A DNA stretch of 37,698 bases from Candidatus Woesearchaeota archaeon (GTDB taxonomy: Archaea > Nanobdellota > Nanobdellia > Pacearchaeales > GW2011-AR1). Under the pieces are notes generated by a model. That model saw only the letters and a list, made by a program, of their open reading frames with translations. It was not told where the DNA came from and made no database searches. Positions 1-37,698 of the stretch are shown piece by piece; the first letter of the stretch is position 1; every line of letters starts with the position of its first letter. The position numbers and the translations under genes are program-made. The stretch spans positions 1 through 37,698 of the forward strand of contig CAYHBQ010000003.1 in the NCBI GenBank assembly GCA_964354995.1, in the 5' to 3' direction.

Positions 1-140
1 TGCTGAAAGCATCTAAGCACGAAGCGATCCGCAAGACGAGTCAACAAAGGCCGTTATAGAAGATAACGTTGATAGAGTTGGTGTGTACGCTCCAAGAACC
101 CGAGGAGTTTAGCATGCAACTACTAATAGCCTCACTTTCA
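1..140 (+). rRNA. rrl: 23S rRNA, 3' end (partial)
   Basis: Conserved 3'-domain motifs GCTGAAAGCATCTAAG, GTTGATAG, GTGTA and ACTAATAG in the expected order; exact 3' end approximate. Confidence 0.92.
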
Positions 141-237
141 GATATTCTGAGAAGACAAAAGAGTCCTTCATTCTTACCTCTGTGCCTACGCGTGTTATTT
201 GATTTTTTTGAAAGGATACTTATAGAATGTTTGCTTC

Positions 238-582
238 TTGTTTTGTATGCATCGTAAAGAAACTTTTGTGCCTATGCTCGGGAGTTCTTGCTACCGTTAT
301 CGAGAAGTTATTGTTACACTTAACGAGCCTGTCCTAGGTGAGAACCATACGCTTGTCTATTCTTGGGTTATGAACCTGCCAGGGGGAGCTAAAGAACAAG
401 GACGTTCTTACTTTTTCTATTTTCCTCGAGGACCTTACGATGATACTGAAGTACGCGACAAGGTTGCAGAGGCATTGTTTCGTATGCATGAACGCGAAAT
501 GAAACGAGAATGCACTCCCCCTTGGAAGCATCCTCAGAAGCCGATTTTGTTTGAGCGCATCCGCTCGGGTGACATTCTTTAG
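238..582 (+). CDS. hypothetical protein
   Basis: 114-aa ORF downstream of a TATA-like cttata, converging on the next gene; no recognised motif. Confidence 0.45.
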   Translation: MFCMHRKETFVPMLGSSCYRYREVIVTLNEPVLGENHTLVYSWVMNLPGGAKEQGRSYFFYFPRGPYDDTEVRDKVAEALFRMHEREMKRECTPPWKHPQKPILFERIRSGDIL

Positions 583-1457
583 AATAGATTATAGGCTGTA
601 AGCGGAACCTTAAACAGCAATGCGAGTCCCATTATGATTGCGACGAATAACATCACAAAGAAAATGAGCCCTAACCATCCTGCGAAAAATGCTTTCGTTG
701 TTGAAAACTTATGATAGTATGCGAGCCCCTTAATCGTTAAAACGATTGTCCAGATAAACAGCCCTATAGAAAACAAAGTTGTAAACCATGAGCTATACGC
801 CACAAGTGAAATCAAGGTGATTAACGGTGAGAGCATACATCCGGGAACCACTCCGTAGAGTATTCCTTTGTATGTTCCCTTGTATCCGCCTTGGCCTTTC
901 ATAAGAATGACAAATAGGTGCGTGATTCCTGCTATGAGTAAAACGAAAAGTGGCGCGATAATAAATGAGATGCCTGCTAACATTCCTATTAGAAAGAGGA
1001 TAGCCGTGGGTGCAATCAACAAGAAGATCATAGTGAAATAAGGTGGCGCAAACTGAGCAAGGAGTGAAAGGAAGAGTGCGCTTATTAGAATCAAGAGGGC
1101 AAACGGAATCAAGAGCAATAACTCGTGGAACCGTAATGTGCGTCCGACAGAATCTTCGTCCGTTTTTTCGAACAATAGCCTTGGTTTAGAAATCGAATAG
1201 CCTATTTTCTTGAAGAATGAAAGTTTCTCTTGAGAAGAAGATATTGTTTGTGCACTGGGGAGCGATTGTTTTATCGTCGGTTGTGAGGTAATGGGGAGTG
1301 GTTTTGACTCCATCTTTTCAACAGGCAAGGCCATAATGGCCTCATCTATATCGGCCACGTCAAAACCTCCTTCGAGCAGTTTCCGTTTGAGCACCGCGAG
1401 ACCAAATCCTCGTTTTCTTCCTTCGAGTAAATAATTGAGTATGTCTTGATTTACCAT
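579..1457 (-). CDS. Yip1-like multi-pass membrane protein with N-terminal helical domain
   Basis: N-terminal YLLEGRKRGF..L..GF...DIDEA module, then KPRLLFEK followed by about five hydrophobic helices ending in GLAYYHKFSTTKAF. Confidence 0.7.
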   Translation of the reverse strand: MVNQDILNYLLEGRKRGFGLAVLKRKLLEGGFDVADIDEAIMALPVEKMESKPLPITSQPTIKQSLPSAQTISSSQEKLSFFKKIGYSISKPRLLFEKTDEDSVGRTLRFHELLLLIPFALLILISALFLSLLAQFAPPYFTMIFLLIAPTAILFLIGMLAGISFIIAPLFVLLIAGITHLFVILMKGQGGYKGTYKGILYGVVPGCMLSPLITLISLVAYSSWFTTLFSIGLFIWTIVLTIKGLAYYHKFSTTKAFFAGWLGLIFFVMLFVAIIMGLALLFKVPLTAYNLF

Positions 1458-1864
1458 TATCTCGTACGTTTATCCTCTCCGCGGTATATGAAAAAATGAT
1501 ACATGAGATATCCTACGGTGCCGAGCGCTCCAATGCCTGCGAACGTCATTGTGTACGGCCCTTTGTATTTTATAAAGAGCGCATTTATCAGCAACACTGC
1601 AATAAGAATCCCCGATACGAGCCCCAAATAAGGGTTCTTTTTCATGATTACCTTAATCCACGCAAAGAGGGCTGCGAGAATGAATGCTGCAATTATAGTG
1701 AACGCTATCTCGATTATACCAAACCCGACGTCTGTCTTTTTGTCAAGGAAAAAGAGGAACAGTCCCACAATGAGTAAAAAAAATACAAACAGTGCGACCG
1801 TGCTCTTTGAAGGTATGAGCCAAGAAATAAAACTATCGTTTCTTGAATCACTTTCTTTTTTCAT
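1457..1864 (-). CDS. small membrane protein (about 4 TM)
   Basis: Hydrophobic segments; stop overlaps the start of the Yip1-like gene. Confidence 0.7.
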   Translation of the reverse strand: MKKESDSRNDSFISWLIPSKSTVALFVFFLLIVGLFLFFLDKKTDVGFGIIEIAFTIIAAFILAALFAWIKVIMKKNPYLGLVSGILIAVLLINALFIKYKGPYTMTFAGIGALGTVGYLMYHFFIYRGEDKRTR

Positions 1865-1896
1865 TGTATCTTATACTCTATGGAGGTTTAAAAACT

Positions 1897-1905
1897 ATGC
1901 GCGTG
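1897..1905. repeat. target-site duplication, left copy (ATGCGCGTG)
   Basis: Identical 9-mer at 5355-5363; both copies abut the terminal inverted repeats. Confidence 0.95.
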
Positions 1906-1959
1906 GGCTTTGCACGGACTGAGCTATTTTGTACGGACAGGACAACCATTTGCCCGAAC
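1906..1959 (+). repeat. left end: 14-bp TIR plus subterminal 11-mers
   Basis: tttgcacggac 1909, tttgtacggac 1928, tttgcccgaac 1949. Confidence 0.85.
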
Positions 1960-2002
1960 GGCAAGTTTTTAAGATTCCCTTGACCTCATAAGAAGGTGGA
2001 TT

Positions 2003-2662
2003 ATGGTATATAAAAGAAAACATCATAATGGGGCGCGGTGCTCTTTCTGCCATGCAAGATTAGATGGTCTTCCGCATAAATGTAGGTATTGTGGTAAAGT
2101 TCATTGCTATGAGCACTTGCTTCCAGAAAACCATAATTGTACTGGTATGTCAAACAAAAGAGAATGGGGGCGATCGTCAAAGAGCAGTTGGCGTAGTAAT
2201 CGTCATAACTCTCGTTGGGATAGAAGCGATTATGAACCTCGCTCTCGATCAACCTTTAGATTGCCGCGAATACGAATAAGTCTTTTCTTTAAGGCTCTGG
2301 TTCTTGCAGCCGCGACCTTTTTCCTCGCTTATAATTTTAATAGCACACTCACGTTGGTGCTTGAGGCTGGCGCATGGATTTATTTTGCATGGGTCTTGTA
2401 CAAGAAAGCATTCAGATGGGCTAATCGAGTAAGCATGGCAGATGACCTTGCATTTTGGGGATTACGTCTCCTGGGAATTGCAGTTGTGTTTGTCGGCGTG
2501 TACATTGCATTTTTCGGACTTCTTGCTGCAGCGCTCACACCTGGCTCCGCACCAACCGCAATACCGTTGTTCGTGCTCTTAGCAGGGCTCGTGCTGCTCG
2601 GGGTCTTTATTGCATTTAGAACCAATAGAAGACATCACGTTGTTGGTGTCTGGCGCGCATAA
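2003..2662 (+). CDS. AN1-type zinc-finger membrane protein (transposon cargo)
   Basis: CSFC..LPHKCRYCGKVHCYEHLLPENHNC AN1 pattern, Arg/Ser-rich linker, four TM helices. Confidence 0.8.
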   Translation: MVYKRKHHNGARCSFCHARLDGLPHKCRYCGKVHCYEHLLPENHNCTGMSNKREWGRSSKSSWRSNRHNSRWDRSDYEPRSRSTFRLPRIRISLFFKALVLAAATFFLAYNFNSTLTLVLEAGAWIYFAWVLYKKAFRWANRVSMADDLAFWGLRLLGIAVVFVGVYIAFFGLLAAALTPGSAPTAIPLFVLLAGLVLLGVFIAFRTNRRHHVVGVWRA

Positions 2663-2686
2663 GTAAGATTTAAATACTCCCTTGGA

Positions 2687-2749
2687 CTGATAAAGGGATG
2701 TACATTGAAAATGGGATACGTCCTGAAGATGGGGTTTACTGAAAATGGT
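2687..2749 (+). repeat. four periodic repeats upstream of cdc6
   Basis: ctgataaaggga, ttgaaaatggga, ctgaagatgggg, ctgaaaatggta; TGA at 2688, 2706, 2724, 2740. Confidence 0.55.
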
Positions 2750-3908
2750 AAAAAAGTTTTCAGAATTTTTGAAGATAGAAAATACTATAATTTCTCAGCC
2801 AGAGGTATTTGATACTGATTCCTACAGCCCGTCTGACGAGGAAATCGTCGAGCGTGGAGAAACAAGCAAGCTCTACAACGAGATTGCAAAGTTCGTTAAA
2901 TACGGAATTCCAAACAACATATTGCTAATAGGTCCTCCGGGAACGGGAAAGACTGTTATCCTAAACAACATTCGAAGTGAGCTTGCTAAAAGGCCTGATT
3001 TTGACGTTCGTCATGTTAATTGTAGCGACAAAACCCCTCAAGTTATACTTTCTTTGATAAATGGCGGAAATATCGACGGGCAGATGCCTGAAAACAAACT
3101 GAAGAATATGTTTCTCAACGGTCTTAATAACAACTGCCTGATCATTTTAGATGAAGTAGATAAGGGACTCAACCTAAAGAGTCTTCTTTTCTTTTTATCG
3201 CGACCGCGAGAACAACTTCAAATCTTTTCACATTCGATTAGTGTCATATTGGTATCTAATGATCCTAATTGGGACAATTCACTCGACATTTCTGTCAGGA
3301 GCTCTCTACAATTGAGAAGGGTATCATTCGAACGTTATTCCAAGGGCCAATTATGCAACATATTGAAATTGAGAGCAAAGGCAGGTTTCAAGTATGACAC
3401 TAACATCCAAAGTACGTTGCTTAGTCTTATAGCCGCGGAAGTCGCAGACAAATATAACGGAGATTGTAGAGTTGCAATTAAAGCACTTCTTTATGCTGCA
3501 CAGAATGCTGAAAATTTGAGAAAAAGTGCGATTGAAGAAAGTGATGTTACTCGCGCATTTCCGAAGGCTCTCGATGACATAGCAAGAAGCAAACTTAGTA
3601 GGCTTAGTAATCGAGACTTTTTAGTGCTTTTTTCGATAGAGGAGAGCAAAGAAAAGACTACCGATGCTATTTACAAAACCTTCTTGGATTTGATTCATCA
3701 GGGACTAAATGTTGAGAAAATAAAACCGACGATGTTTTACTATGTGCTGAATTATCTTGATACACATGGTCTAATTAAACGTAAGTTGGACATAGAAAAA
3801 ATAAAAGATGCTCCACCTCGGCGTATCGTAAGAGTTAGTGGTAATATAGACAAAAAGATCTTGGAAGAAGAGTTGAATAATAGAATGCTCAAACTATCGA
3901 ACAGATGA
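2745..3908 (+). CDS. cdc6: Orc1/Cdc6-family AAA+ replication initiator homolog (transposon cargo)
   Basis: Walker A GPPGTGKT, HVNC, Walker B IILDEVD, F..YS..QL..IL..R, GDCRVAI sensor-2 region, C-terminal winged-helix-like segment (YYVLNYLDTHGLI). Confidence 0.9.
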   Translation: MVKKFSEFLKIENTIISQPEVFDTDSYSPSDEEIVERGETSKLYNEIAKFVKYGIPNNILLIGPPGTGKTVILNNIRSELAKRPDFDVRHVNCSDKTPQVILSLINGGNIDGQMPENKLKNMFLNGLNNNCLIILDEVDKGLNLKSLLFFLSRPREQLQIFSHSISVILVSNDPNWDNSLDISVRSSLQLRRVSFERYSKGQLCNILKLRAKAGFKYDTNIQSTLLSLIAAEVADKYNGDCRVAIKALLYAAQNAENLRKSAIEESDVTRAFPKALDDIARSKLSRLSNRDFLVLFSIEESKEKTTDAIYKTFLDLIHQGLNVEKIKPTMFYYVLNYLDTHGLIKRKLDIEKIKDAPPRRIVRVSGNIDKKILEEELNNRMLKLSNR

Positions 3909-3973
3909 AATGCACAAATAAAAGAGAGTTCGCGAGAAAGTTCATGACCCCTATAGATTGTACTTTATTTACT

Positions 3974-4070
3974 ACATAGGGTACGCGCCCGCCACACGTG
4001 CGTAGTAAGTCACGAGGGCGGGACGCGGGCTCGGGCTACACACCGTTTGTAGAGGTGTGAAAACCCTTGT
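3974..4070. other. GC-rich putative structured element (three-way junction)
   Basis: agggt 3978/accct 4063 closing stem; cgcg-cccgcc 3984-3993/ggcggg-a-cgcg 4017-4027; cacacc 4039/ggtgtg 4054. Confidence 0.5.
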
Positions 4071-4099
4071 CTGTCGGACTATAATCGAAAGAAGGCATT

Positions 4100-4273
4100 T
4101 TAATTCTTTCCTTTGCCTTGCTGCCTTGGTTTGTCCCAATAAGGAGATTTGCATTTAGGGCACACTTTCGGCTTTTCGGTTAGGCTTGTTGGCCTCCATG
4201 TGTGACTGCATCTATAGCACTTATGGCCTACAATGAGAACGAAAGCACCTTCTCTTTGATTCCTCTTACTCAT
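4100..4273 (-). CDS. small zinc-ribbon protein (57 aa, not in ORF track)
   Basis: Manual translation MSKRNQREGAFVLIVGHKCYRCSHTWRPTSLTEKPKVCPKCKSPYWDKPRQQGKGKN with CxxC...CPxC pairs. Confidence 0.85.
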   Translation of the reverse strand: MSKRNQREGAFVLIVGHKCYRCSHTWRPTSLTEKPKVCPKCKSPYWDKPRQQGKGKN

Positions 4274-4340
4274 ATTATCTATAGTATATTATCAATAGGT
4301 ATATTTAAATATTGACTATATACCTAATAGGTACATACTC
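4274..4340. promoter_or_regulatory. divergent promoter between zinc-ribbon gene and transposase
   Basis: Palindromic TATA ATATTTAAATAT at 4301-4312, roughly equidistant from both ATGs; palindrome TACCTA-A-TAGGTA at 4321-4333. Confidence 0.65.
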
Positions 4341-5339
4341 ATGGACATCCAAACAAATTTAGCAGAATATGCTCCCAAGTTCAATTGGGCTCAATATAAC
4401 GCGAGTCAGACGCGGGAGAAACTCATTTTCATGCGTTTGCTTCGAGAGCTGTGCGACTTAGTCGAAGACCCGAAGTATAGAGTTGACCCAAAAGCCGTAC
4501 CTATGAGGGACGTTGTGTTCGGTCTAGCCTTAAGAGTTTATTCTAATTATTCTTTAAGAAGGTTCCAAAGCGATTTGAAATTAGCTCGGGAGGCTAAGTA
4601 CATTGACAGAGATTATCATTTCAATACTATGTCCGATCATATGCAGCATCCGGAGCTGAAGGCAATTGTAAAAGAATTGGTTGAGATCTCAGCCCTTCCT
4701 TTAAAACATATTGAGGAATGCTTCGCTGCAGACGCTACAGGTTTCTCTACATCAAAATTCGAACGTTGGTTTGATATTCGAATGCAAAGAGACTCTAAGA
4801 AACGTGTCTGGCGCAAGTGTCATGCTATTTGTGGAGTGCTCACGAATGTGGTCACTAGCATCGAGATTACCGAGGGTAATGTGAATGATACAACCCAATT
4901 TGGTAAGCTCGTCAAACGAACCGCAAATAATTTTGCTATGAGAGAAGTATCTGCTGACAAAGGTTACCTATCTCGAGATAACATGAGTTTGGTCTCTGAA
5001 TTCGGAGGTACTCCTTACATTCCGTTCAAGAGCAACACTACTGCTAAGTCTCGAGGTTCGACAGTTTGGGCAAGAATGTACAGACAATTCCAGCAGAACA
5101 ATGAGGAGTTTATGAGACATTATCATAAGAGAAGCAACATCGAGTCTACTTTTAGCATGATTAAGGCTCGGTTCGGCAACAACATTAGAAGCAAGAAAGA
5201 AGAATCGCAAGACAATGAAATCTTACTGAAAGTTTTGTGTCATAACTTATGCGTCTTAGTCCAAGAAATCTTTATGCGGAACATAAATATCGATTTTTTA
5301 GTCTGTGCAGAAAACTACGTTGCCCGGACTAAGCATTAA
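4341..5339 (+). CDS. tnp: DDE transposase (IS4/IS5-like, DDE_Tnp_1 type)
   Basis: AADATGF (D1), WRKCH, SADKGY (D2), YHKRSNIESTFSMIK (YREK-like motif with E). Confidence 0.93.
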   Translation: MDIQTNLAEYAPKFNWAQYNASQTREKLIFMRLLRELCDLVEDPKYRVDPKAVPMRDVVFGLALRVYSNYSLRRFQSDLKLAREAKYIDRDYHFNTMSDHMQHPELKAIVKELVEISALPLKHIEECFAADATGFSTSKFERWFDIRMQRDSKKRVWRKCHAICGVLTNVVTSIEITEGNVNDTTQFGKLVKRTANNFAMREVSADKGYLSRDNMSLVSEFGGTPYIPFKSNTTAKSRGSTVWARMYRQFQQNNEEFMRHYHKRSNIESTFSMIKARFGNNIRSKKEESQDNEILLKVLCHNLCVLVQEIFMRNINIDFLVCAENYVARTKH

Positions 5340-5354
5340 TGTCCGTGCAAAGCC
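5301..5354 (-). repeat. right end: 14-bp TIR plus subterminal 11-mers
   Basis: gtccgtgcaaa 5341, gcccggactaa 5322, gtctgtgcaga 5301; mirrors the left-end spacing. Confidence 0.8.
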
Positions 5355-5363
5355 ATGCGCGTG
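5355..5363. repeat. target-site duplication, right copy (ATGCGCGTG)
   Basis: Identical to 1897-1905. Confidence 0.95.
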
Positions 5364-5398
5364 CCAATGTTTAAAAAGCCGTGTCTATCGAGTTAGAG

Positions 5399-5839
5399 GT
5401 GAGTCGGACAGCTGACTCCGGGGGTGCTCTTCGATGAGCAAAGACGCACATACGTTTTCTCCTGAGGAAGGTCCGGACATCCGTTGGCGAGTTATATCGT
5501 CAATGCAATCACGATCCGTTGAAAGACGGCCGGCCGCGAGGTCGAGCAACCCTCAAAAACACACTGTTTTTGGGGCATAGAAAATCCGACGTAAGAAAGA
5601 TTTTCCGTGGCAACAGAAACGACACAGCACACATTGAGCAATGAACCCTGCGGGGAGCTACGAGATGTGTGATTTGATGAAACGTCACACTCGTCAGAGA
5701 TGTGAAGTGCTCGCGAGAGCATTGGCGCCTTCGTGGTATGCAAGTGCCTTAGCCGCACGCGTAGTCAGATGTCAGCACGCACCGTTCGTTACCGAAAGGA
5801 AAACGAGGTCCGACAGAATCTGGCCTATGTCCGACTCAC
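5399..5839 (+). ncRNA. rnpB: RNase P RNA
   Basis: P1 GTGAGTCGGACA/TGTCCGACTCAC; GAGGAAGGTCCGG; GCAACAGAAAC; TGAAAC; ACAGAATCTGGCCTAT; TATA box at about 5370 and T-tract after the end. Confidence 0.93.
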
Positions 5840-5843
5840 GTTT

Positions 5844-6389
5844 TTATTTTAGCCAGCTTTCAAGAACATTTTGATTAACGGTTCGCAGATGTTGCAAATC
5901 ATGCACAAGACTGACACCACGGATAATTGGATCAGACTCGCCATAATACGCTATTCGAACCATCTTTTCAAAAGTTTCAGGCTCGACAAATCCAAAACTT
6001 GTTGGTTCATCGGGTTTAAGCTCGCGGAAGACAACTGCCTTGAAAAAATTATGCATCCCTTGCCTTTGGGGATCCTCGCTCGCGAGAAGACGATACTTCG
6101 TTTGAGGTTGCGGGGGCACCGAACAAAACGGGCTTGTTAGTTTCAGATATCCTGTTAAATTTGAAAATGCCTTTATCCGCAGATCGTTATGGTCTTTTTT
6201 GACTCGAAGGGATGGCGAGCCATATGCTGTAAAGATGAGTCCTTTTTGTGGCACGCGCAGGCTATCGAGAGAGATGCCAATTGACCTTACCGAAAGATCT
6301 GAACGGTACACTTCCCGTTCGTTAGAAGAGGAGCTCATTAAAATAGACGGAGGGGCTGTTTTTAAGCCTTTCTTTGCTAGCATACACAT
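5844..6389 (-). CDS. hypothetical protein
   Basis: 181-aa ORF without recognised motif; start uncertain. Confidence 0.5.
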   Translation of the reverse strand: MCMLAKKGLKTAPPSILMSSSSNEREVYRSDLSVRSIGISLDSLRVPQKGLIFTAYGSPSLRVKKDHNDLRIKAFSNLTGYLKLTSPFCSVPPQPQTKYRLLASEDPQRQGMHNFFKAVVFRELKPDEPTSFGFVEPETFEKMVRIAYYGESDPIIRGVSLVHDLQHLRTVNQNVLESWLK

Positions 6390-6418
6390 CTTTAAAAATA
6401 ATCTGTCTTAATTTTTGA

Positions 6419-6943
6419 ATGGTTCGAAGCAACCTACGAGAAGCAATAACGCAGTTGCCGACTCGGATAGCTGAACGAGGGCATCCTTATTTTAGAGTAG
6501 ATGCTCGTGCGCGAGAAGATGACTCGCCTTACCTTTTTAGCGAAGGGTATACTATGACGTTCGATCTCGAAGAGGGGTCGCGATTCTTAGGAATAACAAC
6601 TCCTGGTGTGCTCGTTACTCTTTCGAAACCGCAGAGATTTCTTCTCGAAAACACTCCGATGGCAGCACGTTTGTATGAACTTTTGAGCTTGAGCCGCGCG
6701 ACGGCATGCGATTTGGGATTTACTTCTCGCCATCTTAATCGCGCAACGAATTACATGGATAGGGGAATTATCCAAAATCCGTATGAAACACCTATGGGGG
6801 GAATTGGTATTCCTCCGGAGATAGAAATATTTCATCGATTGCGCGAACGAAAACGACATAGTCCTGCAGATCTTGCAGAAGCTGTGTGGGTTCTATCGGG
6901 AAAACCGCTCTTATGGTTTGCGGCCTCTTACAGAGGGAAGTGA
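6419..6943 (+). CDS. hypothetical protein
   Basis: 174-aa ORF with tttaaaaa about 28 nt upstream of the ATG. Confidence 0.6.
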   Translation: MVRSNLREAITQLPTRIAERGHPYFRVDARAREDDSPYLFSEGYTMTFDLEEGSRFLGITTPGVLVTLSKPQRFLLENTPMAARLYELLSLSRATACDLGFTSRHLNRATNYMDRGIIQNPYETPMGGIGIPPEIEIFHRLRERKRHSPADLAEAVWVLSGKPLLWFAASYRGK

Positions 6944-6993
6944 GAAACAGGTATCGATAACATTTAAAAGAGGTTCTGGGTTGGTTAATTCAT

Positions 6994-7065
6994 GGGAGTG
7001 TAGCTCAGTGGGAGAGCACACGACTGAAGCTCGTGGTGTCGGGGGTTCGATTCCCTCCACTCCCA
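6994..7065 (+). tRNA. tRNA-Phe (GAA), no intron, CCA not encoded
   Basis: Acceptor GGGAGTG/CACTCCC-A; D arm GCTC/GAGC; anticodon arm CACGA-CTGAAGC-TCGTG; T loop TTCGATT. Confidence 0.96.
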
Positions 7066-7134
7066 TCCCTGTTGTGAATCGAACGCGTTTAGAGAACTAC
7101 GAATCTTTAAATATGCCCTTTAGTTGGTTTTTTT

Positions 7135-7533
7135 ATGATTGCATGGATTCCGCTCGTGGTTGCGGCCGCAGGATTTGGTTTGTCATGGTATGCCTATCAT
7201 GTCGAGCAATTTGCAGGTAAGAAAAAGGGATACCATGCATCGTGTGATTTTGGCGAGCATTCGTTATGCACGAAGGCTTTCTTGAGTGCTTATGGTAAGA
7301 CCTTTGGTGTCTCTAACGGCACGTGGGGAATACTCTTTTACCTTGTTGCAGTTATTCTTGCGCTCCTTGGCGAGATACAGTATTTGTTTTTGATTTCGAG
7401 CCTTTCTTTGCTCGCCTCTTTGTACTTAGCCTATGCCCTTTACGTGAAGGTTAAAACGTTCTGCGTGGTATGCACGAGTATTTATGTGGTTAACATCTTA
7501 CTTGTCATCAGCACTTACTTCTTAGGGTTCTAA
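7135..7533 (+). CDS. vitamin K epoxide reductase (VKOR) family protein
   Basis: SCD..CTKAFLSAYG..FGVSN and FCVVC CxxC motif within TM helices. Confidence 0.9.
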   Translation: MIAWIPLVVAAAGFGLSWYAYHVEQFAGKKKGYHASCDFGEHSLCTKAFLSAYGKTFGVSNGTWGILFYLVAVILALLGEIQYLFLISSLSLLASLYLAYALYVKVKTFCVVCTSIYVVNILLVISTYFLGF

Positions 7534-7575
7534 CGACGGCATAACCTTTATAAAAGCCCGCCGCATGATTAGGTA

Positions 7576-7875
7576 ATGAAAAAAGAAGTGAGCTCCTCTA
7601 GTGATGGCGCGTATGGTGTTGTTTCGTTTGTTTTGGGCATTGTCAGCATTGTCCTCTCGTTCTTAATTCCATTGCTTGGATTTATTATGGGAATTGTAGG
7701 CATCGTATTTGCCGTTATACAACAAAAGCGCGGGAAGACGCGTCTATCGCATGCGGGAATGATTTTGAATATTATAGGCATTGTACTTGCGGTCGTATTC
7801 TTCGTGGCAACTTATCTATTTTTCAAGAATAATCCTGATTTGCTCGCACAACTTCAGGCAGGGAGCATACAATGA
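7576..7875 (+). CDS. small membrane protein (DUF4190-like)
   Basis: SFVLGIVSI..GIVFA...AGMILNIIG pattern. Confidence 0.7.
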   Translation: MKKEVSSSSDGAYGVVSFVLGIVSIVLSFLIPLLGFIMGIVGIVFAVIQQKRGKTRLSHAGMILNIIGIVLAVVFFVATYLFFKNNPDLLAQLQAGSIQ

Positions 7876-8453
7876 GAGTAATGCAACGAAAGGGTGCGGT
7901 TGAACTTTCAGTGGGTACGATTGTTATTCTCGTTATTGGAATGACTATGCTCGTATTGGGCATTTTGCTTGTGCGAACCATTTTTAGTACAGCAACGGAA
8001 AGTGTAGAGCTTATTGATGAGGGTGTTAAGAATGAAATTAATGAATTGTTTAGTTCAGATAGTAGCAAGAAGGTAGTTGTCAACCTCCCTGACAACGAAG
8101 TCGATGTCAAAAAAGGAGAGGGGTTCGGTATTTCGTTTGGCATTAGAAATCTTGTTGAAGATACTGAGTCGACTGATTTTAAGTACGTTATAAGTGTTCC
8201 CGGTCAGGGGAATATTGAACGGGGATGCAACCTTGATCCTGAACGAGCTAATCAGTATCTTAAGCTGAATTATGAACTCGATAGAATTAATATTGAGGCT
8301 GGAAAAACCAAGGCCTTCTTTGTGCGTGTTGAACCGAGCAATAGTGCCCCGCTGTGTTCGATTTCATATCAGATTAAAGTAGAGTATTACGACGGGACGA
8401 CCTTAAAGTCTTACGATACTGAACAGTTCACAATTAATATTGTAGCAGATTAA
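7872..8453 (+). CDS. pilin-like protein with class III signal peptide
   Basis: RKG|AVELSVGTIVILVIG hydrophobic N-terminus followed by a beta-rich domain. Confidence 0.75.
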   Translation: MRVMQRKGAVELSVGTIVILVIGMTMLVLGILLVRTIFSTATESVELIDEGVKNEINELFSSDSSKKVVVNLPDNEVDVKKGEGFGISFGIRNLVEDTESTDFKYVISVPGQGNIERGCNLDPERANQYLKLNYELDRINIEAGKTKAFFVRVEPSNSAPLCSISYQIKVEYYDGTTLKSYDTEQFTINIVAD

Positions 8454-8488
8454 GACAGATTTAAAAACTGCTTCTGGTTCGATTTGGC

Positions 8489-9058
8489 ATGATTGACCAT
8501 ACGAAATATCGCTGGTTTGTAACTTCTGGAAAAACAATGGTTGTTGGCGGAAAAAATGCAGCACAAAATGATGTGCTTCTAAAGGAAATCCTTGCTTCGG
8601 GAAAGATATATTATGTTATGCACACCTCCGCCCCAGGGAGCCCGTTTGCAGTCCTGCTTAGGGAACCTTCTAAGGTTACTTCTGACGAACTCGAAGAAGG
8701 TGCGATTTTCACCGCGTGTTTTAGTCAGGCGTGGAAAGCTCGAAAGCGGCGTGCACTTGTAGATGTCTTTCAATCAGACCAATTATCCAAAGAGCCGAAC
8801 ATGAAGGCAGGTACCTGGCGGGTGCGTGGAAAAACGAAGCGTGTTAGCGTACCTTTAGAGCTTGCGCTCATTAAGCAACGAGGTACGCTTAGAGCAACCC
8901 CTATGAAGACAACGACGCGTCCACTCATGTGCATTGTACCCGGTACTATTGATAAAGTGGATATTGCCGCTCAGTTTGGTGTTGAATTGGGAGATAGTTT
9001 TGCACACGATGAAATTGTTGCGGCATTACCGGCGGGGGGCGTGAAAAAACGAACATGA
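8489..9058 (+). CDS. NFACT-R (DUF814) RNA-binding domain protein
   Basis: YRWFVTS..VVGGKNAAQND, MHT..PGSPF, ACFSQAWK. Confidence 0.85.
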   Translation: MIDHTKYRWFVTSGKTMVVGGKNAAQNDVLLKEILASGKIYYVMHTSAPGSPFAVLLREPSKVTSDELEEGAIFTACFSQAWKARKRRALVDVFQSDQLSKEPNMKAGTWRVRGKTKRVSVPLELALIKQRGTLRATPMKTTTRPLMCIVPGTIDKVDIAAQFGVELGDSFAHDEIVAALPAGGVKKRT

Positions 9059-9288
9059 AGTTTCAAATAGGAAAGAACGGCGTCGGTGAAGGAACTATCG
9101 CCAGTTTACAGGCTGCGTTTAAAACACATAAAAGCGTGCGTATCTCGGTGCTTCAGAATTATGCCCCCACGAAAGATAAAGTTCGAACGCTCGCCGATGA
9201 GCTCGTAGCGAAACTGGGAGGAAATTATCGCTATACGACGGTTGGATTTACCATCATCCTTCGCAAGAGTGCGAATGCCATAAAGTAA
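9055..9288 (+). CDS. YhbY/CRM-domain RNA-binding protein
   Basis: QIGKNG..., H..VRI, VGFTIIL; next to rps19e as in other archaea. Confidence 0.85.
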   Translation: MKFQIGKNGVGEGTIASLQAAFKTHKSVRISVLQNYAPTKDKVRTLADELVAKLGGNYRYTTVGFTIILRKSANAIK

Positions 9289-9319
9289 GATTTATAAGGC
9301 GTCTTTTTTATACCTCGCT

Positions 9320-9727
9320 ATGACTGATATTCGTTCTGTAGATGCAGGAAAGTACAATAACGCGCTAGCGGTCGCGCTTAAAGAAATAGACGAGTTCAAG
9401 TCCCCTGAGTGGATTGCATTCGTCAAGTCGGGAGCGGGAAAGATGCGTCCGATTGAAGAGCCTGACTTTTGGTACAAGCGTGCTGCAAGTATTCTTCGAC
9501 AAATGCATTTACGAGGCATTGTGGGTGTTGGTCGTCTCAGAACGCGGTACGGTCATCGTAAGAATAGAGGAATGAAGCCTGCTCGACACTATAAGGGAAG
9601 CGGAAAAATAGTGCGCCTTTTGTTACAGCAAGCAGAATCTGCAGGCCTTGTTGAAAAAATTAAGGGAAAACATTCGGGACGTCAACTCACCTTAAAGGGA
9701 AAGCAACTCGTGGAGAGCATACAGTAA
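9320..9727 (+). CDS. rps19e: 30S ribosomal protein eS19
   Basis: PEWIAFVKSG, WYKRAASILR, GVGRLRTRYG, GSGKIVRLLLQQ. Confidence 0.97.
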   Translation: MTDIRSVDAGKYNNALAVALKEIDEFKSPEWIAFVKSGAGKMRPIEEPDFWYKRAASILRQMHLRGIVGVGRLRTRYGHRKNRGMKPARHYKGSGKIVRLLLQQAESAGLVEKIKGKHSGRQLTLKGKQLVESIQ

Positions 9728-9729
9728 TC

Positions 9730-9930
9730 ATGACACAGAGTTATCACAAGAAAGTTATGCTGGGCGTTAAAGTGCGCCAGACGAAATGGGCTCCTTTTTG
9801 GGCAGTTATTCGTGCGTATGGTAAGGGAAAGCGAAAGCACCCTTCAGAATTGACCTCTACGAGAAGACATTGGAGACGTTCAAAACTAAAGTTAAAACCG
9901 AGGCGAACTCATAAGTCTCATTTAGGATAA
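9730..9930 (+). CDS. rpl39e: 50S ribosomal protein eL39
   Basis: APFWAV, HP, RRHWRRSKLK; lies between rps19e and rpl31e. Confidence 0.9.
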   Translation: MTQSYHKKVMLGVKVRQTKWAPFWAVIRAYGKGKRKHPSELTSTRRHWRRSKLKLKPRRTHKSHLG

Positions 9931-9934
9931 AACA

Positions 9935-10456
9935 ATGGCTGAAACAACTACCCTTGAACGCATTTATACGGTTCCGCTCAGGCGTGCCTGTATGAAAGTT
10001 CCCCATTACAAACGTGCACGTAAAGGCGTCGTGACTCTCAAGGAATTTATTGCCCACCATATGAAAGTTCCTCATCGAGATGTTGAGAAAGTTAAGCTCG
10101 ATATGTATCTCAATAATGATATGTGGTCTCGCGGACCCGATCATGCTCCTGCACGCGTTACGGTAAGGGCTGTGAAGAAAGGAGACATTGTACATGTTGG
10201 ATTTGTAGAGATACCAAAGCATGTTACGTTTGCACAAGCCAAGCATGGAAAGTTCCACAAGAAGGCTGAAAAGGAAGCTCCGAAGGCTGAGGAAAAGAAA
10301 GAAGAAAAGACGGAAGAAGAAAAGAAGGACGAAGCTGAGAAAGGAAAGGCGACTGCTATTGCTAACGAAAACCTTGCTGAGCAGCAACAGAGGGCTGAAA
10401 AGCATACGACTAAAGCGAAGACGCCGCAAATCAAGCGCATGGCGTTGAAGAAATAG
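9935..10456 (+). CDS. rpl31e: 50S ribosomal protein eL31 with charged C-terminal extension
   Basis: ERIYTVPLR, KRA, FIAHHMK, LN..WSRG..P. Confidence 0.95.
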   Translation: MAETTTLERIYTVPLRRACMKVPHYKRARKGVVTLKEFIAHHMKVPHRDVEKVKLDMYLNNDMWSRGPDHAPARVTVRAVKKGDIVHVGFVEIPKHVTFAQAKHGKFHKKAEKEAPKAEEKKEEKTEEEKKDEAEKGKATAIANENLAEQQQRAEKHTTKAKTPQIKRMALKK

Positions 10457-10484
10457 TTTTATAGTGCACTTCTTTTATTTCTGA

Positions 10485-11171
10485 ATGGATATATCAAAAA
10501 CCCTGAGGCAATATTCAAGTACCGAACGAGCCGATGTTTCGAAAAGATTTTTTAAGACGGGGCCGGGACAGTATGGCGAAGGAGATGTATTTATTGGGGT
10601 AACCGTTCCGAACTGCCGTGCGGTCGCAAAGCAGTTTAGAGACGCGCCTTTTTCAGATATCGAATCTCTTATCACATCAAAGATTCATGAAGACAGGCTA
10701 ACTGCGTTGCTCATACTTGTCGAAAAATACAAGAGAGGAAATAAAAAAGAAATCGTCTCATTTTATATCAATAACTTGCAACATGTAAACAATTGGGACC
10801 TTGTAGACTTAAGTGCGGACAAGCTATTGGGAGAGTATCTATTTGATAAAGAAAAAACGTATCTTTACAGACTAGCCCAATCGAGAAGTCTTTGGGAACG
10901 GCGCATAGCCGTCGTATCTACGTTTAATTTTATAAAGAAAAGACAGTTTGAGCCCACGTTCAAGATTGTTGAGATCATTATGCAAGACGAACATGACTTG
11001 ATTCATAAGGCCTGTGGATGGATGTTGCGCGAAATTGGAAAACGCAATGAAAAATATCTTGAAACGTTTTTAGCGATGCATTATAAGAAAATGCCGCGGA
11101 CTATGTTGAGATATGCAATCGAAAGATTTAGTTCTGAAAGAAGAAAAAGATATCTTGAGGGGTCTATATGA
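10485..11171 (+). CDS. alkD: AlkD-like DNA alkylation repair protein
   Basis: FFKTGPGQYGEGDVFIGV, NNWDLVD, LWERRIA, HKACGWMLRE. Confidence 0.92.
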   Translation: MDISKTLRQYSSTERADVSKRFFKTGPGQYGEGDVFIGVTVPNCRAVAKQFRDAPFSDIESLITSKIHEDRLTALLILVEKYKRGNKKEIVSFYINNLQHVNNWDLVDLSADKLLGEYLFDKEKTYLYRLAQSRSLWERRIAVVSTFNFIKKRQFEPTFKIVEIIMQDEHDLIHKACGWMLREIGKRNEKYLETFLAMHYKKMPRTMLRYAIERFSSERRKRYLEGSI

Positions 11172-12001
11172 AACCAATAAAAGAGCTCTTGGAATTTTCT
11201 ATTATTAACATCGATAAACCGTCGGGACCGACGAGCTATCAAGTTTCTGATTATATACGAGAAAAACTTGAATTACGTAAAACCAGTCATATGGGCACGT
11301 TAGACCCTGCGGTTTCGGGTGTGCTTCCGATAACTCTTAATCGTGCGTGTAAACTTTCCCCTTATTTGATGAAAAAAGAAAAAAGTTATGTTGGTATTAT
11401 GCGACTGCACGAGAATATTGATGACGATATCTTGAAAAAAGAGATGAAAAAATTTGTTGGAACCATTACCCAAATGCCTCCGTTGCGTTCTAGTGTAAAA
11501 CGTGCAGAACGACAACGAAGCGTGGCGGCGTTTACTTTTTTAGAACGTAGTGAAAAAGATGTGCTCTTCGAAACTGACGTAGAAGCAGGGACGTATATTC
11601 GGACGCTCGTCAACGACTTAGGAAAAACTATTGGAGGGGCACATATGCTCGAACTGCGGCGAACAAAAGCAGGACTCTTTGACGAATCAGAATCGATACG
11701 TTTGTACGACTTTGATAGAGCACTTGATGCATATACACGAGGCGATGAATCTCTCTTACGAGCGATGCTAATCCCTGCTGAAAAGGTGATAGAAAGTGTG
11801 ATGCCTTGCGTTTTAGTTAAAAAGAGCTCGTTATCTACGCTCCTTACAGGCAAGCCATTTTACCAAAAGGATTTTCTCAAACCTCTTTCGTTGGTAAAAG
11901 GAGCGTTTTTTGCTGTGTTTTGCAATGAACAGTTTATCGAAATTGCGCGCGTTGTTAATGAAGGAGATATTATTGCACGACCTGAATTTGTACTTAATTA
12001 G
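11168..12001 (+). CDS. cbf5: Cbf5/TruB pseudouridine synthase
   Basis: IDKPSGPTS, HMGTLDP, QMPPLRSSVKR, AGTYIR, ELRRT. Confidence 0.95.
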   Translation: MKPIKELLEFSIINIDKPSGPTSYQVSDYIREKLELRKTSHMGTLDPAVSGVLPITLNRACKLSPYLMKKEKSYVGIMRLHENIDDDILKKEMKKFVGTITQMPPLRSSVKRAERQRSVAAFTFLERSEKDVLFETDVEAGTYIRTLVNDLGKTIGGAHMLELRRTKAGLFDESESIRLYDFDRALDAYTRGDESLLRAMLIPAEKVIESVMPCVLVKKSSLSTLLTGKPFYQKDFLKPLSLVKGAFFAVFCNEQFIEIARVVNEGDIIARPEFVLN

Positions 12002-12034
12002 AGTAGGAACGTTTAAATAAAAATAGAACACTCC

Positions 12035-12532
12035 TTGGGGGGTGATTATGTGAGCACAGTTACATTTTATATTATTCCCGAGAACATTTACCCTCTCAGG
12101 GAAAGGGAGCTGATAAAACAGGCATCTTTGGTCCGTAAGCATGTCCTTTATATAAGCCTGTTTAAACGCCTTGCGGAAATAGAGGAGAGTTTAGACAAGG
12201 AAATACATAATGTCACGATTGTTGCAAGAAAAAGTCCCTCGACCTACAAACAATTCGTTCTCTTGGAAGAGTATTGCTCGCTTGCTCGACTTTCAGAGAT
12301 TATAGACCACCTATTGAAGAAGAAATCGTTTGATTTGGTCTTTTTCGATTCTTTTTGCGATTTAGCAATTTTGAATGAACCTCCTGTTTGCAAGAAATTT
12401 CTTTATTATCTTAAGAGTCACTTCGCGTTGCGAGGGATTGATCTTGTAGCTGTTTCTAAAGACAATGAGTGTTCTTCTCGAGTGATGCCTTTGGTTAGAG
12501 AGCAGGTAGATGCAGTTTTATTTGAGAAATAG
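12035..12532 (+). CDS. hypothetical protein, degenerate KaiC/RecA-like fold
   Basis: VLYISL and LVFFDS (Walker-B-like), C-terminal VDAV; no Walker A. Confidence 0.5.
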   Translation: MGGDYVSTVTFYIIPENIYPLRERELIKQASLVRKHVLYISLFKRLAEIEESLDKEIHNVTIVARKSPSTYKQFVLLEEYCSLARLSEIIDHLLKKKSFDLVFFDSFCDLAILNEPPVCKKFLYYLKSHFALRGIDLVAVSKDNECSSRVMPLVREQVDAVLFEK

Positions 12533-12581
12533 ACGACCAACATTTATAAAGAAAAAACACCCTCTTGAAGAGATACTATAA

Positions 12582-13124
12582 ATGGATTTTTCAAAGCTGG
12601 TGAAGATGCGTAAAACGACGTTCGAGTTCAGCGAAAAGGATGTAAGTGATGCGCATATTGTGAAGATGATTGAAGCAGCGCGTTGGGCTCCGAGTTGTAC
12701 AAATTCGCAGCCATGGCATTTCATTGTGATCAAAAATAAAAAAACTATTGATGCGTTGATGGACCATGTTAATTACGGATTCTTTCACGGCGATCCTCGG
12801 GTAATTGTTGCGGCAATACTCCTCCAGAAACGATGCGCTGGGTCGGGGCACGCATGTTTTCGGGGAAAAGATTCAGCTATGCACGACACCTTTGCGAGTG
12901 TGGGCATTGCGGTTGAACACATGGCTCTGCAGGCAACCGAATTAGGAATCGGGTCATGTATTCTCACTCCCGAACAGAGTATCAAAAAAATGCTTGGTGT
13001 GAAAAAAGAAGATGTGGTTCCTTTGGTGATTGGATTAGGTTATGAAAAAAAAGGGGCATTTAAACGAAAACGGGAAAGACTTGATTTAAAAGACCTTGTT
13101 TCATATGAGCGATTCAAAAGATAA
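12582..13124 (+). CDS. nitroreductase family protein
   Basis: RKT..F, AARWAPSCTNSQPWHF, LQATELGIGSC, IGLGY. Confidence 0.93.
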   Translation: MDFSKLVKMRKTTFEFSEKDVSDAHIVKMIEAARWAPSCTNSQPWHFIVIKNKKTIDALMDHVNYGFFHGDPRVIVAAILLQKRCAGSGHACFRGKDSAMHDTFASVGIAVEHMALQATELGIGSCILTPEQSIKKMLGVKKEDVVPLVIGLGYEKKGAFKRKRERLDLKDLVSYERFKR

Positions 13125-13186
13125 TTTTTTAGGCTTTCTGTGAAGAAACGCCCGAAGGCTTAAAAGGGCATATTCTATTGAGATTT

Positions 13187-13801
13187 ATGAGAGAATTTGT
13201 GTACTACTCCCGAACTGCACCTACTGCGGGAAATATGATTGGGGCCGACTTGCAAGAGTCGGGTCGCATCGATATTGCGGTACATACGGTGATTGCTACG
13301 TTCTTTCTCAGCCATAAAATTCGAACGGATGCGAAACTCCATTTGAGCTTTGGGGGTCCACCCGACCCTGTCAAACATCTTGAGCTACAACCGGTTACTG
13401 AAGGAAAGACGGGTATTGATAAGATTTACCTTGCGAAGAAAGACGTTTCAGGCGTGTTAAAAAAGATGCTTTACAAGTATCGCGAAGGGGAAAAGCGAGA
13501 AGTGTTTCCCGGATTTTGGATTGAAAAAAAGGCCCTTCTTCCGACTATTGAAGAATTGTATGATGCGGGACGCAACTTGTACGTGCTTGACCCCGACGGA
13601 GAAGATATACGTACTGCGGACATACAAAAAGACCCTGTGTTTATCTTGGGAGATCATCGCGGACTTCCCGACAAAGAACTGAAGAGGCTCAAGCAGTGGT
13701 GCACGCCTATTACCATCGGTCCGAATGTTTATTTTGCTTCCCAAACAATTGCCGTTGTGAACAATGAACTTGATCGGCGCGAACATGAAGGGAAGCTGTA
13801 A
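13187..13801 (+). CDS. trmY: tRNA (pseudouridine54-N1)-methyltransferase
   Basis: GRID, FFLSHKIR, FILGDHRGL SPOUT motif, VNNELDR. Confidence 0.9.
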   Translation: MREFVYYSRTAPTAGNMIGADLQESGRIDIAVHTVIATFFLSHKIRTDAKLHLSFGGPPDPVKHLELQPVTEGKTGIDKIYLAKKDVSGVLKKMLYKYREGEKREVFPGFWIEKKALLPTIEELYDAGRNLYVLDPDGEDIRTADIQKDPVFILGDHRGLPDKELKRLKQWCTPITIGPNVYFASQTIAVVNNELDRREHEGKL

Positions 13802-13860
13802 ACATGCTGTTATACTCCAAGTATAATAATCCTTAAAAACCGAGCACTATGTTGGGAAGT

Positions 13861-14643
13861 ATGACCAAAGGGGTTTCTATAAAATTAACGTCGTATGAGG
13901 AAACTATTCCCAAACTGTTTAAGTTAATAAAATTCGACCAAGAGCTTAAGCGACATGAGGCGATTGTGCTCAAACCATGCGTGCACGAAGATGCGGCACA
14001 TGGCACCCCCCTTAGCTTTGTGGAAGAGGTGGTTAAGTTTTGTGCTGCACATAAGAATCCGGGGGCCGAAGTATATATTGCAGAGGGAGCTGATGGGGCA
14101 GATACTTCGCTTTTATTCGAAGAACAGGGTTATCGTGCGCTTGCAGAGAAGTATAACGTTAGCTTGATTGACCTCAATAACACCGAGTCTGAGTCGATCG
14201 GGAAGAATGAATTTGTAGGGTTTGAACAGATTATGTATCCCTCGATCCTAAAGCACGCCTTTGTTGTCAGCTTGCCTGTCGTCAAGCCGCGAGAAGACGT
14301 GCAATTGCAGGGTGCGTTAACCAGTATGCTCGGGGCGTTTCCGGCTCGACATTATAAAGGGTTCTTTTCACAGCGTAAAAATAAGTTGGACGCGTATCCA
14401 CTCAAATACCAAGTTCATGACATTAATCTCTGCAAGATGCCCAACTTTGCTTTGCTTGAACTACGTGATAAGGGTGTATTGCTTGCAGGTCATCCTCTTG
14501 AAATGGACAAACAGGCCGCTAAACTGCTGGGCATGGACTGGCGCAGCATAGGATATTTGCGTATGCTTGATGAAACGCTAGAGTCTATTGCAGAAAAGCA
14601 AGAACTTGCGGAGCAACATGAAGCCAAGGCAGGGCATCGGTAA
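13861..14643 (+). CDS. DUF362 family protein
   Basis: IVLKP, IAEG, LIDLN, SLPVVK, MD..AAKLLG. Confidence 0.75.
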   Translation: MTKGVSIKLTSYEETIPKLFKLIKFDQELKRHEAIVLKPCVHEDAAHGTPLSFVEEVVKFCAAHKNPGAEVYIAEGADGADTSLLFEEQGYRALAEKYNVSLIDLNNTESESIGKNEFVGFEQIMYPSILKHAFVVSLPVVKPREDVQLQGALTSMLGAFPARHYKGFFSQRKNKLDAYPLKYQVHDINLCKMPNFALLELRDKGVLLAGHPLEMDKQAAKLLGMDWRSIGYLRMLDETLESIAEKQELAEQHEAKAGHR

Positions 14644-14673
14644 TTATATTAAATCGAGTTCCTTGAATAGACT

Positions 14674-14949
14674 ATGAAAAAAAGCGTGCGTTTGTTTCTT
14701 ACGGGAAATGTGCAACCCATGTTCTTTGCACCCTATCTTAAGGATGAAGCGACGTTGCTCAATGTTCGGGGATTTGTGCGCACCTTAGAAGATAAACGCA
14801 TTGAGGTTTTTCTTGAAGGAGATGCAAAGGCTGTTGATGAGATGATTCCCAAGTGTAAAACAGGACCGTATAACACGACGATAAAAAATGTGGATATGCA
14901 AGAAGCTCGATTTCAAGACTTCAAGGATTTTAGAATTATGAAGATATGA
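14674..14949 (+). CDS. acyP: acylphosphatase
   Basis: GNVQ..F, GFVR.LED.RIE..EG, GP, F.DFRI; catalytic motif looks divergent. Confidence 0.8.
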   Translation: MKKSVRLFLTGNVQPMFFAPYLKDEATLLNVRGFVRTLEDKRIEVFLEGDAKAVDEMIPKCKTGPYNTTIKNVDMQEARFQDFKDFRIMKI

Positions 14950-14999
14950 AATCCTTGTATCTTCGGTTCTTACGAACCTTCAGACTTCAAGGATTTTAG
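14916..14999 (+). repeat. direct repeat of the acyP 3' end
   Basis: agacttcaaggattttag at 14916-14933 and 14982-14999. Confidence 0.85.
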
Positions 15000-15047
15000 G
15001 ATTCTAATGATGTGAATTCTTAGACTTTCTTTTCTTGATGAAGTAAG

Positions 15048-15224
15048 TTATAGTGGGATTATTGAGGATACAATCAAATCTCCAATAATTAAACCGATTG
15101 TGAACTCTGGTTCTTCTCTAATAATGTTCGTGCCGTTGGTAATGAAAGAGTTAATTATACCTATCAAAAGAATAGCCCAAAAATACCATCTGCTAAAGAC
15201 CCATTCAGAATAGTTCTTCTGCAT
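15048..15224 (-). CDS. small membrane protein (58 aa), possibly frameshifted
   Basis: Manual translation MQKNYSEWVFSRWYFWAILLIGIINSF...IVSSIIPL; another frame continues TITYFIKKRKSK. Confidence 0.5.
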   Translation of the reverse strand: MQKNYSEWVFSRWYFWAILLIGIINSFITNGTNIIREEPEFTIGLIIGDLIVSSIIPL

Positions 15225-15301
15225 CAAGTAAACTGTTCAATTAACCATATAAGCTTTTCTGGGTCCTGAAGATTTAAATAGAGTAAGCCATCTTTAATGA
15301 C

Positions 15302-15616
15302 GTGAAACGAAAAAAGGTGAAAGTCGCAGTTCCTCGCCCTGCAAGAGTTATATTACAGTACCGTGTTGTGGCTCTTTTAATTTTGGGCGTTGGTGTTTTA
15401 GGGCTTTTGTATGCACCTTTGGATAAAAATAACGTGTATCTCTCTCCGGGGTGTGATAACGGAGAGTTGTGTTGCCTATGCGGTTCGAATTACGTATGTT
15501 TTGCATCCGAGTCGGGAGAGTGTCCCCTTATAGACCCTGCAACAGGCGCACGTTGCGCACTAGCTCGCGAAGACGCAAAGAACCTTTGTACGGCCTCGCC
15601 TAGCCTCAGGCCATAA
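15302..15616 (+). CDS. membrane-anchored small Cys-rich protein
   Basis: Basic N-terminus, one TM helix, Cys-rich C-terminal part. Confidence 0.6.
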   Translation: MKRKKVKVAVPRPARVILQYRVVALLILGVGVLGLLYAPLDKNNVYLSPGCDNGELCCLCGSNYVCFASESGECPLIDPATGARCALAREDAKNLCTASPSLRP

Positions 15617-15647
15617 CTTCTATAAACCTCACATTTCTCATTAGGCT

Positions 15648-17153
15648 ATGGGACGACAAGATGAAATTGTTGCTGAGCGAATAAAGAAATTGCACGCGTT
15701 ACGAAAACTGAAAATTAATCCCTACCCTAACACTTTTGATGTACAAGATTCTTCGAAAGCATTACACGAGAAACATGCAAAACTTAAAAACGAAGCCTAT
15801 GCGAAGGGCACAGTAAAAATCGCAGGACGATTAACGAGTGTGCGAGACCTTGGAAAGATTGCCTTTGGCACATTATATGACGGTGTCGGAACGATTCAAG
15901 TCGTTCTGCAAGAAAAAGAGACTCCCGAAAAGGTTCGAGAATTCTTCAAAGAATTTATCGATATGGGTGATTTTGTGGGCGTTATAGGAAGCGTGTTTCG
16001 AACGAAGCGCGGCGAACTTTCGGTGATGGTTGAAAAACTCGAATTGCTTACGAAATCGATATTGCCTCTGCCCGATAAGTTTCATGGAATTGTTGATGAC
16101 GAAGAACGATTACGTAAGAGATACTTGGAGATTATCACAAACCCTGAAACACGAGAGACGTTTGTGCGCAAATCTAAATTCTGGGAGACTATGCGCTCTT
16201 TTCTGAAGGAGCGTGGATTTCTCGAGGTAGAAACACCGGTGCTTGAAAATAGCGCGGGCGGAGCGAGTGCAACACCGTTTGCAACCCATCATAATGCGCT
16301 TAACTTAGATGTATATCTGCGCATCTCGATGGGTGAACTCTGGCAAAAAAAATGTATGGTTGCAGGTTATCCAAGAACATTTGAGATTGGACGACAATTT
16401 AGAAACGAAGGTATGGATGCAGAGCATTTGCAAGATTATACGCAGATGGAATTCTACTGGGGATATGCCAACTACGAAATGGGTATGAAACTTGTTGAAG
16501 AACTATACAAAACACTTGCGAAAGAAGTATACGGAAAGACGAAGTTTTCCTATGGGGAACATGAGTTTGATATAGGAAAGAAATGGAGCGTTATTGATTA
16601 TGCGGACACTATTAAGAAAGAACTCAAGATAGATATTTTCAACGCGACAAAGCAAGAAATGGAAAAAAAGCTGCGAGAATTGAAACAAGAATTTGCACCT
16701 ACTCTTGAAAGAGGCAGGCTCATGGACTTATTGTGGAAAGTCTGTCGTAAGAAAATTGCCGGACCCGTATTCCTGACTGGGCAGCCTGTTGAAGTTTCTC
16801 CTTTGGCTAAACGCAATCCGAGCGATTCTCGTAAGGTTGAGCAATTTCAGATTATTCTTGCAGGCACCGAAATGGGTAACGGATACAGTGAATTAAACGA
16901 CCCGTTTGACCAAGAAGAGCGTTTTCAAGAACAGCGGAAGATGAAAGAGGCGGGCGATAGTGAAGCACAGGAACATGATGAAAGTTTCGTTGAAGCCTTA
17001 AAATATGGAATGCCTCCCACATGTGGATTTGGAGTTTCAGAACGGCTGTTTTCACTCTTTGAGAATAAGCCTATACGTGAGTGTGTGATTTTTCCCCTGA
17101 TGCGTCCCCTAGAAGAAATTAAAGAAAAACACGAGGTAAAGAAGAATGGTTGA
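15648..17153 (+). CDS. lysS: lysyl-tRNA synthetase, class II
   Basis: N-terminal OB-fold region, LPDKFHG, FLEVETP, FRNEG motif 2, YSELNDP, YGMPP..G.G..ERL motif 3. Confidence 0.97.
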   Translation: MGRQDEIVAERIKKLHALRKLKINPYPNTFDVQDSSKALHEKHAKLKNEAYAKGTVKIAGRLTSVRDLGKIAFGTLYDGVGTIQVVLQEKETPEKVREFFKEFIDMGDFVGVIGSVFRTKRGELSVMVEKLELLTKSILPLPDKFHGIVDDEERLRKRYLEIITNPETRETFVRKSKFWETMRSFLKERGFLEVETPVLENSAGGASATPFATHHNALNLDVYLRISMGELWQKKCMVAGYPRTFEIGRQFRNEGMDAEHLQDYTQMEFYWGYANYEMGMKLVEELYKTLAKEVYGKTKFSYGEHEFDIGKKWSVIDYADTIKKELKIDIFNATKQEMEKKLRELKQEFAPTLERGRLMDLLWKVCRKKIAGPVFLTGQPVEVSPLAKRNPSDSRKVEQFQIILAGTEMGNGYSELNDPFDQEERFQEQRKMKEAGDSEAQEHDESFVEALKYGMPPTCGFGVSERLFSLFENKPIRECVIFPLMRPLEEIKEKHEVKKNG

Positions 17154-17322
17154 TGATATTGAACTGATTGTAAAAAGCAAAATAAAGGCTGCAGTGCCTG
17201 AATTGAGTGTAGCTAGTGAAGTTCCTGAAGCATTGAACAAAAAAGTTTTAAAAATCCTTGAAGATGCGGCTCACCGTGCAAAGCTCAACGGCAGACGAAC
17301 GTTGTACGCACGAGACTTATAG
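17146..17322 (+). CDS. small histone-fold protein (58 aa, not in ORF track)
   Basis: Manual translation MVDDIELIVKSKIKAAVPELSVASEVPEALNKKVLKILEDAAHRAKLNGRRTLYARDL; A..RAK.NGR.T...RDL histone signature. Confidence 0.85.
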   Translation: MVDDIELIVKSKIKAAVPELSVASEVPEALNKKVLKILEDAAHRAKLNGRRTLYARDL

Positions 17323-17390
17323 GGCTCCGCAAAACTCTTAAACTTGTCTTTCTTCCTCAAGTGACGTTAGAAACGTGAAAGGGGGTAGAT

Positions 17391-18185
17391 ATGATGAAAT
17401 ATACTTATTTGTTGTATGGATTTGCTATTTTTGCAGCCTTTCTCCTGATTGCAGGTGCGGCCTATGCTGAAAGCGGTTCTGACGATGATGACGAATCTGA
17501 CGATTCTGACGATGATGATTCGGATGACTCTTCTGACGATAGTGATGATGACAGCACATCGACGTCGGATATCGTCCCTGAAGACGATTCTGACGATTTA
17601 TTAGAGTACGAATCTGAGCTCGAGGACGATGTATCGGGTAAGACCCTTCGAGCAACCATCGGATTTTATGGTCACGGGTATGCATTGCAAGGTGAAACTG
17701 GAGTGTTACTAACCCTTGTGGGAGTACATAAAGCGACTATCTCGGTCAATGAGGACCGTGTAAGTCAAAGCTTCACACGTGCAACACTTCGCGTGGGTAA
17801 AGAAGAATACAAACTTACGCGAGCTGTAAATGCACTAGAAGAACAACTTCCTGTGAACACTGTTACCTTTGCTGTGATTGATGAAGGTGATGCGATCGGT
17901 ACGTTGACGCTTAATGCCGGCACAGCCTATGATACGGGATTTGCTGTACGAACGGGGACGCTTATGATTGGGGAAGAGTCTTGGGATGTGACTATTGCCA
18001 CACAAGTGCGTGCCATTAAAGGCAACCTTGAACGTGCTAATGTCAAGGCGATTCGACCACGTACTACTGACGTTGCCTCTGTTGAAGATGCGACGACTCC
18101 GGTAGAAGCGACCTCTCGACGCGGATTCTGGGCGCGATTGTTCGGAAGAGAAGATCGCTCAGGTAGCAACTCGGGAAGCAACTAA
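17391..18185 (+). CDS. secreted beta-rich protein with Asp/Ser tract and FWARLFG tail
   Basis: Signal peptide ending AYA, acidic tract (tctgacgat repeats), paralog of 19094-19942. Confidence 0.8.
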   Translation: MMKYTYLLYGFAIFAAFLLIAGAAYAESGSDDDDESDDSDDDDSDDSSDDSDDDSTSTSDIVPEDDSDDLLEYESELEDDVSGKTLRATIGFYGHGYALQGETGVLLTLVGVHKATISVNEDRVSQSFTRATLRVGKEEYKLTRAVNALEEQLPVNTVTFAVIDEGDAIGTLTLNAGTAYDTGFAVRTGTLMIGEESWDVTIATQVRAIKGNLERANVKAIRPRTTDVASVEDATTPVEATSRRGFWARLFGREDRSGSNSGSN

Positions 18186-18206
18186 AGAAAAATTATTTTT
18201 TATTTT

Positions 18207-18225
18207 TTGTTCCGTTTTGGTTCCA
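18207..18225 (+). promoter_or_regulatory. candidate operator TTGTTCCGTTTTGGTTCCA, copy 1
   Basis: Identical 19-mer at 18991-19009; just upstream of TATA tatttaaa. Confidence 0.7.
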
Positions 18226-18261
18226 GTCAATCTATTTAAAGCGTGAGGCTCTGTGTTTGGT

Positions 18262-18990
18262 ATGAACCGATTGTGGATTATGCTCATCTTTATGGGGCTC
18301 ATGCTTTCCTCTGCGAGCGCATTGACACAAGTTACGATTTACGTTGATGCGGTGGGTGATGCGCTCTTTCTTGGTGTATCTGATGAGAGTCCTGCTCTTC
18401 CTACGGGAATAACTCTTGCTAATGGAAGAATAAATGGATATACGTCAACGCTCACTCAAAAAGAGGGCGACATTTGGACGTTCTCATTTGCACTTGCGCC
18501 CAGCGAGATGGTGATAAGTCTTCCTGAAGGCGCTGTTATAAAATCGATTTCGAGTGGTGAAATAACCCTTGAACAGGGGCAGATTGCCGTGTACGCCGTC
18601 AACGGCACGACCATTAGGTATTCTATCGAAAAGAAAACGACTTCCAATGGTATCGGTGCGTTCGTGACAATTATCGGAGCGCTTATCGCGATTGTTGTAA
18701 TCGCCTATATTGCCAATTATAGAAATAGGGAGAGACACACGCGTACTGTACCGACAAAGCGGAAAAAGGTTCATCGCTTGGAGGTTATTAGCTCTGTGCT
18801 TAATGAGCGTGAAAACCTTATCCTTGAAAAGTTACGGGAAACGGGCAAGACAAAAATGTCGTATCTTCGTAAAGGCTGCGACCTTCCAAAAGCTTCGTTT
18901 TCTCGTCATATTCATGAACTGGTGAAGAAAAAACTTGTCAAGCTTTCGGGCGAAGGAAAGAATAAATTTGTTGAATTAGCCGTTAAGTGA
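18262..18990 (+). CDS. membrane-anchored winged-HTH transcriptional regulator
   Basis: Signal peptide, beta-rich extracellular domain, TM helix, then LNERE..IL, LPKASFSRHIHELVKKKLV..GKNKFV wHTH. Confidence 0.88.
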   Translation: MNRLWIMLIFMGLMLSSASALTQVTIYVDAVGDALFLGVSDESPALPTGITLANGRINGYTSTLTQKEGDIWTFSFALAPSEMVISLPEGAVIKSISSGEITLEQGQIAVYAVNGTTIRYSIEKKTTSNGIGAFVTIIGALIAIVVIAYIANYRNRERHTRTVPTKRKKVHRLEVISSVLNERENLILEKLRETGKTKMSYLRKGCDLPKASFSRHIHELVKKKLVKLSGEGKNKFVELAVK

Positions 18991-19022
18991 TTGTTCCGTT
19001 TTGGTTCCATTCCTGGTTCCAG
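18991..19022 (+). promoter_or_regulatory. candidate operator, copy 2 (three GTTCC boxes)
   Basis: GTTCC at 18993, 19004 and 19016, upstream of TATA-like cttataa. Confidence 0.7.
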
Positions 19023-19093
19023 ACAGGGCTTATAACCTCCCTCTTTCTAAGAAACGTATGAAAAACACTATCTCTGAAAGGAGGTTTGTACAC

Positions 19094-19942
19094 ATGAAAA
19101 CTGCTATACTTATAGCCGGATTGCTTATGTTAAGCGTTATTACCGCAGGGTTTACCGCTGCACAAGAGCAAGAGCCTGAAAGAGGGTATGCAAACCCTAT
19201 TTCGGTCAAGCCTATGCGTGTCCAGGCAATCAGCCCTCACGCATTTGCGGTACAGGAAGTAACAGGTTCTGTCAGACCTATTGATGTTGCTGCTTCTGCA
19301 GCAGGCATACAGAGCAGCGATGTTGAAGAAGTGCTTGCGGCCCTTGAGGCAGATACAGACTCTTCGCTTCGTGCGGCTGCGTTCTCTCGCGTTACGGTGG
19401 GGAACGGATATGCTGAAAATACGCAAGGTCAACTTGAATTAGCTCGGATTGTGCTCGCAAGCCGTTCGCTTGTTAGCCCTCAGAGCGTCAATGAAGCCAG
19501 CGTACTGCACCGAGGCACGCTTATGATTGGAAATACCAAACTTACGCTTGCACAGGAAAACTCTGATGAGTCTCCTGATAGCTATCGATTTACGCTCCTT
19601 TACAATGGGGCAGAAGTCGGAGAGGCAACAATCCACGTGACTAAGGAATCTGGCTCTATACGCGTTTTTGAAGGAACGTTCTCATTTGCACTTGCAGATG
19701 AAAATGCTGCTGAGCTCTCAGAATCTGGTTCGCTTGTTCTTATAACTAAGACGGTCGGATCTGTTCGCAAGAGCACATCAGACGAAACCCAAATTGAAGT
19801 TGATGATGGCGTTGGACGATTGAATAAGGGAATACCCTCTTCAGCTGGCGCCGCTAATACCGATAGCGCAACCGAATCAGAAGACGCTGCACAAGCGCCT
19901 GGTTCGTGGACGCGATTCTGGGCTCGTCTCTTCGGAAACTAA
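19094..19942 (+). CDS. secreted beta-rich protein with FWARLFG tail
   Basis: AGGAGGT Shine-Dalgarno before ATG 19094; signal peptide; paralog of 17391-18185. Confidence 0.8.
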   Translation: MKTAILIAGLLMLSVITAGFTAAQEQEPERGYANPISVKPMRVQAISPHAFAVQEVTGSVRPIDVAASAAGIQSSDVEEVLAALEADTDSSLRAAAFSRVTVGNGYAENTQGQLELARIVLASRSLVSPQSVNEASVLHRGTLMIGNTKLTLAQENSDESPDSYRFTLLYNGAEVGEATIHVTKESGSIRVFEGTFSFALADENAAELSESGSLVLITKTVGSVRKSTSDETQIEVDDGVGRLNKGIPSSAGAANTDSATESEDAAQAPGSWTRFWARLFGN

Positions 19943-19947
19943 CGAGT

Positions 19948-19984
19948 CTTTTTTTATTTTATTTTTCTTTTTTTCTTTAATTTT
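19948..19984 (+). terminator. T-rich archaeal-type terminator
   Basis: Long oligo-T tracts right after the stop codon. Confidence 0.55.
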
Positions 19985-20010
19985 ATATACCCCTCACCAA
20001 TAGGTTACGT

Positions 20011-20403
20011 ATGTCGAATAAAGCAAAGGGGTCTAAAGCTGAGCGCGAACTGGTTGATCTCTTTACACACCATGGCTGGCGCGCTGCACGTGTTGCCGGA
20101 AGTGGCGTGAATGATAATTCTCCGTGCGACTTATTTGCAGGCAAACTGGGAAAAAAGGGCGTTGTTGTTGAAGCTAAATCGAGCAAGAAAACGCGCATTT
20201 ACATAACTCGCCAACAAATTGAAGACTTTATGTTGTTTGGAGAAATGATGGGCTTGCGTACGGTTATTGCCGCGCGATTCAACCGCGAAGGATGGTATTT
20301 TTTAGAAACGAGTCAATTGGAAAATACGGGCGCAAACTGGGTCGCATCGCTTGAGAACTGTAAAACAAATGGAAAACGATTCGCACAGTTCTTTGAAGGA
20401 TAG
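20011..20403 (+). CDS. hjc: Holliday junction resolvase Hjc
   Basis: KGSKAEREL, RVAGSG, DLFAG, VEAKS. Confidence 0.95.
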   Translation: MSNKAKGSKAERELVDLFTHHGWRAARVAGSGVNDNSPCDLFAGKLGKKGVVVEAKSSKKTRIYITRQQIEDFMLFGEMMGLRTVIAARFNREGWYFLETSQLENTGANWVASLENCKTNGKRFAQFFEG

Positions 20404-20445
20404 CCTGGTGAAAAGAACTATAAACAAGAAAGTTTAAAGATTACT

Positions 20446-20556
20446 ATGAAACGACATAGCAGAGTTGCACGAATTAAGTTTGAACGGCTTGAGATGAAGC
20501 GATTACATCGAGAAGTCAAACAACAAGTTAAACATAAGAAGCAAGCAGGCTATTAG
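20446..20556 (+). CDS. putative very small basic protein (36 aa)
   Basis: MKRHSRVARIKFERLEMKRLHREVKQQVKHKKQAGY; TATA-like ctataaa about 28 nt upstream; fills the gap before the convergent trxB stop. Confidence 0.5.
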   Translation: MKRHSRVARIKFERLEMKRLHREVKQQVKHKKQAGY

Positions 20557-21509
20557 TCTGAGGTTATTCTATTTCGTGTAATAAATTCGTAGGCACTGTA
20601 TGCTGCCGTACATCCTTCTGCGACGCCCGTTATTGCTTGTTTGAACGGCTTATCGGCTACATCGCCCGCGGCATACACGCCCAGGACGTTTGTCTCTGAG
20701 GTTTTGTGATTGATTATAATCTCCTTTTTCTCATTAAGTTTCACTCCGAGAGGAACCGCAAGTTCGGAAAGAATGTCGTGACCTATCGCGACGAACACTC
20801 CTTCGAGCTTGAGTTCTTTTGTGCCCTTGTAGAGTTTATCAAGCGTCACGGACTCCACACAATCGGAACCGTTAACCTTGACAACATTTGTTTTAGTAAT
20901 TACCTCTATTTTTTTATTCTGCTTAATGCGTATACGGTTAATAGGCTCTGCACGTATCTCATCGCCTCGGTAGATGATATACGCTTTTTTTGCGTGTTCG
21001 GCAAGTACGAGCGCGTCTTTTGCTGCCGTGTCCGCTCCTCCGACAACGGCGACTGTCTTGTTGCGGTAGAGGGGGGCATCGCATAAGGCGCAATAGGCTA
21101 CTCCTTTGTTTTCGAGTTCAAACGCACCGGGCACGGTTAACTTCCTCCACTTAGTTCCCGTTGCAATAAGTATTGTTTTTGCACTGTAACTATCTTCTGC
21201 AGTCTGTATACTAAATCCGGTTTTGTCTTTCTTTACGCTTTCGACACGTTCTTCTCGTATAGTAACAAGGTCGTACGACTCTGCGTGCTTTCGAATATTG
21301 TCTGCAAGCTCTTGTCCGGTAAGACGAATAAACCCGGGATAATTTTCGACTACATTGGTCGTAGTAATAACGCCTCCGATAGCCATCTCGGAGCCATGAG
21401 ACGTGCCAAAACAAATGGTGTTAAGCCCTAGACGGGCGGCGTACATGGCGGCCGCTAGTCCGGTGCCTCCTGCACCAATAATCCCGAAATCGTATTCTTT
21501 TTTTACCAT
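20553..21509 (-). CDS. trxB: thioredoxin reductase
   Basis: IIGAGG, VENYPG, YCALCD, VVGG, YAAGD. Confidence 0.95.
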   Translation of the reverse strand: MVKKEYDFGIIGAGGTGLAAAMYAARLGLNTICFGTSHGSEMAIGGVITTTNVVENYPGFIRLTGQELADNIRKHAESYDLVTIREERVESVKKDKTGFSIQTAEDSYSAKTILIATGTKWRKLTVPGAFELENKGVAYCALCDAPLYRNKTVAVVGGADTAAKDALVLAEHAKKAYIIYRGDEIRAEPINRIRIKQNKKIEVITKTNVVKVNGSDCVESVTLDKLYKGTKELKLEGVFVAIGHDILSELAVPLGVKLNEKKEIIINHKTSETNVLGVYAAGDVADKPFKQAITGVAEGCTAAYSAYEFITRNRITSD

Positions 21510-21784
21510 AACTTAAATTTTTTTGGTTTCATCCCGAGTGCTTTTCGCACGGCACGCTCATCGAATCCTACGATGATAGTTCCTCGTGCATCAATGACCG
21601 GAACGCCTTGTTGGCCTGACTTTTTAATCATTTCTTGCGCGGCTTTGGTGCTTGTACCTACGTTGATTGACGTAAACGCAATCTTGTTTTCGCGCAAAAA
21701 CTCTTTCGCCTTTATGCACCACGGGCAATAGTCTGTTGAATACACGAGCACCTTTGGTTTTGCAGGGCGCTTTTTAGCAGGCAT
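21503..21784 (-). CDS. glutaredoxin/NrdH-like redoxin
   Basis: CPWC, SGQQGVPVI, IVGFD; coupled to trxB. Confidence 0.92.
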   Translation of the reverse strand: MPAKKRPAKPKVLVYSTDYCPWCIKAKEFLRENKIAFTSINVGTSTKAAQEMIKKSGQQGVPVIDARGTIIVGFDERAVRKALGMKPKKFKLW

Positions 21785-21844
21785 GACGTCGGAAGCCGAG
21801 TGCTTTTTATAAACGTTTTTATACATGCTCGACAATTCTTTTTT

Positions 21845-22324
21845 ATGGAACCTGCGCTTGAAAGATACCTACAAAAAAACGATATACATTACATACTTCA
21901 TCGGCACGCCGCGGTGCATACCGTAGCCGAATCGCACGCGGATGAAACGATTATGCGCATACCGGGCCTTCGATGCAAAACACTCTTTCTGGTTGATGAA
22001 TCGAACCAGTATTACCTCGTCGGAATGCCTGGGGTGAAGCGGCTTGATTTTAAGAAGTTACAAACAAGCCTTGGAGTGAAAAAATTGACCATGGGTTCGC
22101 AAGAGACATTACTGCGGGAAACGGGGCTGGTACCTGGCAGTGTAAGCATTTTTGGAGTATTTCAAAACAGCTCGATTATACTTGTTCTTGACGAAGAGGT
22201 ATGGCAAGCACAACAGGTATGTTTTCATCCGAATGTTAACACGGAGACACTCGAACTAACGCACCACGCGCTTGAACGTTTTTTTGAGACTATTCCAAAT
22301 ACTAAAAAGATAGTGGCTTTGTGA
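21845..22324 (+). CDS. YbaK/ProX aminoacyl-tRNA editing domain protein
   Basis: H.AVHT, KTLFL, PGSVS.FG, FHPNVNT. Confidence 0.9.
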   Translation: MEPALERYLQKNDIHYILHRHAAVHTVAESHADETIMRIPGLRCKTLFLVDESNQYYLVGMPGVKRLDFKKLQTSLGVKKLTMGSQETLLRETGLVPGSVSIFGVFQNSSIILVLDEEVWQAQQVCFHPNVNTETLELTHHALERFFETIPNTKKIVAL

Positions 22325-22618
22325 TTATTTCTCTTTTTTTCCCTTGTCGTGCACAGATTCTTTCTTGTGTTGTAGAATACGGTCCAATTTTTGGTCTATG
22401 GACGTTACGTGGCTTTCAATCGATTTAATACGTAAGGCTTGACGCGTTTGAACGATGACCTTTAGAATCAGAAAAGCGAGGTAGATGATAAATAGAACAC
22501 CTACTGCTTTTGCGATATTCAACAAAAAAGTGAAATTGCTCAAGATAGCAGGAGGCATTGAACTCCAGATTAATTCCCCGAAAACGGTTGTATTAATACC
22601 GGGAAGAATGTCGGCCAT
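22325..22618 (-). CDS. small single-TM protein
   Basis: Hydrophobic helix followed by a coiled, basic tail. Confidence 0.6.
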   Translation of the reverse strand: MADILPGINTTVFGELIWSSMPPAILSNFTFLLNIAKAVGVLFIIYLAFLILKVIVQTRQALRIKSIESHVTSIDQKLDRILQHKKESVHDKGKKEK

Positions 22619-22665
22619 CTGTAGGAAGGGTAAAAGCATTTTAATAACCTTTTCATCGTATTCTG

Positions 22666-23403
22666 ATGAACTCACGAGCGGCTATTTTTACAACGGTATC
22701 GATTGTTTTTTTAGTGATGGGGAATTATTATTTTTTCAGCTCCGAAAAAGAAGATACAAGGGAACAAGTTATTATCATTCAAGCGATTGATGGTGACACC
22801 GTTAAACTGGCCGATAATCGCACGGTGCGTCTTATTAACATAAATACTCCTGAGAAAAAAGAAAGGGGATACGAAGAAGCGAAACAATTTCTCCAAACGT
22901 ACGAAGGTGAAGCCGTCCTTTTGGATGTGCGAGGGACTGAAAAATATGGTCGATTGCTCGGGGCATTATACGCTGATGAACGCTATTTGAATCTCGAGTT
23001 GGTACGGAACGGATTAGCCCATACGTTTCTTGTTTCTGATGAAGAAGAGAAACTCTTTTTTACCGTTCAAGAGAAAGCCGTTCGTACTAACGCAGGGGTG
23101 TGGGCACATTCCCCTTATTACGGATGTTTGGACGCAGAAATTGATAAAAAGGATGAATACGTGGTCTTTACGTCAATGTGTGCGTCGACTCTTGACAACT
23201 GGACAATTAAGGATGAAACGACGCATCGTTATGTGCTTGACGGAGAGATTGCAACCACGTTTACCCTCTGGTCAAGAGAAGGAAACTCGAGTAAAGATGC
23301 GAAGTATTGGGGGCGCGGAAATGTATGGAATGACGACCGAGACTCGCTTTTCGTTCGTGATGAAAATCAGCTTCTTGTTTTGTATAGTACTTATGGGCAT
23401 TAG
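22666..23403 (+). CDS. thermonuclease (SNase) with C-terminal lamin-tail-like domain
   Basis: IDGDT, RLININTPE, KYGRLL, LNLELVRNGLA; C-terminal DEYV..WTIKD..VWNDDRD. Confidence 0.9.
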   Translation: MNSRAAIFTTVSIVFLVMGNYYFFSSEKEDTREQVIIIQAIDGDTVKLADNRTVRLININTPEKKERGYEEAKQFLQTYEGEAVLLDVRGTEKYGRLLGALYADERYLNLELVRNGLAHTFLVSDEEEKLFFTVQEKAVRTNAGVWAHSPYYGCLDAEIDKKDEYVVFTSMCASTLDNWTIKDETTHRYVLDGEIATTFTLWSREGNSSKDAKYWGRGNVWNDDRDSLFVRDENQLLVLYSTYGH

Positions 23404-24235
23404 TTCGCTCGTTCTTGCTCTTCGAATTAATGAAATCATGTATGATCCGCAATACAATGAGAATTATAATGAATGGATTGAATTATACAATGAAGATGAC
23501 GAGCCGATTGATTTAACCAACATTACGATCTGTGGTAAAGCTCTCGGATCGGGCTATATAGATCGCTCGGGAGAAGTGCACAATGAAGAAGATTTTTTTC
23601 TTGCGTCTGAAGCGTACGCGATTATTACTGATGGAGGAAGCGGGGGTGAAGTGTATACTAATTATGATATTCCTGCAGGCGCACGTGCATTTCACGTTGA
23701 TGCCTCAAGCATATGCGGAGGTCTTGCAAACGAGGGAGATACAATTAGTATTTCTGCTGATAATGAAACTATAGATGAAGTTGTCTACGCGGGGGGCGCC
23801 GAACCTGGATTTAGCCTCGAATGGAGAGGAGGAGACTTCTTGCCGAGCGCAGACATTGATGGTACTCCTGGGCAAGAAAATTCTGCGGGTAGTTCTCAAA
23901 ACGATTCAGATGACGATCCTCCGCAAAATGATTCTTCGGATGACGATTCGCAGGATGATAAAGATGAAAAACCTAAATCTAAAAAAGTATCTCCTGAACC
24001 TCCGCCAAGTTTCATCCCTTTATATTCTAATTCATCGAGTCGGTCATCAGAGACTACCTCTGAAATCAAAGATAAAAAGAAAATAACTCTTTCGTCGACG
24101 AATAACGCTCTTCTTGATGAAAGGGCGAGCGAAATATATCTCACGTCTGAAGGAAAAATACGTCAAACGGTTATCTACGCTTTTGCGGGATTCTGCATTG
24201 TACTCACTTTTTTGATCGTTTTGAAAAAAGTATAA
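23360..24235 (+). CDS. lamin-tail-domain surface protein with C-terminal TM
   Basis: Signal peptide, RINEIMYDP, EWIELYN, L.N.GD, GTPG..NS. Confidence 0.88.
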   Translation: MKISFLFCIVLMGISSLVLALRINEIMYDPQYNENYNEWIELYNEDDEPIDLTNITICGKALGSGYIDRSGEVHNEEDFFLASEAYAIITDGGSGGEVYTNYDIPAGARAFHVDASSICGGLANEGDTISISADNETIDEVVYAGGAEPGFSLEWRGGDFLPSADIDGTPGQENSAGSSQNDSDDDPPQNDSSDDDSQDDKDEKPKSKKVSPEPPPSFIPLYSNSSSRSSETTSEIKDKKKITLSSTNNALLDERASEIYLTSEGKIRQTVIYAFAGFCIVLTFLIVLKKV

Positions 24236-24266
24236 AGTTTAAATACCTCTAAAGAGTAAAAAGATT

Positions 24267-24575
24267 ATGGATTTGAGGGATGTTTCTCCTGAGGTTCTGG
24301 ATGTTCTTAGAACACCAATGATTCATCATGAGCGCGGAACAGTTTGTCTTCCTTCCGAAGGATGGGAAAGAGTTATTTCTCGAAAGAGTCCAGCGAGGTG
24401 TCGTTTGGCTTCTGTAGACGAGGGTTATAGTTCTCCTTCGCAGAGTCGCCCTATGTCTTCTGAAAATCCCTCGTATCATTCGCCGAGAACTCTTCCTGAT
24501 GGATATACTCCTGAGATGAAGTCTCTGTTGAGTACCAAACATTCTCGAGAATATTTGCCCAGCACAGTTGAGTGA
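24267..24575 (+). CDS. hypothetical Ser/Pro-rich protein
   Basis: ORF with tttaaata about 28 nt upstream; low complexity. Confidence 0.4.
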   Translation: MDLRDVSPEVLDVLRTPMIHHERGTVCLPSEGWERVISRKSPARCRLASVDEGYSSPSQSRPMSSENPSYHSPRTLPDGYTPEMKSLLSTKHSREYLPSTVE

Positions 24576-24627
24576 GGGGCTTTCGGATTAGACCACATAT
24601 TTTTAAACCTCTATTCTGTATCTTGTC

Positions 24628-25128
24628 ATGGAACCGTTACACGTTCGATTTATTATTGAGATTTTAGGTAAGCCTGCTGCTCACGTGTCGAGTACGATGC
24701 ATATGCTTCTTGACAGACTCGCCCAAGAGAAAGGCGTTTCTGTGACGGGTCGCATCGTACACGAACCTAAGGCCGTGCCGGAGAACAAGGGGCTCTTTAC
24801 GACGTTTGCGGAGGTCGAAGCGCGTTTTGAATCGATAAACGTATTTTTTGGGATTATCTTTGCATATATGCCTTCAAATATAGAAGTCATTTCTCCAGGC
24901 AGCCTTAAGTTTACTAATGAAGAAGTCACCACGTTGGGAAACACACTTGTAAGTCGATTGCACCTTTATGAGTCAGTCACTAAAAAATTAGTGAGCGATA
25001 GAGATGTGCTTATGAATAAATTAAAATCGATGGGAGTAACATTCCCACAACAAGTGCCCCCTGCACCTGCGACAGAAAAGGAAAAGAAGACGCCTTCTAA
25101 GAAGAAGAAAGCTTCCAAAAAACGTTAG
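24628..25128 (+). CDS. conserved hypothetical archaeal protein
   Basis: IIEILGKP, FTTFAEVE, YMPSNIEVISP pattern recalled from archaeal hypothetical proteins. Confidence 0.75.
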   Translation: MEPLHVRFIIEILGKPAAHVSSTMHMLLDRLAQEKGVSVTGRIVHEPKAVPENKGLFTTFAEVEARFESINVFFGIIFAYMPSNIEVISPGSLKFTNEEVTTLGNTLVSRLHLYESVTKKLVSDRDVLMNKLKSMGVTFPQQVPPAPATEKEKKTPSKKKKASKKR

Positions 25129-26375
25129 AACGGTTTTTCAAGCTTCTTAATTTGTTTATGCAATACGTTCTCCTCTTTCATGCGAGAACGGGTTTTGAGA
25201 TACCTTCCCCCTATAATAATCAGGATAAGTAAGACAATTAATCCGATTACATACCCTAACCATACAAGACTTGTGGTCTTTTTTACATCGATACACGAAC
25301 CTCTGCAACATGCACCTTCTTTTGTGGTCACGGTTTCTCCTGAACACTGCTGACTCGTGAGACAAACACGCCCGTTAAGCTCGTTACACGAATACTGCCC
25401 CGTTACGTTGGAAGTAGTTGCGTTTGACGATGGGGCAACGACTGTTGAGGCGTTTTCTTCATCAAAGAGGAGCTCGAGTGGCAACTCAAATTCTTCGTCA
25501 TCGACAAGAATGGTAAAAAGATCTGAAATGGACTCTTCGGAAAGTACGGTGAGATTAAACGTTGCGGTTTCGTTTGCTTTCAATTTGCGCAAACGAGAAG
25601 GTTCTAACTTGAAACGATCATCGTCATAGGTAAACTCAAACCCCGACAAATCGCGCTCGGCAGTGTTCCGTATGATAAAGGTCACTACGTGGGGTTCCGT
25701 GCCTCGAATAAATCGATGGTCAAATCTCCCTGGAGAGAGTTCTATGATTCGAGGCGGCCCTGAAGAAGAACTATTACCTGTGGGAGCAACATATGTGCTG
25801 TAAAGAGGGAACTCGTATCTTCCTAGTGACAGAGTGTGAAAACCGTAGGTAAACTCTTCTATCTCTACTTCGCGGGTTGTTACTCCTGGCGCCAGCACGA
25901 GCGTGGTGTTACCAGCGACTTCCAATGAAATTTCCTGCGGTAGCTCTGCATACGAGGTAAATGAGATATCAAAATCTTGACCCGTTATAATCAATCCAGG
26001 ACGTAGGGTGTACGGGGCTGTTTCGTTAGTAACCGTAAAATTTTGCATGAAGTCGATAACGACTTGTTGCCCATTTATGAGCGTTTCAACGTTGTGAATG
26101 AGGAGTGTATAATTATTGGGTGCGAAAGGGGCTACTGCGTAGAGAAAATAGCGATCGCCCAGACGTTTAAGATCGTACTCAAAAGAACCGACTTGTACAT
26201 GACCTCGGGTAAATTCTATATCCGACGCAGAAAGAGAACCAAAAATTGAACCGGAGAGCTCTGCAATCATTGTTTCTCCCTGTGCATACGATTGGGAGAG
26301 AGAAAGGGAAAGCGCACTGGCGGACGAAACAGAAAGAGATGCAATAAAGAGGGCAAGAAATAGTTTTTGCTGCAT
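25125..26375 (-). CDS. surface protein with beta-rich domains, Cys module and C-terminal TM
   Basis: Signal peptide; CNELNGRVC...CCRGSC; TM helix with basic tail. Confidence 0.8.
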   Translation of the reverse strand: MQQKLFLALFIASLSVSSASALSLSLSQSYAQGETMIAELSGSIFGSLSASDIEFTRGHVQVGSFEYDLKRLGDRYFLYAVAPFAPNNYTLLIHNVETLINGQQVVIDFMQNFTVTNETAPYTLRPGLIITGQDFDISFTSYAELPQEISLEVAGNTTLVLAPGVTTREVEIEEFTYGFHTLSLGRYEFPLYSTYVAPTGNSSSSGPPRIIELSPGRFDHRFIRGTEPHVVTFIIRNTAERDLSGFEFTYDDDRFKLEPSRLRKLKANETATFNLTVLSEESISDLFTILVDDEEFELPLELLFDEENASTVVAPSSNATTSNVTGQYSCNELNGRVCLTSQQCSGETVTTKEGACCRGSCIDVKKTTSLVWLGYVIGLIVLLILIIIGGRYLKTRSRMKEENVLHKQIKKLEKPF

Positions 26376-26410
26376 GTTTGAAAAATGGTGCGGAGTTATA
26401 TAAAGGTTTA

Positions 26411-28288
26411 CTACTTGCTCATCTCACGCAACTTGCGAAGTGTCTCTTCCATCTCTTTATCTACCTGCGACGTCGGTCTACGTGCTTGGGCTGCGGGCTG
26501 TGGTCGTACTCCGTATGATTGTGCGGGAGAACTTGGAGGGAAGGACGGTCTGCGAACCATAATGGGTGAAGAACTTGAGGTTTCTGGTCGACGCCCCTTG
26601 TGGAACATCATTTGCAACTTCTTTCGATACACAATTGCTAATACAACGATTAGTATGAGTATAAGAAGCAGACCAATCCAGAGCCAGAGATTTGAAGAGC
26701 TCGAATTGTCGGTGCCTGTACCTTCGGGCACGCAACACGTCTCGCTTGAGGAAACACATGCGTAGTTCTCTTCAGTTTCTCCCGCTTCGCACGAGCCCGT
26801 CGTACAGAAGCCATTATTATCTTCACACTCATTCACTGAAGGTTGTGTGCGTGGAACGCAGGAGCCTATGCAACATTGACCGTCCGCAGAATCGCGTGGC
26901 GTCCCTGTGCATTCTTCACTCAAACTGCATTTGTTGCCATTTAACGAGGCACATGAGGGCTGTACAGGGGTTTTAGAACAGCAGAAGAGCGTGCCGGGAC
27001 AGTCGTAATTGCGAAGCTCTTCACCCTGCGCGTCAATACATTGTAAGATAGATTCGACACAAGAATACGCCGGACTTGCGTCAATACAGGATTCGACCGA
27101 ACTCGCATTTGAACCTGGACCCGGTGTGTCTCCCGAGCCACCATTCGATCCGCCTGGTCTTCCTCCTGGCCAGCCCGCGTACAAAATAAACGCGGTGCTT
27201 CTGAAATTGTTGTTGTCCCAACAGCCGTTCGCACCTTGCACTTCGAGTAAATAGTTTTTCGCATTGGATACTTCTGCAACAGACGTTTTCTTTTGTAATG
27301 CTAAAAGAGCTAGAGCGGTATCGTAGAACCTATTGTATTCGCTCCCTGCCGCTTCCCAGAACTGACGAGAACGTTGCGCTTCTATAAGCCTCGTGTAATA
27401 ATCTTGACCTCCGGTAAGTTTGAAAAGAAATGCTTCAGGGAAATATTCTTCCTGACTCTCTGCAAATGCGGCGAGATACGGCACATAACTTGTTACTCTC
27501 GTGCCTGCAGCGTCAAGTGCGGTGGTAGCCCAGAGCGAGCCCTCGTAGTCACAATCGGAAGAAGCATCGTTTTTGAAACAACGGGAAGTGATTGATTCGT
27601 TCGTGGTTCCGTCTGCGGGCTTTGACTGGGTGTTTGGCGAGACAAAGAGCGTATCCGAATCGGACTGTTTATACAGCAGTGTGGTGAGAAAATCCTTGTT
27701 GCATGAAACTTCATACGAGTAGTCTAAGCAAGAAGGTGCGATTTCAAGCCAATAGCCTGAAGGAACGATTGAAAGGCAGGGACCAAGAAGATCGCTCGTT
27801 AATTTCATATCAGAACCTATCGCAAGCGTGTAATCTGTTGAGCTATATTTGATGTGGCAGACTGCAGCCTCGTGGTTTTCTACATCAATCTCTAAAAACC
27901 AGGTCAAGCCCGTTGTCGCACCCGACTTGGAAAGAAGCCAGTTTTCTATTTTCTTAGTATCCCTTCCCAATACTCGATATGCGAGCAAGGCTTGGGCCGT
28001 CTCTTTAATAGTACATGCTGAGCGTGGCCAACAGGTCTGATTAGAAGTCATTGAACGATTCTCGCTGTCGAGCTTTTGCACGGCTTTTGCATTATTTCCC
28101 AGTGCGAGCACACCGAATATAGATTCCTGTAAAGAGAGCGTCACCGTAGTTTTGTTATTTATTCCGTTCTCGAGACAGGTATAGGCTTTAGAAATTTTGA
28201 ATTCTTCGGTATCATTTTCTTCTGCAGAAACCAACGAAACCAAGGTGATGCACAAAATAAAAATGAGGACACCGCTTTTTACATTCAT
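26411..28288 (-). CDS. surface protein with alpha/alpha-toroid-like repeats, Cys-rich modules and C-terminal TM
   Basis: ETAQALLA, YDTALALLAL, YLLEVQGANGCW..STAFILY; several Cys repeats; TM helix and cytoplasmic tail. Confidence 0.8.
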   Translation of the reverse strand: MNVKSGVLIFILCITLVSLVSAEENDTEEFKISKAYTCLENGINNKTTVTLSLQESIFGVLALGNNAKAVQKLDSENRSMTSNQTCWPRSACTIKETAQALLAYRVLGRDTKKIENWLLSKSGATTGLTWFLEIDVENHEAAVCHIKYSSTDYTLAIGSDMKLTSDLLGPCLSIVPSGYWLEIAPSCLDYSYEVSCNKDFLTTLLYKQSDSDTLFVSPNTQSKPADGTTNESITSRCFKNDASSDCDYEGSLWATTALDAAGTRVTSYVPYLAAFAESQEEYFPEAFLFKLTGGQDYYTRLIEAQRSRQFWEAAGSEYNRFYDTALALLALQKKTSVAEVSNAKNYLLEVQGANGCWDNNNFRSTAFILYAGWPGGRPGGSNGGSGDTPGPGSNASSVESCIDASPAYSCVESILQCIDAQGEELRNYDCPGTLFCCSKTPVQPSCASLNGNKCSLSEECTGTPRDSADGQCCIGSCVPRTQPSVNECEDNNGFCTTGSCEAGETEENYACVSSSETCCVPEGTGTDNSSSSNLWLWIGLLLILILIVVLAIVYRKKLQMMFHKGRRPETSSSSPIMVRRPSFPPSSPAQSYGVRPQPAAQARRPTSQVDKEMEETLRKLREMSK

Positions 28289-28329
28289 AAAGAATACAAG
28301 CCCACGGTGTTTATAAAGATTTAGAGCAG

Positions 28330-29925
28330 TCACGAAGAAGCGTTCTTTTTTTTGAGTGCGCGAGAAACTTCGACGAGCGGGTTTTTTGCATCAGGATCTT
28401 TTTCAATAAGACCGATATCTTTGTAAAAACTTTGATTTTCATAATTCGGTGGGAGGATTTTCTTCTTCTGTTTAAAGTGCCAATTGAGTTGGCTACGCAC
28501 ATATCCCTCCTTGAGTGGAGGCTGATTTTTTTCATTCCATTCGAAAACGCGAGCAGTGGTCGCTTCATCGCTAAACCCTGCACAACGTAAAAACGTTATG
28601 AGTATGAAAAGTCCCCGTTTCTTGCCATCTACAAGCCCCTTCAGTAATATTTTGATTGAAGAGGGGAACATGTCCTCTGTTACCCCCGTGAGCGTTGTGG
28701 GTTCGAACTCTCGAGCATAGGTGCGTGCCCGCTCTGTAACCGATTTTTGTGCGGATTTGCGTTGGAGTGCTATGCGCAACAAATCAGTTGCTTCCCCAGG
28801 AACTGGAATAGGGGCGTATAGTTGAGGAATCGCTCGTAGAGGGTCTGCATCTCGGGGAGTGAAAGTAGCTACTTGCGATTTAGTTAAGACAACGCTTGCA
28901 AGAGAAGTTTTTTCATGGAGAGAATAGGGCATGCGAAATAAATGACGAGGAGAGACGAGTACAAGGTCAAGAGAACCAAGTTTATCGCCTGCGATTTCTT
29001 GGTCCGCCTTCTCGGCGTATGTTGCAGGTTTATTTGCGTAAATAGTCTTATTTGAAGAAGCGTGTTCATCTTTTCTGTTAGAAACTCCGCAATGAGGGCA
29101 TTTCCAGAATTCTTTTTCTTCGAGAACATCGAAAAACCCTGGGCACGTTTCATTTGTGCATTTAATCCGTTTTTTGGTCACTTTAAAATCAGGGCGTTCA
29201 TAGAGCGTTTTACATCGATCGCAGCACATCTTTACGAGGGTATGCGTCTTCACGGCGTGATTGCAGTTCGGGCAAGTCGTTTGTACTAGTTCCTCTTTCG
29301 AAAGTTTTGTTTTTCTTTGTAAGGCTTCGATATTTACCCCTAATGCGGTTACCGCTCGATTATACATCGGCTTTATATCTTCGAGGATGTACTCTACGAT
29401 GGCTCGAGGCCATTCAGGAAATGCATCTTTTCTGAGCGTTCCTTCGAATTCTTCGGGAAAAGCCTCGCCCGGAACAATAATATGAAACCCCTTGCTTCCC
29501 GAGAACTTAACTCCATAATGTTTTACCCCTTGACGCTCCAGAAGATCGAACACGAGACGGGCTGCAATTTTCGCATAGTCTAGGTAAGGGGAGTCTATAT
29601 CGATAAGCAAATCCCATGAAATGCGTAGTTCTGCGAGCTTTGAAGGATGCATGTCGCTCTGTATTTGTAACGGATCAGACCATATCTCTTCTGAACCGTG
29701 AAACGAGGTGGCTCCCCGAGATACGAGCGCCATGATGTCTGCAGGATATTGTAGTGTATCAGGGCGTTTACCAAATCCCTCATAATATCGAGGGACTACT
29801 TCTCGACCCTGCGCAAACGAGAGCAATGCTTGTTGAATTGCCGGTTTTGAATAGTACATACGCGTGAGTGCACGAATGCGCAGTTCTGAGGGCGAGGCCT
29901 CTTCTTTTTCTTCCACGCGTTTCAA
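28330..29925 (-). CDS. priSL: fused DNA primase PriS-PriL (DPANN type) with Zn-ribbon insertion
   Basis: WDLLIDID, KFSGSKGFHI, RHLFRMPYSLHEKT; C-terminal DGKKRGLFILITFL..WNEKN..PL. Confidence 0.9.
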   Translation of the reverse strand: MKRVEEKEEASPSELRIRALTRMYYSKPAIQQALLSFAQGREVVPRYYEGFGKRPDTLQYPADIMALVSRGATSFHGSEEIWSDPLQIQSDMHPSKLAELRISWDLLIDIDSPYLDYAKIAARLVFDLLERQGVKHYGVKFSGSKGFHIIVPGEAFPEEFEGTLRKDAFPEWPRAIVEYILEDIKPMYNRAVTALGVNIEALQRKTKLSKEELVQTTCPNCNHAVKTHTLVKMCCDRCKTLYERPDFKVTKKRIKCTNETCPGFFDVLEEKEFWKCPHCGVSNRKDEHASSNKTIYANKPATYAEKADQEIAGDKLGSLDLVLVSPRHLFRMPYSLHEKTSLASVVLTKSQVATFTPRDADPLRAIPQLYAPIPVPGEATDLLRIALQRKSAQKSVTERARTYAREFEPTTLTGVTEDMFPSSIKILLKGLVDGKKRGLFILITFLRCAGFSDEATTARVFEWNEKNQPPLKEGYVRSQLNWHFKQKKKILPPNYENQSFYKDIGLIEKDPDAKNPLVEVSRALKKKNASS

Positions 29926-30122
29926 GAATGAGCGGGCTTTTTATGATTTTGTATGGCCTGTTAAAAAGGAAGTTGGAGAGTCTACTCTAAGGCTGACCAG
30001 ACCCTGATTGTTGTGGAGTCAAATGAAAATAACAACGAAAGAACGACGTGGTTCTCGGTTTAATCTGAATGCGTGTGTTTTAGCATAACAAACCTTATAA
30101 GCTCTCACGTCGGTGAACAACT

Positions 30123-30851
30123 ATGTTATTGAAACTTGATGACCCTCGGTTTTTTGGCACCCTCATAAGCATTATTTCAGAGCTTGTCACAGAAGTTCGT
30201 CTCAAGATAACTAAAGAAGGTATGCGCCTCGTTGCACTCGACCCTGCAAACGTTGCGATGGTGTACTTCCATATTCCTGCCGAATTATTTTCGACCTTTG
30301 AGCTAGAAAAAGAAGAAATACTTGGAGTGAATTTGCAAAATTTGAGTCAGGTGCTTAAGCGTTGCGGTATGGGTAGCTCATTAATACTCTCTCGAGAAGA
30401 AAACCTTCTCAAGTTGACTATTCAGGATAGGATTAAACGAGACTTTGCACTGGCATTGATTAGTGTTGAGGGTGAAGAACGTGAACTTCCGACGTGGGAG
30501 TTTAAGAGCGTTATTAAAATGGATGCGCAAGTTTTTGTAGAGGTCATTGATGACTGTCTTGTTGTGTCTGATGCGTGTACATTTATTGCAGAACCTAATA
30601 GGTTCATTGTTGAAGCGCGAGGGCTTAACTCTGCACGAGCCGAGTTCTCGAGTGATGAAGTTGAAATCTATTCCGACCATAGCACGGCTCGTTTTTCTTT
30701 GGAGTATTTGGGCAAGTTTATCAAGGGAGCGAAGATTGCGAATAAAGTCGAACTTAACTTTTCAGATAATCATCCTATGCGCATTAACTTTCCTACAGGA
30801 AAAGTCATGCTTTCATTCGTGTTAGCGCCTCGTGTCGAGCAAGGCGATTAA
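30123..30851 (+). CDS. pcn: PCNA sliding clamp
   Basis: ALDPANVAMV, FSLEYL, C-terminal FVLAPRVE. Confidence 0.97.
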   Translation: MLLKLDDPRFFGTLISIISELVTEVRLKITKEGMRLVALDPANVAMVYFHIPAELFSTFELEKEEILGVNLQNLSQVLKRCGMGSSLILSREENLLKLTIQDRIKRDFALALISVEGEERELPTWEFKSVIKMDAQVFVEVIDDCLVVSDACTFIAEPNRFIVEARGLNSARAEFSSDEVEIYSDHSTARFSLEYLGKFIKGAKIANKVELNFSDNHPMRINFPTGKVMLSFVLAPRVEQGD

Positions 30852-30854
30852 TCG

Positions 30855-30869
30855 TAATACTTTGTATTA
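30855..30869. promoter_or_regulatory. palindrome TAATAC-ttt-GTATTA upstream of RHH gene
   Basis: Perfect 6-bp inverted repeat next to AT-rich TATA-like sequence. Confidence 0.5.
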
Positions 30870-30918
30870 TTAAATATATAATATCAACTTTTAAATACTC
30901 TGTCTGATTAAGTAATAA

Positions 30919-31065
30919 GTGAAAGAGCGTATTTCAGCGACTATAGATCAGAGTACATCTAAATCACTTGAACGAATTATGAAAGAGGGACGCTATCGCA
31001 ACAAGTCCCATGCTATAGAAGAGGCACTCAAATTCTTCGAGGAGAAAAAAGGCTATGAACAATAA
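30919..31065 (+). CDS. ribbon-helix-helix transcriptional regulator (48 aa, not in ORF track)
   Basis: GTG start; MKERISATIDQSTSKSLERIMKEGRYRNKSHAIEEALKFF CopG-like pattern; overlaps next start. Confidence 0.85.
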   Translation: MKERISATIDQSTSKSLERIMKEGRYRNKSHAIEEALKFFEEKKGYEQ

Positions 31066-31810
31066 AGGTCAGATTGCGATATTTATCATCGTGGGTGTGC
31101 TTATTTTTGTTTCACTCACCGTGTTTTTTCTTGTGCGAGACACCGAGGTAACACTGCCGACGGGAACTGAATTTGGTCCAGAGAGGTTTATGGGCAGCTG
31201 TGTCCGGCAATCATTGCGAGAAACAACCGATCTGATGCTTACGCAGGGAGGATTTGTCAATCCTAAAAATGCCGTCGTTTCTAATGGCACAACGGTGACC
31301 TATTTGTGTAAAAATATTAATTATTACGAAAGCTGTATCGCGCAGCATCCCGCCTATCTTTCGGAATTACAAGAAGAATTACGTGCCCAGCTTGTAAACG
31401 ACATTCCTTCTTGTCTTGATTCACTTAAAACGGAGCTCGAACGACGCAATTATGACGTGCAATTAGGAGAGTATGACGCTAAGGTTACGCTTAAACCTGA
31501 GATTGTTGATGTTTCCATTCCGATTGAATTAACGCTTACAAAAAATGACGTAGTACAACGAATCTCACAACTTGACACAAGTCTTCGCATACCTCTTTAT
31601 AACTTAGGACGTGTTGCAAACGAGCTGGTTTCACAAGAGGCCCGATTTTGTTATTCTGAGTATGTAGGTTATATGCTTCTTTATCCTTCGTATGACATTC
31701 GTGTAAAGACGTTGTCTGATACCACGAAGGTGTATAGTGTTACCCATCTACCAACCGATAAGACGCTACAATTTGCAATACGGGGGTGCGTAATTCCTGC
31801 AGGTATTTAA
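31055..31810 (+). CDS. pilin-like protein with class III signal peptide
   Basis: MNNKG|QIAIFIIVGVLIFV; QGG; YLC. Confidence 0.85.
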   Translation: MNNKGQIAIFIIVGVLIFVSLTVFFLVRDTEVTLPTGTEFGPERFMGSCVRQSLRETTDLMLTQGGFVNPKNAVVSNGTTVTYLCKNINYYESCIAQHPAYLSELQEELRAQLVNDIPSCLDSLKTELERRNYDVQLGEYDAKVTLKPEIVDVSIPIELTLTKNDVVQRISQLDTSLRIPLYNLGRVANELVSQEARFCYSEYVGYMLLYPSYDIRVKTLSDTTKVYSVTHLPTDKTLQFAIRGCVIPAGI

Positions 31811-31811
31811 C

Positions 31812-34800
31812 ATGACACACAAAAAATCGATTGCATGGTTCGAGTTAGTGTTGTTGGTGAGCGCGAGCGTCGCGTTTTCTTCTATCATGAATGATGCGAG
31901 CCAAGGATTGACGTTATACGGAAAAGACTCCGAGCATGCATTTATTGTTACGGTGCGCGGTATGTTTATTGCATTTTTTGGACATAATCTCGTTTCAGCG
32001 GAAGAAGTGTTGTGGACATGTCCTCTTGATAAAAACGGAGTCTATTGCCAAGAGTATGGATATCAGGTATGCGATGGAAATTGCACAACCAGTTGTGTTC
32101 AGGCGCGCCGCGAGTTCACTAGTGATTGTCGTATAGGGACGTGTGTCGATGCGTCCAAAGGCACCTGTATGCCGAGCCCGCAACGAAACTGCAACGCTTC
32201 GTGGACAGAGACCCCGTTATCCGACATTCCTGCCTGTCGACCGGGGTGTTGTATCATTGGTTCTGAAGCACAATTTATGTCTCAAGTTGGATGCGATGCA
32301 TGGCGTGCAGATCTTGGCCTTGAAGACGATGAAGTTGGCGCTATCTTTGAACCCGTTGGAAGCGAACTCGAATGTCTCGCTAAAGCCAATGGTCAGGAAG
32401 AGGGTGCGTGTGTGCTCGGGGAAAGTGAGTTTGGTTTACGTGAATGTAAGTTTGGCACAAAAGAGCAATGTAATGGGTTAAGTGGAACGTTTTATAGTGG
32501 ATTTTTGTGTTCACATCCTGCGCTTAATACGACTTGTGAACCGCAAGCAACTACTGATTGCGTTTCAGGAAAAGATGAAGTGTATTGGTTCGATAGCTGT
32601 GGTAACCGCGAGAATATTTACAGTTCACTCAAACCGATAAGTTTCAATGGAGGATTGTTGTTGTCCAAAAATCAAAGTTGCGACCTTGTCGACCCTGCTC
32701 GAGAGCCCAATCGGTTTTCCGTTCAACAAAAAAGCTGTGGAAATTGTAATTATCTTCAAGGGAGTCGATGTGGGCCAAAGACCACTGCAGAATTCGCATC
32801 TATAGGCGACGTCGTTTGTCGGGATATTAGTTGCATAGACGAAACCGGCACGCGACGTAGCCACGGTGAAAGTTGGTGTGCATTTGATTCGCGCATCGGA
32901 GTAGAAGATGAAAGTAAAACTAATCTCCAACGAAGCGTTGATGTTCCCGGTAGCCAGCACTACCGCAAGACGTGCGCGAATGGAAAGATAACGACTGAAA
33001 CGTGCGGCAGTTTCCGTAACCAGATTTGTGTCGAGTCGATCGTTGATGTTCCCGGCGGTAAAGATTTCTCGGAGGCTGCATGTCGCCTCAATCAATGGCA
33101 GTTATGCCTTGCAGCGAATCAGCAAGCGGAGGGTCTTGATGACCCTGCTGAAGCGACACAAGCAGTTACAGAAGAATGTGAAAAACATACCGATTGCACC
33201 ATGACAAATATTGACTTAACGAGTGGACGTGGCACGTTTGCATTTAGTACATGTGTACCCAAGTATCCCCCTGGATTTGATTTACAATCGAGCGCGAATG
33301 GGGATGAAGCCCAAGCGCTCTGTAGCCTCGGAACGGTTCAATGTAAATATGTGACTGTCAAAAAACTATTTGGAAGCAAGAAGAAGTACAATGCAGGATG
33401 TGTTGATAGTTCAGGCGCCGAAGCAATGAACAACTTTTGCATGAGTCTTGGCGACTGTGGGGCGCACATTAACCTCGAAGGAGACTATTCTGGCAAAGGA
33501 TTTAGAGTTTCTACAAGCCGAGGTGATGCTCCAGGAATTACATCGGGATATATTGCAGGGCTTAAGTTGCTTGAAAACCCTGCCGTTAATCAGAAGGTTG
33601 AACCGTTAAGTGAAACTGAACTTGTGTCCCTCTATGGGCTGCCTAGTGATGCGAGCGCAAGTCCTGAAGAGACTCAAAAAAAGATTTTTGATAGTATGAT
33701 GATGATTAGTGGAGCCAGTGGAATTTTACTCGCCTCTTTGATTTATCTTGCGCCTGAAGCGACGCTTATTTCTATTGGATCTGGACTAGGGCTTGGAACT
33801 TCTGGAACGGGGGCAATCATAACTGCAGTCGGAGACTATCCTGTTCTTGGTGCATATGGCGGTGCTGCTGCAGGGATTCTCATCGGAGCAGCAGGCGTTG
33901 CGTACATCCTTGATGCCTTGGGAATTACGGCAGGACTTGATCCTGCAATTACATATGCGCTTATAGGATTAGGTGCGTTTTCGGGCGCAGCAATTGGATG
34001 GAGTCTTGGAGGGGGCGGAGGTACGCTCCTTGGTGCAGCCCCGTGGGTCCTAGGCGCGTGGGGTCTCGTCGCCCTTGTAGTGATTATCGCTATCTTTTAC
34101 TTTTTGGGTATTGGAAAGAAGAAAGAAACTACAATAAACTTTCAGTGCTTGCCCTGGCAGCCACCTTTGGGAGGGGCTAACTGTAATGCGTGTGGTGCAG
34201 AGGGATTGCCGTGCACCAAATACGCGTGTCAGAGTTTAGGGCAGGCGTGTCGATATGTGGAAGATAGTGCAGAAGAGCAGTGTGTTAATGCGGGAATTGA
34301 CGACGTTTCTGCACCTGTCATACGTGAGGATGCCGCGGTGCTCTTGACGAATTACCGCTATACACAACTATCCGAACGAGGATATCACTTGGAAGGTCCT
34401 GCGGATGGATGTATCCCTCGATTTGAACGCGTACAGTTAGGCATCGCGACAAATGAACTATCGCAGTGTAAAGTGGCTCGCGTGCATACGGAAAGTTTTG
34501 ATGTGATGGAAGAATATTTTGCGCGATTCAATGGCAATGAAAATCCGTTGTTTAGACGTAACCATACGATGATTTTCTCGGTGCCAAGCAATGAAGCAAT
34601 AGAAAACGAACAAGCGATTGATGAAGAATTTGATGAAGATGGTTCTGATGAACAAGCAATGCATTACAGCAACTTGTTCCTTCCTGACGGAAGTGGAAAT
34701 GTTAACCTCTATGTACGTTGCACGGATGCGAATGGAAACAAAAATCTTCAAGAGTATGCCATTAATTTCTGTGTGACTGATGAACCTGATATGACTCCTC

Positions 34801-35696
34801 CCGTCATACGTCAGTTCAGCCCTGCAAGCCCTGCATATAGTGCGCTGGGTGCGACCGAACGCAGAATACACTTTTGGTTGAACGAGCCTGCAGAATGCCG
34901 TTGGAGTGAGAGTACCGACCAAGATTATGCGACTATGACGAATGAAGCGACCTGTGCTACCAGTCTTTCGGATGGCACGCCACAGGGGTGGGCCTGTAAC
35001 GCAACGTTGCCGACTCCCGCATCGGGGGTAAATGAGCGTTCGTTCTACGTTAGATGTAAAGACCAACCGTGGATAAACGAATCAGAGAGCGGTTCAAATG
35101 GGGCGCGTAATACAAACAATCAAGGCGTCAACTACATTATTAAGCCGACACTCGATGCTCTGCAAATTAATTCGGTGGCACCCGATAATGATACAATTTT
35201 TGTGCTCGGCTTGCCGTACCGCCTCAACTTTACGGTCACGACCGCGGGCGGGGCGAGCGGTCAAGCACGATACTGCTCTTACAAGAATAACAATGATTTT
35301 ATACGATTCTTTGAAACGGGAGGTGATACGCATAGACAGCCCGGCCTCACACTTGTAAGCGAAGGCAACTATAGCTATCCGATTGCATGTGAGGATTCGG
35401 TTGGTAATAGCGCCTCATCAGAGATTAGATTTGAGTTGGTCGTAGATGACCAAGGGCCGGCTATTACTCGTGTGTATAACAGTAACAATCGTCTCACGAT
35501 TATAACCAACGAGCACGCGCGATGCGCGTTTAAGACAACCTCGTGCTCATTTGCATTTGCGAACGGCACGCTTATGGACGGCGAACGATTTGAACATAGC
35601 ACGCCCTTTAGTAAAGATGTGAACAATTATATTTACTGTCAAGACCAATTTGGTAACCCGAGTGGATGTGTAACGGTGCGCGGAGGTACGCTCTAA
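31812..35696 (+). CDS. giant Cys-rich surface protein with internal Gly-rich hydrophobic region and C-terminal Ig-like domains
   Basis: 1294 aa; many Cys motifs; DEVYWFDSCGN; YVRC.D and D..PPVI repeats. Confidence 0.88.
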   Translation: MTHKKSIAWFELVLLVSASVAFSSIMNDASQGLTLYGKDSEHAFIVTVRGMFIAFFGHNLVSAEEVLWTCPLDKNGVYCQEYGYQVCDGNCTTSCVQARREFTSDCRIGTCVDASKGTCMPSPQRNCNASWTETPLSDIPACRPGCCIIGSEAQFMSQVGCDAWRADLGLEDDEVGAIFEPVGSELECLAKANGQEEGACVLGESEFGLRECKFGTKEQCNGLSGTFYSGFLCSHPALNTTCEPQATTDCVSGKDEVYWFDSCGNRENIYSSLKPISFNGGLLLSKNQSCDLVDPAREPNRFSVQQKSCGNCNYLQGSRCGPKTTAEFASIGDVVCRDISCIDETGTRRSHGESWCAFDSRIGVEDESKTNLQRSVDVPGSQHYRKTCANGKITTETCGSFRNQICVESIVDVPGGKDFSEAACRLNQWQLCLAANQQAEGLDDPAEATQAVTEECEKHTDCTMTNIDLTSGRGTFAFSTCVPKYPPGFDLQSSANGDEAQALCSLGTVQCKYVTVKKLFGSKKKYNAGCVDSSGAEAMNNFCMSLGDCGAHINLEGDYSGKGFRVSTSRGDAPGITSGYIAGLKLLENPAVNQKVEPLSETELVSLYGLPSDASASPEETQKKIFDSMMMISGASGILLASLIYLAPEATLISIGSGLGLGTSGTGAIITAVGDYPVLGAYGGAAAGILIGAAGVAYILDALGITAGLDPAITYALIGLGAFSGAAIGWSLGGGGGTLLGAAPWVLGAWGLVALVVIIAIFYFLGIGKKKETTINFQCLPWQPPLGGANCNACGAEGLPCTKYACQSLGQACRYVEDSAEEQCVNAGIDDVSAPVIREDAAVLLTNYRYTQLSERGYHLEGPADGCIPRFERVQLGIATNELSQCKVARVHTESFDVMEEYFARFNGNENPLFRRNHTMIFSVPSNEAIENEQAIDEEFDEDGSDEQAMHYSNLFLPDGSGNVNLYVRCTDANGNKNLQEYAINFCVTDEPDMTPPVIRQFSPASPAYSALGATERRIHFWLNEPAECRWSESTDQDYATMTNEATCATSLSDGTPQGWACNATLPTPASGVNERSFYVRCKDQPWINESESGSNGARNTNNQGVNYIIKPTLDALQINSVAPDNDTIFVLGLPYRLNFTVTTAGGASGQARYCSYKNNNDFIRFFETGGDTHRQPGLTLVSEGNYSYPIACEDSVGNSASSEIRFELVVDDQGPAITRVYNSNNRLTIITNEHARCAFKTTSCSFAFANGTLMDGERFEHSTPFSKDVNNYIYCQDQFGNPSGCVTVRGGTL

Positions 35697-35743
35697 TGCG
35701 ACGAATACGAAACCATTATAAACAATCTGAGAGTTTGGAGGAC

Positions 35744-36502
35744 ATGAACAAGAGAGGACAGATTGCGATATTCGTTTTGGTTGCAGTGGTTATCATTGCC
35801 GTGTTCGTGTGGTTTGTGATTCGACCTCGATTACCTCCCTCGTTAGGCGGAGCGGACGTTAATCCTTCCGCGTACCTGCGCGATTGCCTTCGAGCCGAAC
35901 TCCCTCCGATGATTTCAGAACTGAGTGCGCAAGGCGGCTCGCTTGTTCCTGACAATTTTATGACGTACGAAGGAACGAATGTTCAATATCTGTGTTATAC
36001 GTCAGAGGACTATGTACCTTGCACGGTTCAACAACCGCTCCTTACTACGCATGTTGCACAAGAGATTAAACGTGAGATTGAACCAAAAGCGAGGTCCTGT
36101 ATGGATGCGCTTGTTGCCCGTTATGAACAGCAGGGATACTCGGTAGATAGTGCTCCTCGTTCCGTTAAGGTGAGCATTGTTCCTGGTTCTATTGATGTTG
36201 TTTTTACGGCTCCTCTGACCGTTTCAAAGGAAAATGCTCAAACGTTTAGACAGTTTGGCGTTAGTCAGTCGAGTGAACTCTATGACTTGTTGATGACGGC
36301 CACTAGCATTATTGAATTTGAGTCTACGTTGGGTGATTCAGAGACGACGTATTACATGCAATTTTATCCTGATTTGAAGATAGAAAAGCTCAAAAAGGAT
36401 GATGACACCATTTATACGTTAACAAACGTGGTGACCGACGATAGTTTCAGATTTGCGACGCGTAGCCTTGTCTGGCCGCAAGGATACGGGGGCTCGTCAT
36501 GA
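35744..36502 (+). CDS. pilin-like protein with class III signal peptide (paralog of 31055-31810)
   Basis: GGAGG SD; MNKRG|QIAIFVLVAVVII; QGG; YLCY; FATR. Confidence 0.85.
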   Translation: MNKRGQIAIFVLVAVVIIAVFVWFVIRPRLPPSLGGADVNPSAYLRDCLRAELPPMISELSAQGGSLVPDNFMTYEGTNVQYLCYTSEDYVPCTVQQPLLTTHVAQEIKREIEPKARSCMDALVARYEQQGYSVDSAPRSVKVSIVPGSIDVVFTAPLTVSKENAQTFRQFGVSQSSELYDLLMTATSIIEFESTLGDSETTYYMQFYPDLKIEKLKKDDDTIYTLTNVVTDDSFRFATRSLVWPQGYGGSS

Positions 36503-37698
36503 AGCGAATTCTTTTCTTAGGATTATTTGTACTGTTCAGCGCAATTGCTTTTGCGAGCGCCGCCACGAACTTTAGTGCGACCGTGTGTTGCGAGAAAACG
36601 CAGACAGGCGCTTTTTGTCAAAACGTGCCCTCCGAAGTGTGTGCAAGTGACGCACGACAAACGCCAACAGCATGTGAATCCACGAGTTATTGTAAGCCTG
36701 GAACATGTTATGATTCGAATGAAGGTACGTGTTTGGACAACACGCCCCAGATTGTATGTAATGCTAACGGAGGGATTTGGAGCTCCGAACGGCCTGCGCA
36801 ATGCGAGCTCGGGTGTTGTATGTTAGGGGATCAAGCCGCGTTTGTTTCGCTCGTACGTTGCAAAAAACTATCGGGATTTTTAGGATTAAAGACCAACTAC
36901 GATCCTTCAATTGGGAATGAACTTGCGTGCATTGCTCAAGTTCAACTACAAGACAAGGGCGCTTGCATCTATGAATTTGAGTTCCAGAAGACGTGTACCT
37001 TTACCACGCGCGCCGAATGTGAAGGGAGCAGCAAGTCATCAAACGGGTCGATACAAGACGGCGTATTTTACAAAGATAAACTCTGTTCCGCGGAAGAGTT
37101 AGGTACTATTTGTGGGCCAAGTCGAAAAACAATGTGTATTCCAGGAAAAGACGAGGTGTACTGGCTGGATACGTGCGGTAATCCAGCTAATATTTATGAC
37201 GCATCCAGGTGGAATGATAAAGACTATTGGACAAACGTTAAAGACAAAGATGCAAGTTGTAGTCCGTTGAGTGGAAACGCAGATAGCAAGTCATGTGGAA
37301 ATTGTAATTATCTTCTTGGAAGTTTCTGTCGAAGTGCGTCGTTCACGCAGACACGTGCCAGTTATGGTGATTTTATTTGTGCAGATTTGAATTGTGTTGA
37401 CGAAAGTGGGAAGGCACGCAAGCATGGTGAAAGTTGGTGTTTGAGTGACGAACGACGTAAGCTCCCTGGAGAAAATAGTGTAGGAAGTCGATTCTTTAAA
37501 CGCATTTGTGTTAACGGAGATGTTATCACCGAGCCGTGTGAGGACTTTAGAGCGGAAGAATGCGTGGAAGACAGCATTGAAACAACGTACGGGCCGTTTG
37601 CGCAAGCCGCATGTCGAGTTAATCGTTGGCAAGATTGCCTTGCCCAGACGGACAGGCGTGATTGTGAAAATACCGACCGCCGTGACTGCTTCTGGAAA
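36499..37698 (+). CDS. Cys-rich surface protein, 5' part (runs off the window; paralog of 31812-35696)
   Basis: Open frame not in the track: MKRILFLGLFVLFSAIAFASAA..VCCEKT..GKDEVYWLDTCGN..SCGNCNYLLGS..RKHGESWC..ACRVNRWQDC. Confidence 0.9.
   Translation, partial: MKRILFLGLFVLFSAIAFASAATNFSATVCCEKTQTGAFCQNVPSEVCASDARQTPTACESTSYCKPGTCYDSNEGTCLDNTPQIVCNANGGIWSSERPAQCELGCCMLGDQAAFVSLVRCKKLSGFLGLKTNYDPSIGNELACIAQVQLQDKGACIYEFEFQKTCTFTTRAECEGSSKSSNGSIQDGVFYKDKLCSAEELGTICGPSRKTMCIPGKDEVYWLDTCGNPANIYDASRWNDKDYWTNVKDKDASCSPLSGNADSKSCGNCNYLLGSFCRSASFTQTRASYGDFICADLNCVDESGKARKHGESWCLSDERRKLPGENSVGSRFFKRICVNGDVITEPCEDFRAEECVEDSIETTYGPFAQAACRVNRWQDCLAQTDRRDCENTDRRDCFWK

What the first reader, a model, noticed from the sequence alone, without database searches (positions are those of the whole stretch)
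1897..5363. Intact single-transposase transposon carrying an Orc1/Cdc6 replication initiator
Seen: perfect 14-bp TIRs (1906-1919, 5341-5354) flanked by a perfect 9-bp TSD (ATGCGCGTG). They enclose one DDE transposase, a full-length Orc1/Cdc6 with intact Walker A/B, an AN1-zinc-finger membrane protein and a small zinc-ribbon gene. It is one unit, not a composite of two IS copies. Known: extra orc1/cdc6 genes occur on integrated elements, for example in haloarchaea, and unrelated DDE systems (Mu, Tn7, IS21) use AAA+ partners for target capture. Inference: this is either a mobile replication-origin cassette or a transposon that co-opted a Cdc6 ATPase as regulator or targeting factor. I do not recall such a compact element being described in DPANN. 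The perfect ends suggest a recent insertion.
Basis: partly seen in the sequence, partly recalled or inferred. Interest (0 to 1): 0.9.

Follow-up and report, generated by a model that had tools for sequence, protein, structure and literature searches.

The report
Cargo transposon carrying an extra Orc1/Cdc6
A real, recently inserted 3.4-kb transposon in a tiny archaeal genome carries an extra replication-initiator-like gene, but that gene is only a passenger on one member of a large family of transposons, found in archaea and bacteria, that mostly ferry restriction-modification genes.

Summary
Perfect 14-bp TIRs (1906-1919, 5341-5354) and a perfect 9-bp duplication (ATGCGCGTG) enclose four genes. 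A same-genus genome (G005) has the empty site with one copy of the 9-mer.

The element belongs to a large IS5-superfamily lineage with GGCTTTG ends and 9-bp duplications.
- At least 576 relatives lie in archaeal and bacterial genomes.
- I delimited 45 of the 80 loci kept, at 1.8-7.5 kb; shuffles gave 0-2 calls.
- A small Zn-ribbon gene lies divergently upstream of the transposase in 38 of 84 loci.
- The rest is variable cargo, mostly restriction-modification genes.

The Orc1/Cdc6-like gene is intact and folds as a full archaeal Orc1. I found it in no other family locus. It is 29% identical to the vertical Orc1, a piece of which the host keeps on contig C42.

A second element in the same genome (66% identical transposase) carries an unrelated NTPase. 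So the gene is a passenger, not a conserved transposition partner.

The gene does belong to a rare clade that sits beside DDE transposases in all five contexts seen. In archaeal hosts the family also inserts next to TATA-like boxes (post hoc).

The parts
1897..1905 (.). left copy of the 9-bp target-site duplication ATGCGCGTG
   Evidence: a single copy (ATGCGTGTA) stands at the empty site of G005
1906..1919 (+). left terminal inverted repeat GGCTTTGCACGGAC; a second ACGGAC follows at 1934-1939
   Evidence: I6: 14 nt, 100% complementary; the GGCTTTG terminus is shared by 42 of 45 delimited relatives
2003..2662 (+). cargo gene 1: 219-aa protein with an N-terminal AN1 zinc finger and a hydrophobic C-terminal half (predicted membrane protein)
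   Evidence: Pfam zf-AN1 32 bits, above the 27.9 cut-off; hydropathy windows at residues 90-112, 148-182 and 180-209; no NCBIfam or PADLOC hit
2745..3908 (+). cargo gene 2: 387-aa divergent Orc1/Cdc6 paralog (AAA+ base, Cdc6 lid, C-terminal winged helix). Walker A GPPGTGKT, Walker B ILDEVD, RSSL and GDCRVA motifs are kept across its clade
   Evidence: TIGR02928 151.6 bits, below the 181.3 cut-off; 2qby_A, 1.1e-20; pLDDT 90.5; 2qby_A TM 0.67/0.70 over 381 columns
3909..4099 (.). G+C-rich spacer between the convergent cdc6-like and Zn-ribbon genes, with a strong hairpin around 3983-4027. Function unknown; probably a two-way terminator
   Evidence: fold z -1.9 (+ strand) and -3.0 (- strand); no Rfam match; no tRNA by ARAGORN even with introns or a lower threshold
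4100..4273 (-). 57-aa Zn-ribbon protein (CxxC...CxxC), transcribed divergently from the transposase. It is the recurrent partner gene of this transposase family
   Evidence: homologs lie within 1 kb upstream of the transposase, always on the opposite strand, in 38 of 84 loci
4274..4340 (.). A+T-rich divergent promoter region with a tandem 13-mer (4272-4284, 4286-4298) and an imperfect inverted repeat (4283-4304 / 4318-4339). Candidate operator sites (inference)
   Evidence: D16, I2
4341..5339 (+). 332-aa DDE transposase of the IS4/IS5 type. D131, D206, E268 and the Y261-R264-E268-K275 signature are invariant among four relatives
   Evidence: Pfam DDE_Tnp_1 86.3 bits; NCBIfam IS5 model NF033579 122 bits, below the 140 cut-off; alignment A1
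5341..5354 (-). right terminal inverted repeat, starting 1 nt after the transposase stop codon
5355..5363 (.). right copy of the 9-bp target-site duplication
5370..5839 (+). flank, not part of the element: TATA-like TTTAAAAA (5370-5377) and the archaeal RNase P RNA gene (5399-5839). The element ends 35 nt plus the duplication upstream of the RNA
   Evidence: Rfam RF00373 59.7 bits, below the gathering score of 84, E 1.4e-15, full model 1-288; conserved in all 8 same-genus genomes

Best explanation
This is an autonomous unit ('cargo') transposon of a large IS5-superfamily lineage with IS903-like hallmarks: GGCTTTG termini and a 9-bp target duplication.

Core and mobility.
- The core is the DDE transposase plus a small Zn-ribbon gene transcribed divergently from it.
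- The transposase binds the two TIRs, makes a cut staggered by 9 bp in the target, and joins the element ends to it. This step is inferred from the duplication and from what is known of IS4/IS5-type DDE enzymes.
- The Zn-ribbon protein most likely acts as a small DNA-binding regulator or cofactor at the shared promoter or the ends (inferred).

Cargo.
- Everything between the left TIR and this core is exchangeable cargo.
- In most relatives the cargo is a restriction-modification or other conflict/addiction module.
- Here it is a two-gene cassette: an AN1-zinc-finger membrane protein and a divergent, catalytically intact Orc1/Cdc6 paralog from a rare clade linked to mobile elements.
- That gene is a passenger, not a conserved part of the transposition machinery. 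The host keeps its own vertical Orc1.

My best guess for the passenger's role, about 40% within this reading, is an ATP-switched DNA binder serving element maintenance, exclusion or defence, in line with the cargo of its relatives. A genuine replicator role is about 25%; the rest is unknown.

The insertion lies between two divergent promoters, 6 nt upstream of the TATA-like box of the RNase P RNA gene. Such a site harms nothing in a compact genome.
For: Shown for this element.
- TIR, duplication and the empty site in G005.
- One copy in the genome.
- The transposase has an invariant DDE/YREK signature.

Shown for the family.
- At least 576 tblastn-confirmed relatives in archaea and bacteria.
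- TIR plus an exact 9-bp duplication were found in 45 of the 80 kept loci. Block shuffles gave 0, 1, 2, 2 and 2 calls.
- 42 of the 45 have GGCTTTG-like ends. Lengths run from 1,802 to 7,486 bp, median 4,316. The smallest, L036, is the core only.
- Manually delimited same-genus elements: G003, 4,022 bp with TSD CCAAAAATC; G004, 4,825 bp with TSD CATTCATCC.
- Zn-ribbon homologs lie upstream on the opposite strand in 38 of 84 loci.

Cargo is variable.
- 260 ORFs fall into 181 clusters.
- Pfam tally over 129 cargo ORFs of at least 100 aa from 44 elements: N6_Mtase 7, N6_N4_Mtase 6, Eco57I 5, DNA_methylase 4, TaqI_C 3, MmeI_Mtase 3, D12 MTase 2, Vsr 2, MvaI_BcnI 2, HNH 2, Mrr 2, SocA_Panacea 2, Peptidase_M78 2, EcoRI methylase 1, EcoO109I 1.
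- PADLOC hits on the same set are dominated by MTase models.
- The nearest transposase relatives carry restriction-modification genes. L033 (57% identical) has GmrSD/HNH and an EcoRI methylase. L034 (52%) has MvaI/BcnI, an N6_N4 MTase and DprA.

The Orc1/Cdc6-like gene is a passenger.
- No homolog among the cargo ORFs by phmmer. By tblastn over the 80 loci there is only a weak hit in L061, and it lies outside that element.
- E2 has a 66% identical transposase, but its ATPase shows no similarity to this one (blastp E 0.3) and matches nSTAND_NTPase5.

The host has its own Orc1. C42 holds a C-terminal piece that is 73% identical to the Orc1 of same-genus G004. The element's protein is 28.6% identical to that Orc1.

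The protein looks intact: motifs are conserved across 14 clade members, and the AF2 model (pLDDT 90.5) matches DNA-bound archaeal Orc1 over its full length.
Against: - The Orc1/Cdc6-like clade is rare: 12 relatives of 145 bits or more among 5.8 billion clustered proteins, and 3 of 401 phylum genomes at clade level.
- All five contexts I could read lie within about 2.5 kb of a DDE transposase gene or remnant (E1, L154, G143, G529, G498). Three of the five involve IS5-like transposases or fragments. That is more linkage than 'random passenger' predicts.
- Both elements of this genome carry an ATPase with a C-terminal winged helix. For E2's protein the top Foldseek hits are ORC/Cdc6 chains, but the model is poor (pLDDT 58.6, TM about 0.4).
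- The cargo's function is not shown. PADLOC gave only weak hits: mad8 at 3.7e-6 and HEC-02B at 7e-4.
- I examined the best 80 of at least 576 loci, and 35 of those 80 were not delimited. Cdc6-bearing members could exist among those not seen.
- Transposition activity itself is inferred. No excision or circle form was seen.
Confidence: 0.8

Rival explanations
1. The Orc1/Cdc6-like ATPase is a transposition accessory factor in this sublineage. It would act as an ATP-dependent target selector or regulator working with the DDE transposase, as MuB, TnsC and IstB do for their transposases.
For: - All five readable contexts of the rare clade lie beside DDE transposases or remnants.
- In L154 a 55% identical homolog sits directly upstream of a distant IS5-like transposase (31% identical) on the same strand.
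- E1 and E2 both carry an NTPase with a winged helix.
- Both are inserted at the same spacing, 35 nt beyond the duplication, upstream of a stable-RNA gene.
Against: - The ATPase is absent from the other family loci examined. These include the core-only element L036 and the nearest relatives L033 and L034, so the transposase works without it.
- The E1 and E2 ATPases are not homologous by sequence.
- Insertion next to TATA-like boxes is also seen for elements with no ATPase, such as L036, L038, L061 and L066, so target choice does not need it.
- Two of the five contexts involve an unrelated IS6-type transposase. That fits 'gene of the mobilome' better than a specific partnership.
Confidence: 0.07
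2. The element is a mobile replicon or origin cassette. The Orc1/Cdc6 paralog would bind a cognate origin inside the element and recruit the host MCM. That would let an excised copy replicate, or add an origin to the chromosome.
For: - The protein is a full three-domain Orc1 with intact ATPase motifs. Its best structural matches are origin-DNA-bound archaeal Orc1 structures.
- Orc1/Cdc6 homologs on archaeal integrated elements are read as replication initiators in Krupovic et al. 2019 (PMC6563490, passages seen). Makarova et al. 2014 list them as virus-associated (PMC4158269, table passage seen).
Against: - No origin-like region is visible. The intergenic stretches are 83, 82, 191 and 67 nt long.
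- No multi-copy repeat lies next to the gene. The only tandem or inverted repeats sit in the transposase promoter.
- The 191-nt spacer is G+C-rich, not A+T-rich.
- No circle junction or joined form appeared in four runs, though these are contigs only, which cannot show rare forms.
- The family moves as an integrated transposon with duplications, and 44 other delimited members lack any initiator.
Confidence: 0.1
3. Not one element: a chance inverted repeat, or a composite of separate insertions. One version would be a small IS next to a pre-existing cdc6 island.
For: The Zn-ribbon plus transposase core would by itself make an element of about 1.8 kb, as in L036.
Against: - The empty site in G005 lacks all four genes at once.
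- There is no third TIR-like sequence (3 mismatches or fewer) inside 1920-5340.
- The duplication flanks the outer TIRs exactly.
- Relatives of 2.4-7.5 kb have the same layout.
Confidence: 0.02

Closest known systems
IS903 group of the IS5 family (ISfinder classification; its features are recalled, not taken from a call)
   Same: - DDE_Tnp_1 transposase with the Y-R-E-K signature.
- 9-bp target duplication.
- Termini beginning GGC. Many relatives end GGCTTTGTTTAATA.
- The best NCBIfam match is an IS5-family model.
   Different: - Classical members are about 1-kb single-gene IS. This lineage is 1.8-7.5 kb, often has a second conserved small gene (the Zn-ribbon), and carries passenger genes.
- The NCBIfam score is below the equivalog cut-off (122 against 140).
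- The nearest plasmid-borne IS5-family transposases are only 22-28% identical.
IS with passenger genes ('transporter IS', tIS) and unit transposons. This includes the transposon-like restriction-modification units of Furuta, Abe and Kobayashi 2010 (PMC2853133, passages seen)
   Same: One set of TIRs and a short duplication enclose a transposase together with non-transposition genes. Restriction-modification systems move as such units.
   Different: - The units of Furuta et al. have 8-bp duplications and 26-65-bp repeats, and mostly no recognisable transposase.
- I found no paper describing this IS5-like, Zn-ribbon-bearing, cross-domain family.
- Supplements were closed, and most papers of subscription journals are not in the searched library.
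Tn7-like transposons with defence cargo (Benler et al. 2021, PMC8649781; search listing and start of abstract only); also Mu, Tn7 and IS21 with their AAA+ partners (recalled)
   Same: A transposon that ferries variable defence or restriction-modification cargo. E1 also holds an AAA+ ATPase gene next to a DDE transposase.
   Different: In Tn7, Mu and IS21 the ATPase is conserved family-wide and needed for transposition. Here I found it in none of the other loci examined.
Orc1/Cdc6 paralogs of archaeal integrated elements, plasmids and viruses (Krupovic et al. 2019, PMC6563490; Makarova et al. 2014, PMC4158269; passages seen)
   Same: An extra, divergent Orc1/Cdc6 encoded on a mobile element beside the host's own initiator.
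   Different: - Those elements are multigene ICEs, cryptic elements or viruses of 2.6-140 kb that integrate by recombinases.
- In that study IS-like transposons are described as holding 1-2 genes.
- Here the carrier is a 3.4-kb DDE transposon, and no origin is visible.
PIF/Harbinger transposons of eukaryotes (recalled, not from a call)
   Same: An IS5-related DDE transposase accompanied by a second small DNA-binding protein gene.
   Different: The partner there is a Myb/SANT protein shown to be required. Here it is a Zn-ribbon protein present in 38 of 84 loci, and its role is untested.

Membership tests
IS5 family / IS903 group | DDE transposase of the IS4/IS5 type (Pfam DDE_Tnp_1) with conserved D, D, E and the Y-x2-R-x3-E-x6-K signature | tested here: met
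   DDE_Tnp_1 86.3 bits against a cut-off of 23. D131, D206, E268, Y261, R264 and K275 are invariant in A1. The signature itself is recalled.
IS5 family / IS903 group | score over the curated NCBIfam IS5 equivalog cut-off | tested here: not met
   NF033579 122 bits against a cut-off of 140. It is still the best model, E 3.3e-35.
IS5 family / IS903 group | 9-bp target duplication and termini starting GGC (group definition recalled) | tested here: met
   ATGCGCGTG twice. Ends are GGCTTTG.... The same holds in 42 of 45 delimited relatives.
IS5 family / IS903 group | simple IS of about 1 kb with the transposase as the only gene (recalled) | tested here: not met
   3,449 bp with four genes. The family minimum is 1,802 bp.
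Unit transposon / IS with passenger genes | one transposase gene and one pair of TIRs enclosing non-transposition genes, inserted as one piece with a duplication | tested here: met
Composite transposon | two IS copies flanking the cargo | tested here: not met
   One transposase gene. There is no internal TIR with 3 mismatches or fewer.
Orc1/Cdc6 (archaeal initiator family) | AAA+ module with Walker A/B, sensor 1, arginine finger and sensor 2, plus the Cdc6 lid | tested here: met
   Cdc6_lid 40.2 against 27 and AAA 36.6 against 21.2. Motifs align with 2qby_A and are invariant in clade alignment A4.
Orc1/Cdc6 (archaeal initiator family) | score over the curated TIGR02928 cut-off | tested here: not met
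   151.6 bits against 181.3
Orc1/Cdc6 (archaeal initiator family) | C-terminal winged-helix DNA-binding domain | tested here: met
   There is no Pfam Cdc6_C hit, and no clade member has a precomputed one. The AF2 model shows helices followed by a beta-hairpin at residues 344-366. It aligns over 381 columns with 2qby_A, TM 0.67/0.70.
Orc1/Cdc6 (archaeal initiator family) | acts at an adjacent origin with repeated recognition boxes | tested here: inconclusive
   No repeat family or A+T-rich stretch of 200 nt or more lies next to the gene. Binding sites could be short, and function is not testable here.
AAA+-assisted DDE transposons (Mu, Tn7, IS21 type) | ATPase gene conserved with the transposase across the family | tested here: not met
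   No homolog in the cargo of 44 delimited elements or beside the transposase in 80 loci. The E2 ATPase is unrelated.
zf-AN1 proteins | AN1 zinc-finger domain over the Pfam cut-off | tested here: met
   32 bits against 27.9, residues 13-49

The most novel reading that the evidence does not exclude
The rare Orc1/Cdc6-like clade would be an initiator adapted to transposons.
- It has about a dozen relatives in 5.8 billion clustered proteins, and all five readable contexts lie beside DDE transposases.
- On this reading it gives small DDE transposons of DPANN archaea an episomal, self-replicating phase, or couples transposition to replication. The element would then be a minimal transposon-replicon hybrid.
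- Separately, the transposase family itself appears to aim at the upstream edge of archaeal promoters (BRE/TATA). That would be an archaeal counterpart of promoter-targeted elements such as Ty3 (comparison recalled).
Probability: 0.1. Interest if true: 0.85.

Novelty: new variant of a known kind. Interest (0 to 1): 0.5.

Why it matters
For the finding as written, the result is sobering. The initiator gene is a passenger, so this is not a new AAA+-assisted transposition system.

What remains is still useful.

1. There is a widespread lineage of IS903-like unit transposons that I could not find described. It spans DPANN and other archaea and at least eight bacterial phyla. It has a two-gene core and a cargo bay filled mainly with restriction-modification and conflict genes. 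It is a compact vehicle for moving such systems between domains, and easy to delimit by GGCTTTG ends plus a 9-bp duplication.

2. This is a clean natural example of an extra, divergent Orc1/Cdc6 moved by a DDE transposon into a 0.66-Mb genome. It bears on how archaeal genomes acquire orc paralogs.

3. In archaeal hosts insertions sit next to TATA-like boxes. If this holds up, it offers a testable case of promoter-proximal 'safe-haven' targeting in archaea.

Tried and rejected
Leads that gave nothing or were dropped:
- No RNA holder was listed for the stretch.
- Laying four runs (all contigs) showed no empty-site form, no TIR-TIR circle junction and no other joint. Contigs cannot show rare forms. 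Loose ends in X5 at 1840 and 3980 and in X1 at 4131/4162 hint at variant contexts. They rest on one low-depth contig each and I did not follow them up.
- The G+C-rich spacer 3909-4099 has no Rfam match and no tRNA. Its alignment with the spacer behind the L154 homolog is unconvincing.
- I could not delimit the L154 element: no credible TIR or duplication at any duplication length from 3 to 11.
- The Cys-rich 165-aa protein upstream of the G498 homolog is not significantly similar to the AN1 protein (E 0.076) and has no Pfam hit. I therefore do not claim a conserved AN1-Cdc6 pair.
- E2's 347-aa ORF against L033's 386-aa ORF gave E 1.0.
- The E2 ATPase model is poor (pLDDT 58.6), so its ORC/Cdc6-topped Foldseek list (TM about 0.4) is only a hint. 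No relative of it turned up in 400 other class genomes.
- PADLOC gave only weak hits for the E1 and E2 cargo.
- The ESM Atlas gave only generic rubredoxin-like clusters for the Zn-ribbon protein.
- I tried to check IS903's ends on a plasmid hit. The hit was another IS5-family element beside a resistance gene. I read only the annotation table and dropped the route, so IS903's 9-bp duplication and GGC ends remain recalled. The paper opened for this (PMC3281130, passages) does not state them.
- Seven literature searches found no description of this family. Supplements were closed, and most papers of subscription journals are not in the searched library.
- Caveat on ORF calls: those in G+C-rich bacterial loci are crude (longest ORFs) and include spurious antisense ORFs. 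Clusters 0 (transposase) and 2 (mostly ORFs on the strand opposite the transposase) were dropped before the cargo tally, as were ORFs under 100 aa and L055, whose call rests on low-complexity sequence.
- One of the 80 loci may be the same place as one of the four elements I added by hand, so '84 loci' may be 83.

Full report
**1. Is it there?**

Yes. The 14-mer GGCTTTGCACGGAC stands at 1906-1919 and, reverse-complemented, at 5341-5354.
- These are the only exact copies in the window and in the whole 661-kb, 43-contig genome.
- The 9-mer ATGCGCGTG occurs exactly twice in the window and abuts both TIRs. The expected number is 0.25, and 3 of 100 shuffles reached two.

The decisive control is an empty site.
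- In the same-genus genome G005, contig C10 carries the left flank (84% identity) and the right flank (81%) back to back.
- They surround a single ATGCGTGTA...GGAGGTTTAAAAACT-ATGCGTGTA-CCAACGTTTAAAAAGCC....
- So 3,449 bp went in as one piece and duplicated 9 bp.
- Contigs of run X1 bridge both junctions. Runs from three other studies hold identical pieces of the element. X1 may be the source sample and is not independent.

**2. Anatomy**

From left to right:
- Left TIR.
- A 219-aa protein with an AN1 zinc finger (32 bits against 27.9) and hydrophobic stretches at residues 90-112, 148-182 and 180-209.
- A gap of 82 nt.
- A 387-aa Orc1/Cdc6-like ATPase.
- A 191-nt G+C-rich spacer with a hairpin.
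- A 57-aa Zn-ribbon gene on the minus strand.
- A 67-nt A+T-rich divergent promoter region with short repeats.
- A 332-aa DDE_Tnp_1 transposase (86.3 bits).
- Right TIR, 1 nt after the stop codon.

There is one transposase gene and no internal TIR, so this is a unit transposon, not a composite.

**3. The host**

- The window starts with the 3' end of an archaeal 23S rRNA.
- The genome is 0.66 Mb and 91% complete.
- The closest transposase loci lie in records titled Pacearchaeota, Woesearchaeota and Nanoarchaeota.

**4. A second element in the same genome**

The only other transposase copy is on contig C7, at 66% identity on both the DNA and the protein level.
- Its right end (...CCTGTGCAAAGCC) is followed by GCGACAAAA.
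- The same 9-mer precedes a left end, GGCTTTGCACGGGT, on contig C15.
- C15's last 102 nt overlap C7's first 102 nt with two mismatches (read by eye).
- Another assembly holds the uninterrupted 375-aa product (P0122).

So 'E2' is an element of about 3.8 kb with its own 9-bp duplication. Its cargo differs:
- an NTPase of about 375 aa with a C-terminal winged helix;
- a 347-aa ORF with no family;
- a 71-aa minus-strand ORF.

The NTPase shows no similarity to E1's protein (blastp E 0.3). It matches nSTAND_NTPase5 at 28.4 bits, below the cut-off of 34; the same family is on record for 6 of the 8 proteins of its small family listed.

**5. The family**

- Same-genus genomes. G003 holds a 4,022-bp element with TSD CCAAAAATC. 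G004 holds a 4,825-bp element with TSD CATTCATCC. Both transposases are about 44% identical to E1's, and the cargo is different again.
- G004's cargo includes a 404-aa P-loop ATPase and a 200-aa partner. I read these by eye as an abortive-infection type pair. This was not scanned.
- A scan of one genome per species found at least 576 confirmed relatives. They occur in archaea (DPANN, Thermoplasmatota, Methanosarcinales and others) and in bacteria (Chloroflexota, Acidobacteriota, Alphaproteobacteria, Planctomycetota, Actinomycetota, Deinococcota and others).
- In the 80 best loci, a script looked for an exact 9-bp duplication with at least 11 of 14 complementary terminal bases.
  - It delimited 45 elements, against 0, 1, 2, 2 and 2 after block shuffling.
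  - 42 have GGCTTTG-like ends.
  - Lengths run from 1,802 to 7,486 bp, median 4,316.
  - 27 of the 42 have the transposase within 100 bp of the right end.
  - 15 also carry at least 400 bp beyond it.
- None is a 1-kb IS. The smallest, L036, is just a small minus-strand gene plus the transposase.

**6. What is conserved and what is not**

Conserved:
- Homologs of E1's Zn-ribbon protein lie within 1 kb upstream of the transposase, always on the opposite strand, in 38 of 84 loci.
- Some loci without it have a small HTH protein at that place instead (cluster 6).

Not conserved:
- Cargo is highly variable: 260 ORFs fall into 181 clusters.
- Of 129 cargo ORFs of at least 100 aa from 44 elements, the leading Pfam families are DNA methyltransferases and restriction enzymes, plus a few toxin-antitoxin or conflict domains. 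PADLOC agrees.
- E1's nearest relatives outside its genome carry restriction-modification genes. L033 has GmrSD/HNH and an EcoRI methylase. L034 has MvaI/BcnI, an N6_N4 methylase and DprA.
- E1's Orc1/Cdc6-like protein has no homolog in any of these elements.
- The only clear P-loop cargo ORFs with a G-rich Walker A are in E1, E2 and G004. They come from three unrelated families, all in one genus.

**7. The Orc1/Cdc6-like protein itself**

It is a real, intact member of the fold.
- The best PDB sequence match is S. solfataricus Orc1-1 (2qby_A, 1.1e-20), with Walker A/B, RSSL and GDxR motifs aligned.
- The motifs are invariant among 14 clade members.
- The AF2 model (pLDDT 90.5) matches DNA-bound archaeal Orc1 over the full length, including the winged helix.

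It is not the host's initiator.
- Of the 201 order genomes scanned (G000 among them), 192 have a match, nearly always exactly one, and the other genomes' matches are 26-33% identical.
- The host's own Orc1 survives as a C-terminal piece at the edge of contig C42. That piece is 73% identical to G004's Orc1. E1's protein is 28.6% identical to it.

It belongs to a small, sharply separated clade.
- There are 12 relatives of 145-433 bits among 5.8 billion clustered proteins. The score then drops to 81 bits for ordinary Orc1/Cdc6.
- No clade member has a precomputed Cdc6_C hit.
- With the clade profile, only G000 (518 bits), G529 (382) and G498 (268) of 401 phylum genomes stand above the ordinary Orc1 level of 193 bits or less. 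In the order sample G143 also qualifies.

**8. Contexts of that clade**

This is the main evidence against a purely random passenger. All five contexts I could read are mobile.
- E1: as described above.
- L154 (metagenome): a 55% identical homolog sits directly upstream of a distant IS5-like transposase (31% identical). A methylase, a PD-(D/E)XK nuclease and a wHTH gene lie on the other side.
- G143: the homolog is followed by an IS6-type transposase (DDE_Tnp_IS240 with SWIM).
- G529: the homolog is followed by an HTH protein and a 38-aa remnant of an E1-like transposase. A phage-type integrase and toxin-antitoxin-like genes lie nearby.
- G498: the order is a Cys-rich protein, the homolog, a 339-aa ORF, a Zn-ribbon homolog (60% identical to E1's), an RNase H-like exonuclease and an IS6-type transposase.

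The clade therefore lives on the mobilome. Two of the five neighbours are an unrelated transposase family. This fits a selfish or maintenance module that hitch-hikes better than it fits a dedicated partner of one transposase.

**9. How it most likely works**

- Shown: the insertion with its 9-bp duplication; the intact catalytic signature; the family-wide architecture.
- Inferred: the DDE transposase binds the GGCTTTG ends (subterminal ACGGAC repeats at the left end), makes a 9-bp staggered target cut and integrates the element.
- Inferred: the Zn-ribbon protein acts at the divergent promoter or the ends.
- Cargo function is not shown. Given the company it keeps, I favour a maintenance, exclusion or defence role for the ATP-switched DNA binder, possibly together with the AN1 membrane protein, over a replicator role. 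No origin-like sequence is visible.

**10. Target sites (seen in passing, post hoc)**

E1 and E2 both place their transposase-proximal end so that 35 nt separate the duplication from a stable-RNA gene.
- E1: RNase P RNA at 5399-5839. RF00373 scores 59.7 bits, below the gathering score, E 1.4e-15.
- E2: 5S rRNA at L002:2565-2679, 66.1 bits.
- In both, TTTAAAAA or TTTTTAAA starts 6 nt after the duplication.

Across 23 archaeal-host elements:
- An all-A/T 8-mer starts 5-7 nt beyond the duplication in 13 right flanks and 9 left flanks, 18 elements in all.
- The rate is 9.1% at non-ORF positions of the same loci.
- The right-flank consensus is aAA..TTTaTAAA.
- The criterion was set after looking, and related elements are not independent.
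- Elements without any ATPase show the pattern too, so it does not depend on the Cdc6-like gene.

In bacterial hosts (n = 25) there is no such box. Many sites lie in palindromes (by eye).

**11. Another passing observation**

- Eleven of the 80 loci, all bacterial, carry a tRNA gene on the transposase strand. In most it lies next to the 3' end of the Zn-ribbon gene.
- In 8 of the 11 its 3' end lies 544-576 nt upstream of the transposase start.
- The anticodons vary, including tta twice and taa twice.
- E1 has its G+C-rich spacer at that place and no tRNA.

**12. Comparison with what is known, and verdict**

- Mechanistically this is an IS903-like DDE element. IS903's features are recalled.
- Structurally it is an IS with passenger genes, that is, a unit transposon.
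- Transposon-like restriction-modification units have been reported (Furuta et al. 2010, passages).
- Orc1/Cdc6 genes on archaeal integrated elements are known (Krupovic et al. 2019; Makarova et al. 2014; passages).
- Seven searches found no description of this family, or of a DDE transposon carrying an Orc1/Cdc6.

Verdict:
- The 'AAA+ partner' and 'mobile origin' readings are not supported.
- It is a new variant of a known kind, of moderate interest, with two testable side leads: the transposase-linked Cdc6-like clade and insertion next to TATA-like boxes.

Noticed in passing
G000 contigs C15:17650-18920 and C7:1-2651 (loci L007, L002): A second element of about 3.8 kb from the same family, split over two contigs. 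They overlap by 102 nt with 2 mismatches. Its 9-bp duplication is GCGACAAAA. Cargo is an nSTAND5-like NTPase with a wHTH, a 347-aa ORF and a 71-aa ORF. Its right end lies 35 nt plus the duplication upstream of the 5S rRNA gene.
   Followed up: yes
window 5399-5839 (+): Archaeal RNase P RNA gene. It scores below Rfam's gathering score (59.7 against 84 bits, E 1.4e-15, full-length model match), so standard annotation would miss it. The stretch is conserved in all 8 same-genus genomes.
   Followed up: partly
flanks of 23 archaeal-host elements (E1, E2, G003, G004, L033-L111): Insertions sit next to TATA-like boxes. An all-A/T 8-mer starts 5-7 nt beyond the duplication in 13 of 23 right flanks and 9 of 23 left flanks, against 9.1% at non-ORF control positions. 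The criterion is post hoc and the elements are related. It also holds for elements with no ATPase.
   Followed up: partly
bacterial loci L054, L060, L071, L075, L079, L088, L103, L107: In bacterial hosts many insertion sites lie at the apex or in an arm of perfect palindromes (terminator- or REP-like hairpins). Seen by eye, not quantified.
   Followed up: no
L056, L057, L060, L062, L064, L076, L081, L084, L086, L090, L106: Eleven of 80 loci, all bacterial, carry a tRNA gene inside the element on the transposase strand, in most next to the 3' end of the Zn-ribbon gene. In 8 of the 11 its 3' end lies 544-576 nt upstream of the transposase start. Anticodons vary and include tta (reads UAA) twice and taa twice.
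   Followed up: partly
G000 contig C42:2004-2336 (-): C-terminal 111 residues of the host's vertical Orc1/Cdc6, 73% identical to the same-genus G004 protein. The gene is cut by the contig end, so the host's own initiator gene is incompletely assembled.
   Followed up: yes
L143 (G143:C5), L188 (G498:C2): Relatives of the element's Orc1/Cdc6-like protein lie next to IS6-type transposases (DDE_Tnp_IS240, one with a SWIM finger). A 198-aa HExxH-motif protein in G143 resembles, by eye, a 184-aa ORF inside the G004 element.
   Followed up: partly
L064 and L108 (two places on one contig): Two different elements (7,486 and 5,973 bp) in one genome are inserted into copies of the same sequence in opposite orientation. 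Their duplications, AGTTCAAGC and GCTTGAACT, are reverse complements.
   Followed up: no
window 3909-4099: A G+C-rich 191-nt spacer with a strong hairpin lies between the convergent cdc6-like and Zn-ribbon genes. There is no Rfam or tRNA match. In run X5 one contig leaves the sequence at 3980, hinting at a variant context.
   Followed up: partly
window 1-146 and 6993-7068: The 3' end of the 23S rRNA and a tRNA-Phe(GAA) gene. Together with RNase P RNA they make this a neighbourhood rich in stable RNA genes.
   Followed up: no
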